Assembly (NCBI GenBank): GCA_034669905.1
Contig: JAXMOL010000003.1
Coordinates: 128,001-192,000, forward strand
Direction: 5' to 3'
Source: Candidatus Hydrogenedentota bacterium
Lineage (GTDB): Bacteria > Hydrogenedentota > Hydrogenedentia > Hydrogenedentales > JAEUWI01
Length of the DNA stretch: 64,000 nucleotides
In this document: positions 1 through 64,000 of the stretch, one piece after another
Numbering within the stretch: position 1 is the first letter of the stretch
Layout of the letters: every line of letters starts with the position of its first letter
Notes under the pieces: model-generated
What the model saw: only the letters and a program-made list of their open reading frames with translations
The model's database searches: none
What the model was told of the DNA's origin: nothing
Translations under genes and position numbers: made by a program

Positions 1-185
1 GTGGGGGCCACCGGGGAAGGGTTCGCCGCCCTGCCGGGCGGGGGTTGGGCCTAATATTTGGGAAATAAGGCTATATATGGTATCTTGTAAAGAGTTTACA
101 GCTATATGTGGCATTTCTGCCCTTTCCTCGACGTCGGGGTTTTGGCCAAGGCGTTGGGGTGAAAGAAGTTGGGGAGAATTGCCGT

Positions 186-214
186 TTGACCGTTTTTCGG
201 TGCAATGATACAAT
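186..214 (+). promoter_or_regulatory. sigma70-type promoter of the pilus operon
   Basis: TTGACC (186-191), 17-nt spacer, extended -10 TGnTACAAT (206-214); implies the true start codon lies downstream of the GTG at 218. Confidence 0.6.
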
Positions 215-283
215 CTAGTGTGGTCTTCCTTGGGGAACTGTTTTCCATCGCGGACTGCCGCCCCCCGTACCCGAAACCGGAGT

Positions 284-2848
284 ATGCCCAGCCTGATGCT
301 CGATAGTACCAACAGCAGCGGAATCCGAGATGGCAATGCCACCGATCCGCCCGCGCTCCATTTGGGGGAGTTGTTGGTGGAGGCCAAGCTGATTACCGCC
401 GAGCAACTGGCTACGGCGGAGGCGAAACGGGCGGAGACGGGTGAGTTCCTGACCAAGATCCTGGTGCAGTCAGAGTGCCTGAGTCAGGAAGACCTGAGCG
501 CGTGTTTCGTTAAGCGATGCAAGATTCCCCATATCAGTTTGCTTGATTACGATGTGGGCAGTGACGTGCTGGCCCTGGTCCCCCAGGAAGTCTGCCTGAA
601 GCATGGCCTGATTCCCATCGACAAGCTGGGGCGTATCCTCACGGTGGCCATGGTGGACCCGCTGGATACGGAAGCGCTCGACGTAGTGAAAAATGCCTCG
701 CCCGAGTTGCGCATTAAGCCCATTCTCTGCAATTGGGCGCACTTCGAGCAGGTCACCAAGAAATATTTCGCCGCGCAAAACGCGGGTAAAGGTGGCGGGC
801 AAATGAGTGCCGCGTCACTGGGCCTGGCCGCCCTTGCGCCGAAACCGGTCGCCAAAGCGGAGGAGGCGTCGCCCGCGACACCTGCCCCGGCGCCGACGTC
901 CGCTCCCGCTTCATCTTCTTCGGGCGCACCGGCGGCCTCCCCCCCGAGTCCCGCACCGAGCGCTGCCGCCCCCGTGGATACCGGCCCATTGGTGGCTGCC
1001 ATCCAATCGGGTTTCCAGCATGTGAGCCAGTCTTTTCTGGAGCAAGTGCGGGCCCAATCGGCTCCGGCTCCCATCGAGATGCCGCCCTTTCCGGTGGAAG
1101 CCCTGACCCAGGCCCTTCAGTCTTCCCTGCGGGATGTGGTGGAAACGACGCTCAAGGCCGTACCCGCCCCCGCAGCCGCACCCGAAGTGGCTGCGCCTCA
1201 GGCGGTGAGTGCGCCCGATTTTTCCGGGTTGGAAACGTCATTCCGTGCGGCAATCGGCGATCTGAAAGAAGCCCTGCAATCGTCCATGACGACCCCCGCT
1301 CCCGCTCCCGCACCCGAAGCGGCAGCCCCCCCTGCGGCCGTGGCTCCGGTGGTGAGTGCGCCCGATTTATCGGGGCTGGAAACGTCGTTCCGTGCGGCCA
1401 TCGGCGATCTGAAAGAAGCCCTGCAATCCGCCATGACGACGGCGGCACCGGCGGCGGCATCGACCCCCGGCCCGCCACCGGCTCCCGCGATCTCTCCCGC
1501 CCTGGAAGCGACCCTGCAGCAGCTTTCCGATTCCCTTTCCCGGGAGTCCAACGAGCTATCGGGCGAAGCCATGGCGGAGGTAATTCGAGATAGTGTGGGG
1601 GGTGCCATGCAAGAAGCGTTGGCGGGCGTCATAGTCCAGCTTCGTGCCACGGCCAAGGCCGAAGAACCCTCGCCGCCCCCCTTCGACGCCTTTGCGGAAA
1701 TGATACGGGATACGCTGGGTGGAATCATGCAGGAAACCCTGGCGACCATGCTCATACAATCCAAGGCCAATGCGTCCCAGGAAGGCAATGGCCGTCTGGA
1801 AGAGGTGATCGCGGCCTTGCGTGAATCCCAATCGGGTATCGTGCATTCCATGCAGAGCCTCTTGACGTCCAATCAGCAGTCGCAGGAGGTGCAGAGCGCC
1901 CGGCTGGCTGCCCTGGCGGAAGCGGCCGTGGAATCGTCTCAACAGACCACCCAATTGCTGGAAGCCACCCTGGTGCAGCGGGAGCGCGAAGAAAACTTGC
2001 GTGGGGGCCGTGCGCCCCATGACTCCGTTTCCCCCTTTGGGGCCCCGGTGCCCGGCGCGGTCCCCGATGCGGCCCTGGAAGAAGACGATGCCCGCGTGCG
2101 GGATGCCCTGGAGTCGGAAGTGCCTCTGGAGACCCTGACGTTCAGCACCTTTTTCCCGGGAGACGCCAACGCCTTCACGGCAAAGATTTGCCAGGCGGTG
2201 GCCGCCAAGCCGGGAAGTGAATACAATCCCCTGTTTCTCTATGGGCATGTGGGGTTGGGTAAGACCCACCTTATCAGCGCCGTGGGAAACCATATTAAGC
2301 AGGCCAACCCCCAACAGCGGGTGGGCTATGTTTCTGCCAGCCACTTTGCCCGCCGCCTGAAAGAGGCGGTGGCCGCCGATGCGCAGATGGCTTTTCGTGA
2401 TAATTACTGTCATTGGGATGTGTTGATTCTGGATGACATTCAATTCATGGGCGGCCGGGTGGAAGCACAAGAAGAGTTCTTCCACATCTTTAACGTCTTG
2501 CACCAGCGCGGCCGTCAGATTATCATTGCCGGAGATAAGGCGCCCGATCGTCTGGGTCTGCTGGAGCAGCGCCTGGTGTCCCGATTTGCGAGTGGCATCG
2601 TGGCCGAATTGAAGCCCCCCGAGTGGGAAACGCGGATGAAGATTCTCCGCCAGCAACTCAAGACCAGTGGGGTGACCTTGCCCGAAGAGATTTGTTCTTT
2701 GGTAGCCATGCGCGTTTCCGACGATATTCGTAAGATGGTCGGATCGCTGCGCAAGATTGCCGCCTTTGCGTCCCTTTCCAACGAACCTATCAGTGTGGAG
2801 ATGGCGACAGAGATTCTCAGTCATATCGGTGGAGAAGAAGCGGCATGA
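284..2848 (+). CDS. MshEN (GSPII_N)-domain protein fused to a DnaA-type AAA+ domain, lacking the DnaA DNA-binding domain IV
   Basis: N-term LGELLVEAKLITAEQL...VLALVPQEVCLKHGLIPI...LTVAMVDP (PilB/GspE N-domain); C-term TFSTFFPGDAN, YNPLFLYGHVGLGKTHL, VLILDDIQF, QEEFFHIFN, RLVSRF; start uncertain (218/284/296). Confidence 0.85.
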   Translation: MPSLMLDSTNSSGIRDGNATDPPALHLGELLVEAKLITAEQLATAEAKRAETGEFLTKILVQSECLSQEDLSACFVKRCKIPHISLLDYDVGSDVLALVPQEVCLKHGLIPIDKLGRILTVAMVDPLDTEALDVVKNASPELRIKPILCNWAHFEQVTKKYFAAQNAGKGGGQMSAASLGLAALAPKPVAKAEEASPATPAPAPTSAPASSSSGAPAASPPSPAPSAAAPVDTGPLVAAIQSGFQHVSQSFLEQVRAQSAPAPIEMPPFPVEALTQALQSSLRDVVETTLKAVPAPAAAPEVAAPQAVSAPDFSGLETSFRAAIGDLKEALQSSMTTPAPAPAPEAAAPPAAVAPVVSAPDLSGLETSFRAAIGDLKEALQSAMTTAAPAAASTPGPPPAPAISPALEATLQQLSDSLSRESNELSGEAMAEVIRDSVGGAMQEALAGVIVQLRATAKAEEPSPPPFDAFAEMIRDTLGGIMQETLATMLIQSKANASQEGNGRLEEVIAALRESQSGIVHSMQSLLTSNQQSQEVQSARLAALAEAAVESSQQTTQLLEATLVQREREENLRGGRAPHDSVSPFGAPVPGAVPDAALEEDDARVRDALESEVPLETLTFSTFFPGDANAFTAKICQAVAAKPGSEYNPLFLYGHVGLGKTHLISAVGNHIKQANPQQRVGYVSASHFARRLKEAVAADAQMAFRDNYCHWDVLILDDIQFMGGRVEAQEEFFHIFNVLHQRGRQIIIAGDKAPDRLGLLEQRLVSRFASGIVAELKPPEWETRMKILRQQLKTSGVTLPEEICSLVAMRVSDDIRKMVGSLRKIAAFASLSNEPISVEMATEILSHIGGEEAA
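1204..1440 (+). repeat. intragenic direct repeat, 2 x ~90 bp (1204-1293, 1351-1440)
   Basis: both copies encode VSAPD(F/L)SGLETSFRAAIGDLKEALQS(S/A)MT. Confidence 0.9.
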
Positions 2849-2938
2849 GGCCGATACAAGAAGAGACACGACCCATGCAGCACATCGGTCTACGATTCAG
2901 CGGCGTTTTAAACGCCTTACCAGGAAAGGAGGGCACGA

Positions 2939-4663
2939 ATGGCGACACGCGCAACTAAGAAGCGATTGCCCGACATGTTGCTGGAACAGCAACTCGTGAC
3001 CCAGGAGCAGTTGCAGGAGTGCATCAACCTGCACCGTCAGACCGGCCAGAGCCTGCCGAGCCTCCTGGTGAGTAAGGAGTATCTTTCCGAGGAAGACTTG
3101 GTTATCACCCTGAGCGAGCAGCTGGGGATTCCTCACATTCGCGTGGCCCACTATTCGATCCCGAAAGAGGTGCTTTCCGAGGTGCCCGAGACCCTGGCGC
3201 GTCAGTATCAGATGTTGCCGGTGAGTGTCACCGGGGATGTGTTGACCCTGGCCATGGCCGATCCGCTGAATATCATGGCCCTGGACGATCTGCGGATGCT
3301 GACGAGTTTCGAAATCGAGCCGGTGGTGGCGGTGGCTTCCGAGCTGGCGGGTGCAATTGAAAAGCACTACGGCGGGGGTAAGGCCGAAGACCTCTATGCA
3401 TCGCTCGTCGGTACCGAGGAGAAAGATGGGGATGTTGAAGAGCTCAAGGCGACGGACGATATCGAAGACGTCTCCAAGCTCGAAGTGGGCGCCGAAGATG
3501 AGCCCGTCAAGAAGCTGGCCCGACTGATTCTTTTCAACGCCCTCGAACGGGGTGCGAGTGATATTCACCTGGAGCCCTTCGAGAAACTGATTCGCATCCG
3601 CTATCGTGTGGACGGAACCCTGGAAGAGGCCAAAGCCCCGCCCAAGAGTTTGCAACAGAACATCATCGCCCGTTTCAAGATCCTCTGTGGTTGTCGTATC
3701 GACGAGCACCGGCTCCCCCAGGATGGTCGCTTTCGTATCCGCTATAACGCCCGCGAGATCGACTTTCGTGTGGGTTTTCTTCCATGTAAATACGGTGAGA
3801 AGATCGTACTCCGTGTGCTGGACCAGTCTAATCTGACGCTGGGCCTGGAAACCCTGGGATTCGAGCCCCAACCGGTAGGCGCCATGTTGGAGGCCCTGAA
3901 GCTTCCCCACGGAATGCTGTTGCTGACGGGGCCTACGGGTTCCGGTAAGACGACCACGCTCTATAGTGCCCTGCACAAGCTGAATTCACCAGAAGCCAAC
4001 GTGGTGACGGTAGAAGACCCCATCGAATATGACCTTTTCGGGGTGAACCAGGTGCAGGTACAGTCCACCATCGGCTTTACCTTCGCTTCGGCCCTGCGCC
4101 AGATCCTGCGTCAGGACCCGGATATCGTGATGGTCGGTGAAATTCGAGACGGTGAAACGGCCGACGTTGCGGTTAAGGCCGCGTTGACCGGTCACCTCGT
4201 ATTGAGTACCTTGCACACCAACGACGCGGCCGGTGTATTCCCCCGTCTGACGGATATGGGCATCGAGCCTTTCCTGGTGCAGTCCTCCGTGGCCCTGGCG
4301 GCCGCACAGCGACTCTTTAAGCGGGTTTGTTCGGACTGTAAGGAGCCCATCAACGTACCGGATGAGGTCTTGGATCGCATCCAGTGGCGCGGCTTTGACT
4401 ACCTGGAAGAAATACAGTTCGTGCGTGGGCGGGGATGTAGCCGTTGTAAAGAGACGGGTTACCGCGGCCGTGTCGCCGTGATTGAAGCCCTCCTCAACTG
4501 GCCGGAATTGCAGCCCCTGGTGTTACAACGGGCCTCGGGCTACGATATCAAGAATCAGGCCATCGCCTGTGGCATGCAGACCTTGCGTCAAAATGGCCTG
4601 GCCAAAGCCGCCAAAGGCGTGTCGACCATCGAGCAGGTCTTGGAGCATACGAGTCACGACTAG
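2939..4663 (+). CDS. pilB: type IV pilus assembly ATPase PilB (GspE/PulE family)
   Basis: ASDIHLEP, RLPQDGR, GPTGSGKTTTLY, TVEDPIEY, LRQDPDIVMVGEIRD, CSDC/CSRC Zn motif; RBS AGGAGG. Confidence 0.93.
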   Translation: MATRATKKRLPDMLLEQQLVTQEQLQECINLHRQTGQSLPSLLVSKEYLSEEDLVITLSEQLGIPHIRVAHYSIPKEVLSEVPETLARQYQMLPVSVTGDVLTLAMADPLNIMALDDLRMLTSFEIEPVVAVASELAGAIEKHYGGGKAEDLYASLVGTEEKDGDVEELKATDDIEDVSKLEVGAEDEPVKKLARLILFNALERGASDIHLEPFEKLIRIRYRVDGTLEEAKAPPKSLQQNIIARFKILCGCRIDEHRLPQDGRFRIRYNAREIDFRVGFLPCKYGEKIVLRVLDQSNLTLGLETLGFEPQPVGAMLEALKLPHGMLLLTGPTGSGKTTTLYSALHKLNSPEANVVTVEDPIEYDLFGVNQVQVQSTIGFTFASALRQILRQDPDIVMVGEIRDGETADVAVKAALTGHLVLSTLHTNDAAGVFPRLTDMGIEPFLVQSSVALAAAQRLFKRVCSDCKEPINVPDEVLDRIQWRGFDYLEEIQFVRGRGCSRCKETGYRGRVAVIEALLNWPELQPLVLQRASGYDIKNQAIACGMQTLRQNGLAKAAKGVSTIEQVLEHTSHD

Positions 4664-4802
4664 CGAGTTCAGTAATCCATGCCTTTAAAAAGGCTGCGGA
4701 AGCGTAGTAAAGGGTGGGAGCCGTCGCCGACCGGGGGGTGCGTCGGGCGACGTGAAGCGCGGAAGAACGAGGGGAATTGCGCCTCGTCTAAAAGGAGAAA
4801 TA

Positions 4803-5876
4803 ATGGCCACACCGAGCATTAAAGAGTTGCTGACCAAGGCGATTAAGGCGGGCGCAAGCGACATGCATATTGTCGTGGGGGCGCCGCCCATGATTCGGTT
4901 GCACGGTGGGTTGGAACCCCTGGGGCGCTATGAGCGCTTCACGGCGGAAGAGACCCAGGAAGTCATCTACACGGTGATGAACGAAGATCAGGTGGCGGAA
5001 TTCGAATCAACCCGGGAATGCGATCTGTCGTTCGGTATCGAAGGGCTGAGCCGATTTCGACTGAACGTCTACCGCGACCGCGGTTCGGTGGTGGCGGCGT
5101 TTCGTGCCATCCCCTTTGAGATTCTGTCCTTCGAGCAACTCGGCCTTCCCCGGGTGATTGCAGACTTTGCCTACAAGCCTTTCGGACTGGTGTTGGTATG
5201 CGGCCCGACCGGTAGTGGTAAATCCACGACGCTGGCCTCGGTGATTGACAAGATCAACCGCGAGCGCAATACCCACATCATTACGATTGAAGATCCCATC
5301 GAATATCTCCATCGGCACAACCGCAGCGTGGTGAATCAACGGGAAGTACACGCCGATACGGCGTCTTTTTCGGCGGCGCTGAAGCGGGTGCTGCGTCAGG
5401 ATCCCGACGTGATTCTGATCGGTGAAATGCGGGACACGGAAACGATCCAGGCGGCCCTGACCGTGGCAGAAACCGGCCACCTGGCTTTTGCCACCCTGCA
5501 CACCAATGATGCCCTCCAGACCATGAACCGTATTATCGACGTGTTCCCGGCGGCCCAGCAGGCCCAGGTACGTACCCAGTTGTCCTTCGTGTTGGAGGCC
5601 GTCGTGGTGCAGCAATTGGTGCCCCGGGCCGACGGAATGGGGCGGGCCCTCTGCATGGAAATCATGTTGGCCAACCCCGCTATTCGTTCACTCATTCGTG
5701 CCGAAAAGCTGGAGCAGATCCCTTCCATGATTGAAATCGGCAAGGGCGAAGGCATGTTAACCATGAACCAATCCCTGTTTCGTCTGTCCAAGCGGGGCAT
5801 CATTACGACGGAGATGGCCTTCAAGCGCAGCGCCGATCCGGAAGGGTTGCAGCACCTCATGGAAAAAGGAATGTGA
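4803..5876 (+). CDS. pilT: type IV pilus retraction ATPase PilT
   Basis: GASDMHI, GPTGSGKSTTLAS, TIEDPIEY, AETGHL, TLHTN, AIRSLIRA (AIRNLIRE-like); RBS AAGGAG before ATG 4803. Confidence 0.93.
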   Translation: MATPSIKELLTKAIKAGASDMHIVVGAPPMIRLHGGLEPLGRYERFTAEETQEVIYTVMNEDQVAEFESTRECDLSFGIEGLSRFRLNVYRDRGSVVAAFRAIPFEILSFEQLGLPRVIADFAYKPFGLVLVCGPTGSGKSTTLASVIDKINRERNTHIITIEDPIEYLHRHNRSVVNQREVHADTASFSAALKRVLRQDPDVILIGEMRDTETIQAALTVAETGHLAFATLHTNDALQTMNRIIDVFPAAQQAQVRTQLSFVLEAVVVQQLVPRADGMGRALCMEIMLANPAIRSLIRAEKLEQIPSMIEIGKGEGMLTMNQSLFRLSKRGIITTEMAFKRSADPEGLQHLMEKGM

Positions 5877-7519
5877 TCCGACATCTCGTTCGATACACGT
5901 CGTCTGTTCTTGAGTACCTTCGTCCGTCCTATGATGGCCCGTCTACGTGGCTATGGTTTGTGGGACTGGCGCGTATCGGGATGCTTCTGGTGGTGGCGGT
6001 GGGTGCCCAGTTGGTGGCCGATGAAGAGGAAGCCTTTCGCCATCTTCTAATGGCGATCTATGCCTCGGCGTTTGCCAGTAGTCTGTGGTATCTCATCGTG
6101 CTCCGGCGGGAAAACTCGGTCCCGGCCATTCTTACCTGGACCCAGGTGTTGGTCGATTTCGGGGTCGTGGCGGCCACCATCAGTTACACCGGCGGTCAGG
6201 CCAGCTTCTTCACGTTCCTGCTCGTTATCGTGATACTCGAGGCCGGCGTCCTGATGGGGCTCCTCCAGGGCTTCGTGTTTGCGTCGATGGCCTCCGTGTA
6301 CATGCTCTACCAGGTCTTCATCACCGCACCTTCGGCGCCCGATCAGCTGGCCCATTGGTATCATTATCTGATTCAGGGCCTCGCCTTCTTTTTCACCGCG
6401 TTCATCAGTGGCTACTGGAACCAGCGCGTAAGCCGGATGAAACAGTTCCAGCGCGAGATTCTGGATAACATGAACAGCGGCTTTCTCATTACCGACGCCA
6501 AGGGCCTGGTGGTCGCGATGAACAAGGCCGCCTGTGGGATCCTGAATCTCCGGGAGGAGAACGTGGCCGGCCGTCATGTGGATGGCATTATCGTGCCCGA
6601 GTCGGGGGCGGAGTGTCCGGTGACCACGGCGTTGCGCCTTCGGAAAGATTTCACCAGCTATGAGTTTTACACCCAGATCGGGCCGGAAAGCTCGCGCCTG
6701 CTGGGACTGACCACCAACCGTATCCGGGATGCCCACGGGCACGTGACCGGGCTCATCGCTTCCTTTACCGACCTGACCGAGATGGCCCGCATGCGCAAAG
6801 AGCTGCAGCAACAGGACCGGATGGCCGTCATTGGTGAATTGTCCGCCGGTCTGGCCCATGAAATTCGGAATCCCGTGGCGTCGATACGGGGAAGTATGGA
6901 CGAGCTCCAGCGCAACATTGAGTCGAAAGATCTGGTGGCCCGTCTGGCCGCCATCGCGGTGCGGGAGTCCGATCACCTTAACGAGATTGTGACCGGGTTT
7001 CTGGATTTCGCCCGTGACCCGAGCCGCCGCTATGCCCTTTTTGACGTGCGTGACGTCGCCCGCGAAGTGGAAGAACAATTGCTCCGGAAGTATGGCGCGG
7101 ATGGCGTTTCGATAACCTTACTGTCCCCCAACGAATCCTGTCTGGTTACGGGGGACAAGACCCAGATATGGCAGGTCTTTACCAATCTCGGGCAGAACGC
7201 CATCGAGGCCATGTCGGGCACCGGCGCCCTGGAGATCGTGTTGGACACCAACGAGGGGCGTGGTCCTATCGAAATTTGTTTTAATGACAACGGGCCGGGA
7301 ATTGCACCCGACAAAGTGTCCCGAATATTTGAGCCGTTCTACACGGAAAAGGCCCGGGGGGTCGGAATGGGACTCGCCATTTGCATGCGCATCATAACGG
7401 CCCATGATGGAACCATTCAGGCCGCATCCCGTGCCGGTGGCGGTACCGCAATGAGCGTTCGCCTTCCGCTGGTGCAGCAAGATGCCGCAGAGCAGAGCGC
7501 CGAGAAAACGAAAGGTTAA
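5873..7519 (+). CDS. pilS: membrane sensor histidine kinase, PilS-like
   Basis: about six TM helices, PAS, LAHEIRNP H-box, DNGPGI, FEPFYT, GVGMGL; position upstream of a pilR-like gene. Confidence 0.8.
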   Translation: MIRHLVRYTSSVLEYLRPSYDGPSTWLWFVGLARIGMLLVVAVGAQLVADEEEAFRHLLMAIYASAFASSLWYLIVLRRENSVPAILTWTQVLVDFGVVAATISYTGGQASFFTFLLVIVILEAGVLMGLLQGFVFASMASVYMLYQVFITAPSAPDQLAHWYHYLIQGLAFFFTAFISGYWNQRVSRMKQFQREILDNMNSGFLITDAKGLVVAMNKAACGILNLREENVAGRHVDGIIVPESGAECPVTTALRLRKDFTSYEFYTQIGPESSRLLGLTTNRIRDAHGHVTGLIASFTDLTEMARMRKELQQQDRMAVIGELSAGLAHEIRNPVASIRGSMDELQRNIESKDLVARLAAIAVRESDHLNEIVTGFLDFARDPSRRYALFDVRDVAREVEEQLLRKYGADGVSITLLSPNESCLVTGDKTQIWQVFTNLGQNAIEAMSGTGALEIVLDTNEGRGPIEICFNDNGPGIAPDKVSRIFEPFYTEKARGVGMGLAICMRIITAHDGTIQAASRAGGGTAMSVRLPLVQQDAAEQSAEKTKG

Positions 7520-7524
7520 GTACC

Positions 7525-8922
7525 GTGTCAGTTAATCACCGAGTGCTGGTTGTAGACGATGAGCTCAGCATGCGTGAATTGTTGGAAATTGTGCTCCAGA
7601 ATGACGGCTACGAAGTGGATACGGCCGAAGATGTGGAGAGCGCACAGGAGAAGCTCGAAAACAACCACTACGACGCCGTGCTGACGGACCTCTATATGGG
7701 GCAGGATCGGGATGCGGGGATGCGGCTGCTCAGTTGGCTGGAAGAGAACAGCCCGGGCACGCCTTCAATCATGATGACGGCCCATGGCTCGGTGGAGACC
7801 GCGATCGAGGCCATGAAACGAGGCGCCGCCGACTACGTCATGAAGCCCTTCAAGAATGACGAAATCCGGATTCTGATTGAGCGGGCCATCGCGCAGCGAA
7901 ACCTGCTGCGGGAAAACATCGCCCTTCGCCAGGAGCAGGCCCGCCAGGGCAATATCGACAACATGATCGGTAAAAGCCCGGCATTCCAAAAGGCCATGAA
8001 AATGATCCGGCGCGTCGCGGCGCTCCCAAGCACCGTCGCCGTCCACGGTGAAAGTGGCGCGGGTAAGGAGTTGGTCGCCCGGGCACTCCACACCCTGAGC
8101 AACCGTGCCGACAAACCTTTCGTGGCCATTAACTGTGGTGGTATCCCCGAGAACCTCCTGGAGAGCGAGCTCTTTGGTCACAAGAAGGGCAGTTTTACCG
8201 GGGCCACCGATGACAAGGAAGGCCTTTTCGTGGTCGCCAATGGCGGCACGATTTTCCTCGATGAAATCGGTGAAATGCCCCTCATGCTCCAGGTGAAGTT
8301 GCTCCGGGTCCTCGACAACAATATCGTGACGCCCGTAGGCAGCACAACCGATATCAAGGTAGACGTCCGCCTGGTTTCGGCCACCAACCGGGATTTGGAG
8401 AAGATGGCGGAGGAGGGCACGTTTCGAAGCGATTTGTACTACCGGCTTAACGTGATTCCCATTCAGGTGCCGCCCCTGCGCCAGCGCCGCGATGACATTC
8501 CGCTGCTTTGTCGACATTTCGTGGCACAACATGCGAAGAACATGGGCTGTGAACAGCTGGAAATCAGTGCCGAGGCCCAGGCCGCCTTGAACAACTACCA
8601 TTGGCCCGGCAACGTCCGGGAATTGGGCAACGTGATGGAGCGGGCACTGGCGCTGTGTGCCGATGATGAGATTGGACTGGATGATCTGCCGGAAAACCTG
8701 CGGAACTATGAGCCGGACCGGAGCGTGGCCACGTCGAAAGCCGCGGTCCTTCCCGATGAAGGCATGGACATGGAACAGCTCATTGCCGATCTGGAAATCG
8801 ACCTCATCAAGCAGGCCCTGGAAAAGGGACGCTATTCCCAGAAACGGGCAGCGAGCCTGCTGGGCCTCACCGCACGCTCGTTGCGGTATCGGTTGCAGAA
8901 ATACGATCTGGAAGGTCAATAG
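7525..8922 (+). CDS. pilR: sigma54-dependent response regulator, PilR/NtrC family
   Basis: receiver domain, GESGAGKE, ESELFGHKKGSFTGA, WPGNVREL, C-terminal HTH ending RSLRYRLQK. Confidence 0.85.
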   Translation: MSVNHRVLVVDDELSMRELLEIVLQNDGYEVDTAEDVESAQEKLENNHYDAVLTDLYMGQDRDAGMRLLSWLEENSPGTPSIMMTAHGSVETAIEAMKRGAADYVMKPFKNDEIRILIERAIAQRNLLRENIALRQEQARQGNIDNMIGKSPAFQKAMKMIRRVAALPSTVAVHGESGAGKELVARALHTLSNRADKPFVAINCGGIPENLLESELFGHKKGSFTGATDDKEGLFVVANGGTIFLDEIGEMPLMLQVKLLRVLDNNIVTPVGSTTDIKVDVRLVSATNRDLEKMAEEGTFRSDLYYRLNVIPIQVPPLRQRRDDIPLLCRHFVAQHAKNMGCEQLEISAEAQAALNNYHWPGNVRELGNVMERALALCADDEIGLDDLPENLRNYEPDRSVATSKAAVLPDEGMDMEQLIADLEIDLIKQALEKGRYSQKRAASLLGLTARSLRYRLQKYDLEGQ

Positions 8923-9028
8923 GCCCCTGCGGGTGTGACGGGGGCGGGCTGTCGGGTGTGGTCGTCGCTATGGTACCCTATGGGGCTGTAGTTTCCTGTG
9001 CCGTTGTACCCATTTAAGCGAGTAGATC

Positions 9029-12000
9029 ATGACGACCATCTTTTCCTGGCTTCGAATTCACTGGAAAAAAGTCCTGGTGTTTTCATTGAAGTTGGTGTTT
9101 ATTGTTTCCCTGTTTGTCCTCCTGTTTCGCCCGGAGACCTTCGGCCTTCCAGCAGACTTGTTTCGCGACATTACGCCACAACAGCTCTGGCATGATCTGA
9201 AGGCCATTGATCCCGGGACGGCTGCCGTCTGGTTCGGCTTTGCCGTGGCCGTAAAGCTGGGCGGTATCTTCGCGGGGGTCATGCGTTGGCGTATTCTGCT
9301 TCGCGCACAGGGCGTACACATCCCGTTCTGGTACCTGACGAAATGCTGGTTCTGGGGGCGGGCCATCGGGCTGTTTCTTCCGGGAACCCTGGGGCTCGAT
9401 GGGTATCGATTGGTGGAATCCGCACGCTATACCGGGGAGCCCATCAAGTGCGCCACGGTGATTGGCGTGGAGAAACTCACGGGGATTATCGCACTTTTTT
9501 CCCTGGTCTTTTTGACCCTGCCCCTGGGACTCCGACTCTTTCCCATCAACCTGGCCCTGCTCGCGGTGGTGCTGCTTATTCTGGCTGGGTTTATCGGAAC
9601 CAGCCTGCTGCTGTTGCTCCAGCCTCGTGTCATTCAGGTGTTCATGGCTTCCTTGCCGTTGCCCGGTGCCGTGCACGAAAAGGTCAACAAGTTGGGCATT
9701 GCGGCCACGGCCTACAGTGCCCATCGGGGAGCCCTCTTTAAGGCGCTGTTTTTCGGGCTGTGTGTACACCTGGGCATTTGCCTCATGTATTTCGGCACCG
9801 CCTCGGCCATCCGCGCAGAGAATACCGGCATCCTGGAAATCCTCTTTGCGAGCCCCCTGCTTATCGTGGGCTCGGTCTTTGCCCCCACGGTCAGTGGCGT
9901 TGGCGTGCGGGAAGTGGTGATGACCACCCTGCTGGGCGGCGTCTCCAGCGGCTCCCAGGCCCTCCTCTTTGGCCACCTGGGCCTCTGGTTCGGGGAAGTG
10001 ATTCCCTTTCTCCTCAGCACGCCCCTCCTGCTCCTGACGGGCCGTCCGAAGCGGGAAGACCTCGAGGAAGAGATGGCGGTCGTGCGCGAGAAAATCGGGA
10101 CAGGCGAAGAGGCCGCCCTCCATCTGGACGCCGATGAACTGGCTTTCTATCGCCGTAAGGTCTTCGGAACCCTGACGGCGGGTACCCTGGCGGGATTTGT
10201 GGCCGGTGCTTTCATCGGGCTGGTGGAAGCGGAATGGATTGAGACCACGCTGGGTAATCTTTCTGAGACCGGCATTTTTACCTGGTCGGTGCTTGCCTAT
10301 GGACTTATCTTTGGCGCGGTCGGAAAAGGCGTGGCCTTCGGGCTGCTCTTTATGTACCTGCTCACCAACCGCTTCGCCGCGGTATGGTGGAACTATGGCC
10401 TCGCCTTCGGGGGGACGACCATTATAGGCGGTTTGGTCATTGGCCTGTTCCGCTTGCGGCGGGATGTCTACGATGGCCATATGCCGGATACGGCCGGCTT
10501 GTTGCAGTTGGGGCTGCTGGTGGGCTCGATAGCGGTCCTGGGGGGCCTCCTGTTGCTCTTTGGGGCACGCAGCGTGGCGCGACGCTCCGGTGAGAGTCGG
10601 CGGGTCCTGTGCGCCGCAGGGGTGGCCGTTTACGGGCTTTTCGTCGGGCTCGGGGTGCTGCTCGGTATCATTCACGAGACGGCTCAGCCCGTGCCCACCG
10701 ATGGCGTGGCCATCACCACGTCGTCTGGTCCAAATCTTATCCTCATTGCCGTGGATACCCTGCGCGCCGACTATCTCCCGGCCTACAATCCCGATATCGA
10801 AACGAAGACCCCCCATCTGGATGCTTTCCTGAACGACGCCATTCGCTTTGAGAAGGGCTATTCCCAGGCTTCGTGGACGAAGGCGTCCTTTGGGTCGATT
10901 TTTTCCGGCATGTATCCCGAGTGCCACACGGCGGTGACCAAGACGGCCAGCCTGCCCGAAGATGTGGAAACGGTGGCCGAGCTATTGCGGGGTGGGGGCT
11001 ATTACACCCAGGGCTATGCGAATAACCCGAACATCACCTCGGTCTTTGGTTACGACCAGGGCTTCGATACCTACGTGGACATGAAGAAGGCCATCCATTT
11101 CGGGGCGACCCCCTCGGCGGCCCGCCTTTCCATGTATGAAGTGCTGGTCAAGGTGCGGGAGATAGTCAACACCCGCCTCGGTCGGGCCATTGAGGTGACC
11201 GACTATTACCAGCCTGCCACGGTGGTGAAAGAAACCGTGCTCGCGTGGCTCGACAGTGACCGGTTTCCCATGGCACGGCCCTTCTTTCTCTTTACCCACT
11301 TCATGGACCCCCACGACCCCTTTATGGACCCGGAAGCGCCGGGTGGCGGTTACGGCCGGAAGCGCATGGGCAATCCGGATCCGGAATTGCACCTCGAGGG
11401 GATGCAGCGGGCCTATCGGGGAGAGATCGAGTATCTGGACCAGGAGTTAGGGGCCTTCTTCGAGGGGCTCAAGACCCGGGGTATCTACGACGACGCAGTG
11501 ATTATCCTGACGGCCGACCACGGGGAGGAGTTCCACGAGCATGGCGGGTGGTGGCACGGCCAGACCCTTTATGAAGAACAGACCCACGTGCCCTTTATCA
11601 TCAAGTTGCCGGGGAACGCCCAGGGAGGCACGGTGAACCCCCATTTCGCCCGTAACCTGGATATTGCCCCCACCTTGCTGCATTTCGCCGGCGTGGAGAA
11701 GGGGAAGATGATGCAGGGACAGGCGCTCTTTGATGCGTCGGGCGCGGCGACCAATCACGACATCGGGTATAGCTACGCCGAGAACAATTTCGAGGGTATC
11801 GTGCTTCAGGCGCTCCGTAGTGTCAGCCACAAACTGATTCGTGCCAATGAGGGCAACAAGCGGAACCTCGCCCCCCTGGAGCTCTATCGTATGGACACCG
11901 ACCCGCAGGAGCAGACGAACGTGGTCGGGGAGTCGGCAGAGGCGCCGGTGGTGGACCTGTTAAACCAGGCGATCGACGACTACCTCAAGATCTGCGAAGA

Positions 12001-12082
12001 AAACGCCGTAGAGCCCGCGGCACCGGCCATGATGGATGCCGAAACAGCCGGACAACTCGAGTCCCTGGGGTACCTGGAATAA
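9029..12082 (+). CDS. fusion of a lysylphosphatidylglycerol-synthase-like (flippase-like) TM domain and a sulfatase/alkaline-phosphatase superfamily domain
   Basis: RWRILL...FLPGTLGLDGYR...SGVGVRE in the N-half; NLILIAVDTLRAD, ASWTKAS, HFMDPHDP, TADHGEEF..HG and terminal LESLGYLE in the C-half. Confidence 0.8.
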   Translation: MTTIFSWLRIHWKKVLVFSLKLVFIVSLFVLLFRPETFGLPADLFRDITPQQLWHDLKAIDPGTAAVWFGFAVAVKLGGIFAGVMRWRILLRAQGVHIPFWYLTKCWFWGRAIGLFLPGTLGLDGYRLVESARYTGEPIKCATVIGVEKLTGIIALFSLVFLTLPLGLRLFPINLALLAVVLLILAGFIGTSLLLLLQPRVIQVFMASLPLPGAVHEKVNKLGIAATAYSAHRGALFKALFFGLCVHLGICLMYFGTASAIRAENTGILEILFASPLLIVGSVFAPTVSGVGVREVVMTTLLGGVSSGSQALLFGHLGLWFGEVIPFLLSTPLLLLTGRPKREDLEEEMAVVREKIGTGEEAALHLDADELAFYRRKVFGTLTAGTLAGFVAGAFIGLVEAEWIETTLGNLSETGIFTWSVLAYGLIFGAVGKGVAFGLLFMYLLTNRFAAVWWNYGLAFGGTTIIGGLVIGLFRLRRDVYDGHMPDTAGLLQLGLLVGSIAVLGGLLLLFGARSVARRSGESRRVLCAAGVAVYGLFVGLGVLLGIIHETAQPVPTDGVAITTSSGPNLILIAVDTLRADYLPAYNPDIETKTPHLDAFLNDAIRFEKGYSQASWTKASFGSIFSGMYPECHTAVTKTASLPEDVETVAELLRGGGYYTQGYANNPNITSVFGYDQGFDTYVDMKKAIHFGATPSAARLSMYEVLVKVREIVNTRLGRAIEVTDYYQPATVVKETVLAWLDSDRFPMARPFFLFTHFMDPHDPFMDPEAPGGGYGRKRMGNPDPELHLEGMQRAYRGEIEYLDQELGAFFEGLKTRGIYDDAVIILTADHGEEFHEHGGWWHGQTLYEEQTHVPFIIKLPGNAQGGTVNPHFARNLDIAPTLLHFAGVEKGKMMQGQALFDASGAATNHDIGYSYAENNFEGIVLQALRSVSHKLIRANEGNKRNLAPLELYRMDTDPQEQTNVVGESAEAPVVDLLNQAIDDYLKICEENAVEPAAPAMMDAETAGQLESLGYLE

Positions 12083-12119
12083 AAAAACGGTGGCCTCCCG
12101 CTCGTCGGGAGGCCACCGT
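12081..12119 (-). terminator. intrinsic terminator between convergent genes
   Basis: 14-bp stem acggtggcctcccg/cgggaggccaccgt with an A7 run (U-tract on the minus strand). Confidence 0.8.
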
Positions 12120-12132
12120 AGTATTCAGGGAA

Positions 12133-13620
12133 TTACTTGAGCAGCTTGCCGCTCGAGGACATGATGCCGGACATGACGCGCTCAAAGGCTTCGGCATCGG
12201 CGCACGCCGAAATGGCTTCCGACCGTTCCACGATGTCATTCTTGTAGAGTTCCACCGCGTATTGGTCGAAGGACTTCATCTCGCTGTCCTGCTCCATAAT
12301 GCCGTGGAGTTTGTCGAGATCGCCTTCTTCGATAGCGTCACGCACGATGGGCCGTCCACCGATGAGCACTTCCACGCAGGGGATACGTCCGCCACCTTTG
12401 CGCTTGAGCAAACGCTGGCAAACCACCGCCATGAGCGTGTAGGCCACCTCCTGCCGCACCAGGTCGCGTTCGCTCGGCGGGAAATAACTGATAATACGGT
12501 TGACCGTGTCAATCGCCGTCGTGGTGTGGAGCGTGCTGAATACCATGTGGCCCGTTTCGGCCGCACTCAGGCCGGCGCGAATCGTATCCACGTCGCGCAT
12601 TTCCCCCACCAGAATCACATCGGGGTCTTCACGCAAGGCACCGCGCAAGGCGTTGGCGAAGGAGAAGGTGTCCCGGCCCACCATGCGCTGGGAGATGATG
12701 CTCTTCTTATCCGTGTATACGAATTCGATGGGATCCTCGGTCGTGATAATGTGGGTCTGGCGATTTTCATTGATGAAATCCACCATGGCCGCCAGGGTCG
12801 TCGATTTGCCACTACCCGTAATGCCGCAGACCAGGAAAAGTCCCCGGTGCTTCCAGCACATGTCTTCCACCACCTTCGGCAGGTCCAGTTTATTGAGCGG
12901 GATGGGCGCCTCCGGGATCAGTCGGATGGCCAGGGCCATGGCGCCGGTCTTAATGTAGCCGGAACAACGGAGGTAGCCCACGCCGGCGGCGTGGTACTGG
13001 AAGCTCGACTCTTTCTCCGTCTGGAGCAGATTGAGCTCCGCCTCACCACCCAATTCCAGGATGATGCGCCGCATATCGTCGGCGGAGACGATGCTGTAGT
13101 CCATGGCCGTGAGGTCGCCATCCAAACGAATGTAGGGGCGGTTACCGGCACGAAGGTGCAAATCCGATGCACCAATCTTTTCCATGGTCTCGATCAACAT
13201 GTTGATGTTGAAATCGGATTTAACGAAGGACTCGGGCGTAAGCGTCCACGTCATCGAGCGAAGACTCTCGACAATAAACGCTTCGACGACCGTATCAATG
13301 GGTGCCAGGCGCGGGGTCTGGGTCAACTCGAAGGGGGGTACAGTGATATTGCACTTGCCCTCTTTCAGATCGACACGACACTGGATTCGTGTCTCCTCCA
13401 CCTTGGCTTTGATATCTTCCAGGGTGGTGCCTTCTTTTACCTCAAACTTAATTTGCAGGTTATCAACCCGCTTGGTCATGTCCGGGGCCTTGACCGACAT
13501 GACGGCGATATCGGTCTTGAACGTGAGGGCCGTGGGCATGCCCATTTCGCGGACCAGAGACTCGAGGCCGATTTTGAATACGTCAAAGACTGTACTGTCC
13601 GTTTTACTACCAATGAACAT
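12133..13620 (-). CDS. PilT/PilU family ATPase with ~135-aa N-terminal extension
   Basis: GASDLHL, GITGSGKSTTLAA, TTEDPIEF, ALREDPDVILVGEMRD, AAETGHMVFSTLHT. Confidence 0.88.
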   Translation of the reverse strand: MFIGSKTDSTVFDVFKIGLESLVREMGMPTALTFKTDIAVMSVKAPDMTKRVDNLQIKFEVKEGTTLEDIKAKVEETRIQCRVDLKEGKCNITVPPFELTQTPRLAPIDTVVEAFIVESLRSMTWTLTPESFVKSDFNINMLIETMEKIGASDLHLRAGNRPYIRLDGDLTAMDYSIVSADDMRRIILELGGEAELNLLQTEKESSFQYHAAGVGYLRCSGYIKTGAMALAIRLIPEAPIPLNKLDLPKVVEDMCWKHRGLFLVCGITGSGKSTTLAAMVDFINENRQTHIITTEDPIEFVYTDKKSIISQRMVGRDTFSFANALRGALREDPDVILVGEMRDVDTIRAGLSAAETGHMVFSTLHTTTAIDTVNRIISYFPPSERDLVRQEVAYTLMAVVCQRLLKRKGGGRIPCVEVLIGGRPIVRDAIEEGDLDKLHGIMEQDSEMKSFDQYAVELYKNDIVERSEAISACADAEAFERVMSGIMSSSGKLLK

Positions 13621-13797
13621 CGTGGACCTTTCAAATAGACCGGCTTTCGCACGGGGGGTACCTCAGCGGATGGGAAAAGAAGTCTAGCATGGGATCTGTA
13701 AAGCAATCAAAGCGTGGAACCGTGTGGCTTTAGGCTAAACTGAGAAATGTGCTATCATGACAACGAATTACTTCGGGAGTTTTTGAAAGGAATGGGT

Positions 13798-14547
13798 ATG
13801 AAACGAATGTTATTGGGAATCGGGATTCTGGCCATTGGGGGAGGGAGCGCACTGGTGGCCCCGGTGTCGGGGGCAGGTGCGAACGCAGCCGGGGTGCCCG
13901 CCGGCGACTCGGCAGTACCTTGGCGCATTGCACAATACAGCAAGACTCCCGGTGGTTATCCGGCTGCCATTCACAGCGGGTGGCCCGGGTTGCCTTTTCC
14001 CCGGGTGGATGCGGCCCTCTTCTGGTCCGCCGAGAAGTCGTACCTCTTCTACAACGATTCGTATGCCCGCTATGACAACCGGACCGACAGCTTTGACGCC
14101 GGGTACCCGCGAAAGATCCGGGAGGGTTGGAAAGGCGTTCATTTTGATCGGATCGATGCGGCGGTGAAGTGGCCCAACGGTAAGACCTACTTTTTCCGGG
14201 GAAACCAGTATATCCGCTACGACGAAAGGTTGGAGTGCGCTGATCCGGGCTATCCGAAGTACATCAATGATGCGACATGGCCGGGGCTGAGCTTTGACCG
14301 GATTGACGCCGCCATGCATTGGCCTTCGGGCAAGACCTATTTCTTTCGTGGTGGCCAATATGTGCGCTATGACATGAAGGCCGATCGGGCTGATCCGGGC
14401 TATCCGGCGAGTCTTTCCTCGTATTGGCCCGGTGTTCGATTCGGTTCGCTGGATGCGGCGATGGAATGGGGAAGCAGCGCGAAGTCGTTTCTGATTAGCG
14501 ACATCTATTACCAGCGTTGGGACAGCCAGGCGGGCCGTGCGGACTGA
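13798..14547 (+). CDS. secreted hemopexin-repeat protein
   Basis: signal peptide MKRMLLGIGIL...; four repeats of the (R/S)(I/V/L)DAA..W..GK(T/S)Y(F/L)F....Y.R(Y/W)D type with GYP motifs. Confidence 0.85.
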   Translation: MKRMLLGIGILAIGGGSALVAPVSGAGANAAGVPAGDSAVPWRIAQYSKTPGGYPAAIHSGWPGLPFPRVDAALFWSAEKSYLFYNDSYARYDNRTDSFDAGYPRKIREGWKGVHFDRIDAAVKWPNGKTYFFRGNQYIRYDERLECADPGYPKYINDATWPGLSFDRIDAAMHWPSGKTYFFRGGQYVRYDMKADRADPGYPASLSSYWPGVRFGSLDAAMEWGSSAKSFLISDIYYQRWDSQAGRAD

Positions 14548-14569
14548 CGCAGATACAACGTAACGATGC

Positions 14570-14618
14570 AAAAAAACGGGCGGCTTCGCAAGAGAGTGCG
14601 AAGCCGCCCGATGGTTTT
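14570..14618. terminator. bidirectional intrinsic terminator
   Basis: 14-bp stem cgggcggcttcgca/tgcgaagccgcccg flanked by an A-run and a T-run, between convergent genes. Confidence 0.8.
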
Positions 14619-14628
14619 CCGGGGAGGC

Positions 14629-16323
14629 TTAGAGTTTTACGATGATGTTACGTTTATACATATAGTGGGCCATGGCGTATACCAACCCAAAGTATACGAC
14701 GAAGGAGCCCAGTACCAGGGTGCCACTCGTCGTGTTCTTCAGCCCGAAATCGTCAATCACATTGCTCAGCATTTCCAGGGTGAGCGACTGGAAGATGTAG
14801 ATGAACAAGGGGTTCAGGCCAATCACCATCATGCCCGGAACGTTAAGCTTGAGCACATCACACAGGACGTAAAAGAGCAAGAGGTGGAAGAGGCACAGCG
14901 CCGTCGCCCAGAAGGGGAAGGGCAGGGTATGGTAGTTCTTCGAGAAGACCCAGGCGTTGGCCAGGCGGGGTGCCGTCTCAGGGGCCTTCGCTGCCAACAC
15001 GGTCAACTCGTCTTTCATGAGGGTCGTAAAGGTGCCCAGATCGCGTTTTGCCAGTGCGGCCTCCGCTTCGGGGTTGCCGTTGGCAATGGAAGAAAAGAAG
15101 CCGGGACTCTTGCCGACGATGGTGTTCACCTGCTCAGGTCCGCTTTTCAAATAGGGCAACGCCTGGGCGACAACCGTCAATCGCTCGCTTCTAAGCTGCT
15201 GGAAGGTTTCTAAATCTTTGGCTTCCAGGGCCTCTTCCGCCGCGGGAATGCCTTTGGCGATCGCCGTAAAGATCGGAGGGATCTTGTCCATTTTTCGTTG
15301 GATGACCGTCGTCTTTCCCTGGCTCAATTGCTCGATAGCCCGGAGCTCGCGGGACTGGTCATTCAGGAACTTGGCAAAAGCGGCCATGTCGCCACTCTCC
15401 AGTGCCTTTGCCGCGCTTTCCTTGCTGGAGGCCACAGCCGCAAATATTTCCGGGTTGGCTTCAATGTGACGCTTGAGGGGGCCGTAGGGCTCGTCCAGCA
15501 AGCGGGCCGCCGCATACGGTTCGGCCTTGTCGAAGTAGGCCTGGGTGCCGAGGTAGCGCGCGCCCCAACCGGCAATGGTCAGGATTACGCCAAAGCCGAC
15601 GAGTCCGGTGACAATCTTCTTGCGATCCTGGGTGGCCATGATGTCATAGGCGATGGTGCCGAAGATCAACATGAAGGCCCAACTCCAGTGACCAATCAAC
15701 GCGCCATTGATGGGCACATTCAAGAGGTCGCCGCGCAAGGGGATAAACATGGTGATTGCGGGCCAGTCCAGTTCCCGGCCGTATTTCCCAAGCCGGAGCA
15801 TCAGTTCGCCGTAGCTGGTGTAGGAGAAAATGAGCTGGTAGGCCACGACCAATCCGAGGGCGTAGGCGATACGTATGGACCATTTCTTATCCACAATGAG
15901 CAGGGCCACCAGGCCAGCCAGGCCGATGTTCATCAGGGCGTCCCAGAGCCAGCCGGTATAGATGGCGAAGGCGATGAGCACGAGGGTAAAGTAGCGCTTC
16001 CCCATGGCCTTTCGTGCCGTGGACGGATCGACGAACTGTACGCGGCGGGTCCAGGAGAGACGCATGCCAATGCCCACGACGAACATGAAGATGGGGGCAA
16101 TAGTATCGGCGTAGGTCATGAATTCATTGTGGTGGTGAAGTTGCTGATGGAAGATGAAGTCGAGGGTGCTCTTCAGAAAGCCATCGTTCAACTCTTCCAC
16201 CCAAGCGGTCTTGTAGTGGCCGAAGAAATTGACGAGAAGCATGCCAAAGATGGCGTAGCCCCGGAACTGGTCCAGGGAGGCGATACGGTCGGCTGTAGGT
16301 ACAGCGGCATTCTTGGTGGACAT
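14629..16323 (-). CDS. heparan-alpha-glucosaminide N-acetyltransferase-like membrane protein with a soluble repeat insertion
   Basis: RIASLDQFRGYAIFGMLLVN, ADTIAPIFMFVVG, GLNPLFIY, C-terminal YKRNIIVKL. Confidence 0.75.
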   Translation of the reverse strand: MSTKNAAVPTADRIASLDQFRGYAIFGMLLVNFFGHYKTAWVEELNDGFLKSTLDFIFHQQLHHHNEFMTYADTIAPIFMFVVGIGMRLSWTRRVQFVDPSTARKAMGKRYFTLVLIAFAIYTGWLWDALMNIGLAGLVALLIVDKKWSIRIAYALGLVVAYQLIFSYTSYGELMLRLGKYGRELDWPAITMFIPLRGDLLNVPINGALIGHWSWAFMLIFGTIAYDIMATQDRKKIVTGLVGFGVILTIAGWGARYLGTQAYFDKAEPYAAARLLDEPYGPLKRHIEANPEIFAAVASSKESAAKALESGDMAAFAKFLNDQSRELRAIEQLSQGKTTVIQRKMDKIPPIFTAIAKGIPAAEEALEAKDLETFQQLRSERLTVVAQALPYLKSGPEQVNTIVGKSPGFFSSIANGNPEAEAALAKRDLGTFTTLMKDELTVLAAKAPETAPRLANAWVFSKNYHTLPFPFWATALCLFHLLLFYVLCDVLKLNVPGMMVIGLNPLFIYIFQSLTLEMLSNVIDDFGLKNTTSGTLVLGSFVVYFGLVYAMAHYMYKRNIIVKL

Positions 16324-16475
16324 GGAAAACTACTCCAAGGTTAAGTGAAGGAGCTTAAAAGCATAGCATGGCAAACGGCACCAGGTAAAACGGGCTACGT
16401 GTCCCGGAGGTCACAAAAATGGCGCACGATCATCCGAGCGTGCGCCAAGGGGTGCTATGGGACTGTCTTGGGGTG

Positions 16476-17846
16476 CTAGCTCAGGGACCAGCCCTGGCGA
16501 TAGGGACGTCGAATCAGCCGTTCCGCTTCGGGCAGGTTCTTTGCCGTCATGTTTTGGGCATCCCACTCGATTTTTTTACCGACGCGATAGGCCACATTGC
16601 CGAGGTGATTGGCTTCGGTGAGCCACCCGGCATATTCAAAGTTACAGGTGGTAGGCTCACCTGTCTTACAGGCATGAATCCACTCGGCGTAGTGGCCCTT
16701 CGATTTGGGGATGAAGGGCTCCGGCGCTTCGAAGTCCGCAAAGTCTGCCTCCGGGAGGAGCATGTGTTTTCCGTAGTCGGCGAGGAGCATCCCCTTGTCG
16801 CCCACGAAAAGGACGCCGCTGCCCCACTGGGGAATGGCCTTTTCCTTCCACAAGTCGGGCTTGTGGGTGCCCTGGTACCAGGTAAGGTTCAGGGGCGCAC
16901 GATCACCGCGGGCACCATAGGTGTAGCGGGCTTCCATGGAGGCAGGGGCCACTTCGGCATTGGCCGGAGGGCCGGACGCTTCAATGGTGAGGGGGTGGTC
17001 CAAATCGAGGGCCCAGAAGGGCAGGTCGATCCAGTGGCTGCCCAGATCCGACATGGTGCCATTGCCAAAGTCCCACCACCGATACCACTTGGGGCCGGGC
17101 ACGTAGAGGTTGCTGAAGGCCCGCTCGGGCGCCGGTCCCAGCCAGAGGTCCCAGTCGAGTCCTTCGGGGATCGGGTCGGCCTTGGTCGGGCGATCCTGAA
17201 CGAAGACAATATCCTTGGCGGCCTTGGAAGCCGCTTCGTTTTCGTGCCAGCCCCAGGCACGGCCTACCCACACGTGGACATCAGAGACGGTGCCGATGGC
17301 GCCAGACTGGACGAGCTCAACGACCCGACGGTAATTGTCGCCCGCGTGAATCTGGGTGCCCATCTGGGTGGCAACGCCTGCTTTGTTGGCCGCCTCACGG
17401 ATAACCCGCGCCTCGTAGACACTGTGGGTGAGGGGCTTCTCGCAATAGACGTGTTTTCCCAACTGGAGCGCCGGAAGGGTCGCGAAGGTGTGGGTGTGCT
17501 CGCAGGTACTGACGACGACGGCATCGAATTCATCGGCGTGGTCGTAGAGCTTGCGAAAATCCCGGACGGTGCGGGCCTTGGGAAACTTGGCTGCTGCGCT
17601 ATCCAGGTTGGCCTGGCTGACATCGCACAGGGCCACAATGTTTTCGGATTTCACACCGTTCAGGTTTGCACCGCCCCGACCGCCTGATCCGATGATGGCG
17701 ATATTCAGCTTTTCGTTAAGATTCTGTCCCCGCACGATGGCAGGCGCCGCGAAGGTCGTCGCTGCCGCCGTGGCGGAAGCCTGTAGAAAGCGACGCCGCG
17801 AAACGGCGCCTTTTCCCGAATGCGGTATAGCAGTTTTTTTGGTCAT
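16476..17846 (-). CDS. Tat-exported Gfo/Idh/MocA family oxidoreductase
   Basis: SRRRFL Tat motif, [34 protein letters not shown]. Confidence 0.9.
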
Positions 17847-17889
17847 AATAGAGTTATCCCTCGTTTCGTAGCACCATTGCTATGGGGAC

Positions 17890-18858
17890 TCAGTCTACGC
17901 CGAGCTCGGGCGTGGCCGCAAGCAGAGAATCGGCGCGGGCTGGCGTGGTGGAAGTGGGAAGCCTTGCATTGTCCACCAGCACGCCCCGATTCCGCAGGTG
18001 TTGTGCAGCTTCTGGCCGTCCCAGGAGCTCTAGGGCCAGGGCGCCATCGCGGAGCAAGTGGTGATCGCGGGTATCCGGATCCGGCCCCCAGCGTCGCTGA
18101 AGTTCCTCCAGGGCGGCCCTCGCATCACGATGTTGCCCCGCCACATCCTGCTCTCGGGCGTGTACCTGGGCGCGGAGCAGCAACCAGGAGCTTTTCCATC
18201 GCGTGGATTGCAGGCGCGCCTCAATTTCCGTGCGGGCTGCATCCAGTTGGTGGGCATCAATCAGGGCGCGGACCCAGGCGCGGTGCAGGACGACGCTCGG
18301 GTTGCGGTTGCGGGCTGCGGCCAGGGCGTTCACCCGCTCGTCATATCGCCCCAGCTGGGCCAGGCACTCGGCTTCTGCGAGGAACCAGTCTACTTCCGGG
18401 CGGGTGGATTCCAATGCATCAGTCCAGCGCCGCCGCGCAGCCTCCCACCGCTGCGTGTTCTCGTAAATCCGGGCAAGCAGGGCATAGTAGGGGGCCTTTC
18501 GGTCGACCGATGGAGCGTTCGCCAGCCCGCGCTGTGCGACGTGTTCTGCTTCGGCGAGCTTGCCCTGCGTCAAGAGGGCGGCGGCAAGGCCACTGAGTGC
18601 CGCCCCATAGTTGGGCTGGAGGGCCAGGGCGGCGTTGAAGTCATCGACTGCAGGGGTGGGATTTCCCGCGTAGCTGTGTTCGAAGGCCCGGGCGGTCAAT
18701 AAGCGGGCCGTAACACCGCCCGCTTCCATGCGGTGGGTCAGTGCATGGATGACGTCACCGGGGTTGTCGTGTGCGAAGACGGGCAGCGCGACGGTGATCA
18801 CGATAACGCCCCGCAGGAAGATGCGCGACCATCGTCTATGAAGCATGATCTCGTTCAC
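17890..18858 (-). CDS. exported tetratricopeptide-repeat protein
   Basis: signal-like N-terminus, helical repeats (AVDDFNAALALQPNYGAALSGLA); overlaps the upstream gene stop by 4 nt. Confidence 0.7.
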   Translation of the reverse strand: MNEIMLHRRWSRIFLRGVIVITVALPVFAHDNPGDVIHALTHRMEAGGVTARLLTARAFEHSYAGNPTPAVDDFNAALALQPNYGAALSGLAAALLTQGKLAEAEHVAQRGLANAPSVDRKAPYYALLARIYENTQRWEAARRRWTDALESTRPEVDWFLAEAECLAQLGRYDERVNALAAARNRNPSVVLHRAWVRALIDAHQLDAARTEIEARLQSTRWKSSWLLLRAQVHAREQDVAGQHRDARAALEELQRRWGPDPDTRDHHLLRDGALALELLGRPEAAQHLRNRGVLVDNARLPTSTTPARADSLLAATPELGVD

Positions 18859-20888
18859 GGGACCTGTTGGCGAATCTTGAAGGAGAGATACTCGGCTGTG
18901 TTGTGAGCAGGCACGATAAATCCGAGATGCCCGTCGGAGAGCTCGGCGCCGGCGTCGAATTGGAAGGTCGGGGTGTCGTCGAAGGAAACATCGTTTCCGC
19001 TATTCGAAAGCACCATCTTAATCTTGAGCCATTTATCCCGGACGATCGTGACTTCTTTTTCTACGATGAGTCGCTCCGCGCCCTTGGCCACCTGGCTGAT
19101 GCGTAAGGTGTTGGTGGCGCCATGGAGGACCAGTTGCCAATAGTTCTCAGGGTCCACGAAACCGAAGACCAGTCCCGCGCGCTCATCCTGGGGGCCGGGA
19201 AAACGTACGTAGCTCTCATATTGAAACTTCTGGGTGCGATTGGGGCGGAAGACGCCAATGAGTGGCTGCGACTGGGCCGTTGCCCTCAGGTGCCGACTCT
19301 TGCCTTCGTTCGCGATTACTGCCATGCCGTTGGGGTTGCCGGTGGCGACTTCCCAGTATGCCGGTGCTTCGCCCGGCGTGTCCTCTGCAAAGTTGAAATG
19401 GTGGCGGGAGAGGAGGGTAATGTCGTGCGCGGGTTGCCAGGGGTTTTCGACCCGCTCCGGAGAGACCGTACCCTGTTTCACGATGCGAAAAAGATCCTGT
19501 GTGGCCCCATATTTGTCCACCATCGTTCCGGTGAGCGAATCGTCGGCAATATCGAGGATCACGGAGCCGTGTTCCACGCTGATGGAACGCATGACGGGGC
19601 TGGTGCCCATGCGGCCATTGGTGGTTCCACCGTGGCCTGCCACGATGGCAACCGAGCCTTCATTGGGTTGGAGTCCATGGCTCTTCCGATAGGCCCCGTC
19701 CCCCGAGGGGTTGCCGTCGCCATCGTCCAGGATAACGCCTTCGGCGACCGTGGGAGTGGCGTAGGCACCATCCATGAGCATGCTGCGTTCGTAAATGTGG
19801 GAGTGTCCGGTGAGGGTCAGGTCTACCCCGGCCGATTCGAGGATGGGCATGAAGGATTCCCGCATTTCGATTTCGCGGTGTTCCGCATCACTGTCGTGGG
19901 TGCCCTTACTGTACGGGGGGTGGTGCCAGAAGGCGATGAGCCATTGGGCTTGGGCCTGTTCCAGATCGGCACGGAGCCATTGGGCCATGGCGCCGTCGGG
20001 TTTGCGGTCGAGGTCGTGGGAGTCGAGGCATATAAAGTGCACGTTGGCAATGTCGAAGGAGAAGTAGGCTTCGGTGCCGGAAGGCGCGCCACCTGCTTCA
20101 CCGGCGGTGGGCACAACATAGGCATCAAAGTAGGGGCCATAGCCCGAAATGCCGCGGGAAGTGACTCCTTCATGGTTTCCGATGGCGGGCCAGCAGACCG
20201 TATTGCGAAGGGTCGACTGGTAGGGCTCAAAGAAGCGCTTCTGGAATTCCCAGTCTGTGCCGTCGTCGTAGGCCATATCCCCCACGTGGATGAAATGGTC
20301 TATGGGCCGTCCTGATGCCGCTGCGAAGGAACGCATGGCGTCAAAGACCATAATCTGCTCTTTACTGCCTTTACCCGAATCTCCGAGCACCCAGATCCGC
20401 ATGTCAGGATTACTTTTTACCGGGGGGTGGGTCTTGAAGAAGTGGTCCCTGTCGCCACCCGCGAGGCGCGTGTCCCCGTCGTAAACCGCGTAGTAGTACG
20501 TCGTGTCGGGCTGCAGTCCGCTGACGTGTGCTTCATATTGATAGGTGTTTGGGGCGGTGGAGGGATCATGGTCTTTCGGGTTGCGCTTGGCGGCCGACTC
20601 TGCCGGTTCTTTGTAGAGGTGCGGGATTTCGTCGGCGGCAGCGACATCTTCTGATACCCGCAGGGTAATCGCGTCGCCCGCCACGCTATGGGGTAGTTGA
20701 TCGGGCGCGCTACCGTATCGGAGTTGGGGGGCAGTCGCGCCCTCGGTGCGCCAGACGACCACCATCGACTGGGGGGTGCCCTGTTGCAGATAGGGGCCGC
20801 GATAGAGAGGGGCCGCATGGGTACAGGTCGTCATCAGGAGGGTCAGGAGGGCGAAGGAGGACACGAAGGCGGGTCTGAACAGGGTCAT
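18855..20888 (-). CDS. purple acid phosphatase-like metallophosphoesterase with C-terminal beta-sandwich domain
   Basis: GPYLQ/FN3-like N-domain, GDSG, GDMAY, GNHE, HHPPY, GHSHIYER; GGAG RBS before ATG 20888. Confidence 0.88.
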   Translation of the reverse strand: MTLFRPAFVSSFALLTLLMTTCTHAAPLYRGPYLQQGTPQSMVVVWRTEGATAPQLRYGSAPDQLPHSVAGDAITLRVSEDVAAADEIPHLYKEPAESAAKRNPKDHDPSTAPNTYQYEAHVSGLQPDTTYYYAVYDGDTRLAGGDRDHFFKTHPPVKSNPDMRIWVLGDSGKGSKEQIMVFDAMRSFAAASGRPIDHFIHVGDMAYDDGTDWEFQKRFFEPYQSTLRNTVCWPAIGNHEGVTSRGISGYGPYFDAYVVPTAGEAGGAPSGTEAYFSFDIANVHFICLDSHDLDRKPDGAMAQWLRADLEQAQAQWLIAFWHHPPYSKGTHDSDAEHREIEMRESFMPILESAGVDLTLTGHSHIYERSMLMDGAYATPTVAEGVILDDGDGNPSGDGAYRKSHGLQPNEGSVAIVAGHGGTTNGRMGTSPVMRSISVEHGSVILDIADDSLTGTMVDKYGATQDLFRIVKQGTVSPERVENPWQPAHDITLLSRHHFNFAEDTPGEAPAYWEVATGNPNGMAVIANEGKSRHLRATAQSQPLIGVFRPNRTQKFQYESYVRFPGPQDERAGLVFGFVDPENYWQLVLHGATNTLRISQVAKGAERLIVEKEVTIVRDKWLKIKMVLSNSGNDVSFDDTPTFQFDAGAELSDGHLGFIVPAHNTAEYLSFKIRQQVP

Positions 20889-21315
20889 GACAAACGCTCC
20901 AGGTAGGCAAGGCAGATCACGCCCCATTGGCGAAACCACGTTCAGGATAGCGCGGGTGCATAGATTTCGTCAAGGCCGTGTTTCGTGGCTTGTTGCCGTG
21001 TGCTCCTGTTTCAAGGCGGGCCAGAAGTTGCGGGCAAGGTGAAGGAGATAAGCATTGTAGCTAGAAAAAAAGTGATCTATACTAGGCTTAATGGAGCGGC
21101 GGGATCGGGTAGCGGGTTTAATCAGAGAGGCCTGAATATGGCTGGTGTATGGCAACGCGGGGCAGTGGGCAGGGTACGTGTGTATCGGGCACGCGTGGGG
21201 CGTGCCCTTGCGGTGAAGGTGGCGGGGGGCTTGACCGACGCTCCAACGGCACCGGCAGCGATGGGAGAACGCTTTTTCTCGCGCAGGACGATGTCGATGT
21301 GGAAGGCGGGGAGAC

Positions 21316-24300
21316 ATGGATAATCCATGGAATGTACTCGTGGTTGAAGATTCAGCCCAAGACTACGAGCGCGTAGTTCACATCTTGCGGGAGGCGGGGC
21401 GCCTTGGTGCGCACCGGCAGGTCGATGACATGAACGGCCTGATGGACGCCCTTAGCACCCATTCCTGGGATGCGGTGCTCTATAAATACAAGATGGGGGG
21501 GATGGAACTAGAGTCGTGTGTCGCCCTCCTGGAAGAGTTTCAGCTTGGGGTTCCACTCATCGTTGTATCCGGGGGGCTAGATGCGGAAGAGGCCATGCCG
21601 TTGTTGCGGCTGGGTGTGTCGGATTTCGTGTCCCACGATGCGTATGCCCGATTGCTCCCCTGTATCGAGCGGTGCGTCGCTGAGGCGTCGGAGCGAACGG
21701 GGCGTCAGCAGGCGGAATCCGAGCTTTCGGAAAGTCGTCGATTTGCCCGACTGACCTTGGATGCCCTTTCAACCCATATCGCGGTGTTGGATAGTGACGG
21801 ATGGATACTCGCCGTGAATAAGGCCTGGCGGGACTTTGCGACCGAAAACGGTATTGCGTCTGAGGCGGTGAGCGAGGGGGTAAATTATCTTGCGGTGTGT
21901 GATCGCGCTAATTCCTCGGTGGGCACCCTGATTCGTGAAGTCGTCAGCGGTGAAAGTCGGGAGGCGGGCTACGAGTATCCCTGTCACAGCCCATCGGAGG
22001 AGCGGTGGTTCCACTGCAAGATTACCCGGTTTTCCGATGAGGGCCCCGTGCGCATTGTGGTTGACCACAAGAACACGACCGCCCTGAAACGGGCCGATAT
22101 GGAAATGCGTCGACGGGAGTCCCAGCTGTTGGCCCAGCGAAATGCCCTGATTTCCCTGAGTGGCCATTCGCCCGGCAGGGAGCGGGATATCACACAGGTC
22201 CTCCACGCGATTACGGAAATCGGAGCCCGAACCTCCGAGGTGGCACGCCTGAGTATCTGGAAACTGTCCGACGCCCGAACGACGATTTCCTGCCTGGACC
22301 TCTATGATGCCCAGTCGAATACCCATATCGACGGCATGGAGTTGGCCGCCCAGGATTATCCCCGATATTTTTCGGCCATGCTTGAGGGGCAGTTAGTCGC
22401 CGTCAGCGATGCCATGCAGGATCCGATGACGCGCGAGTTTGCGGCGGAATATTTTCCGAGTTTTGGTATTGCCTCCATATTGGTTGTCCCCATCCATCTG
22501 GGCGGAATTACCTGTGGCGTGTTGTGCAATGAACATGTGGGCTCGGTGCGGTATTGGAATTCCGACGAGAAAACCTTTGCCTTGGCCATCGCCAATCAGG
22601 TGTCGATCGTGCTGGAGCAGTGGGAACGACGACAGGCGGAAGAGGATCTTCGCCTGCATAACGCCGCCCTGAATGCCACCAGTAACGGCGTTTTGATTGC
22701 CCGGGCAGATGGCGCCATCACATGGGCCAACCCTGCATTCCTGCAGATGTCGGGCTATGAGCGTGATGAGGTGCTGGGGAAACGGCCCTTTGGCTTTGTC
22801 GATTCGAAAAGCTATCGTCCTGATTTCTTCGAACAGATCTGGTTGACGGTGCAATCCGGAGGGACCTGGTCTGGCCATGTGACCTGTCGTAGGAAAGATG
22901 GCACCACCTATACGGAATCGCAAACTATTTCACCGATCCGAGATAAGGCGGATCATGTTACCCATGTCGTCGTGATCAAGGAGGATGTGACCGAGCGTAT
23001 CGGGGCGGAAAAGAAACTCTGGAAGGCTCGGGAGCGACTCGATCGGGCTATTGACGCGGGCAACATTGTTCTTTGGGAGTGGGATCTGGCGACCGATGTG
23101 GTGGAGCACTCGGAGCAGTGGGCGCGGGGCTCCGACTACACCGGCGGCGTCGCGTTTCAATCCATGGATAGTTGGTTGGCCCAGGTTCATCGGGATGATG
23201 TCGGACCGTTGCGGCAGATGTTGGAAGATTGCAGCTACGCGCCGGGGAAGACCTTTCAGAAGGAGTTTCGATCGGCCAATGCAGACGGTTCCTATAGCTG
23301 GCACTTGCTGGGGGCCCTGGCGGAGACGGAAGAAACCGGGAAGATCGCGCGATTCATTGGAACCGTGATGGATATTACGGACCGTAAACGCCTGGAAGTA
23401 GAGTACCGGCAGGCCCAGAAAATGGAATGTGTTGGACGTCTTGCGGGGGGCGTGGCGCACGATTTCAACAACTTGCTTGGGGTTATTGGCGGGTATTCCG
23501 AGTTTGCACTGGAGGAGCTGGAAGAGGCGGACCCACTGCGGGAGAATCTTGTACAGATCAAACGTGCTGCCGAGCGGGCCGCCGATCTTACCCGCCAACT
23601 ACTGGCCTTCAGTCGGCGTCAGATATTGCAGCCGGAAGTGGTCGACCTGGCTGAGGTGGTCACCGGCACGGAAAAGATGTTGCGCCGGGTTATTGGGGAG
23701 GACATCCGCCTCGAACTGGACTTCAGCGAGGACCTGGGGCAGATCATGGCGGACCCGGGGCAGCTGGAGCAGATTCTGATGAATCTCATCGTAAATGCCC
23801 GAGATGCTATGCCCCGGGGCGGGAGGCTCTGGATAGAGACCCGTAATGTAGAATTAGACGAAGCCGCCGCGGCGCAGCGTAGCGGTGCCTATGCGGGGTC
23901 GTATGTGAGCCTCAGGGTTCGGGATACGGGTTCCGGAATGGATCAGCGTACTGCCGATCAGATCTTTGAACCCTTCTTTACCACGAAGGAAAAGGGGAAG
24001 GGTACGGGATTGGGCCTCGCCACGGTCTATGGCATTGTGAAGCAGAGTGGTGGCTCAATCTGGGTGGAAAGCGAGATGGGCCAGGGAACGGCCTTCGAAG
24101 TGCTTTTCCCCCGGATTGATGGGACGGTCACGACCCACCGCGGTGCTGAGGTGCCGTCGGAATTGGCCCGGGGAGATGAGACCATCCTGCTGATTGAAGA
24201 TGAGGATGCGCTCCGGGCAGTCACCCGAACCCTGCTCAGCCGGATGGGCTATACGGTGGTGGCGGCAGAGAATGGGGACAAGGCGCTCGCGTTGTATGCG

Positions 24301-24561
24301 CAAGACAATCTCAACGTGGACGTCGTGCTCTCGGACGTCGTGATGCCCGGAAAGAGCGGACCGGAGACCGTCGAACGGTTGCGTGAAATGAAGCCCGAGC
24401 TCAAGGTGCTCTTCATGTCGGGGTATGCGGCCGATACCATTGCGCTCCATGGAGCCATGCGTGATGACGACGGGTTCATCAATAAGCCCTTTTCCTTTGC
24501 GCAACTGACCCAGCGACTTCGAAAGTTGTTGGATTCGGAATCGAGCACCTGCCAACCCTAG
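21316..24561 (+). CDS. cytoplasmic hybrid histidine kinase (pseudo-REC, PAS, GAF, PAS, PAS, HK, REC)
   Basis: AHDFNNLL H-box, NARDAM, DTGSGM, FEPFFTTK, GTGLGL, terminal receiver with SDVVMP. Confidence 0.9.
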   Translation: MDNPWNVLVVEDSAQDYERVVHILREAGRLGAHRQVDDMNGLMDALSTHSWDAVLYKYKMGGMELESCVALLEEFQLGVPLIVVSGGLDAEEAMPLLRLGVSDFVSHDAYARLLPCIERCVAEASERTGRQQAESELSESRRFARLTLDALSTHIAVLDSDGWILAVNKAWRDFATENGIASEAVSEGVNYLAVCDRANSSVGTLIREVVSGESREAGYEYPCHSPSEERWFHCKITRFSDEGPVRIVVDHKNTTALKRADMEMRRRESQLLAQRNALISLSGHSPGRERDITQVLHAITEIGARTSEVARLSIWKLSDARTTISCLDLYDAQSNTHIDGMELAAQDYPRYFSAMLEGQLVAVSDAMQDPMTREFAAEYFPSFGIASILVVPIHLGGITCGVLCNEHVGSVRYWNSDEKTFALAIANQVSIVLEQWERRQAEEDLRLHNAALNATSNGVLIARADGAITWANPAFLQMSGYERDEVLGKRPFGFVDSKSYRPDFFEQIWLTVQSGGTWSGHVTCRRKDGTTYTESQTISPIRDKADHVTHVVVIKEDVTERIGAEKKLWKARERLDRAIDAGNIVLWEWDLATDVVEHSEQWARGSDYTGGVAFQSMDSWLAQVHRDDVGPLRQMLEDCSYAPGKTFQKEFRSANADGSYSWHLLGALAETEETGKIARFIGTVMDITDRKRLEVEYRQAQKMECVGRLAGGVAHDFNNLLGVIGGYSEFALEELEEADPLRENLVQIKRAAERAADLTRQLLAFSRRQILQPEVVDLAEVVTGTEKMLRRVIGEDIRLELDFSEDLGQIMADPGQLEQILMNLIVNARDAMPRGGRLWIETRNVELDEAAAAQRSGAYAGSYVSLRVRDTGSGMDQRTADQIFEPFFTTKEKGKGTGLGLATVYGIVKQSGGSIWVESEMGQGTAFEVLFPRIDGTVTTHRGAEVPSELARGDETILLIEDEDALRAVTRTLLSRMGYTVVAAENGDKALALYAQDNLNVDVVLSDVVMPGKSGPETVERLREMKPELKVLFMSGYAADTIALHGAMRDDDGFINKPFSFAQLTQRLRKLLDSESSTCQP

Positions 24562-24975
24562 CATTTTGAGGGCACCGCTTCGGAAAAGGGGAGAGGCCGT
24601 GTTTTTGGGGGCCGTGGGGGCGTGCGGAGCGTTTTCCAGTCGCTACGTGCCGCGTTTTCAGAGTGACACCCGACCACCAGTCCGGGACGTTTCGCGAAAA
24701 AACCGCATATGTCCTATCTCTTCGGGGGAAATCGGAGCGGTAATCTATAGATTTACGGCTTTTTCCCATGTACAATTCGGGGTGGTTGTGGTATCTTGTG
24801 TCAAGGTGTAGTGGGTGGCCTTCGAGTAGAATACCGTCTGTGGACCGCCCCAACCAGCGCCATGGAATTTCCACACGTGACGCCGGTGCTAAACTTTTTG
24901 CGCCGCGAAATGGACGGCGGTTCCGCCAGTCAGATTCTCGCGTGGATACCTAACTCCCGGGGGTAAATTGCCGGA

Positions 24976-27900
24976 GTGAAGCAATTTGGTGACTCCGACT
25001 CGTGCCATCCGTTTCGGGAGGAGCAAGATCCCGGGCGCGGCGGACTAATGGGCAGGAGAATACGGACGTTGAAGAACGATTTCAGCGAAACACCGAATAG
25101 ACTCGTCATGGGGGTGGCATTTAGTGTCGCTCTTCTGGCGGTTGGGGTGATGGGTGCCTGGTTCCTGGGCTGGGTCTGGATGGTTCAGCCCGTGGCGGGT
25201 GCGGGCTTGATGATGTTCAATACGGCCCTCTCCATCGCGCTCCTCAGTCTGGCGATCTTGGCCCTCGCGGTGGGAAGAAAATATCTGGCGGCTTCGCTGG
25301 CCACCCTTCCCGCGTTGATCTGTCTTGCCACCCTGTTTGAGACCGCCTTTTCCCTGGGGCTCGGGTTGGATGAGTTCTTTGTGGATGCCTATGTGACCCA
25401 TCCCACTATCCCCCCGGGCCGGACCGCGCCCAATACCGCGCTCGCCCTGATTTTTGGGGCCTTATCGGTCATGCTGCTTTCCCTGTCGCCAACCCGTATG
25501 CGGTGTTCATCGGCGGCCCAGGTATGCAGTGTGGCGGCGGCGGCACTGGCGACGGCAGCGCTTATTGGGCATGGGCTATCGCTCGCGCCGCTTTCGGGTT
25601 GGTATGGTATTACCCATATGGCGCCCCATTCTGCGGGTGCGATTGCCCTCCTTTCGCTGATGTTGCTCTACCTTGGTCGAGCGCGATTGGTGGCCCAGGG
25701 GTGCGATCTTCGCGGTCATGCGGCGGGTATGGCGATGTCGGTTGGTCTGGTATTTACCCTTGCTGTGTGGCAGACCGTACACGCCGAACGTATCCAGAAG
25801 TGGGAAATGATTGTTCAGGCGGAGACGGAAGGAATCCGTGATCGCGCTGAGATCCGATGGCGTATACGACTGGAGCGGGTGGCCCAGTTAGTGCCACAGT
25901 TGCAGCATACCGGGAGTGACTTCGGGTGGAAAAATGGGATCTTGCTGCGGGAGAACATGACCGATGTTCCCGGGCTCATTGGGCTCGTGCGATGCACCAA
26001 CGATTTTGAGATCAAGCAGGTGCTGTTGGAAGCCGACGATTTTCCGCGGGACCAGGTGGCTTCTGTGCTCTCCCAACCCGCCTTGCAAGGTGTTGCGGAG
26101 GACGTGGAACGGCATGGCGAAAGCCGGTTCTCGCCGGTCTTGTCCGGGGTGGACGGGCAACATCGGGTGCTCGCATCGGTTACGCCGGTAGCCACCCAGG
26201 GCATGACCGACGGATTTCTGGTCGCGGTTTACGATGTCATGGAAACCCTGAACGATTTTGTCACGCCCCTGGAACGAAGGCGCTTCAATGTCCGGGTACT
26301 TGAAAACGGTTCGGCAATCTTTGCGACATCCGACGCGCCGGATGGGGTGGTAGCCAGTCTCCGTCATGTCGTGCCACTCCAATCATGGGGGCTGAACTGG
26401 CGCATTGAAGCGACTCCCATGTCGGTGTATTTCGAACAAACGCTTTCCGGCCTGGCCGAGGTTATCTTGTTTCTGGGTGGCCTGATGACCCTGGCCCTCG
26501 GGTGGAGCCTTCACGAGCGGGGACGGGGGTTTCGCCTTGCCGAGGAAAAGGGGCGTGCCTCCGAGGCCTTGTCCCGGGAGATTGATAATCGCCGCGAGGT
26601 GGAAACAGTTTTACGGGAGCGGGAAGCGCATATTCGCACCCTGCTGCAATCAACTGCCGAGGCCATCTATGGCGTGGACATCGACGGGAGCTGCACCTTT
26701 TGTAACGTCGCGTGTATCCATATGCTGGGCTACGAGGACGAGTCCGCCCTGCTTGGGCAGAACATGCACCAGAAAATACACCATCATCAGGCAGACGGCT
26801 CGTTGCTTTCAAAGGACGACTGCCGGATCTATCAGGCCTTTCGCCGTGGCGCCGGTACCCATGTGGATTCAGAAGTTTTCTGGCGCGCCGATGGGACGAG
26901 TTTTCCCGTGGAGTATTGGTCTCATCCGATCTATCAGGAAAACGAGATCGTCGGTGCGGTGGTCGCGTTCATGGATATCTCCGTACGAAAGGCGGCCGAA
27001 GAGGCGCTACGGCTCAGCGAGGAGCGCCTGGATCTCGCGGCCCGCGGTGCCAGTGACGGGCTGTGGGATTGGGACATCGAATCGAATTCGGTGTGGTATT
27101 CCGACCGTTATCGCGAATTACTCGGCTTTCATTCGGCCAAAGATTTCCCCGATACATTTCGCAGCACCGAGCGGCTGTTGCACCCCGAAGATTTGCCGGT
27201 GCTTCGGAATGCCATCGACCGACATATCAAGCACTACGAACCCTACGACGTGGAATGCCGTCTTCAGATGCCCGATGGGAACTATCGTTGGTTCCGGAGT
27301 CGTGCCCAGTGTATCCGCACGGCCGATGGCAAGGCGATTCGTATGGCGGGTTCACTTCAGGATGTGACGGCCCGTCGGGAAATGGTGCGCGAACTGAATA
27401 GTCTGAATGACCGCTTGCTGGAACGTACGAAGGAACTGGAGCGACGCAGCCAGGAAGTGGAGGCCTTTGTTTACATCGTGTCCCATGATTTGCGGGCACC
27501 CCTGGTGAATATTCAGGGGTTTTGCATGGAATTGGAGTATTCGTGCCGCGACATGGATGCGCTCCTGGCGGAGGCGGACATCGATGCGAAGGTGGCCGAT
27601 ACCATTCGGCGGATCGTGGACAAAGATATGCGGGGTGCCCTGCACTATATTACGGCGGGCACCAGCCGCTACGAGCGCCTTATTGACGCGTTACTGGCAC
27701 TATCCCGAACGGGAAGACAGACCTACGAGCCAGTGGTCCTCGACATGAAGGCCATGATCGAAGGTGCGGTAGAATCCCTGGAAAAGAACATTGAGCAGTC
27801 GGGTGCGACCGTAACGGTGGAATCAATGCCCGACGCCTATGGGGACCGGACGGCCATTGAGCAGGTATTCTCTAATTTGATCGTCAATGCCTTAAACTAT

Positions 27901-28239
27901 CTGAGACCGGAAGTGCCCGGGAGGATTGTCGTCGGTGGAGACGTCGACTCCTCCGCGGGACGAACGGTGTATTGGGTCAAGGACAATGGAAGTGGTATAC
28001 CGGAAGCATCGTTGGAGCGGGTTTTTGAAGTGTTCCAACGTGCCCATGCCGACCGGAGTGATGGCGAAGGGATGGGACTTGCCATTGTGAAGCGCGTGGT
28101 AGAGCGCCACGGTGGTGAGGTCTGGCTGGAAAGTAAAGAGCATGTGGGCACGACGTTTTACGTGTCGCTCCCACAAGAATCGGAAGTTATCGAGGTGCTC
28201 GATATGATAGAGGATAGCTACATTGACAACCGGACATGA
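24976..28239 (+). CDS. membrane sensor histidine kinase (multi-TM, CHASE-like, 2 PAS)
   Basis: hydrophobic N-region, PAS domains, SHDLRAPL H-box, DNGSGI, GMGLAIV; start uncertain (24976/25048/25108). Confidence 0.85.
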   Translation: MKQFGDSDSCHPFREEQDPGRGGLMGRRIRTLKNDFSETPNRLVMGVAFSVALLAVGVMGAWFLGWVWMVQPVAGAGLMMFNTALSIALLSLAILALAVGRKYLAASLATLPALICLATLFETAFSLGLGLDEFFVDAYVTHPTIPPGRTAPNTALALIFGALSVMLLSLSPTRMRCSSAAQVCSVAAAALATAALIGHGLSLAPLSGWYGITHMAPHSAGAIALLSLMLLYLGRARLVAQGCDLRGHAAGMAMSVGLVFTLAVWQTVHAERIQKWEMIVQAETEGIRDRAEIRWRIRLERVAQLVPQLQHTGSDFGWKNGILLRENMTDVPGLIGLVRCTNDFEIKQVLLEADDFPRDQVASVLSQPALQGVAEDVERHGESRFSPVLSGVDGQHRVLASVTPVATQGMTDGFLVAVYDVMETLNDFVTPLERRRFNVRVLENGSAIFATSDAPDGVVASLRHVVPLQSWGLNWRIEATPMSVYFEQTLSGLAEVILFLGGLMTLALGWSLHERGRGFRLAEEKGRASEALSREIDNRREVETVLREREAHIRTLLQSTAEAIYGVDIDGSCTFCNVACIHMLGYEDESALLGQNMHQKIHHHQADGSLLSKDDCRIYQAFRRGAGTHVDSEVFWRADGTSFPVEYWSHPIYQENEIVGAVVAFMDISVRKAAEEALRLSEERLDLAARGASDGLWDWDIESNSVWYSDRYRELLGFHSAKDFPDTFRSTERLLHPEDLPVLRNAIDRHIKHYEPYDVECRLQMPDGNYRWFRSRAQCIRTADGKAIRMAGSLQDVTARREMVRELNSLNDRLLERTKELERRSQEVEAFVYIVSHDLRAPLVNIQGFCMELEYSCRDMDALLAEADIDAKVADTIRRIVDKDMRGALHYITAGTSRYERLIDALLALSRTGRQTYEPVVLDMKAMIEGAVESLEKNIEQSGATVTVESMPDAYGDRTAIEQVFSNLIVNALNYLRPEVPGRIVVGGDVDSSAGRTVYWVKDNGSGIPEASLERVFEVFQRAHADRSDGEGMGLAIVKRVVERHGGEVWLESKEHVGTTFYVSLPQESEVIEVLDMIEDSYIDNRT

Positions 28240-28672
28240 AGTGCGAATACTCGCCGTGGATGATGACCAGGGTCACATTGAATTGATTCGCCGGAACCTT
28301 GCCCGTGCGGGATTTATGAACGAAATTATCCCGGTGCACAGTGGTGAGGAGGCGATGGACTTCATCTATATGCGGGGCAAGTTTTCCGATCGCAAAGCCA
28401 AGGGCCGCTTGTTGATATTATTAGACATCAACATGCCGGGTATGGATGGGCTGGAGGTGCTGCGCACGCTGAAATCAGATCCCGCCAAATCGCGCATACC
28501 CGTGATAATTCTGACAACCACAGAAGATCCGCGGGAGGTGCAGCGCTGCTACGAATTGGGTTGTAGTGTGTACATCACCAAACCGGTATCGTCGGATCGC
28601 TTCATGGATGCCATCAAACGATTGGGCCTCTTCATTTCTGTGGTGGAACTTCCGAAAGAGAGTGAAGATTGA
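28223..28672 (+). CDS. single-domain response regulator (Rcp-like)
   Basis: ILAVDDD, LILLDINMP, IPVIILTT, CYELGCSVYITKP. Confidence 0.9.
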   Translation: MTTGHEVRILAVDDDQGHIELIRRNLARAGFMNEIIPVHSGEEAMDFIYMRGKFSDRKAKGRLLILLDINMPGMDGLEVLRTLKSDPAKSRIPVIILTTTEDPREVQRCYELGCSVYITKPVSSDRFMDAIKRLGLFISVVELPKESED

Positions 28673-31380
28673 AAGCGAATTCCGATACCTACGTGCTCAT
28701 CGTGGAAGATGACGCGAGCACGGCGGAGCTGGAACAGCGTGCCCTGGTGCGCATGGGGTGTGAAGTTGCTGTCGTCAACGACCTGACTGGGGCCTTTGCG
28801 GCGATTCAGGAAAATCCACCTGCGGCGATTGTACTCGACTTTCATTTGGGGAATGCGCCTGCTTGGCCGATCCTGGAGGCTGGTGCCACGGGGATTCCTC
28901 CGATCCCTGTGATTATGGTGACGGCCATGGGCGATGAGCGGGTTGCCTCGGAAGCGATTCAACGGGGCGCCTCCGGCTATGTGATCAAGACCGGTGACTT
29001 CGTGGTGCGTTTGAATGAGGCGGTGGAGAATGCCATCCGGGTGTCTCGCGCCGAACGCGAACTGCAACAAATGAAAGAGTGGCAGTCGGCTATTCTTGGT
29101 TCGGTTGATGCGCAAATCGCCCTCTTGGATGCCGATGGAAACGTGATTCTGGTGAACGACGCGTGGCGTCAGGCATCAAGCGCGCCAGAAGCGGACGACG
29201 CATCCTATGGGGCGGCGGTGGATTATTTTACGATTGCGGCGGATCTCTATCGGGCCGAAGCGCCCTACGCCGATCGTGTGGCCGAGGGTGTCCGTTCGGT
29301 ACTTGCGGGCAAGGAAAAGCAATTCCGGCTCGAATTCCCCTGTACACGCAGCACGGGAGAACAGCGATGGTACCGATTAGATGTGACATCGCTGCGCTAC
29401 GGCGGGCACCAGGGCGCGGTGGTCATGCATGTGGATACGACCGAACGGGTGCGCGAGGAAGCTGTCCGTCTGGAAAATGCGGAGCTGCTCGACAGTGTCC
29501 TGCAGGGTGTGGAAGAGGGCATCCTGGTGGTTAGTGACCAGGGGCAGTTGCTCAAGTGCAACAAGGCCGCGGAATCTATTCTGGGAGCGGAAGTCGTTCA
29601 TTCAGAACGGGATTGGACGAACTGGCTGGACAGCCCGGTGGGTGAACCGGAAATACTGTCCCGCTCCGGCGGCAACCCCCTGGTCCAGGCATTGTCGGGG
29701 GAAGTCGTAACCGAGTATGAAGCGCGGGTGAGCCATCCGGATGGCCATTCGGTATATATCAGTCTGAACGCCCGGCCCCTCACCGATCAGCATGGCGTGG
29801 TGCGTCGGGCGGTTGCCACCTTTCGCGATGTGACGGAACGCATGGCCCGGGACATGGAAATGCGCCGGATCGCGGCGGCCATCGAGCAGACCGCTGATGC
29901 CATTATTATCACGGACACGGAAGGCAGAATTGAATACGTCAACTCCGCCTTCTCTTCCATGTACGGCTATGATGCGAACGAGGTATGCGGCGAGTCCACC
30001 CGCATGCTCAAGCATCCCACCCAGGAGGGGGGCGTCTCCGAAGAACTATGGAAGACGCTGCGCACAGGCGCGACCTGGACCGGGCGTTTTAACAACCGCA
30101 CCAAGAGCGGCACCCTGCTTATCGCGGACGCGACCATTACCCCGGTGCGGGACGGCGCGGGACAGGTGCTTTTTTATGTGGCGTCCGAACGGGATGTCAC
30201 CGCGCAGATTGCGCTGGAATCCCGTGCCCGCCAGTCTCAGAAGATGGAAGCTATTGGCGTTCTGGCCGGCGGTATTGCCCACGATTTCAACAACATTCTG
30301 GCGGCCATCGAGGGCTATGCCCAGATGGCGGCGAGTAATCTGAGTCCCAAGAGCCAGGCGAGTGACGATTTGCAGTTTGTGATTCGTGGCGCCGGGCGCG
30401 CGAAAGCGCTGGTCCGGCAAATCCTGACCTTCAGCCGGCAGTCGGAAGCGACCATGAAGCCCGTGCTGATCGACACGGTGATTACCGATTCGGTTGAGTT
30501 ACTCCGGGCGACCCTCCCGTCAACGGTGAGCATTCGCACGGGTGTGACATTGAAGAATGCCCTGGTCACAGCGGACGAAACACAGGTGCAGCAGGTAATC
30601 ATTAACCTTTGCACCAATGCAGCCCACGCCATGAAGACCAGTGGGGGCGAATTTGAGATTCGTCTGAACAAGGCGGAACTTCTGGCCGACGATGAAACTG
30701 CGGTGGCGTTGGGGCTGAGTCCGGGGGCCTATGCGCACCTGGAAGTGGCGGATCGGGGCGTCGGGATACCCGAGGAGGTGATGGGTCAGATATTCGATCC
30801 CTTCTTCAGCACCAAGAAAAATGACGGCGGAACGGGCCTGGGGCTGTCGACGGTTCTGGGTATTGTGAAAGAGCACGGGGGCGCGGTAAGCGTCGAAAGC
30901 AACGTGGGCGAAGGTACCTGTTTTCATGTATACCTTCCGTTGTGCGAAGCGACGGACCCCAAGATTGTGCAGCTGAAGCGAAAGCATGTGCCCCGAGGAA
31001 ATGGGGAGTCCATTCTCGTGGTGGACGATGAGGAGGCGATTGCGCACCTCTCTGGCCGCATGCTGGATCGCATGGGATACAAGACCACCGTATTTGTGGA
31101 GGCCGAAGAAGCCGTCGCGGCATTTTCCGAAGCGCCGGAAAGCTTTGACCTGGTACTCACGGATCTCACGATGCCTCGAATGCGCGGTGACCAGGTTGCG
31201 CGGAAAGTCCACGCCCTGCGCCCCGAGGTGCCTGTGATTCTGCTCTCCGGATTCGCCGAAGTGGCGGAAGTCGACAAGTCGCAGGTCTATCGGGTGATCT
31301 CCAAACCTGCCCAGATGGTCGAACTGGCCCGTGCGATCAGCGAGGCGCTCCTGGCCCACTCGTCGGAGCCGGCATCCTGA
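28669..31380 (+). CDS. hybrid histidine kinase (REC, 3 PAS, HK, REC)
   Basis: VLIVEDD, AHDFNNIL, NLCTNAAHAM, GTGLGL, TDLTMP. Confidence 0.9.
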   Translation: MKANSDTYVLIVEDDASTAELEQRALVRMGCEVAVVNDLTGAFAAIQENPPAAIVLDFHLGNAPAWPILEAGATGIPPIPVIMVTAMGDERVASEAIQRGASGYVIKTGDFVVRLNEAVENAIRVSRAERELQQMKEWQSAILGSVDAQIALLDADGNVILVNDAWRQASSAPEADDASYGAAVDYFTIAADLYRAEAPYADRVAEGVRSVLAGKEKQFRLEFPCTRSTGEQRWYRLDVTSLRYGGHQGAVVMHVDTTERVREEAVRLENAELLDSVLQGVEEGILVVSDQGQLLKCNKAAESILGAEVVHSERDWTNWLDSPVGEPEILSRSGGNPLVQALSGEVVTEYEARVSHPDGHSVYISLNARPLTDQHGVVRRAVATFRDVTERMARDMEMRRIAAAIEQTADAIIITDTEGRIEYVNSAFSSMYGYDANEVCGESTRMLKHPTQEGGVSEELWKTLRTGATWTGRFNNRTKSGTLLIADATITPVRDGAGQVLFYVASERDVTAQIALESRARQSQKMEAIGVLAGGIAHDFNNILAAIEGYAQMAASNLSPKSQASDDLQFVIRGAGRAKALVRQILTFSRQSEATMKPVLIDTVITDSVELLRATLPSTVSIRTGVTLKNALVTADETQVQQVIINLCTNAAHAMKTSGGEFEIRLNKAELLADDETAVALGLSPGAYAHLEVADRGVGIPEEVMGQIFDPFFSTKKNDGGTGLGLSTVLGIVKEHGGAVSVESNVGEGTCFHVYLPLCEATDPKIVQLKRKHVPRGNGESILVVDDEEAIAHLSGRMLDRMGYKTTVFVEAEEAVAAFSEAPESFDLVLTDLTMPRMRGDQVARKVHALRPEVPVILLSGFAEVAEVDKSQVYRVISKPAQMVELARAISEALLAHSSEPAS

Positions 31381-31442
31381 GTGAGTTTCGGTTTCCCGCG
31401 GGCTCGTGACAGCTTCCACGGCCGCCTCCGCCTCCGGGAGTT

Positions 31443-32852
31443 TCAGTCTGTCGTGGTGGGCAGGCCCGCCGCAGTGACGGCGCTCATGCCACCCAGCACG
31501 TTGGCCACATCGGCATAGCCGGCCCGCTTCAGAAAAGACGCGGCAATACTGGCGCGATAGCCACTGCCACAAATCACCACCACGGGCACGTCCAGCGGGA
31601 TTTCTCCGACCTGCTCCTGCAGGAGCCCCCCATGGATATGGTGCGCCCCCGGAAGGTGGCCTGCCTTCCATTCCCGTTCGGTCCGCACGTCGAGTAGATA
31701 GGGTTTCACTTCCTGCTGGAGGCACTTCTCCAACTCCTGTACGGAGAGGCATTGCAGGTGTGCGAGGGGATAGCCCGCGTTGGCCCAGGCACCGATGCCA
31801 TCCTCGAGGTACCCTTGTACGTCGTCAAACCCAACGCGTATCAGGTGGGTGACCACCATGGGCATGTCGGCCGGGTCATCCAACACGATGAGCGTCGGGT
31901 GGTCATAGGGCAGTACCCAGCCCGCCCACGTGGGCAGTACATTGCCCAGCGGGATGTTGATGGACTCGGGAATGTGGCCTGCCGCGAAGGCCTCTTTCGA
32001 GCGCACATCCACAATCAGACACTGGTCACAGCGTTGTTGATAGACTTCCCTGGCGCTGAAGCGGGTGCGGCCCGGTTGCGCGAGTCCGATGAGTGCGGGA
32101 CCTTCGGCATTGACCTTCTTCATACGGCGAAAATAGGGGGGCGCCACGGGCATGCCATCCAGGAGTCGTTCTACCCATGCCGACTCGGTGGCACTTTCCA
32201 GCGAAGGATTGAAGCACCGCTCGTATCCGACCGTCGACGCGCTGCGGGAGCCAATCGCTTTGCCACAGAGTGAGCCAGCACCGTGGCCCGGAAATATCTC
32301 CGTGAAGTCGGGAAAGATGGGCAAGGTATCAAAGACACTGCCATAGAGCTGGTGGGCCAACTGCTGGCGGGCTTTCTCTCCCAACAAGTCGGGACGGCCG
32401 ACATCGCCCACGAAAAGAAAGTCACCGGTGAAAATCAGCCAGGGGATTTCGTCACTTCGAGAGTCGTCGTACAGGGCCCAGATCAGGTGCTCTGGCGTAT
32501 GACCCGGGGTGTGGACGGCCTGAAGTCGGATCTTGCCCAGGGTGAAGACATCCCGGTCACGCACGGCCACATCGGCATAGGGTGGGGTCCATTCCTCGCC
32601 GCCTTCGCCCGAAGCGTGGATAACGGGTTCGTTGTCCAGTCGGGCCTTCAATTCGGCGGAACCACTCACAAAATCCGCGTGCACGTGGGTTTCGAAGATG
32701 TGGGTAATGCGGAGCCCTTCCCGTTTCGCGATATCGATAAAGTCATCCACATCGCGCGTGGGATCAATCACGGCACATTCCTTCGTGCCCTCGTCGCCGA
32801 CCAGGTAGGAGTAAATGGAAAGTCCGGGTACAAATCGCTGGTGAAAAAACAT
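31443..32852 (-). CDS. MBL-fold persulfide dioxygenase-like protein with two rhodanese domains
   Basis: ETHVHADFVSG, TPGHTPEH, GDVGRPDL, HGAGSLCG, DVR...GHIP, active-site CGSGYRAS. Confidence 0.9.
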   Translation of the reverse strand: MFFHQRFVPGLSIYSYLVGDEGTKECAVIDPTRDVDDFIDIAKREGLRITHIFETHVHADFVSGSAELKARLDNEPVIHASGEGGEEWTPPYADVAVRDRDVFTLGKIRLQAVHTPGHTPEHLIWALYDDSRSDEIPWLIFTGDFLFVGDVGRPDLLGEKARQQLAHQLYGSVFDTLPIFPDFTEIFPGHGAGSLCGKAIGSRSASTVGYERCFNPSLESATESAWVERLLDGMPVAPPYFRRMKKVNAEGPALIGLAQPGRTRFSAREVYQQRCDQCLIVDVRSKEAFAAGHIPESINIPLGNVLPTWAGWVLPYDHPTLIVLDDPADMPMVVTHLIRVGFDDVQGYLEDGIGAWANAGYPLAHLQCLSVQELEKCLQQEVKPYLLDVRTEREWKAGHLPGAHHIHGGLLQEQVGEIPLDVPVVVICGSGYRASIAASFLKRAGYADVANVLGGMSAVTAAGLPTTTD

Positions 32853-32864
32853 GGCAGGTTCTCC

Positions 32865-33671
32865 TTAATGGGTTCCGCTGGAATAGAAGGTATAGATCGC
32901 CACGCCTACCATGACGAGGGCGAAGGATTGTTGTAGACCCTTTTGGGGCAGGCGTCGGCCCACCACCGTGCCCGCAGCCATACCAAGCACGGCGCCGCCC
33001 ATAAAGGGCAGGGCCACGGGGAAGGATATAACCGCGCCACGAAGCAGCAGCGAGAGCAGGGCCGCCCCACTTACGAGGGCGATGACCATGACGGATGTGG
33101 CGGTGGCGTGGTGGACATCCATCCCCACCACCAGAATAAGGGCCGGCACGATGACAAAGCCACCGCCCACGCCGAAGGTGCCCGAAAGAATGCCGGTGAG
33201 TACGCCGAGGCAAGCGAGGACGGCCATGCAGCGGCGGGAGAGTTTACCCGTGCCACAGCCATGGGCCGCAGCCGGTTCATCCACTCGGGCGTTTTGCCAC
33301 ATCCGCACGCCGGAAACGAGCAAGAGCAGCCCGAAGAGGGCCATGAGCAACCGCTCGGTCATGTGTTCGCCCAGCCAGACGCCGATGGGTGCGCCGAACG
33401 CGCCGCCCGCCGCCATCAGCAGGCCCGTGGTGACCATGACTTCCGATTTGCGGAGTCGTTGGATAAAGCCCACGATGGCACTCCCGCCCACCGCCAGCAG
33501 CGAGATGGGGACGGCCGCGGCGGGCGCGATGGCCAGGCCATAGACCAGCAGGGGAATGGCGAGGATAGAGCCGCCCGCGCCCGTAAGCCCCAAGGCGACG
33601 CCCACGACGGAACCGTAGCATAGACTCAGTATCAGGTCCACGGAGTATCTCTCGAAGGTAAAGGAGTCCAT
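32865..33671 (-). CDS. sulfite exporter TauE/SafE family protein
   Basis: LGLTGAGGSILAIP and GTFGVGGGFVIVPAL repeats, about eight TM helices; start either ATG 33671 or GTG 33641. Confidence 0.88.
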   Translation of the reverse strand: MDSFTFERYSVDLILSLCYGSVVGVALGLTGAGGSILAIPLLVYGLAIAPAAAVPISLLAVGGSAIVGFIQRLRKSEVMVTTGLLMAAGGAFGAPIGVWLGEHMTERLLMALFGLLLLVSGVRMWQNARVDEPAAAHGCGTGKLSRRCMAVLACLGVLTGILSGTFGVGGGFVIVPALILVVGMDVHHATATSVMVIALVSGAALLSLLLRGAVISFPVALPFMGGAVLGMAAGTVVGRRLPQKGLQQSFALVMVGVAIYTFYSSGTH

Positions 33672-33763
33672 AAGAGCAGAACCGGCATGAAGCACTTCCT
33701 CCTTCGTTACGGGGCGTGCAAGGGTCACAGAGGCGTTCGGGGGCGCACGTCCACTACGAAGCA

Positions 33764-33793
33764 ATTATATATCGAAATATCCCGATATGTCAA
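33764..33793 (-). promoter_or_regulatory. consensus sigma70 promoter with an internal palindromic operator
   Basis: minus strand TTGACA-18 nt-TATAAT; ATATCG-N8-CGATAT inverted repeat at 33769-33788 spans the spacer. Confidence 0.8.
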
Positions 33794-34067
33794 TTGTAGG
33801 GGTGACGGGACCGTCCACCGGGCGTGTGGCACGGGAACGAGCGAAAGGTGGATTTTCATTGCTAACGGGTGTGGCGAAGCTCCATGACAGACTGAACCTA
33901 TGTCTTTAGGTCTGGAAGCCGCAAACGCGGATTTGGTAGGGGATGTTATGGTTGGGCGCTTGACGACTCCGCCCGCACACGCCTATCATCAGAAAATCCC
34001 GATAGCGGGGTTGAACACTGGAGGCCACCGGGGGAAGTTTGCCGGAGCCGCAAACGGGAGGCGAACT

Positions 34068-34757
34068 ATGTTTCAAGTGACCTGTGGGCACTGTAAGGCG
34101 ATACTGGACATCCCTGACCAGTACGCGGCTCAATCAGGCAAGTGCACGAAGTGTGGAGCGGGCATCCAGGTGCCACCGGCGCAGACAGCCGGCTTCACAC
34201 CGAGTCTGCCAAAGAAAAAACGCATGAAACAGAGCGACAAGACCAGCTTAACGGTCGTTGTAATCATTGGCGTCGTTATCGTTTTGGGAATTGGGGCTAA
34301 CAAAGATCCGCAAGCGCCAAATCAAAAGACTATAGGCACAGATTCACAAATCCTAGAAGTAGTCGAATCTACACCAGCTCCAGACCCACTTGCGTCGCCA
34401 GACCTGAGTGACCTGGAGCGTCGTATCGCCAACGAAATCGATATGACGCTTAAGACAGAAGGTGTTGAATACAGGCTGCACGAACTGAAGTACGACGGCA
34501 AGCAGTTGACCGTCGTGCTTGATCTTCAGTATCGCCCCGCCTCGTATGAGGAATTGGTGAAGGACGGAGAACTATGGGGTAGTTTCGTCACTCACTCTAA
34601 GATTGATGGCAAGTACATCGTCGAGCAGGATATCAACGTTCGCGTGTCTCTATGGACCGTCTTCGCTCCCAATGAAATTATTGACTGGGGAGCGTGGCGC
34701 AAGTTTGGTGGCGCGGGCGAATGGCAGGACGGCACAGCCGTGGAATTGCTCAAGTGA
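34068..34757 (+). CDS. zinc-ribbon, single-TM hypothetical protein
   Basis: GGGAGG RBS, CGHC...CTKC, one hydrophobic helix, then a soluble domain. Confidence 0.75.
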   Translation: MFQVTCGHCKAILDIPDQYAAQSGKCTKCGAGIQVPPAQTAGFTPSLPKKKRMKQSDKTSLTVVVIIGVVIVLGIGANKDPQAPNQKTIGTDSQILEVVESTPAPDPLASPDLSDLERRIANEIDMTLKTEGVEYRLHELKYDGKQLTVVLDLQYRPASYEELVKDGELWGSFVTHSKIDGKYIVEQDINVRVSLWTVFAPNEIIDWGAWRKFGGAGEWQDGTAVELLK

Positions 34758-35205
34758 ATTGCTTCTTCAGTCAGTGCGCTGCGGGAAAACCTAGGTTGTC
34801 CATCCCTGGGAAACACAAGGGAAGACCGAGTGACAGACTACGATTTTTCACCGTTCACCCTTATCTTTCCTGGGTTGACCCGGTTTTTTAACTCGTTGCT
34901 ACGGTCCCCCGTAGCAATGCATACCGTTCCGCTACTGCGGGACAGTTTTGGGGACAAGGCTATCCGCCAGCTTCAAATCCACGCTATTAAAATTCCGCCC
35001 AAGGCGGATTGCCGCAGGAGCGGCAAGGCATGGGTGACGACGGAGGACCGTCGTCACAAGCCTGAATATCGGCGCGGTGATTGCCCCGCTGTGTAATATG
35101 ATGCGGAAAACCCTGCACCACCACTCTGGCTACACGGCTCATGCATTCAGCCTATACCAGATGGCTGTATTTGACAAGGTATTCAGTAGTCTGTCCCTGT
35201 GTTTT

Positions 35206-35580
35206 CGGAGGGCTGCAAGGGACTGCCGTAGTTATGGATACGGGCTGGCAGTCGGTGACCCTTGGGCATGGAGAGCGGCATTTCGAGAACGCCGGGGTCT
35301 ACTCCAACGCCGATCCCGGCATCGTTGCGTCCAAATTCGTAGCTGTCGTCGGTGTTGAGGCCGCCATCGCCGCTGGTACCGGCGGGCTGGGCAACGCGGC
35401 GCTGCGGGGCGGAGGAACCGCCATTAAAGCGCACCGAGGCCTCCTTGCCTACGAGATCGCCGGTGGTGGCGTCCAAGTAGGCGGCGGCGCCTACAAAATA
35501 TCGCAAGGCGACTACGTCGGTGGTAGCCTGGATATCCTGGGTGGCACCATGATGAGCGGCGGCGGTATCATGAATGCCCG
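35206..35580 (+). repeat. direct repeat copy 1 (copy 2 at 39354-39728), pre-toxin region
   Basis: both encode GGLQGTAVVMDTGWQ...GGTMMSGGG(I/M)MNAR with scattered substitutions. Confidence 0.92.
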
Positions 35581-36049
35581 GGCGTTTGGCAGATCAATGA
35601 AAGGTACCACGGCATCGGCTGGTCGAGCAACGTCCATAATTCCCGGTGATGCAGACTTTGTTGGCCCTGTTCAGAAAGGTTGGGTCCTAACCCCACAGGG
35701 TCAAGGAGCGCACCTAGTTGAACGGTCTGTTGTAAGTGGCCGCAAAGCATTGAGTCACCTCGACCTGCCAGAAACGCCACGTTTCTACCCAACTGGGACT
35801 CCCGGTAATGCAGGGGCTGCGCACGTTCGATTGCACCGCGCCACAAAACAGGCTGGTATCAAGCTCCGTCGTGGAGGGAATTCCCAGCTCTCCGATACTG
35901 AATTGCTGGGAAGGTATAGGCGAGCGTATTCAGATGCGTCACTGGATGGTATACTAGGTGATCTGCGAACACCGGGCGGAAGCACTATACTTGGTAGGAA
36001 TTTGAGTCCGGCAGCTGCCTTGGAATTATTGATGCGGCGGGAAAGATAG
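35206..36049 (+). pseudogene. orphan RHS C-terminal toxin module 1 (5'-truncated; His-rich putative nuclease tip)
   Basis: first ~375 bp nearly identical to 39354-39728 of the RHS fragment, then a distinct tip with GAHLV...AHVRLH; no credible start. Confidence 0.75.
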
Positions 36050-36077
36050 ACAGAACAACTCGAGGTGCGGAAAGACG

Positions 36078-36584
36078 ATGGCTGTTTACGAAAGTTCGAT
36101 AAGCTTGGATATTGCGGGTATTGGAATCATTTTCTATTCTCCAGTGTTCGCCGAGCACATTACGGAAGATTACGACTATTTGGAGGCTTCTTACACGAGC
36201 GATGAACAGGTCCAGGCACATATACAGAAGGGAACCATAGTCGGGTTTGGAACAGGAAGCCCCGGCACGTTTATTCTGCGATTTCACTCTGGCTACCCAC
36301 ACGAAAGTTTGTTGCAGGGAAGTGACTTTAGATTGCGTTTGGGCTTGAATTGTGTTGGCGGAAAGGTTTGTTTTCGAGACCTGTACGACCTAATGTCATG
36401 GTATCCAGATTGTCCCGAAGATCAGGTCCTTAAGCTTGAAGATGGAATTTACCACGTGACGCTTTGTTCTAGTCTGCCGGACTCTGGAATCATTGGGGAC
36501 CATCAGGAAATCCATGTATACCTACATCCTCTGGATTCATTTCCTAGGCTTTCGAGCGTGGGCATTCCAGTGCTTTGTATGTAA
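36078..36584 (+). CDS. putative immunity protein for toxin tip 1
   Basis: 168-aa acidic, lower-GC ORF directly after the toxin tip. Confidence 0.65.
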   Translation: MAVYESSISLDIAGIGIIFYSPVFAEHITEDYDYLEASYTSDEQVQAHIQKGTIVGFGTGSPGTFILRFHSGYPHESLLQGSDFRLRLGLNCVGGKVCFRDLYDLMSWYPDCPEDQVLKLEDGIYHVTLCSSLPDSGIIGDHQEIHVYLHPLDSFPRLSSVGIPVLCM

Positions 36585-36820
36585 GAGTATTCAAAGGATT
36601 ACTCTGCAAGGTCGATTCGGTCGTCGAGTAAAATAGGGAGCCGCGCCGGGCTAAGCCGGCAGGATGTTGGGAGTGAGAGTCTTCCGCCACGGCGCATCCA
36701 TGACCTACAGCGAAGAATGGGTCATCACACTGTTCTCCGAGTCATGCCCACCTTCGGCGCTTTTTCAGTCTATATCCCCGCGCCCCGGCAGATTAATATT
36801 TTGTATCAATAGGTGTTGAC

Positions 36821-37414
36821 ATGAATAAGAGCGAACGAGAACCGTTACAGAATCGTTGGAATGGTGAGACATCGAAGTTGGGGATGAAATACTTGCTTGG
36901 CAAGGGAAAGGCCCCCTTTCCCTGTTTAGGAAGTGGCCGGGAAGACTTGCGGGGGCTCGTGATTACCGAAATGATCACTCGTGCGGACATTCGGGACGTC
37001 GATTTGTCCGGCGCAGCTGTAGAATGGGCCGGACAAATTGGTCCATACACGAAAGTGAGAGGTGGCGTTTTTCGCTACGCGGTCATCGATTCCAATATTG
37101 GCGACTACTTTTCTGAGTGTGATTTCACATCGACGGGAATGTCAGGCGCTACCATTCGCGGTGAGTTTACTGACTGTGATTTTTCGCATACAAATCTCTC
37201 ATCGGCAGGAGGGACCGAGGTCAAGTTCGTCCGCTGCAGATTTACGAAGACGAATTTCCGAAAGGCACATCTGATTCACTGTTATTTTGAAGGTTGTCAA
37301 TTCGATGAATGTAAGTTTGGGGTTGGTTCACTAGCGGGGTCAAGGCTTGTCCGAAGTCCCATTGATCCAGGCATGTTGAGTGACACGCTGATGGAGCATG
37401 TGGAGTGGTCGTAA
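36821..37414 (+). CDS. pentapeptide-repeat protein, possible orphan immunity protein
   Basis: FSECDFTST, FTDCDFSHTNLS, FVRCRFTKTNFRKA repeats; AGGTG RBS. Confidence 0.75.
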   Translation: MNKSEREPLQNRWNGETSKLGMKYLLGKGKAPFPCLGSGREDLRGLVITEMITRADIRDVDLSGAAVEWAGQIGPYTKVRGGVFRYAVIDSNIGDYFSECDFTSTGMSGATIRGEFTDCDFSHTNLSSAGGTEVKFVRCRFTKTNFRKAHLIHCYFEGCQFDECKFGVGSLAGSRLVRSPIDPGMLSDTLMEHVEWS

Positions 37415-37437
37415 ACGGCTGCCGAGATACTTAGATA

Positions 37438-38465
37438 GGGTTCTGCTCTGATAATACCGCTCATGCGGCAGTCCTGAGATTTTTGTATTCATCCCAAAAG
37501 GCATCCCATCGATTGGATTTTACATAACAACGAAGATCAAGAATCCGTTGTCCGCCCTCCCGTGTCCAACGCATTCCGCTTCGGTACATTCGGGTCTTAA
37601 CCAAGTTCTTGCACGCCGCCTCAACCGGGCCGCTCCCGATGGGAAGGCCTCGCCGCCTGAAATCAGCGTAATTCATTTTTCCTTTGTTTCGCCGGTAAAA
37701 GGTTCGTTGCGTGGCGAGATCTTTTTGCCTGGACTTTGGCAGCTTGCGGACTTTGGCGTGGTAGTCTATGGAATTCAGAATGCTTTGTGCGCCCTTGTCC
37801 TCTTCGAGCAGCTTCTTGGCGTATTGGCCGTACCAGGCGTCGGCCTCATCCGTTCCCTTGCCAAAGAGGGCCTCGGCGGCCAAGGACAGATGCTCGACGG
37901 AATGAAAGTAGTCAATGAGTTTTTCGTAGTCGTCGAAGCGTTCATTGCCTTCGAGGTATTTCCAGATGGCGCGCGCCCCATCGCATAGCATTATCTCCTT
38001 GACCGTCGCGGGACACAGTATTTCGGCAGCGTCCAGCTCCGCCTCGAATTTGGCCTTGAAGGTTGCGGCACGGTCTTCTGGCATATGGGCCGCATAGCAA
38101 CACCCCAGGCGTTGCGGGCACTTCTCGCCTTCTTTCACCTCGCCGTAGAGTGAAAAGCTACCCACCATGGCGTTCTTATAGGAGGTCTTCGTCTCTTTCT
38201 CCTTCTTGCCTTTGGGACGGTCTGTAGGCCGTCCCATCTTCTTGCCCTTTTCATTGAGCAATACGTTGACTCCATCCATGCTAGCGACAAGAACCCGTGT
38301 GCCTTCGGGGGCGCTTTCTTGCTCCCGGATGCCTTGTTCCAATTCCGCGCGACGCGCTGAAACGCGTTCTTCAATACGTTTCAGCGCCCGCTTTATGACC
38401 GTGGGATGGGGGTGGAAGAGCGCACTTTTCTCAAATAATCCAGCAGCTTCCTCCGGGAACCTCAT
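37438..38465 (-). mobile_element. ISKra4-family transposase, 5'-truncated
   Basis: MDGVNV, DGARAIW, IDYFHSVEHL, PIGSGPVEAACK, RSGMRW; stop at 37461, then a candidate terminal ...cagagcagaaccc at 37438-37450. Confidence 0.82.
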
Positions 38466-40212
38466 GTCCGTCAGCCGGGGGATCTATGGCGGGACGTTGA
38501 TGCCGCTCTATACCAACGTCGATATTTCCATGTTTCCCGGCTATGCCGATGTGAGCTTCGGCAAGGGCAACGACGCGGAATACCAGTTCGACGACCTGCG
38601 CTTCCTGGCGGCTTCTATCAGCGAGCTCTCGGCCAACCGGCGCTACGAATACGACGCCCTGGGTCGGCGCGTGCTCCAGACCGTGATCGATAGCGGGGTG
38701 CCCGTCAACACCTGGTTTGTCTATCCGCCTTCGGCGGACTTCCAGCATGGCGACCGGGTCATCGAGGAATACCGGGACCTGGAGGGTGCCGCGCACCAGT
38801 TGGAGTCACGCTACGTCTACGGGCAATACATCGACGAAGTGCTTCAGCGCGAGTGGGATCAGGGCAGCGATGGCGTCCCGGAAACGGTTCACTACTATCT
38901 CCACGACGACCTGTATCCTCCTACGGCGGACCTTCGGCACGTGGTGGGCATCACCGATAGCGACGGCGCCCTCGTCGAGCGCTACGAATACGGGGAGTAC
39001 GGCGCGCCAGAGGTTTTCCTGGCGGCGGGTGGCTCGCTTGGCGACGAATCGAGCGTCGGCAACCGCTATATGTTCAACGGCCGCGAGTACGACAGCCGCA
39101 CGAATCTCTACTGGTACCGCACCCGCTATATGGACCCGGCTCAGGGCCGCTTCATCGCGCGGGACACCATCGGTGCCTGGGGCGATGCGAACAACCTGGG
39201 GAATCCCTTTTCCTACGTGGGGAACAACCCCTGGAGCGGCCTGGACCCGTTTGGCCTCTACGGCAGCGCGGGTGGCGGCGAGGGCGACCCAATTCGCTGG
39301 AGAATGGAACACTGGAATGAGTACATTAGCCCGGTAGAGGCCGCCTTCCTACACGGAGGGCTGCAAGGGACTGCCGTAGTTATGGATACGGGCTGGCAGT
39401 CGGTGACCCTTGGGCATGGAGAGCGGCATTTCGAGAACGCGGGGGTCTATTCCAACGCCGACCCGGGCATTGTCGCGTCCAAGTTCGTGTCGGTCGTTGC
39501 CGTCGAGGCGGCTATCGCCGCAGGCACCGGCGGGCTGGGCAACGCGGCGCTGCGGGGCGGAGGAACCGCCATTAAAGCGCACCGAGGCCTCCTTGCCTAC
39601 GAGATCGCCGGTGGTGGCGTCCAGGTAGGCGGCGGCGCCTACAAAATATCGCAGGGCGACTACCTCGGCGGAAGCCTGGACTTCCTGGGTGGCACCATGA
39701 TGAGCGGCGGGGGTATGATGAATGCTCGCAGTTTCCGCCAAAGCTCATTGAGCATGGGACGAGGAAGCGGAAGCGGACCGGGTGCCGCACATATTAGCGA
39801 TCCGGCCTTTAATGGGGCTGTCCGTTCCCTGAATCCATCGGACATACGGTTCAGCCAGGCTACCGTATCGCATAATTTCGCCGAAGGTGGTCACACGATA
39901 AGTTCCACTGCGGCCCAACTGCGCAAGGGTGCGGATCCGAATAGTCTGTTTGATAGAATTAATGTTGTTGTGAAGGATGGCCAGTTTATTTCGTTGGACA
40001 ATCGTCGGCTCCGGGCGTTGCAGCGCGGCGGCATCGACGAGGTTGATGTAAACATATTGTCTTTCGACGACCCGAGAGTTCTCGCGGAGTTTAGAAGTAA
40101 GACCCGATTCGGTAATGTCCTACACGGTACAAGGATTCTCACTGTTCCAAGGGCGGCGTCGCACCCGCGTGGACGTATGTTGCTTAAGAAAATGGGAGCA
40201 ATAACCAGGTGA
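38464..40212 (+). pseudogene. RHS core fragment with ParB-like C-terminal toxin (5' part lost at the IS junction)
   Basis: YEYDALGRR, ERYEYGEYG, FNGREYD, YWYRTRYMDPAQGRF, NNPWSGLDPFG cleavage motif; tip IRFSQ...SLDNRRL. Confidence 0.85.
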
Positions 40213-40604
40213 TCGAGGAGATAGAACTAACTGAGAAACTCTTTGCGGAGCACCCTGTTTGGAGGTGGAACGACTCCAGGGATGCGCTTACCCCGGTTGC
40301 ACGGCACGTACCACTGCCAGAGGGAGATGATCTTTGGGTCAGGTCTCGATTCGTGGCACCCAATGAGGACGAATTGTCTGGATATATTGTCGCTAATGTC
40401 TATGGGGTAGAAGGTTTTAGTTTGTTCGTCCATGGCAAAGATTGTATGTTTGGAGAGTACATACAACATGACTTGGCAGCCAATCTGGCGTTCATAAGGA
40501 AGGCGTTTGCTAATCCAGATTGGGAGCTATTTCCTCTCAATTACAGTACGGACTTCCATTTCGAGGGCAAGCCGAATCTGTCAGGCGTTTTCGAGCCGTG
40601 GTGA
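40209..40604 (+). CDS. putative immunity protein for the ParB-like toxin
   Basis: 131 aa, GTGA overlap with the toxin stop, lower GC. Confidence 0.7.
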   Translation: MIEEIELTEKLFAEHPVWRWNDSRDALTPVARHVPLPEGDDLWVRSRFVAPNEDELSGYIVANVYGVEGFSLFVHGKDCMFGEYIQHDLAANLAFIRKAFANPDWELFPLNYSTDFHFEGKPNLSGVFEPW

Positions 40605-40709
40605 GTTCGGGGGGCTAGCGGGAATTGTAGGGACGGACTACCTATATTGATGTCGAATCACTGGTTTTGGTCTTTGGCAGTTGAAAAAATTCTCCCCGTG
40701 CACACCCGT

Positions 40710-40758
40710 TGGGCCGGCGCGTGCTCCAGACCGTACTTGAAGACGGCGTCCCCGTCAA
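40710..40758 (+). pseudogene. ~50-bp remnant of a further RHS copy
   Basis: matches 38660-38708; encodes GRRVLQTVLEDGVPV versus GRRVLQTVIDSGVPV. Confidence 0.75.
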
Positions 40759-40825
40759 AAACCCAGGGACGGACTATGGTTTTCCTGGCTGTCCATCGTA
40801 TCCTGCGTTGCCCGCCTGAAAAAAC

Positions 40826-42220
40826 TCAGGAAATAATATCGTGGACCACGTTGCCATATACATCCGTGAGGCGGTAGTCCCGACCGGCGTAGCGATAGGT
40901 GAGTTGTTCGTGGTCCATGCCCATGAGGTGGAGGATGGTGGCGTGGAGATCGTGGACATGGACGGGTTTGTCGACGGCGTGCCAGCCGTAGTCGTCGGTG
41001 GCGCCGTAGGTGAGGCCGCCCCGGGTCCCGCCGCCAGCCATCCACATGGTGAAACCGAAGGGGTGATGCTCCCGCCCATTGTTGCCTTCGGCGGTGGGGG
41101 TGCGGCCAAATTCGCCGCCCCAGAGCACGAGGGTGTCATCTAACAAGCCCCGGGCCTTGAGATCCTTGAGCAGGCCCGCGATGGGCTTGTCGGTGGCCGC
41201 ACAGTTGTTGGCAAGCTCTTCCTTCAGTCCGCCGTGCTGATCCCAGAGTTGACAGCTGGAGCGTTTCGCGGTCTGGGTGTGGTAGACCTGCACGCAACGG
41301 ACGCCCCGCTCCGCGAGCCGACGGGCCATGAGGCACTGCTTACCAAAGATCTCCGTCGTGGGGTCGTCCATACCATAGAGTTTTTTGGTAGCTTCCGATT
41401 CGCCGTCGATGCCGAACGCCTCCGGCGCTTCCGTTTGCATGCGGTAGGCCAGCTCGAAGGATTCGATGCGTGCATCCAGGCGGCTGTCTGCGGCCCGCGA
41501 CTGGGCATGTTGTCGGTTGAGCTGTGCCAGGGCGTCTAACTGAACGCGCTGGGTGTTCCGGTCGAAGCGCCCATTGGAGAGGTTGTCGATGGGTTGGTCG
41601 AGGTCAGAGACCAGGGTGCCCTGATAGGCCGCCGGCAAAAAGCTCGAGCCCCAGAGCGGCGCGCCCTGGGCCGGTTGGGCGGGGCTCAACACCACAAAGC
41701 CGGGGAGGTCCTGCGTTTCATTGCCGAGGCCATAGAGCAGCCACGACCCGAGACTGGGGCGCGAAAAGGTCTGCTCTCCCGTGTTCATCTGGAGACAGGC
41801 ACCATTGTGGTTGATGTTGTCGGCCACCATGGAGCGGATGACGCAGAGGTCATCGGCGCACGTGGCAAGATGGGGAAGGAGTTCGCTGATCTCCATACCA
41901 CTCTGGCCATGCCGCGCGAATTCCCAGGGCGAGCCGAGCAAGTTGCCCGTCTGGGTGCGGTGGAGGGCCGGTTTCTCGAAGGGGAGGGGCTTTCCGTTTT
42001 CCGTGCGGAGACGGGGCTTGGGGTCGAAGAGGTCCACGTGGGACGGCCCACCCGACATGAAGAGGAAGATGATGCGTTTCGCCTTGGGGATGAGATGGGC
42101 CGGGGCCGCTACCGCCGGGCCATTGCAGAGCCCGGCGAGGCCCAGCATGCCGAAGCCATTGGCGAAGGTGCGCAGGGCTTCGCGGCGGGTCGGGCCTTTG
42201 GCGGTGTACGTTGATTTCAT
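40826..42220 (-). CDS. DUF1501 domain-containing Tat-exported protein
   Basis: TRREAL, AKRIIFLFMSGGPSHVDLFDPKP, ARRLAERGVR, WDQH, GEFGRTP, GREHHP, YAGRDYRLTDV. Confidence 0.9.
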   Translation of the reverse strand: MKSTYTAKGPTRREALRTFANGFGMLGLAGLCNGPAVAAPAHLIPKAKRIIFLFMSGGPSHVDLFDPKPRLRTENGKPLPFEKPALHRTQTGNLLGSPWEFARHGQSGMEISELLPHLATCADDLCVIRSMVADNINHNGACLQMNTGEQTFSRPSLGSWLLYGLGNETQDLPGFVVLSPAQPAQGAPLWGSSFLPAAYQGTLVSDLDQPIDNLSNGRFDRNTQRVQLDALAQLNRQHAQSRAADSRLDARIESFELAYRMQTEAPEAFGIDGESEATKKLYGMDDPTTEIFGKQCLMARRLAERGVRCVQVYHTQTAKRSSCQLWDQHGGLKEELANNCAATDKPIAGLLKDLKARGLLDDTLVLWGGEFGRTPTAEGNNGREHHPFGFTMWMAGGGTRGGLTYGATDDYGWHAVDKPVHVHDLHATILHLMGMDHEQLTYRYAGRDYRLTDVYGNVVHDIIS

Positions 42221-42395
42221 CGGCTCCCCTCCAGTTATGCGTTACGGGTATGGAATATTACTATAGCATAGAGCAACCAGAAGAAAAGCATGACGAACGA
42301 TGCGTGTTGACAGCCCACCCAAGGGGGGGACTGCCAACACGGGGGCATTGCGCGGACCTATTCAGTGGCCGGTCTGCAATCGGCATCCGGTCGGA

Positions 42396-45068
42396 CTATC
42401 GCTGAAGAAAGGCGACAACATTATCACCGTTGGTGGCCGCAAGGTCGACTTTTCCATCGTCGTTGAAATCGCCGGATACAAGGGCCGCGGGGTTGTTGGC
42501 TGCCGTAATGCGTGCTCCATCCTGGAAGGTGCCATCGCCTTTGCCAAGAAAGACGTAGATGTCCGGGCTGGCGCTGACCGCAATGTCTACGTTGCCATCC
42601 CCATCGAAGTCATCTGTTACGACTGGGCCGGGCGTTCCGGTGACCGCGATACGGCGTTCCGCAGCGAAGGTGCCATCGCCCGTACCAATGAGGAGAGAAA
42701 GGTCGCGACTCCCGCGATTTGCCGTCAGCAGATCGGGCGTGTTGTCACCATTCACGTCCAGGGCGAAGATCGAGGCCACCGAGCTGCCCGCGTCATATCG
42801 GACGGCCGCGCCAAAAGAGCCATCGCCTGCGCCGAGCAGGATGGCAACGTCGTCGGTATAGTTATTACCCGTCGCTATGTCGGTGTTTCCGTCCCCATCA
42901 AAGTCGGCGCTCGTCAGCGACTGGGGGGCGGAAAGTCCCACCATGGCCCGTATTTCACCCTGGAAACTCCCATCGCCATTATTCAGCAGCACAGAGACGT
43001 CGTCACTGGAACTGTTTGCTGTGGCCAGATCCACATTGCCGTCGCCATTCCAATCGGCCGCGAGGATCGCATAGGGAAAGTTGCCTACGGACAGGTCTGT
43101 CGTGGCACCAAAGGTGCCATCGCCGTTGCCCGCCACTACAGAAACCGTGCTGCTGCCATTGAGGAGGGCAATATCGAGGGCGGGATCGCCGAGGAACTGG
43201 CCGACCGCGACATCGAAGGAGCCATCGCCTGCACTGCGGAGTTCTGCGCCGAAGGTGCCGTCATTGCGCCCCAGTAATACGGAAAGATCACTGCCAATCG
43301 AATGGGTGGTGATAAAGTCCACGACGCCGTCGCCGTCGAAATCTCCGGTTCGCAAGGTTTGGGGCAACTCGCCCACGGGATAGAGCGCCTCCTCGGCAGC
43401 AAAGGTACCATCCCCCATGCCCGTCAGGACCGAAACATCGTCGGTGTTGTCGTTTGCGATGGTGACATCAAAGTTCCCATCCTCGTTGAAATCGCCCAGC
43501 GCAGCGGCGTAGGGGCTGGCCAGCGCCAGGCGGAAAGCATCTGGGAAGGAACCAGCTCCGTTTCCGCGAAGGACAGTCATGCCATCTCCTTCTTCGCTGA
43601 TAGCCACCAGATCGGAATTGCCGTCCGCGTCGAAGTCCGCAGTGAGGATGGAACTGGAGAAGTCCTCTATCTCCACAAACTGTTCGGCCTCAAAGTTGCC
43701 TAGCCCCGTGCCGAAGAAAATAGAAATGCGATCGCTTCGGCTTTTCGCCAGGGCCAAATCCAGTTCGCCATCCTGATTGAAATCAGCGGTCGTAATGGAG
43801 CGGGGTCCAAAGCCGGAAGTGAGAAGTCGGTCTGCCTGGAAGGTGCCATCACCGTTGCTCAGCAGGAGGGATACCTGGTCGGTGTCGAAATCGGCCGTAG
43901 CCAAATCGACGTTTCCGTCCTTATTGAAATCACCGGCTAGAATCGAGCGGGCAAAGACGTCCTCGGCACCCACGAGCATTTCCAACTGGAAGGTGGCATC
44001 GCCGTTGCCGAGCAACACGGAAACCTTAGCACCATAGCGATTGGCTAGCGCCAGGTCCACCTGACTGTCACCGTTGAAATCGGCCGCCACAACCGCACTG
44101 GCAAAATCGCCACCCACCACGCGCTGTTCTTCCTGGAAGGTACCATCACCATTGCCGAGTACGATCGATACATCACCCCCCTGATTGTTGACCACAGCCA
44201 GGTCCTGATTGTCATCGCCGTTGATATCGGTGACCGTCACCGCAATGGGTGACATGCCCACCGCATAGCGCGTTTCCCGTTGCAGGCTGCCATCGCCATT
44301 GCCCAGAAGGACCGACACGCTGTCATCACGATTGTTTGCCGTGACCACATCGACGTGTCCGTCGGCGTTAAAATCACCGGTCGAAATGCCTTGGGGCGTT
44401 TGGCCCACGGGGAAACGTCGCGGCACGGTAAACAGTGTCTGGGCGAGTAGATTCAATCGGATGGTGCCAACATCGATGGCACCCGCCATGGTGGGGACCT
44501 CTGCGGCTTCACCACGATAGTTATTGTCCGTATCCAGGCGGGCGGAGACCGTGAGGGTGGGACGGGGCTCTGCGGTGCTGTCCACTTCTACCATGAGCGA
44601 AAAAAAGCCGCCCGCGTTGGTGGTGGTGCTGCCACCGAGGTTGGTGGTGATAGTCACATCGGGTGCCGGCTGGTCATCATCGAAAACCACCGAGCCCGTG
44701 ACCGTAGCCGTGAAGGTTTCGCCCTCGCCCTCGCCTTCGCCTTCGCCTTCACCTTCACCTTCACCTTCACCTTCGCCACCACCAGGCCCGGAAGAAAGGG
44801 TGATGTTGACGGAACTGCCACTGCTCACCTGAGTTCCCGCTGTCGGACTCTGGGAAAGGGTGAGGCCGGCGGCAACCGATTCGCTGGGGGCCTCAGCTAC
44901 GCTGCCGAGGACCAGTCCCACATCGACCAGCGCGGTCTGGGCGTCTGTCTGGCTAAGCCCGGCAAGATCTGGCACGGTAATCTGTGGGGTTGTGGGTGGG
45001 CAGCCCACAAGGAATAGGGTCCCGAAAGCAAGTAGTACGAAAGGAACGACTTGGACACGAATTCGCAT
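42396..45068 (-). CDS. lipoprotein with PASTA domain, (GE)n linker and FG-GAP repeats
   Basis: lipobox LVGC, VPDLAGLSQTDA...SQSP, about 12 repeats of the (G/A)DFxxDGxxD...VSVLLGNGDGTF type. Confidence 0.9.
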   Translation of the reverse strand: MRIRVQVVPFVLLAFGTLFLVGCPPTTPQITVPDLAGLSQTDAQTALVDVGLVLGSVAEAPSESVAAGLTLSQSPTAGTQVSSGSSVNITLSSGPGGGEGEGEGEGEGEGEGEGEGETFTATVTGSVVFDDDQPAPDVTITTNLGGSTTTNAGGFFSLMVEVDSTAEPRPTLTVSARLDTDNNYRGEAAEVPTMAGAIDVGTIRLNLLAQTLFTVPRRFPVGQTPQGISTGDFNADGHVDVVTANNRDDSVSVLLGNGDGSLQRETRYAVGMSPIAVTVTDINGDDNQDLAVVNNQGGDVSIVLGNGDGTFQEEQRVVGGDFASAVVAADFNGDSQVDLALANRYGAKVSVLLGNGDATFQLEMLVGAEDVFARSILAGDFNKDGNVDLATADFDTDQVSLLLSNGDGTFQADRLLTSGFGPRSITTADFNQDGELDLALAKSRSDRISIFFGTGLGNFEAEQFVEIEDFSSSILTADFDADGNSDLVAISEEGDGMTVLRGNGAGSFPDAFRLALASPYAAALGDFNEDGNFDVTIANDNTDDVSVLTGMGDGTFAAEEALYPVGELPQTLRTGDFDGDGVVDFITTHSIGSDLSVLLGRNDGTFGAELRSAGDGSFDVAVGQFLGDPALDIALLNGSSTVSVVAGNGDGTFGATTDLSVGNFPYAILAADWNGDGNVDLATANSSSDDVSVLLNNGDGSFQGEIRAMVGLSAPQSLTSADFDGDGNTDIATGNNYTDDVAILLGAGDGSFGAAVRYDAGSSVASIFALDVNGDNTPDLLTANRGSRDLSLLIGTGDGTFAAERRIAVTGTPGPVVTDDFDGDGNVDIAVSASPDIYVFLGKGDGTFQDGARITAANNPAALVSGDFNDDGKVDLAATNGDNVVAFLQR
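44718..44777 (-). repeat. hexamer tandem repeat encoding (GE)10
   Basis: ggcgaa/ggtgaa/ggcgag units on the minus strand. Confidence 0.9.
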
Positions 45069-45445
45069 AGCAACAATAACTCCGTGGCGTTAGTTTGTTG
45101 CGAAAACTGCGCAGGCAGTTCCCGCTTCCAATGGTGTTAGGCATGCGCCCCTTACTCGGATGATGAGACCTGCCCGACTCTCCGCTGAAGGTGTTGAGAG
45201 AAGCCCTGCACACCTTCACTAGAGATTAACATATTTTCTATAGATAGGGACTCTGTAAATAGTAACAGGGAATACTGGAGTGAAGGCAACTGGATTCCCG
45301 GAAAGGGGGGCGGTATGCACATCGTGCGTGCCAAAGAGTAGCGATAGGCCAGGGGGCTGTATGGAAGGGGCGGCGGAAGGAGACCCAAGGGGCATCGGGA
45401 TGAAGTGGGGTAGTGGGTAGGCGAGTTTCCAGGCTCCGGCGCCTT

Positions 45446-46321
45446 TTACCGGGTATGCCGCGTGAAAAAATCAATGGCCCGCACGGCATACGTTTCAAAT
45501 TCCCCGTCATACTCTCCCTTTGGATTTCCGTGGGGTGTGGTGGGCCAGGCAACTTCGACGGTGTAGCCTGCTGTCGTCAGTGAGGCGGCGAATTCCTTCG
45601 CTATACCAAGGCGCGTGTCGAGCGTTCCACACATGACGAGGTAGGGCACCTTGTCTGCACCGACTGCCGGCACCATGCCCGCCGCACCCGCCACCCGAGG
45701 GTCGAAAAGGTCGCCGAGGCGCTCCGGAATCTTCTGCGCGTTTTTCCGGTCGCTTAGAAAGGCGCGGGGCTCGTCCACCGCGCCGAAGCTTTCAATCAGC
45801 AGCCGCCCATCCGGCGTGGACCACGTCCCCGCTGCGAAGGGGGCGCAGGCCTGCACGACTTCAGGATGGGCCAGGGCGAAGCGATGGGTGAACTGGCCGC
45901 CCATGGAATAGCCGTTCAATAGTATTTTGTCGTGGACCTTGAACTCCGCCTGCACTGCCCGGAGTACGGCCAGGAGAAAGGCGGCCTCGCCGAGGGACGG
46001 AAAGCGACTGACCTGCTTGTCGGACGTGATGAACTCCGGTTGAATCACGATAGCGCTCAGCTCCGATTCATCGGCGCGGTGTCGGAGGGCACGGGCTTTG
46101 GGATTCTTCTCCGCGTTGCCGCCCCCACCATGGACCACGACGAGGGGCCAGTAGGTGGTGGTGGGCTCGAAGTCAGCGGGCAGCGCGATGTAGTAGTTGC
46201 GGACTTCGTCGCTGTGTTCCATCGTGCGGTGTTGGGGCGCGGTTTCCTGGGCGTAGGCGTGCCCCGAGGTCAGCAAAATACCGAGGGTGACATATATTGC
46301 GCTGTGGCCAATAGGGTACAT
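45446..46321 (-). CDS. secreted alpha/beta hydrolase (esterase-like)
   Basis: signal-like N-terminus, WPLVVVHGGGG, GYSMGG nucleophile elbow, GTLD, PH; start at ATG 46321 avoids overlap with the upstream gene. Confidence 0.8.
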   Translation of the reverse strand: MYPIGHSAIYVTLGILLTSGHAYAQETAPQHRTMEHSDEVRNYYIALPADFEPTTTYWPLVVVHGGGGNAEKNPKARALRHRADESELSAIVIQPEFITSDKQVSRFPSLGEAAFLLAVLRAVQAEFKVHDKILLNGYSMGGQFTHRFALAHPEVVQACAPFAAGTWSTPDGRLLIESFGAVDEPRAFLSDRKNAQKIPERLGDLFDPRVAGAAGMVPAVGADKVPYLVMCGTLDTRLGIAKEFAASLTTAGYTVEVAWPTTPHGNPKGEYDGEFETYAVRAIDFFTRHTR

Positions 46322-46365
46322 GCCCCACAGGGTAGCACGAATTGGGTGGCGCCTGCGGCCCGGCC

Positions 46366-47037
46366 CTATAGCGACCGGGAATAACGACACCGTGGAAAGT
46401 CTGCGCAGGAGAGGAAGAGGTGTCCTGCGTTTGCTCCTCGCCGGGCGGTACGCTCCACCAGCGGACTGCCGCATTGGGGGCAGTGTTGACCCGCTTCGGG
46501 GAAAGGGCACGCCGCGGATTCCTCCGGCTCTGAAAGGGCGGGCACGCTGCTTTCGCCCGCGAGGGCCTGATTTATCTGGGCGTGGAGCGCTGCCGGATCA
46601 TAGTGGCGCGCCGTGGGAATCATGAGCAGGGGGAAGTGGGCGTTCTTGCAGGCCCCCGCAAGGAATGCGTCTCGCTCCCGTCGGTCCTTTCGCTGGTGAG
46701 AGCGATCGTTGAGTTCGATGGCGCAGCGCATCTGTCCGGTTTCGGCATCGACCAGCACGAAATCAAAATGTTTTCCCGCGATCTTGTTAAAGGAACGCTG
46801 CCACGTGCTGCGGTCCAGTCCCTTCTCGGGCTGCAAGACATCGGCCACCCGCACCTTGCCGAAGACCAGGAGCTCTTCGGGCATTGCCGCGTGCAGGGCC
46901 TGGAGGAAGCGCCACTCCGCCGGGGTGAAGAGTTGTGCCCGTTGGCGATAGGGGTAGCGAGTCCGGGTGTTGCGGGCCACCAGGAATGCCAGACCCAGGA
47001 GAAGGAAGATGAAGACGAAGATAGAGAGGTTTTGCAT
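46366..47037 (-). CDS. DUF2726 domain protein with C-terminal topoisomerase-type C4 zinc finger
   Basis: LFTPAE..F, KVRVADVL, KHFDFVL, IELNDRSH, CPQCGSPLVER...FLSCADFPRCRY. Confidence 0.88.
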   Translation of the reverse strand: MQNLSIFVFIFLLLGLAFLVARNTRTRYPYRQRAQLFTPAEWRFLQALHAAMPEELLVFGKVRVADVLQPEKGLDRSTWQRSFNKIAGKHFDFVLVDAETGQMRCAIELNDRSHQRKDRRERDAFLAGACKNAHFPLLMIPTARHYDPAALHAQINQALAGESSVPALSEPEESAACPFPEAGQHCPQCGSPLVERTARRGANAGHLFLSCADFPRCRYSRSL

Positions 47038-47154
47038 GGCGTGTGTCCCCGGTGAATGCGGTGTGAGGACGGATCATAACAGAGATGCGCACGGAGATTG
47101 GAAGGGGACCAGAGGGGGATGCGTGGCGGATGGGTTGGACGAGCTGCAAAAAAG

Positions 47155-47680
47155 AGTTGAACCACGAATGGACTCGAATTTACACGAATGGTGGCGGTAA
47201 TAGAAGGGCACCGAGAAACTAATGGAGGGTGCTAATCCGCACGCTTCGCGGTAAGTGGTCGTCCCGTTTTGTTCTCTTCCGTGACATTCTGTGCCTTCCG
47301 TGGTCGTACTGCATTTTCTCCCCGCGAGAACGTAGGGTGCTACCACGAGAGGCACGGAAATACACGGAAGGGGCTGAAATAAACGGAAGGCGGTCGACCG
47401 CCTCCAAAAGTTGAACCACGAATGGACTCGAAGTAACACGAATGGTGGCGGTAATAGAAGGGCGCTGAGCAGTTAATGGGTGGTGCTGATCCGTATGGCT
47501 TCGCGGTAAGTGGTCGTCCCGTTTTGTTCTTTTCCGTGACATTCTGTGCCTTCTGTGGTCGTACTGCATTTTCTTCCCGTGTGAACGTAGGGGGGCTACC
47601 ACGGAAGGCACGGAAATTTACGGAAGGCGGTCGGCCGCCTCAAAAAGTTGAACCACGAATGGACTCGAATTTACACGAAT
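47155..47680. repeat. tandem non-coding array: two ~250-bp units plus a third 35-bp head, built from ACCAC-type 9-10-nt periodic motifs
   Basis: agttgaaccacgaatggactcgaa..(t/a)acacgaat at 47155, 47409, 47646; inverted ttccgtgacattctgtgccttc(c/t)gtggt at ~47277 and ~47532; ctaccacg..aggcacggaa at ~47340 and ~47596. Confidence 0.9.
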
Positions 47681-48242
47681 AGCTTTGGCCGCGGAAGAAC
47701 CTGCCGCAGCCCTTGGTTGCAACCCGAAAAAGAGAATCTAAGACACTTATTGCTACGGGACCCTGGTAACGAGTGGGCAATTCAGAATCTTTCTCAAAGG
47801 CACCTTGCATCTTTGCAGACCAAATCGATTTCGGGACGCGCTGATCGAGCAGAAAGCTCGTGGCCAAGGTCTTGTAGTGGCAGACCTGGTCGGCCTCCCA
47901 TCGGGCATCGCGGTTGAGGAGGGGGCCATGATTTTCGCGACGGCGGGGTCGGCCTCTCTACTTGCCCGGGCGTGGAGCAAGAAGGAGCGGGTCTGGCGGG
48001 CGAGGATGTCTTCTACGGCGCGGGCCATTTCTTCGCTTACGGGCGGAGGACTTCTCACTGATTGCGAAGCCCATCTTTGAGTTGTCTTTCACGAGAGAAA
48101 ACCGGTGTAATTGTGCTACGCGGTCCTGCGGATATGCCCCCGGCGTTGGGCCGCTATCGCAGATCGCACCGTTGCAACGGGATGGCGCTTTGCCCATAAT
48201 GAATCTTTCGGGACGCCCAACCTACGGGGAGAAAGGCAGACG

Positions 48243-49337
48243 ATGACCGCGATCCAGGACCAAGCCGAGTTTGAGCAACTTCCCGATCTCTATCAGCGCT
48301 GGGTGACGGAATTGCTCCCCGACGGGATACCCCGGGAACGGGAGGCCACGTGCCTGGATTGCGCCATGTGCGGTACGCCTGGTGAAGCCAACCTAAGTGC
48401 CCTGGTCTTCTACAACCGGGAGACTAAATGCTGCACCTATTTTCCCGAACTGCCCAACTTCCTCGTGGGGCGGGCCGTCGCCGTGGATACGCCAGGCGGT
48501 GAAGCCTTGCGGCGTTTCATCGAGGACGATGGTGACTCCCGGGGATTGGCGACACTCCGTTCGGTCCGTCCCCATGAAAAAATTACGACGGTCTACGTCC
48601 ACCACCGTGCCGAGGGTTTCGGACAGGACCCGGAAATGGCTTGCCCCTATGCGATTGACGGTGGGGGCGATGTGGGCCGGGTCTGCGGGATCTGGAAGCA
48701 CCGCAACAGCGTCTGCTCCACCTGGTTTTGCAAACATACGAAGGGCGTCACAGGATTTTATTTCTGGCGCGCCCTGCAGGGTTGGCTCGACCACCTTGAG
48801 CGGGCCATGTCCTGGTGGGCCATAAGCCAGGTGCTGGATACCCCGGCGGCGGTTCTGTCGGCGGGCGAATATCGGGTCAATCAACGGCATGAAATTACCC
48901 TGCGCGACGATGCCTGGTCCCACTGGCCGGGCAGTCGCAGTGCCTTTTACGAGGCCTGCGCCGACAAAGTCGAAGGGCTTTCCGCCGCGGAGGTCGTGCG
49001 CATTGCCGGGGTGGAAGCCCAACTCCACCTGGTGGAAGTCGGCACCCGCCTCACCGAAGTCCATGCGACCCTTCCCCCGGCCCGACTCAAGGTCGCGCCC
49101 TATTCCATCATTCAGCAGGAGGAAACTCGGACGATTCTCCAGGCGCACCACTGGCCGGAGGCCTTACACGTGCCAAACAGCCTTATCCCGGTGCTGCGGT
49201 ATTTTGACGGGAGCCCAACGGAAACTACGCTGGAACGTATTCGGGTGGCGACACAGATTCGCCTGTCACCGGGCCTGGTACGGCGCCTCTACGATTTTGG
49301 CATTCTCGAGAAAATTTCGGGAGTTGGGCCGGGGTAG
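48243..49337 (+). CDS. Cys-cluster (YkgJ/CxxCxxCC-like, probable Fe-S) protein with a C-terminal PqqD/RRE-like domain; candidate RiPP maturase
   Basis: CLDCAMC, KCCTYFP, ACPY, CGIWKHRNSVCSTWFC; tail VLRYFDG...LVRRLYDFGILE; GAAAGG RBS. Confidence 0.7.
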   Translation: MTAIQDQAEFEQLPDLYQRWVTELLPDGIPREREATCLDCAMCGTPGEANLSALVFYNRETKCCTYFPELPNFLVGRAVAVDTPGGEALRRFIEDDGDSRGLATLRSVRPHEKITTVYVHHRAEGFGQDPEMACPYAIDGGGDVGRVCGIWKHRNSVCSTWFCKHTKGVTGFYFWRALQGWLDHLERAMSWWAISQVLDTPAAVLSAGEYRVNQRHEITLRDDAWSHWPGSRSAFYEACADKVEGLSAAEVVRIAGVEAQLHLVEVGTRLTEVHATLPPARLKVAPYSIIQQEETRTILQAHHWPEALHVPNSLIPVLRYFDGSPTETTLERIRVATQIRLSPGLVRRLYDFGILEKISGVGPG

Positions 49338-49459
49338 CCCAGCCCGTATTTACCGCCCAAGGGCCCGAAATCACGATGCGCTTTTCGTAAATGCGCATTT
49401 TTCATCATTTCCGGGGGCAGCGCTGGCGTTGTGAGACGGGCCCATCCCTCCGGGCTCGG

Positions 49460-49487
49460 TTGCAATGTGACGACTTTGCCGTATAAT
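49460..49487 (+). promoter_or_regulatory. sigma70-type promoter for the small peptide gene
   Basis: TTGCAA-16 nt-TATAAT, ~80 nt upstream of ATG 49568. Confidence 0.6.
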
Positions 49488-49567
49488 TACAGTACGTGCG
49501 GGTGCACCCCTCTGTGGGGTATGTCCCTAAGTAGATTGGCAAGCAGGGAAAACGAGAGGAAAGAGCA

Positions 49568-49780
49568 ATGGCTAACGTGGACGTAAATGATCTGGACAAG
49601 GAAAAAAACGACCCGAAAAAAGAGACCACCCTCAGTGAAGAAGACGTTAGTCACGTGAAGGGCGGGGCCGGTTATCTCAAGATCGGGGATATCAAAGGGG
49701 AATATACATCGACGACGGGCGGTAAACAGGAGCCTTATATTGTCGCGCCTACGATCGACAAGAAGGTATTCAAATTCTAA
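49568..49780 (+). CDS. double-glycine leader peptide, candidate RiPP precursor
   Basis: GAGAGGA RBS; acidic leader ending LSEEDVSHVKGG; 37-aa core AGYLKIGDIKGEYTSTTGGKQEPYIVAPTIDKKVFKF. Confidence 0.78.
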   Translation: MANVDVNDLDKEKNDPKKETTLSEEDVSHVKGGAGYLKIGDIKGEYTSTTGGKQEPYIVAPTIDKKVFKF

Positions 49781-50057
49781 GGTCAAAGACTACGCGACGC
49801 TCCCTGTTGAGGGCTGGCGGGGTCCAATCGTCTTTTTCGGCGAGTCATGCGTCATAGACGTGAGGCAGTAGGGAATTGGGACCCATCCATTGTGTCCCGA
49901 CGTAGGCGGCGCGGGCGTTCTCAAGTTTGATGATTATGACGGGCACGGTGTTCACAAGCGTGTTGTGGCTATCCACGGCAGCACACCGCCCATCGACAGA
50001 AAGGGCCTGAAGGGATAAGCGTTTTCGCTCGGGCTTCGAACAACACCATGAAGTATC

Positions 50058-50090
50058 CACTCCCGTCGCATGCGACGGGGGTGTTTTTTT
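50058..50090 (+). terminator. intrinsic terminator
   Basis: stem cactcccgtcgc/gcgacgggggtg followed by T7. Confidence 0.75.
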
Positions 50091-50180
50091 GTCTGGCACG
50101 GGAGAGGATGCCCAAGAGCCTATTGACTTGTTTTTGTCGGTCGGCGCAAGGCAGTCGTTGGCCGCAGCCGTGAAGCGAGG

Positions 50181-50909
50181 CTACGCGGTCAGGTCCTTTT
50201 TCATGGCACGGCGTGCATGCCAGGTGTGGATGAGCAACGTCTGACAAATGCTCAACGGTTGCTCAAAGCCACTCTCGGTGAGGAGTGTGGCGAGGGTAGC
50301 AGGCGGGACCACGGCAACGCCCTTCTGAATGGCGTTGCGGTAGTTCTTGAGCACTTCCTCATCGCTATTGTTGTGCCGCATGAGTGCCAACCACTGCAGG
50401 AAAAGCCGGTCGCTGGGATCATCGTTCGCACGGGTCGCCAAATCCGCCGTAATCAACTGTCCACCCGGAAGTAGTCGTGCAGCGATACCCCGAAAGAAAT
50501 CGCGCCGGGCCTTTGGGTCGAGGACAAACTGGGAAACCAGAATAGACGTCGCCACATCGAACAGGCCCGATTCTGGAAGAGAATCAAGATAACCCACGTG
50601 AAAGGTGCACCGGTCGGCGATACCTGCCTCTTCTGCCTTGTGCCGGGCACGGGCCAGCATGGGGGCAGCGGGCTCCACGAGGGTAAAGGTCCAGTCGGGG
50701 TAGGCGTCTGCCAAATAGCACACTTCCGCACCGGTGCCCGCCCCCACACAGAGGACGCGGGATGCCGATGATGCATCGGCCAGGGCGGCGCGCATACACA
50801 GATGGAGCGCATCTTTCAGCGGCGTAAGTTTGGCGAATTGTTCGTCATAGACGGCGGCGTGATCTTCATCAAAGGCGATGCGGGTTCCCTGCTGGGTCAT
50901 TGGAGCCAT
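50181..50909 (-). CDS. class I SAM-dependent methyltransferase
   Basis: VLCVGAGTGAE motif I, VEP, FDVATSILVSQF, LLPGG; GAGG RBS. Confidence 0.88.
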   Translation of the reverse strand: MAPMTQQGTRIAFDEDHAAVYDEQFAKLTPLKDALHLCMRAALADASSASRVLCVGAGTGAEVCYLADAYPDWTFTLVEPAAPMLARARHKAEEAGIADRCTFHVGYLDSLPESGLFDVATSILVSQFVLDPKARRDFFRGIAARLLPGGQLITADLATRANDDPSDRLFLQWLALMRHNNSDEEVLKNYRNAIQKGVAVVPPATLATLLTESGFEQPLSICQTLLIHTWHARRAMKKDLTA

Positions 50910-51026
50910 TCCTCGTTGGCGAGGGCGTGATACCTCATCCGATATTACTTCGCTTGTGAGAATGAATTATCAATAGTAGCAGGGGCGGGGCTCGGGATCA
51001 AGGGGATGTCGCAGCAGGGAAAGGGC

Positions 51027-51058
51027 CTACCACGGAAGCCCCGGAAGGGCACGGAAAG
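51027..51058 (+). repeat. isolated ACCAC-type motif
   Basis: ctaccacggaagccccggaagggcacggaaag, similar to the copy at ~47596. Confidence 0.7.
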
Positions 51059-51072
51059 TGGGGGCTAACGTG

Positions 51073-51106
51073 GACCCCGGTCATGCCACGGGGCGTGACC
51101 GGGGTC
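51073..51106 (-). terminator. hairpin downstream of the esterase gene
   Basis: 15-bp stem gaccccggtcatgcc/ggcgtgaccggggtc; no clear U-tract. Confidence 0.55.
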
Positions 51107-51119
51107 AAAGCGTATTCGG

Positions 51120-52232
51120 TTAATTCTGGGGAGTATAACCCTGCCACAAGTATTCCAGGGCCTGGGGGAGGAGTTGGTCCTTCATGGCGCGGTCGCAGTG
51201 TTTGGCGTTCTTCACAAAGCTGAACTGGTAGTCGTAACCTTTTTCCGCGAGGACGTGGGCCATGCGCTCGTTGGCGACGACCCAGTCGTGCATGTTGTCG
51301 CGTTGGACGTTGGGATTGAGGAGGTCCATGTCGCCGACGGACATCCAGATACGGAGGGGTTTCTTGGGGCTGTTGGGGATGATGTCTTCATGGAAGCCCC
51401 AGGCGCCGTAGGGTGTTTCAGGGTTCCAGGGCCATTGCTGGTTCACGAAGGTGCCGGAGAAACTGAGGACGCGGCGATAGAGGTCGGGACGGTACCAGGC
51501 CATGATCATGGCGCAGGAAGCACCCGAACTACAGCCCATGGTGGCCCGGCCTTCGGGGTCTTTCGTGAGCGTCACGTTGCACTCCGCCTCCACGAGGGGG
51601 AGGACTTCCGTCTCCACGAACTCGGCGTAGCGGCCCGACATGGTGTCGTATTCGAGGCCGCGTTGGCTGCCCTGCGCGTCGCCGCTGCCGTTGCTGATGG
51701 AGACGGCAATCATGGCGGGCACGCGCCCCTGGGCGATGAGGTTGTCGAGGGCCTTGAAGAGGTTGTTGTCGGGGCCGTCGGCACCCACGATGAAGGGGGC
51801 TTCCGTGCCGGGCGTGTAGCCTGCGGGGACGTAGACGGTGACCCTGCGGGTATAGGGCGCGGGGTGGCTCGTAGTGACGTCGAGCTTGTAGGGGTTCTCC
51901 GGGTCGGGCGTGCCGAAGGTGTCCTTCTCACGGGCGATACCGGGGTAAATCTTGCTGTCGGTTGATTCCATCACCAACTGGTGGATGGTTCCCTTGGGCA
52001 CGTCCTCCATGACCGCCATCTCGGGCGCAGGCGGATGGGTGGGGCCCACGATGAAGTTGCCATTGGCGTCGGCGGGTGGGACTTCGCCATCGGGGAGTTC
52101 CGTCGCGAGGACATAGCCGCCGGTGTAGGGATCGCGAGCCGGGGGTGTGGGGCGGGCTTCAGCGGACAGCGGGGCGAGTAGACCCACGATGAAGGTGGCG
52201 GAAAAGAGGAGGGATAGGTGGCGTAGCTGCAT
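51120..52232 (-). CDS. secreted enterochelin-esterase-like alpha/beta hydrolase
   Basis: signal peptide, RRVTVYVPAGY, QRGLEYDT, GCSSG elbow. Confidence 0.85.
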   Translation of the reverse strand: MQLRHLSLLFSATFIVGLLAPLSAEARPTPPARDPYTGGYVLATELPDGEVPPADANGNFIVGPTHPPAPEMAVMEDVPKGTIHQLVMESTDSKIYPGIAREKDTFGTPDPENPYKLDVTTSHPAPYTRRVTVYVPAGYTPGTEAPFIVGADGPDNNLFKALDNLIAQGRVPAMIAVSISNGSGDAQGSQRGLEYDTMSGRYAEFVETEVLPLVEAECNVTLTKDPEGRATMGCSSGASCAMIMAWYRPDLYRRVLSFSGTFVNQQWPWNPETPYGAWGFHEDIIPNSPKKPLRIWMSVGDMDLLNPNVQRDNMHDWVVANERMAHVLAEKGYDYQFSFVKNAKHCDRAMKDQLLPQALEYLWQGYTPQN

Positions 52233-52566
52233 GATGAAGTCCTTGTCGTTTCAGGGGATGCCCGGCCCACCGCGGGGGAACGGGAAAATCGCGGTGGGCG
52301 TGTGTCGAAGTACGGTAGCACATGGGTGGCGCGATGGGAAACAGCGGGTGGGCGGCGGACACTCGAGGGTTACACGCGCACGAACCGGAGTACCGGATCG
52401 CGCGGCACGGGGGCGGCGATTTGTCGAAGACGAACGTGGCGTGCTTGGATTCAGTTTAGGTGGGAACGTGTTAAGCGGCGTCGTGACGTACTGCCGGTAC
52501 AGTCCCTTCTTCGTTTGGCACGAAGGAGCTGACAGTCCCGTGTGACGGCCTATCTACGTGCGAAAT

Positions 52567-52597
52567 CTTTTGTGCTCCTTGCGTTCTCTGTGGTTAA
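52567..52597 (-). repeat. isolated ACCAC-type motif directly after the PSD1 gene stop
   Basis: minus strand ttaaccacagagaacgcaaggagcacaaaag. Confidence 0.6.
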
Positions 52598-52605
52598 GAA
52601 AACCG

Positions 52606-55600
52606 TCAATCCACAAAGTAAAACGCATTGCTGCTGAGCAATACCTGGGCGTAGGCCGCGAGGGCGGTGGTGTTTTCGGGGTGGCCGAGTTGTTGGAGGG
52701 CCTGCTCGGCGATGTCTCGTTCGGTGTCGGTGGGGGGACGGAGGAAGAGGCGGTGGTACATGGTGTCCACGGCGGCAGTGCTGGGGTCCGTGGCGGCGAT
52801 GGTGGCGAGGGCCTCGGCGGCGCGGAGTTGGAGGGGGTGGTTCATGAGGAAGAGGGCCTGGGGGGCGACGGTGGATTCGTTGCGGGCGGCGACGATGGAG
52901 GTGGGGTCGGCGCCGTCGAAGAGCTGGGTGTAGGTGTTGAGGTTGGAGCGGCTGGTGCGGTAGTAGAGGGTGCGGCGGGGCGTGGCCAGGTCGACGTAGG
53001 CCGGGCCGCCGGGCGTGGGGTCCAGTTGGTCGGTTACGAAGAGGAGGCTGTCGCGCAGGGACTCGGCATCGAGGCGTTGGCGGTTCATGCGGGCGAGGAG
53101 CCGGTTTTCGGGGTCGGCCGTGTGGAGTGCTTCGTCGGCACCGCTGCGTTGCTGCCAGGTGGCGGAAGTGAGGATGAGGCGGTGGAGTGCCTTCAGACTC
53201 CAGCCCGATTCGATGAAGCGGGCGGCGAGGTAGTCCAGCAATTCGGGGTGGGTGGGCGCCTGGCCCTGGGCACCAAAGTCGCCGGGGGTGCGGACGAGGC
53301 CTGCGCCGAAGTGATGTTGCCAGACACGATTCACCATGACCCGGGCGAGGAGGGGCGCACTGTCTTCGGTAAGCCACTGGGCCAGTTCGCGGCGGCCACT
53401 GCCTTCGGTCACGGGGCGCACGGCGCTGCCGGTGATGAGGGCGGGCATGTGGCGGGGCACGAGGTCCCCGAGGTTGGTGTATTCCCCCCGGCGATGTACA
53501 TGGACGTCGTGGATGCCCGCGTGCTCGGTGTTGGGTACGCCCCCTTCCTGGATGCCCACGGCGCGCTCAAAGGGCGTGGCGACTTCTTTTTCCAGTTCGG
53601 ACAACTCGGCCACGAGGGCGTTGAAGGCGTCGGGATCGGCGGGGGGCGGCGTGTCACTCCAGGCGGGGCCGCCGGGTTCGCGGAGTGCCGACACAGCACG
53701 CTTCAAGGGCGACTCGGCGTTGGCCAGTGCGCCGTCGATGGCGGCCTGGATGGCGGCAGCGGCTTCTGTGAGGGCCACCGCATCCCGTTGGCCCGATGCC
53801 ACTTCCCGGAGGGCGGCGCGCCACGGCGCAAAGAGGATGGGGTCGAGGGTGCTTCCGCCCTGCTCGGTGAAGAGCCACCAGACCTCGCGGTTTCCCTGGG
53901 CGTCGGGCCACGGATTGCCCTGGGCGAAATTGGTGAGGAGGGTCTCTGTGCTGTCCCAGGTCGGTCCGCCTTCCGACGTGATGGTCAGGTGTAGCTCCGT
54001 GGTGTCGCAGGCATGTCCCCCGGCGGGTAAGACCGTGAGGCGCAGTTGGTCCTGGGCGGCCACGGCAAAGGGCGTGTCGATAGCGAATGAGGCCTTTTCC
54101 CCATTGGGCACCCTGCCCGATGCGATGGTGCGTCCCAGTCCGGATTCATGATGGGTCAGGGTCCACTGGATGCCATCGCCACAATTGCTGTCTGCATCGG
54201 CAAGATGGCCCTGAAGGGTGATGGTGGCATCCATGGGTGCCCGCCAGGCGAGGCCCACGCCTTCGGTGGGACCAGGGTGGATGGCGACCGAGCGGGCGGT
54301 CTGGGCGATGGTGGCGTAGGCGATGTCGTGCTCAGAGGCGTTGCCCACGGCGGAGGGGGTGTCCGTGTTGCCTTTGCGGGTCGTCACGCCGGGGAGGGAT
54401 TGAAAACGTTCCTGGACCTTGGGGAGCGCGGGGCGCACGTCGCCATCGAGGGTGCGCTGCCACCGTTGGAGCACGTCGGGGTGGAGGGTGGATGTGTCGG
54501 CGGATTCTCCGTTTTGCGTCGCCAATAGATAGGCACCGGTCTTGCCCAACTGGGTCGTGGCAAAGGAATCGCGCGCGGCCTGCAACTGGGTGTCCCGCGA
54601 TTCGATAAGGGTCTTGATACGCGCCTCGGCCTCCGCACGTCGTGCCACCGTTTCCGGCGCGGCCAGGGGGAGGTGGGAGATGGGCGAGCCTTCGGTCTTC
54701 GCGCCGGGTCCCGGCAAGATGGAGCTGCTGAAGAAGATTCCGGCCATGCCGTAGTACTCTTCCGTCGAAAGGGGGTCAAACTTATGATCATGACAACGGG
54801 CACAGGCCAGGGTGGTGCTCAGGAATGCCCGGGTGACCACGTCGACCTGATCGTCCACGATGTCGGATACCATTTTCTGTTTGTCCGCATCGCCCTGGGG
54901 CCAATGGCCGATGGCAAGCATGCCGGTGGCGATGAGGCCGTCGCGATAAAAATCACCTTCCCTTGCCGGCAGCAAATCGCCCGCCACCTGGTGGGTCACA
55001 AAGTCGGTGTAGGGCATGTCTTCGTTGAGCGCGTTGACGACCCAATCCCGATAGCGCCAGATTTCCACGGGGTCGGTTTTGTCATTGCCCCGGGAGTCAA
55101 AGGAGTCGGTATAGCGCACCACATCAAGCCAGTGCCGTCCCCACCGCTCGCCATAGAAGGGCGACGCCAAGAGCCCGTCGATGACGGTCTGCCACGCTTC
55201 GGGACTTTGGTCGGCTTCAAAGGCTGCCAGGGCTTCCGGTGTGGGTGGGAGCCCTGTGAGGTCATAGGTTACCCGTCGCAATAGGGTGGGGCGGTCGGCG
55301 GCGGGAGACGGGGTCAGGGCCGCCGCCTCCTGGGCGGTGCGAATATACGCATCGACGGGATGGAGCGCATCGGCGCGCGCCGGTGGTGCCGTGTCCTTCA
55401 GGGGCTGATAGGCCCAATGCCGGGCCCGCGCCTCGGAGAAGTCTTTTTTCTCCGGGGCTGTGCTGGGGTCATAGGCGGGCCAATGGGCACCATCGACGAC
55501 CCATTCGGTCAGGCGCGCAAGCTCCTCGGGGCTAAGGGGGCCGTCCGGCGGCATCTTAAGTTCGCCTGTCTGTCGGACGGCTTCGAGGAGGAGGCTGTTG

Positions 55601-55869
55601 TCGTCTCCCGGCGTGACCGCGGGCCCCCGGGAGCCGCCCGCAGCGAGGGCTTCCGCCGAATCGAGGCGCAGGGCGGATTTCTGTTTTTCCGGGCCGTGGC
55701 ATCCGTAGCAGTTTTTTACCAGGATGGGCCGTATTGCTTTTTCGAAGTGCGCATCGGCGCTGTCCGCAGGAGCAATCGCCCCCGGGCAAAGAAGGCCGAG
55801 CATCAGGAGCGCCCGATAGACGCTATCGGGCCCCCTCCGAAACCAATCTCTCCGGAAATTCTGCATCAT
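52606..55869 (-). CDS. PSD1/planctomycete cytochrome c protein (DUF1549 + DUF1553)
   Basis: CYGCH, LLRRVTYDLTGLPP, GERWGRHWLD, CARCHDHKFDP, VNRVWQHHFG, PTHPELLDYLA; GAGG RBS before ATG 55869. Confidence 0.92.
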   Translation of the reverse strand: MMQNFRRDWFRRGPDSVYRALLMLGLLCPGAIAPADSADAHFEKAIRPILVKNCYGCHGPEKQKSALRLDSAEALAAGGSRGPAVTPGDDNSLLLEAVRQTGELKMPPDGPLSPEELARLTEWVVDGAHWPAYDPSTAPEKKDFSEARARHWAYQPLKDTAPPARADALHPVDAYIRTAQEAAALTPSPAADRPTLLRRVTYDLTGLPPTPEALAAFEADQSPEAWQTVIDGLLASPFYGERWGRHWLDVVRYTDSFDSRGNDKTDPVEIWRYRDWVVNALNEDMPYTDFVTHQVAGDLLPAREGDFYRDGLIATGMLAIGHWPQGDADKQKMVSDIVDDQVDVVTRAFLSTTLACARCHDHKFDPLSTEEYYGMAGIFFSSSILPGPGAKTEGSPISHLPLAAPETVARRAEAEARIKTLIESRDTQLQAARDSFATTQLGKTGAYLLATQNGESADTSTLHPDVLQRWQRTLDGDVRPALPKVQERFQSLPGVTTRKGNTDTPSAVGNASEHDIAYATIAQTARSVAIHPGPTEGVGLAWRAPMDATITLQGHLADADSNCGDGIQWTLTHHESGLGRTIASGRVPNGEKASFAIDTPFAVAAQDQLRLTVLPAGGHACDTTELHLTITSEGGPTWDSTETLLTNFAQGNPWPDAQGNREVWWLFTEQGGSTLDPILFAPWRAALREVASGQRDAVALTEAAAAIQAAIDGALANAESPLKRAVSALREPGGPAWSDTPPPADPDAFNALVAELSELEKEVATPFERAVGIQEGGVPNTEHAGIHDVHVHRRGEYTNLGDLVPRHMPALITGSAVRPVTEGSGRRELAQWLTEDSAPLLARVMVNRVWQHHFGAGLVRTPGDFGAQGQAPTHPELLDYLAARFIESGWSLKALHRLILTSATWQQRSGADEALHTADPENRLLARMNRQRLDAESLRDSLLFVTDQLDPTPGGPAYVDLATPRRTLYYRTSRSNLNTYTQLFDGADPTSIVAARNESTVAPQALFLMNHPLQLRAAEALATIAATDPSTAAVDTMYHRLFLRPPTDTERDIAEQALQQLGHPENTTALAAYAQVLLSSNAFYFVD

Positions 55870-55960
55870 ATAGTGACACCTCGTTGCGATAAGACAGCTC
55901 GATGCCAGTATAGAGTTTTCCAGAGAAAAAGGGAATGGCCGCCGACCATGTCGGCGGCCA

Positions 55961-56989
55961 TCAGGCCCGGGATGGTTCCACTTCGACGGAAACTTTTGAG
56001 ACACGATAGGGAGACACGGAATTGCATGTGCCTTTCTGGGTGTCGAAGAGGGCCAGGTTTATTCCTTCGCCCACAGAGCTGCCGTAGATGACACCGTCGA
56101 AGCCGCTTTTCTTGATGAACTCACAGAGGTACTGGCTGGGGATATAGTCAATGGCGGCGCTATGCGGTAAGACTGGACGTGACAGCTCCTTACCAAGACG
56201 TTCCAACAGGGGTAGGTCGGCACGTAGCTGTCCAATTTCGCCAGAGCCTGACAAGATAAACGGAGAAACGTGGCCGCGCGGGTCTCGTAGGTCGGCGGCA
56301 CGAATTCTGGGAATTGTAAACTCTCCTACGGAAGCCCGAGCGCCTGTGTGTGGTCTGACTTCGGCTACGGCTGTTTCAGGTCTGGAGGCCAAATAGAGAT
56401 ACGGGATACCTGCGGGGTTTGCTCTTCCATGAGATGCGATACGTCTTGGTGGCGCTCCCATTTTCTCTATCGGAAAATTCTCATCCTCGCCACATATACG
56501 AGCTCGGAACCAAGTCTCCGGGAGTTTTCTTGCCAATAGATGGTCCAGCAGTTCTCTAAGTCTGTCTGTATCCAGGTTCTCATCCAAGAACCATCGGTTA
56601 CGGGACATCATTTCATCCCGTAATGCATCCCATTGTACCAATCCTTCGCTCTCATAGCTTGTGGAGGGGGAAAAGGGCTTTCGGACGATCTCCCCGTCGT
56701 CCAGAATGTCGCCCAAAAGAATCTTGGCATCAGAAAGACTCATTTGTTCGTCAGTGAAGAGTTTCCAATCCTTCTTCATCCACTCTACGAGAGAGTAGCC
56801 GTCTGGGTCTGGCTCATATACATTGGTGAGAAGCTCGAAGTAGTCGGCAAGTTTCACTGGCTCAACCAGAGAAACCTCTTCAGATTTGCAATAATTGCAA
56901 GTGCCAGACCTCGAAGATAGCGATGGGATGATACTATCTCGTAGGCCATGGTCGTCGAAGCATTCAGCGCAGCAGTATGTTGTAGCCAT
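55961..56989 (-). CDS. RES-domain protein (putative NAD+-consuming effector) with Cys-rich N-terminal domain
   Basis: CCAECF..CNYC; FRAR, GRANPAGIPYLYLA, TAVAEVRP, YIPSQYLCEFIK, GVIYGSS, NLALFD. Confidence 0.88.
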   Translation of the reverse strand: MATTYCCAECFDDHGLRDSIIPSLSSRSGTCNYCKSEEVSLVEPVKLADYFELLTNVYEPDPDGYSLVEWMKKDWKLFTDEQMSLSDAKILLGDILDDGEIVRKPFSPSTSYESEGLVQWDALRDEMMSRNRWFLDENLDTDRLRELLDHLLARKLPETWFRARICGEDENFPIEKMGAPPRRIASHGRANPAGIPYLYLASRPETAVAEVRPHTGARASVGEFTIPRIRAADLRDPRGHVSPFILSGSGEIGQLRADLPLLERLGKELSRPVLPHSAAIDYIPSQYLCEFIKKSGFDGVIYGSSVGEGINLALFDTQKGTCNSVSPYRVSKVSVEVEPSRA

Positions 56990-56997
56990 CGATTAGA

Positions 56998-57957
56998 TCA
57001 GCTCACTGACTCTAAGTGACGGGCCACCGTTTCGATATGGTGCTTCATGGAGAGCTTTTTCACGTAACCTAGTCCGGGAAAGTGTCCCTTACGGTGTAGT
57101 TTCCGAAACTCCTCAATAGCACTCGTTTCGTATAGCATCGAAGTGCCGGAATCAAGGGTTTCGGTTAGCTTTTGAAGGGCCTCTGCAAATTTTCCGGCAG
57201 GGTCTGTAGGGGTGTCATTGCTATCCGACACAAAGTGATGTATGTACATGACGTCTTCGGCATCGTGTTTGATAAAGGTGAGATGGATTGCTACGGCGTA
57301 CGCGGGCCCGCCGCCCTCTGAGTAGTCGTCTCCAACAATAAGAAAGTCTCCAAAACCATCCATCACCATATCGTCATAGGTCAGGTGGAGTTCAGAAAAC
57401 TTCTCGACCGGGGGGTAGTCGGCATTGCGCTGTCGCCTGAATCCATCTCGTAGAAGAATGCGTGTAGCATCTTTGAAATGCTTTCGGTATAGCAGCTGCG
57501 CGTGTTCCTCAATGAATACGTGCTGCGCTTTGGTGAGGTCAGTGTGCTCTTGCAGTGCTTCAGCCAGTTTCCTGGGTTCCGTGAATCCGGCGTGCACAAG
57601 CGTTGGGCGATGATCCCGATGTGCTTCAGCTAGGCGTAGAGCGTCTTCTGTAGTAGTATCATTGCGAAGTAAGATGCCAGCAGAAATGAATTCGCAGTCA
57701 TCATAGTTCGTTCCAATCATGTTGGAAATGCTGTCACTATCGCCGCTATGGTCGCCATAGAACGGATTTACGATGAGGATGGCTTTTCCGTGTGCGTCGC
57801 GAACAGCTTCCAGCGACTTTTCCAGCCCCCGAAGTGTCTCTCGAACTGGCTCAATGATAGGCACGAAGCTTTTCACCAGAGAAGGGGTGGCGCATTCGCG
57901 AATGGCAATGAGTTCAAATTGTTTGCCCCGAAAGTAGGGATAGTAGCGTTGCCCCAT
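56998..57957 (-). CDS. sce7725 family protein
   Basis: YYPYFRGKQFELIA, PIIEPV, NADYP..E.FS, GFGDFLIVG..YSEGGGPAYAVAIH, FPGLGYVKKLSMKHH. Confidence 0.85.
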   Translation of the reverse strand: MGQRYYPYFRGKQFELIAIRECATPSLVKSFVPIIEPVRETLRGLEKSLEAVRDAHGKAILIVNPFYGDHSGDSDSISNMIGTNYDDCEFISAGILLRNDTTTEDALRLAEAHRDHRPTLVHAGFTEPRKLAEALQEHTDLTKAQHVFIEEHAQLLYRKHFKDATRILLRDGFRRQRNADYPPVEKFSELHLTYDDMVMDGFGDFLIVGDDYSEGGGPAYAVAIHLTFIKHDAEDVMYIHHFVSDSNDTPTDPAGKFAEALQKLTETLDSGTSMLYETSAIEEFRKLHRKGHFPGLGYVKKLSMKHHIETVARHLESVS

Positions 57958-57963
57958 GTCGTA

Positions 57964-58851
57964 TTAGATCCATTCTCTGGTTACGGTAAATGGGTCATTG
58001 ATGGTCTTTACCAAACGCGCGCGCTCGGTCTGCCGTATCGGTATTGAGAGCGCCGCTGCGTGCAAAGAAGACGGCAACTGCAATACCAGGTCGTTGTAGG
58101 GCGCGAGACTGCGGCTGTACTTTAGCGTTCGAACCATCTGTCTATGTAGCGTGGTTGGGTCCAGATCCGAAAATGCACGTTTCAATACTTTGCGGCGCAT
58201 TGTATTGGGGACTTCGGGGACGTCCACCTCAAGCGAATTCAAAATGGACATCGCTTCGTCAGTTCGCAGACAGTCGAGTACGGAGGAGGGGTAAATGCGA
58301 TTAGGTTCTTCGATAGCTTCACGCACAGTAGATATCTGATAGCGCTTCGAAAGGCACAAGACGCCCACATCCTCCGGAGTCAACGAGAGAATTCGGTCAA
58401 TGTGGCATTCACTCGCTATGACGTTCACTTCTGCGAAAACGCGCTTGTACATCTCGACTTGCTTTTCGAGCCGAACGAGTGAGTCGCGCTCAGACTTGAT
58501 TTCATATGCCGTCGAGGTGCCATTGAGAATTACGAGATCGGCCTTGCGTCTGCCGACACGAAACTCGCTCAGCATAGAGGCTGTTCGAAGGGAATGTCTG
58601 CCCAGAAGTATTTTTTGTGTGAGGGCGGACCGGTAGACGTACTCGTCTCGGTTTCCTGATGTCTTGAGTAAAGCAAATGCTGAGTCAAAGACATCGCCTA
58701 CCGTAGCAGAAGAGTCGATGCATATTGGGAGATTAGACAACTCCGCAAGGCGTCTGAAGAGCGATGAACGGCCTGTGCGCGCCAGTTCCCGAAAAACAGT
58801 CGACGAAAACATGCGCGTAATGGCAGCTAGGTCTGTTGCACATTTCGGCAT
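57964..58851 (-). CDS. sce7726 family protein (PD-(D/E)xK-like nuclease motif)
   Basis: RDEYVYR, LLGRHSLRTA, EFRVGRRKADLVILNG, YEIKSERDSL.RL..Q; GGAGG RBS before ATG 58851. Confidence 0.85.
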   Translation of the reverse strand: MPKCATDLAAITRMFSSTVFRELARTGRSSLFRRLAELSNLPICIDSSATVGDVFDSAFALLKTSGNRDEYVYRSALTQKILLGRHSLRTASMLSEFRVGRRKADLVILNGTSTAYEIKSERDSLVRLEKQVEMYKRVFAEVNVIASECHIDRILSLTPEDVGVLCLSKRYQISTVREAIEEPNRIYPSSVLDCLRTDEAMSILNSLEVDVPEVPNTMRRKVLKRAFSDLDPTTLHRQMVRTLKYSRSLAPYNDLVLQLPSSLHAAALSIPIRQTERARLVKTINDPFTVTREWI

Positions 58852-58899
58852 GTCCCCTCCGTTCATTATGTAAGCCTTATATTGTCGATACTGAACTTG

Positions 58900-58929
58900 A
58901 TTCTACGTTAGAATTGTGCTCACACGCAA
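58900..58929 (-). promoter_or_regulatory. possible promoter of the sce7726 operon with an overlapping palindrome
   Basis: minus strand TTGCGT-18 nt-TAGAAT; ATTCTA-N3-TAGAAT inverted repeat at 58900-58914. Confidence 0.4.
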
Positions 58930-59088
58930 GGCTGCGGGGTGGTTGTCGATATGAGTTTGGACGGGGAGTTTGACAAAAAATTCCATTCAACTTCACTGGT
59001 CGCAGGTGTTACTGCGGTCCAGTCCCATTAAATATAGCGTCGGTGATACATTTAGAGTTCTGTGAAATAATCACTCAGAAAAGGAACA

Positions 59089-59298
59089 TTGATGGGCACT
59101 CAGTCGATAACGTTTAGAGATGATGTGGGTTCAGTGCTTAAGATAGAAGGGAGGGAGAACGGGTTCGATTTTATGACCGCCGATACAAGGGAATTGGAAG
59201 TGGAGGGAAGTGGTGTTTACGTCGGGATAGACTTTCAAGACGCTAAGGAACTCTACGAGTTTATCGGTAGGCATTTGCGAAAGGCAGAGGAAATATAG
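59089..59298 (+). CDS. small hypothetical protein
   Basis: AAAGGA RBS, 69 aa with globular-looking composition, lower GC. Confidence 0.5.
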   Translation: MMGTQSITFRDDVGSVLKIEGRENGFDFMTADTRELEVEGSGVYVGIDFQDAKELYEFIGRHLRKAEEI

Positions 59299-59416
59299 TT
59301 TTCGGTTGGCATTATTTTTTGCGCGGTTCTCGTAGAGATAGGGCCGCCGGATATGTTTACCGGCGGCCCAATTCAGTGTAGGGTGCACTCCTAAGCGTCG
59401 CGCTTGATTCGCTCGA

Positions 59417-61930
<2,514 letters not shown>

Positions 61931-61938
61931 TTATGGGT

Positions 61939-61967
61939 GGCCTGCCCGAAGTGGTTTCGGGCAGGCC
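61939..61967 (-). terminator. hairpin between the katG paralogues
   Basis: 12-bp perfect stem ggcctgcccgaa/ttcgggcaggcc. Confidence 0.5.
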
Positions 61968-62028
61968 CCGCAGATAGATGGGCTTCTTTCGCCCACCTTG
62001 CAAAGTGGGTGATTCAGCGGTACTTCGC

Positions 62029-64000
<1,972 letters not shown>

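Follow-up and report, generated by a model that had tools for sequence, protein, structure and literature searches.

A DnaA-type AAA+ module fused to an MshEN domain is encoded in front of pilB in the phylum Hydrogenedentota

The fusion gene and its locus

The window, by which we mean the whole analysed stretch of 64,000 nt from contig JAXMOL010000003.1 (GCA_034669905.1), contains close to its start a gene whose product joins an MshEN domain, through a long linker, to a DnaA-type AAA+ module (Table 1; all coordinates count from window position 1). The open frame extends over 218-2848 on the plus strand without interruption, and its translation from ATG 284 comprises 854 aa; ATG 296 is the start chosen in database entry P0002, of 850 aa. 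A sigma-70-like promoter match is located about 70 nt 5' of ATG 284, but is a lead only, because three such sites occur in 9.1 kb against a chance expectation of 3.3. The gene on the 5' side is divergent, and pilB, pilT, pilS, and pilR follow downstream on the same strand, so that the fusion gene heads a set of pilus genes, as a first-pass annotation had proposed. No terminator-like site was found in the 91-nt gap between the fusion gene and pilB, whose product scores 630.5 bits with TIGR02538, below the cut-off of 675.65. Pfam revealed no competence genes in the operon.

Table 1. Features of the fusion gene and of the pilus genes downstream, in window coordinates
Feature	Position	Strand	Basis or remark
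Sigma-70-like promoter match TTGACC, 17 nt, TACAAT, TG ahead of -10	186..214	+	10/12 consensus positions
MshEN-linker-DnaA(III) gene	284..2848	+	854 aa; alternative start ATG 296 = 850 aa
MshEN domain, residues 21-169: four-helix MshEN_N and alpha/beta MshEN_C	344..790	+	PF05157, AF2, Foldseek
c-di-GMP motif region, 53 residues, residues 26-78, degenerate	359..517	+	4/8 and 3/8 key positions; NF053729
Linker, residues 170-616, ~447 aa: Pro/Ala-rich first part of low confidence, then helices	791..2131	+	AF2, alignment
Duplicated 141-nt unit, 1172-1312 and 1319-1459, copies 81% identical	1172..1459	+	Repeat search
Two copies of a family-specific helix motif, residues 427-458 and 467-496	1562..1771	+	HMM, regex, AF2
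Single predicted 70-residue helix, residues 504-573	1793..2002	+	AF2 pLDDT ~80
Conserved short motif R-x-[RK]-H-A-S-V-x-P-F-G, residues 576-586, here RAPHDSVSPFG	2009..2041	+	102 members
DnaA domain III AAA+ module with lid, residues 617-851	2132..2836	+	Pfam, PDB alignment, AF2, Foldseek
pilB (MshEN + T2SSE ATPase)	2939..4663	+	Pfam; 91 nt after fusion gene
pilT-type retraction ATPase	4803..5876	+	PF00437
pilS-type sensor kinase (6TM_PilS, PAS, HisKA, HATPase_c)	5873..7519	+	Pfam
pilR-type sigma-54 activator (REC, Sigma54_activat, HTH_8)	7525..8922	+	Pfam

A search for the architecture matched 141 protein clusters, and among the 120 matches listed nearly all carry both PF05157 and PF00308. 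The fusion was found at 63 species-level loci, with pilB directly downstream in 62 of them; at the remaining one the contig ends. The next gene after pilB is pilT in 48 of the 62 loci, and the upstream genes are not conserved. The fusion is thus a real gene, not an assembly chimera, and is conserved throughout the uncultured phylum Hydrogenedentota in front of pilB. One relative (G040) encodes, ahead of an orthologous pilB (69% identity), a 317-aa protein with MshEN domain and linker but without the AAA+ module, and tblastn detected no AAA+ module in its 7-kb locus. Since this form fills the same locus, head and linker are the part tied to pilB, and the synteny with pilB, the AAA+-less relative included, ties the fusion gene to the pilus. 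The genome also has a separate canonical dnaA, encoding all four domains, on another contig, and in two single-contig relatives the fusion gene and dnaA are far apart and therefore not linked. Canonical DnaA was found in 30 of the 31 genomes searched, the one without it being 83% complete.

Domains of the fusion protein

The anatomy given in the first-pass annotation, an MshEN domain followed by a linker and a DnaA AAA+ module without domain IV, is borne out by Pfam, translation, and alignments. PF05157 matches residues 80-164 (E 9.9e-15), and the AF2 model of the MshEN domain, with pLDDT above 90, resembles PilF GSPII-A (9g1w, rmsd 2.1 over 140) and MshE (5htl) in Foldseek. The domain is indeed a paralogue of the N-domain of the adjacent PilB, with 31% identity over 142 aa (E 2e-24), and shares fold and domain family with Vibrio cholerae MshE (5HTL) and the N-domains of PilB and PilF. 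The partner of MshEN in secretion ATPases, however, is T2SSE, whereas here it is a DnaA ATPase; Pfam did not find the T2SSE ATPase domain PF00437 in the fusion, and the neighboring PilB and PilT both have it.

The c-di-GMP site of the window fusion is predicted to have decayed. The first-pass annotation rightly read HLG rather than RLG in the motif, but the decay reaches beyond that: with the roles of the motif residues taken from PMC5013675, 9 of the 16 scored positions are changed, leaving four key positions of eight in motif I and three of eight in motif II. The curated c-di-GMP motif model NF053729 gives 37.9 bits, below its cut-off of 38, which makes a c-di-GMP input to this protein doubtful. 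The same model accepts all 10 of the distant family members examined (48.9-66.8 bits), so that the putative motifs score well in distant members and appear degenerate in the window's clade. Of 64 loci with a pilB match, 51 passed a position filter and served for a comparison of the fusion and PilB motifs; at the other 13 the head was absent or could not be read. The published relaxed pattern is matched by motif I of the fusion in 13 of the 51 loci and by motif II in none; Arg starts motif II in MshEN c-di-GMP receptors, whereas position 1 in the fusion is always F or Y. The position-3 Gly of both motifs is present in the fusion in 44 of the 51 loci and absent from PilB in all of them. That the fusion took over c-di-GMP sensing from a PilB no longer able to bind it is a weak lead only, because the window PilB passes the motif model (43.6 against 38).

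The linker is close to the ~450 aa of Pro/Ala-rich and helical sequence that had been claimed, and its length varies through the family. Most of residues 170-403 have a pLDDT below 50 in the AF2 model. The pair of 141-nt units reflects a recent duplication, internal to the gene, of a 49-aa stretch of the linker, which an 89%-identical relative (P0004) lacks; Tandem Repeats Finder, run over 1-3000, reported no repeats, though the repeat search detected the pair. The two copies of the helix motif are modelled as helices with pLDDT 62-80. An HMM of this motif, run against 39,488 ORFs from the six-frame translation of the genome, matches the fusion gene alone, and by regex at least one copy is found in 94 of 102 family members. 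In the short motif that follows the long helix, the best conserved residues among the 102 members are V582 and F585 (95 each) and S581 (94), followed by R576 (85) and H579 (80). A look-up of linker residues 405-612 in the ESM Atlas returned no usable match.

Domain III of DnaA is the switch that governs ATP-dependent assembly at replication origins. In the fusion, PF00308 (Bac_DnaA) matches residues 617-774 (E 8.8e-53), and residues 617-848 align without gaps to domain III of Bacillus subtilis DnaA (8bv3/8btg; E 1.5e-59); the fold superimposes on 8bv3 with TM 0.90 and rmsd 1.9 Å over 228 residues at 41% identity (Foldseek). The alignment with the genome's own DnaA, gapless over 234 aa at 38% identity, ends at residue 369 of that protein, of which domain IV starts at 376, so that the fusion does stop where domain IV would begin. 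Pfam found neither domain IV (PF08299) nor DnaA_N (PF11638) in the fusion, and the sole PF08299 match of the genome is on another contig (C19). Walker A (GHVGLGKTH, residues 654-662), Walker B (LILDDIQF, 714-721), the RLVSRF arginine-finger box (763-768), and the DIRKM sensor II region (814-818) can all be read intact from the translation, as described before. The ATP-switch residues among them, namely K660 in Walker A, D717/D718 in Walker B, R763/R767 in box VII, and R816 in sensor II, are invariant or nearly so in the 102 members and the same in canonical DnaAs. Judged from sequence, the DnaA-type set of ATP-binding and hydrolysis residues is intact, arginine finger included. A comparison of 30 fusion modules with 41 canonical DnaAs gave 62 columns that are at least 90% conserved and identical between the two groups, including Walker A/B, QEEFFH.FN, RL.SRF, and the sensor II Arg, and 12 positions that are conserved in the fusion but different from canonical DnaAs.

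Affiliation of the AAA+ module

Hda and HdaA are AAA+ relatives of DnaA that lack domain IV and inactivate DnaA-ATP. To our knowledge, Hda is the sole well-known DnaA offshoot without a DNA-binding domain, and it still acts on replication. The fusion is likewise a DnaA-related AAA+ protein with an arginine finger and no DNA-binding domain, but its module belongs with DnaA rather than Hda, a point on which the first-pass annotation had made its interpretation depend. It scores 284.5 bits with the DnaA model TIGR00362 and 108.3 bits with the Hda model TIGR03420, in both cases below the curated cut-off (343.9 and 194.8, respectively), and the best PDB E values are 1e-59 for DnaA and ~1e-12 for Hda, the latter with an rmsd of ~5 Å and 20-23% identity. 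Unlike Hda, the fusion bears a 616-residue N-terminal extension with MshEN, and neither the Hda-type hexapeptide nor the QL[SD]LF clamp-binding motif, in the consensus forms that we assumed for the regexes, occurs in any of the 102 family members.

With DnaA (8BV3/8BTG, Thermotoga 2Z4R, and Aquifex 1L8Q/2HCB/3R8F) the fusion has in common the AAA+ fold with lid, Walker A/B, box VII, and sensor II. It differs from DnaA in having another N-terminus, neither domain I nor domain IV, and a place in a pilus operon rather than beside dnaN or the origin. In a quick-search tree, supported by SH-aLRT only, subject to long-branch warnings and with 11 outside DnaAs chosen by similarity, the fusion modules form a deep clade of their own on a long branch apart from all canonical DnaAs. 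An origin by duplication of dnaA within the phylum is not supported, since the canonical Hydrogenedentota DnaAs lie apart from the fusion clade, together with DnaAs from other phyla (SH-aLRT 96). In the literature on MshEN, DnaA, Hydrogenedentota, and pili we found no published description of an MshEN-DnaA fusion. The label 'chromosomal replication initiator protein DnaA' is wrong for many database entries.

A role in the pilus machine and its alternatives

The first-pass annotation had left open whether the fusion co-oligomerises with DnaA or is a DnaA fold repurposed for the pilus. Adjacency to pilB in 62 of 63 loci, the lack of linkage to dnaA, and the AAA+-less variant in front of pilB favor the second reading. 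On balance we lean, with some reserve, towards a role for the fusion in the type IV pilus machine, which it would regulate or scaffold under the control of ATP, and not in replication. It would make physical contact with pilus proteins. The MshEN head, as a paralogue of the regulatory N-domain of PilB, would dock at the pilus base, at the site of the PilB head or at its partner; a complex prediction of PilM (24-row alignment) with the head (residues 20-172), run without controls, scored 0.00. With ATP bound, the DnaA-type modules would associate with one another in head-to-tail fashion by way of the arginine finger R767, as in DnaA, perhaps aided by the long helices, so that the MshEN heads would become clustered. 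Hydrolysis, slow as in DnaA, would return the assembly to its starting state and thereby time the work of PilB or PilT. In most family members, c-di-GMP bound to the head may modulate the assembly, a part of the model for which motifs are the sole basis. Because these motifs have decayed in the window's clade, control there would fall to the ATP state or another input, possibly through the RxRHASVxPF motif. The role of the ATPase is the least supported step, since the AAA+-less relative shows that adjacency to pilB needs no AAA+ module. DnaA domain III is not known to self-assemble in isolation from DNA and from domains I and IV.

As an analogy for this working model, FimX-PilZ-PilB offers a case in which an accessory protein controls the extension ATPase through an MshEN-type head; these regulators are c-di-GMP-linked and target the N-terminal PilB domain. 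The Xanthomonas citri PilB-N/PilZ structure (7LKM) is among the structure matches of the fusion, which, however, is unrelated in sequence to FimX and PilZ and has its own MshEN head and AAA+ module. If the pilus model holds, the fusion would be the first instance of the initiator ATPase being put to use in a machine for motility or adhesion; if not, it would be a direct wire between pili and replication. Either way, throughout a whole phylum a type IV pilus operon has as a constant member an initiator switch that keeps all its catalytic residues. The family also provides a natural experiment, with c-di-GMP motifs that score well in distant members and have decayed in the window's clade, and with one lineage that does without the ATPase.

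The chief alternative is that the module joins the resident DnaA in a common assembly, where it would cap or seed the ATP-dependent DnaA oligomer or, by means of the arginine finger, spur ATP hydrolysis by DnaA in the manner of Hda. This would tie initiation to the pilus, surface, or c-di-GMP state. Closest to DnaA in sequence and fold (38% identity over 234 gapless aa; TM 0.90 to B. subtilis domain III), with its RL.SRF box and ATP site invariant, the module keeps all that DnaA needs for DnaA-DnaA contacts, which would allow hetero-oligomers, and canonical DnaA is present as a possible target in 30 of 31 genomes. The gene nevertheless adjoins pilB and is not near dnaA, the clamp-binding motif is missing from all 102 members, the Hda score is far below its cut-off, the branch from canonical DnaAs is long with 12 conserved-but-different positions, and a variant without the AAA+ module occupies the same locus. 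We consider a replication link of this kind unlikely. Its most specific form, distinctly unlikely in our view, is a pilus-held initiator ATP switch that joins or caps the resident DnaA oligomer upon a change in pilus or c-di-GMP state, so that surface contact gates replication. In Caulobacter, pilus, c-di-GMP, and cell cycle are known to be coupled indirectly, and such a switch would be a hard-wired version of that coupling.

It is less likely still that the protein is a passive scaffold or landmark, in which head and helices organise pilus proteins, for example at the pole, and the AAA+ module is a structural oligomerisation knob whose ATP turnover is irrelevant. The long, variable, partly disordered linker with its family-specific helices would suit such a role, as would the relative in which head and linker stand alone, but the Walker A Lys, the Walker B Asp-Asp, the sensor II Arg, and the arginine finger are invariant or nearly so phylum-deep, which is not expected if hydrolysis is irrelevant. 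The Ile conserved in the 41 canonical DnaAs at the position that we take to correspond to E. coli V211 is variable in the fusion, and the position aligned with the GK(E)xTQ-box Lys stays basic, here as R725. According to PMC5716108, domain III of initiators binds ssDNA, with V211 as a binding residue in E. coli DnaA. That the fusion is a DNA-handling partner, its module binding incoming ssDNA in pilus-dependent uptake, is barely credible, R725 notwithstanding, given the variable hydrophobic contact position and the lack of visible competence genes in the operon.

The pilus ATPases account for part of the MshEN repertoire of this genome, in which 20 MshEN ORFs comprise 7 secretion ATPases and 13 proteins with MshEN joined to other domains, a distribution that suggests a general docking or sensing tag. 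The partner domains of these 13 are GGDEF, HDOD, cNMP-binding, Ser/Thr kinase, and FHA domains and coiled coils.

Anatomy and distribution of the fusion

The first-pass annotation described a protein composed of an MshEN head, a long linker, and a DnaA-like AAA+ module that ends where DNA-binding domain IV would begin, and this anatomy is correct at every point checked, because Pfam, alignments, an AlphaFold2 model, and its superposition all agree with it. The uninterrupted reading frame gives 854 aa if begun at ATG 284; the database copy (P0002) starts four codons downstream, giving 850 aa. The Pfam scan matched MshEN (PF05157) at residues 80–164 and the DnaA ATPase domain (PF00308) at residues 617–774, and found neither the DnaA N-terminal domain nor domain IV. 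Residues 617–848 align without gaps to domain III of B. subtilis DnaA (E 1.5e-59). The module likewise aligns without gaps over 234 aa to the DnaA of this genome, with 38% of residues identical, which places the C-terminus about seven residues short of the start of that protein's domain IV. In the AlphaFold2 model, computed with 102 family members as input, pLDDT is above 90 at residues 21–169 and 617–851; most of the linker is poorly modelled, with helices predicted at 427–458, 467–496, and 504–573. The modelled C-terminal domain superimposes on DnaA domain III with a TM score of 0.90 and an rmsd of 1.9 Å, whereas structures of Hda, the DnaA-related AAA+ protein that acts on DnaA, superimpose much more poorly (~5 Å).

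A word-index protein search with the fusion returned 141 clusters. Among the 120 listed, nearly all combine PF05157 and PF00308, with identities down to ~35%, and most come from Hydrogenedentota metagenome bins; several of their public records bear the source name "chromosomal replication initiator protein DnaA", wrongly, as the proteins lack domains I and IV. A scan in which a single genome represented each GTDB species found 63 loci with the fusion, whose record titles, as deposited, include 41 beginning Hydrogenedent-, 13 beginning Nitrospir-, one Poribacteria, and one Bathyarchaeia. A family shared this widely shows that the fusion is not an assembly chimera, as the annotation had considered it might be, and the separate canonical gene that the annotation proposed to confirm is also present: contig C19 carries a complete dnaA with all four domains. 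Of 31 genomes of the order, 30 yielded a canonical DnaA and the exception is 83% complete; on two single-contig relatives the fusion gene and dnaA lie far apart. Full-text literature searches found no description of the family. The genome also encodes a third DnaA-related protein (570 aa), in which a weak N-terminal DnaA-type AAA+ domain (PF00308, E 8e-7; Walker A GPEGSGKSH) is followed by ~400 aa that are Ala/Gln/Glu-rich and coiled-coil-like, with no domain IV.

Coordinates of the fusion and associated features (window positions unless a contig, C, or extracted locus, L, is named)
Feature	Location	Strand	Remarks
Fusion reading frame	218-2848	+	window translation
Direct repeat, 11 nt	70-80 and 101-111	+	31 nt spacing
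Promoter-like site	186-214		consensus scan only
Divergent upstream gene	L017:11212-14892, ends ~390 nt upstream of 284	minus	1226 aa, ankyrin repeats and AlgX-type SGNH hydrolase-like domain
Synthase-sulfatase fusion gene	9029-12082	+	1017 aa, after pilR
MshEN+linker gene of relative G040	C17, L186:2700-3653	minus	natural truncated family form, no AAA+
Third DnaA-related protein	C10:~99725-101437 (L003:244-1956)	minus	570 aa
Other non-secretion-ATPase MshEN ORFs	C8 (L092:1463-2803), C5 (L094:1363-3060), C18, C19, C45, C3:70934-72361, C20, C26, C49 (two), C44, C3:36805-40833		loci L189-L200, L203

Association with pilB

The gene directly downstream of the fusion, on the same strand, is pilB in 62 of 63 loci, and the remaining locus meets a contig end; pilT follows in 48 of the 62, usually succeeded by pilS and pilR. 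A consensus scan detected no terminator-like site in the 91-nt gap between the fusion and pilB. In G040, the orthologous pilB (69% identity) is directly preceded by a gene for a 317-aa protein of MshEN and linker alone, and tblastn found no DnaA-type module in this 7-kb locus. Such short forms are otherwise rare (nine matches, several on short contigs). Thus, the link with pilB resides in the head and linker; nearly all loci, though not every one, add the ATPase.

The best-supported reading, which we favor by a modest degree, is that the fusion is a pilus-associated ATP switch or scaffold. Given its position beside pilB, the head would dock at the pilus base, and the protein may self-assemble with ATP and thereby set the timing of PilB and PilT.

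Across the 63 loci, conservation of the upstream genes is limited to close relatives, which alone keep the divergent 1226-aa gene and, past it, the histone-deacetylase-family and Ser/Thr kinase genes. The direct repeat (GCTATATATGG / GCTATATGTGG), possibly a regulator binding site, is found between the divergent genes and precedes the promoter-like site. The 1017-aa gene, which joins a lysyl-phosphatidylglycerol-synthase-type membrane domain to a sulfatase/phosphodiesterase domain, is kept at this place in closer relatives only.

The ATPase module and the linker

Comparison of 30 fusion modules with 41 canonical DnaAs identified 62 columns that are at least 90% conserved and identical in both groups, including Walker A, Walker B, QEEFFH.FN, box VII RL.SRF with the arginine finger, and the sensor II arginine. 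Because the module retains all of DnaA's assembly residues, we keep as a rival the proposal that the fusion acts through DnaA and so is linked to replication, which we consider unlikely. An Hda-type or pentapeptide clamp-binding motif occurs in none of the 102 family members. Twelve columns are conserved in each group yet differ between them, and at one further position the Ile that canonical DnaAs conserve gives way to variable residues in the fusion modules; we take this position to correspond to E. coli V211. V211 is one of the two ssDNA-binding residues of E. coli DnaA (PMC5716108). A quick maximum-likelihood tree unites the fusion modules in a single clade on a long branch (SH-aLRT 100), apart from the canonical DnaAs of the same phylum, which cluster with those of other phyla (SH-aLRT 96); the tree had no outgroup, outside sequences were few, and long-branch warnings were raised.

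The linker varies widely in length and carries zero to four copies of a family-specific helix motif (regex; 51 of 102 members have two), which within this genome is found in the fusion gene only. About 30 residues ahead of the ATPase lies a short motif, R-x-[RK]-H-A-S-V-x-P-F, whose core positions are conserved in 80–95 of 102 members; our guess is that it is phosphorylated or serves as a docking peptide. The window's fusion has also undergone a recent internal duplication of 141 nt. The tree, the conserved-but-different positions, and the pre-ATPase motif are additions of the present analysis, as are the AAA+-less variant, the clade-specific decay of c-di-GMP motifs, and the genome-wide MshEN repertoire.

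c-di-GMP motifs and the MshEN repertoire

The head shares 31% identity with that of the adjacent PilB. The MshEN c-di-GMP site consists of two 24-residue motifs with a five-residue joint and defined key residues (PMC5013675). N-termini were complete in 92 of 102 members; when these were scored at eight key positions in each motif, 64 kept six or more in both. The position-3 Gly of motif II is missing in all 22 proteins nearest to the window's fusion, which itself keeps four of eight key positions in motif I and three in motif II. Scores from the curated NCBIfam motif model, whose cut-off is 38 bits, point the same way: 48.9–66.8 bits for ten distant members, 37.9 for the window's fusion, and 26.8 and 41.7 for its clade-mates P0011 and P0028, respectively; the motifs appear to have decayed in this clade. 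The truncated G040 protein scores 55.3 bits. Even for distant members, the fit to the relaxed published pattern argues against calling the protein simply a "c-di-GMP sensor": 13 of 51 loci have a matching motif I, and motif II matches in none, because its first residue is always F or Y. In the adjacent PilB, the position-3 Gly is absent from both motifs in all 51 loci; since the window's PilB nevertheless passes the curated model (43.6 bits), we refrain from calling PilB insensitive to c-di-GMP. With 17 GGDEF matches, the genome can make c-di-GMP.

A profile of the fusion head found 20 MshEN ORFs in the genome: seven secretion ATPases and 13 others. The latter comprise the fusion, one cNMP-binding, one PAS-GGDEF, one FHA-GGDEF, and three HDOD proteins, two Ser/Thr kinases, and four proteins with coiled-coil or no other named domain, MshEN being C-terminal in the last two classes. 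MshEN thus seems to serve this organism as a general tag, and a constant location next to pilB is seen for the fusion alone. Two of the 13, the cNMP-binding and the PAS-GGDEF protein, belong to the same MshEN subtype as the fusion, scoring 195 and 188 bits, respectively, against its profile. Judged by its gene content, the genome carries many type II secretion or type IV pilus-like systems, with secretins (at least seven above the Pfam cut-off), many platform-protein genes, and 26 T2SSF domain matches, as a rule two per protein. It encodes two PilM types, one of which, on contig C38, is a 741-aa protein with a long low-complexity tail.

Follow-up and report, generated by a model that had tools for sequence, protein, structure and literature searches.

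FliB is a methylase of surface lysines, at target sites without a sequence consensus. According to the report on this enzyme (PMC8598068), FliB has eight conserved cysteines and one [4Fe-4S] cluster bound through a CX4CX3CC motif, and the mechanism of Fe-S-dependent lysine methylation is left open there. Maturases such as TigE, MibB/NisB, MccB, McbB, TbiB1 and PqqD depend on an RRE, which PMC12710340 defines by its βββ-ααα order. Double-glycine peptides handled by peptidase-ABC exporters include class II bacteriocins, ComC and the NHLP clan. Here we describe a gene pair from a Candidatus Hydrogenedentota bacterium that shares features with each of these systems. The pair lies in a stretch of 64,000 nucleotides, which we call the window. 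The architecture of GG leader, RRE and C39 exporter is known; the catalytic domain and the vocabulary of the core peptides have no assignment to a known class. A literature search, with subscription journals mostly outside its scope, returned no description of the enzyme family or of Hcp-fragment peptides, and the claim of novelty is bounded by the RRE data sets of PMC12710340, which may already list these proteins. A sequence-only reading of this DNA had proposed a RiPP system, and the analysis below supports that proposal for the most part, with a chemistry that is putative.

The gene pair and its cysteine-rich enzyme

The first gene (48243–49337, plus strand) starts with an ATG behind a GGAG/AAGG ribosome binding site (48228–48236, plus strand, read from sequence). 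It codes for a cysteine-rich protein of 364 residues with a C-terminal RRE-like domain, a predicted RiPP maturase to which we refer as the enzyme. After a gap of 230 bp on the same strand follows a precursor ORF of 70 residues (49568–49780), which stands behind a GAGAGG ribosome binding site (49554–49559, plus strand, read from sequence). Both ORFs had been assigned to these positions by the sequence-only reading. The precursor consists of an acidic double-glycine leader of 33 residues (49568–49666, plus strand; leader profile score 34) that ends in LSEEDVSHVKGG, and a core of 37 residues (49667–49780, plus strand) with the Hcp-first-strand-like start YLKIGDIKGE. As claimed earlier, this core is free of cysteine and rich in lysine, tyrosine and threonine (6 Lys, 3 Tyr and 4 Thr). 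The same reading had given the precursor its own promoter and ribosome binding site. The latter exists, and a σ70-like candidate (TTGCAA-16-TATAAT, 49460–49487, plus strand) matches the consensus at 10/12 positions, but the promoter does not exceed chance, because the scan returned two σ70-like sites compared to 1.2 ± 1.1 in shuffled sequences. An upstream scan for σ54-like -24/-12 sites found none before either gene.

A terminator-like hairpin (50058–50083, plus strand; 11-pair stem and T tail, consensus match only) lies between the precursor and a gene for a class I SAM methyltransferase (50181–50909, minus strand) that converges on it. We rejected this methyltransferase as a part of the system: among homologous loci only that of the window has one. 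Just upstream of the enzyme, two to three direct repeats of ~250 bp with internal inverted arms form a REP-like region (47152–47730). Elsewhere in the window, a three-gene run (55961–58866, minus strand) codes for two proteins without a Pfam match and a RES-domain protein, and presumably resembles a candidate defence cassette. By inspection, a transposase-like ORF overlaps the start of an Rhs-core-like ORF (37461–40604), which has a C-terminal tip and a small gene downstream.

The enzyme has no match in Pfam, NCBIfam or PDB sequences. One search returned 453 homologues, and the family extends to 1,212 clusters at E ≤ 1e-30 (50%-identity representatives), with the closest relatives among named records found in Candidatus Hydrogenedentales. 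We aligned the window protein with those from 78 of the 80 loci described below; L035 and L046 were left out for internal stops. Eight cysteines (C37, C40, C63, C64, C134, C148, C158 and C163) are invariant in all 79 rows, and so are W151, R154, K164 and H165. These residues fall within a region (48351–48737, plus strand) composed of C37xxC40, C63C64, C134P and C148-x-IW-xx-R154-xxx-C158-xx-WF-C163-K164-H165, which we predict to form a metal or Fe-S site. Such a set of invariant Cys, Arg, Lys, His and Trp residues across phyla resembles an active site. Every cysteine group named in the sequence-only reading is present (C37/C40/C43, C63C64, C134P and C148–C163), but its CxxCxxC motif describes the window protein rather than the family: C43 is conserved to at least 90% in a 52-row alignment and to less than 90% in the 79 genome-derived rows, and the conserved pattern is CxxC-x22-CC.

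The AlphaFold model of the enzyme (pLDDT 87) found no match at E ≤ 0.001 in a Foldseek search against the PDB and viral models. When the N-terminal domain was modelled separately (pLDDT 89.9), it retrieved generic helices only (best Z 5.1) and gave no evidence of a new fold. A Rossmann methyltransferase domain was not detected by Pfam search or fold comparisons, and this separates the enzyme from the Rickettsia PKMT1/PKMT2-type methyltransferases. Nor does the protein contain the radical-SAM, YcaO, LanB or ThiF domains of known RRE-dependent maturases.

A weak lead to a known family points to YkgJ and FliB (PF03692), a kinship that the first reading had suggested. The C-P...C-x-I-W-xx-R-xxx-C half of the cysteine region aligns with YkgJ proteins: hhalign against 21 YkgJ sequences gave a score of 27.9 (E 0.0026, probability 11.5%), compared to 22.3 for the best of 30 column shuffles, over residues 133–171 only, the C-terminal half of the cysteine region. 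An atlas returned a YkgJ cluster at 0.82, which serves as a lead only. PF03692 itself matches 13 of 52 relatives, all below the cut-off (best E 0.0085), and the window enzyme yields no match at E ≤ 1 and does not reach the Pfam cut-off. The enzyme shares the number of eight conserved cysteines that PMC8598068 gives for FliB, and its putative substrates are lysine-rich and diverse in sequence. Unlike YkgJ and FliB, it carries an RRE, scores under the Pfam cut-off and has a leader peptide as its putative substrate. The contiguous N-terminal CxxCxxCC of YkgJ, or CX4CX3CC of FliB (compared by description only), is absent; the invariant pattern is C37xxC40-x22-C63C64. Kinship is suggestive only. 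The enzyme may work like FliB; membership in PF03692 is not established.

The first reading had described the tail as PqqD-like, and the last ~80 residues do model as a βββ-ααα winged helix with RREs as best matches. The domain (residues ~279–360; 49077–49322, plus strand) is predicted with pLDDT above 90 and contains strands at 287–292, 296–301 and 307–311 followed by helices at 316–320, 326–337 and 343–351. Its best structural match is the RRE of TigE (Z 8.1, rmsd 2.9, 80 aligned residues), followed by MibB (Z 7.6), MccB (7.3), PbtF (6.9), TbtB (6.8) and ThcOx (6.8); the RREs of TbiB1, NisB, McbB and PqqD match as well. The top 12 matches are mostly RiPP RREs (Z 5.7–8.1), moderate values in that the structure-comparison tool rates the range of 5–8 as ambiguous. 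Winged helices from outside RiPP biosynthesis match similarly (PKMT2, Z 6.4; Rv2067c, 5.5). We describe the tail as a predicted RRE fold. As in RRE-dependent maturases, this domain is fused to a putative catalytic domain; in contrast to these, it sits C-terminal to a cysteine-rich domain without a Pfam, NCBIfam or clear PDB match. Comparison of leader charge with RRE charge in 36 pairs showed no anticorrelation (rho -0.21, p 0.22).

Peptide genes beside enzyme homologues

Short leader-core genes adjoin RRE-dependent maturases, and the same is true here. From 176 confirmed loci we took the best 80, which span many phyla, and searched them with a leader profile built with the tested locus left out. 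The first round detected 71 ORFs in 33 of the 80 loci (1.07 Mb) compared to 11 in the 7.44-Mb genome of the window's own organism, so the peptide gene occurs beside the enzyme more often than by chance. With the second-round profile 35 loci contain a double-glycine peptide, and one more was assigned by eye. The recurrence of GG-leader ORFs next to homologues, proposed with the RiPP reading as a check on it, is thus observed in 36 of 80 loci. In 28 of the 35 profile-found loci a core lies within 500 bp of the enzyme, and these cover at least six phyla. The two glycines are invariant in 40 aligned precursors, and the leaders give weak matches to models of known double-glycine leaders.

A second lysine-rich peptide type, assigned by eye, is encoded directly upstream of the enzyme in 11 of 80 loci. 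It has a hydrophobic or Tat-like start, a QPxGG motif and a lysine-rich tail (L009, L022, L033, L040, L058, L061, L062, L066 and L068; variants in L055 and L059). The tail in L022 resembles the start of Hcp, and those in L061, L066 and L068 are poly-lysine. In three other loci (L025, L032 and L076) the position just upstream of the enzyme is taken not by a leader peptide but by a peptidoglycan-binding domain whose tail is of low complexity. No precursor was detectable in 30 of 80 loci. Among 25 genomes with such loci, 18 contain no match to the GG profile and 7 a weak match at most, which disfavors a universal link between the enzyme and GG peptides.

The types of peptide sort with the phylogeny of the enzyme: a quick tree requires 2 changes for the QPxGG label compared to 10.5 after shuffling, and 9 for the GG label compared to 26.6, a clustering for which kinship alone accounts in part. 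Only GG loci encode C39 domains (12 loci), HlyD (12) or a σ54 activator (11). Among 121 genomes of the phylum, 9 contain the enzyme; the precursor occurs in the same 9 and, as a weak match, in one more, and a TIGR04500-like gene in the 9 and 3 others. Because all 9 genomes belong to one family, this co-occurrence amounts to about one independent observation. From one acidobacterial class we scanned 251 genomes, of which 4 contain the enzyme and all 4 the precursor; two of the 4 were new to the set. A search of the same 251 genomes with a DNA pattern of GG plus the Hcp word was discarded as mostly noise, since only G123 and G323 of 13 matched genomes were real.

The neighborhoods hold other genes of interest. 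Across phyla, the enzyme is repeatedly accompanied by a small peptide in which K/Q-L/I-L/T-F-G comes after a GG-like site (L120:2752–2943, L123:2803–3009, L125:1061–1267, L015:3384–3548, L056:4221–4307 and L021:9508–9681); it is more constant than other cores and perhaps a signal. L016 and L029 each have two B12 radical-SAM genes downstream of the enzyme, interleaved with many GG peptides, and one of these genes reaches 680 bits with the ApyD model, whose cut-off is 750. In L038 (2625–7106, minus strand) a protein of 1,493 residues with tandem FFKYDSQF-type repeats at its end converges on the enzyme and is a possible protein-borne substrate.

In the window's own genome the pair is not alone. 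Contig C6 encodes a paralogue with 44% identity to the window enzyme, behind which lie genes for a σ54 activator and two precursors. The core of one precursor begins with the same AGYLKIGDIKGE as the window core. Facing these precursors are a TIGR04500-like gene, a cNMP-cNMP-C39-ABC exporter (G000:C6:27891–31010, in whose sequence the Cys, His and Asp residues of a C39 site can be recognized) and HlyD. This arrangement resembles known double-glycine/peptidase-ABC systems but differs from them by the two cNMP domains of the exporter, by the TIGR04500-like partner and by the dedicated Cys/RRE protein that accompanies the peptides. The absence of an exporter from the window had led the first reading to suggest processing in trans, which the C39-ABC and HlyD genes elsewhere in the genome make plausible. 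Further precursors lie on contigs C1, C28, C38 and C47, and 10 of 11 leader-profile matches in the genome look like true precursors. Near-identical precursor units of ~250 bp run off the contig ends at C47:63321–63819 and C38:80855–81366; they are probably one tandem array broken by assembly. Also on C6 (21445–22799; L082:2445–3799, minus strand), an arginine-rich GG peptide adjoins a protein of 350 residues without a significant Pfam match, which we take to be amidinotransferase-like and possibly an arginine-modifying partner of that peptide. The pair is absent from the 80 loci; a similar peptide occurs in L123.

Lysine content and vocabulary of the core peptides

Lysine is the most enriched residue of the cores. 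It occurs in 92 of 95 distinct cores (11.5% of residues), compared to 57–70 expected at 4–6% lysine, and in all 44 cores behind acidic leaders; cysteine accounts for 0.3%. The cores thus differ from those of known RRE-dependent maturases in being nearly cysteine-free and lysine-rich. The leaders contain 18% lysine. Short disordered peptides are often lysine-rich, and because of this and the relatedness of the cores the lysine signal is weakened.

An RRE-dependent maturase could also catalyze other chemistry, such as an aromatic-to-lysine crosslink, a hydroxylation or a different reaction of radical or oxidative type. The RRE and the gene neighborhood argue for such an enzyme just as well, and the motif [YFW]-x-K is present in 32 of 95 cores compared to 15.1 ± 3.1 in shuffled ones. 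R154, K164 and H165 are invariant, and the first cysteine motif is unlike that of FliB. Moreover, a methylase is already at hand in one locus: at L060:2300–6902 the enzyme homologue overlaps the stop of a gene for a PKMT1-like lysine methyltransferase, which could methylate there, so that a second lysine methylase looks redundant. This homologue is also convergent with a B12 radical-SAM gene, and no precursor was seen beside it. Its coupling to a lysine methyltransferase gene also counts in favor of the main explanation given below. Against other chemistry, one Hcp-like word is common to 14 of the 32 cores with aromatic-x-K, and 63 of 95 cores are without the motif. The poly-lysine tails next to three homologues (L061, L066 and L068) contain no aromatic residues, and no other residue recurs in as many cores as lysine. 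We consider an alternative chemistry rather unlikely, and give lysine as the target of modification equal weight for and against. Methylation as the reaction is a tentative assignment that we hold to be somewhat doubtful.

Many cores differ from those of known double-glycine peptides by their likeness to fragments of Hcp, VgrG and prepilin-type proteins, which the sequence-only reading had not noticed. We scored the 95 cores on a profile built from 11 Hcp proteins, and 23 attain the 99th percentile of shuffled sequences. Most align to profile positions 8–37, others to 64–86 and 94–139, and 14 of 95 carry the word YLKIGDIKGE. The window core scores 3.8 bits over ~14 residues, a value reached by 44 of 5,000 shuffles; it has no Pfam match and lacks the full tube fold of Hcp (PF05638, ~130–160 residues). 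It may therefore be said to resemble an Hcp fragment, not an Hcp; this likeness is weak alone, and the core joins the Hcp-like group because of the word common to 14 cores. A Pfam Hcp search in 24 enzyme-bearing genomes found GG leaders fused to different pieces of Hcp. A full Hcp was not found in G123, G124, G126, G127 and G134, genomes that may be incomplete and that gave short matches only. Seven PAVQ cores score 8.5–18 bits on a profile of the prepilin-type proteins of the window's own genome, which we take to be DUF1559, compared to at most 5.0 for shuffles. For one core the match is to VgrG models, at E~0.001. Two further ideas were abandoned. A recent capture of the window core from the organism's own Hcp gene was rejected when no DNA similarity was found, and we could not confirm a likeness between other core words and the motifs of tail-tube, FG-GAP, GIY-YIG and HX9DG type.

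A possible maturation and export pathway

That the enzyme acts on double-glycine peptides is probable. An alternative is that the peptides leave the cell without modification, as class II bacteriocins or pheromones do, that the enzyme targets folded proteins through a winged helix working as in protein lysine methyltransferases, and that adjacency reflects a shared genomic island. The 30 loci without a precursor and the 18 of 25 genomes without a GG-profile match are consistent with this idea, as is the similar winged-helix domain in PKMT2 and Rv2067c. Against it, a peptide lies within 500 bp in 28 of 35 loci from at least six phyla, peptide type tracks the enzyme tree, and each of the 4 enzyme-bearing genomes among the 251 from the acidobacterial class, two of the 4 already in the set, has a precursor. 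We regard this alternative as improbable.

About equally improbable is a metal-binding peptide sensor that would bind peptides through the RRE and control the neighboring σ54 activator, a reading for which speak the activator in 11 of 80 loci (each also with GG peptides; on C6 it comes immediately after the paralogue), an AAA domain that starts at residue 21–46 in the six activator copies scanned and leaves no room for a sensor domain, and σ54-like -24/-12 sites upstream of 15 of 94 precursors compared to 4 antisense (L002, L003, L005, L043, L082, L083, L085, L086, L122 and L124), but against which stand 69 of 80 loci, the window included, that have no σ54 activator within the fetched DNA, the active-site-like appearance of the invariant Cys, Arg, Lys, His and Trp, and best fold matches to the RREs of enzymes.

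We return to an RRE-guided Fe-S maturase of an undescribed RiPP class that modifies core lysines before export through the C6 machinery. The leader binding, cofactor, chemistry, export and biological role that we infer would proceed as follows. The double-glycine leader would be bound by the RRE predicted at the C terminus, and an iron-sulfur cluster would be coordinated by the eight invariant cysteines. This site would modify lysines of the core, for which N-methylation with SAM, as in FliB, is the most probable reaction. Cleavage behind Gly-Gly and secretion of the core would fall to the C39-ABC exporter and HlyD from C6. The window pair would then be a satellite of a larger system, in which two enzymes and at least 10 precursor genes are spread over the genome. 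Its products may be modified mimics of strands from surface machines that function as signals or decoys, and this mimic or signal role is the least supported step. We judge the explanation as a whole to be evenly poised. A more far-reaching version, in which an Fe-S enzyme marks lysines, by methylation or otherwise, on a collection of secreted excerpts from Hcp, VgrG and prepilin-type proteins that act as decoys, assembly poisons or alarm signals, is speculative and in our view unlikely.

These findings give a family of over 1,200 unannotated clusters (50% identity) a candidate substrate in the adjoining gene, and point to an RRE-guided enzyme with a cysteine domain of a type without a solved structure. 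If related to FliB, it would offer a model system, small and soluble, in which to study lysine methylation that depends on Fe-S. The enzyme is tied to exported-type peptides that resemble pieces of the T6SS and of pilin-type proteins, which raises the question as to what function such fragments may have between bacteria. Should the idea of secreted excerpts be true, the locus would supply the maturase for arrays of Hcp-snippet peptides, and modified strands would act against the nanomachines of neighbors in many phyla, including some bacteria in which no full Hcp was found.
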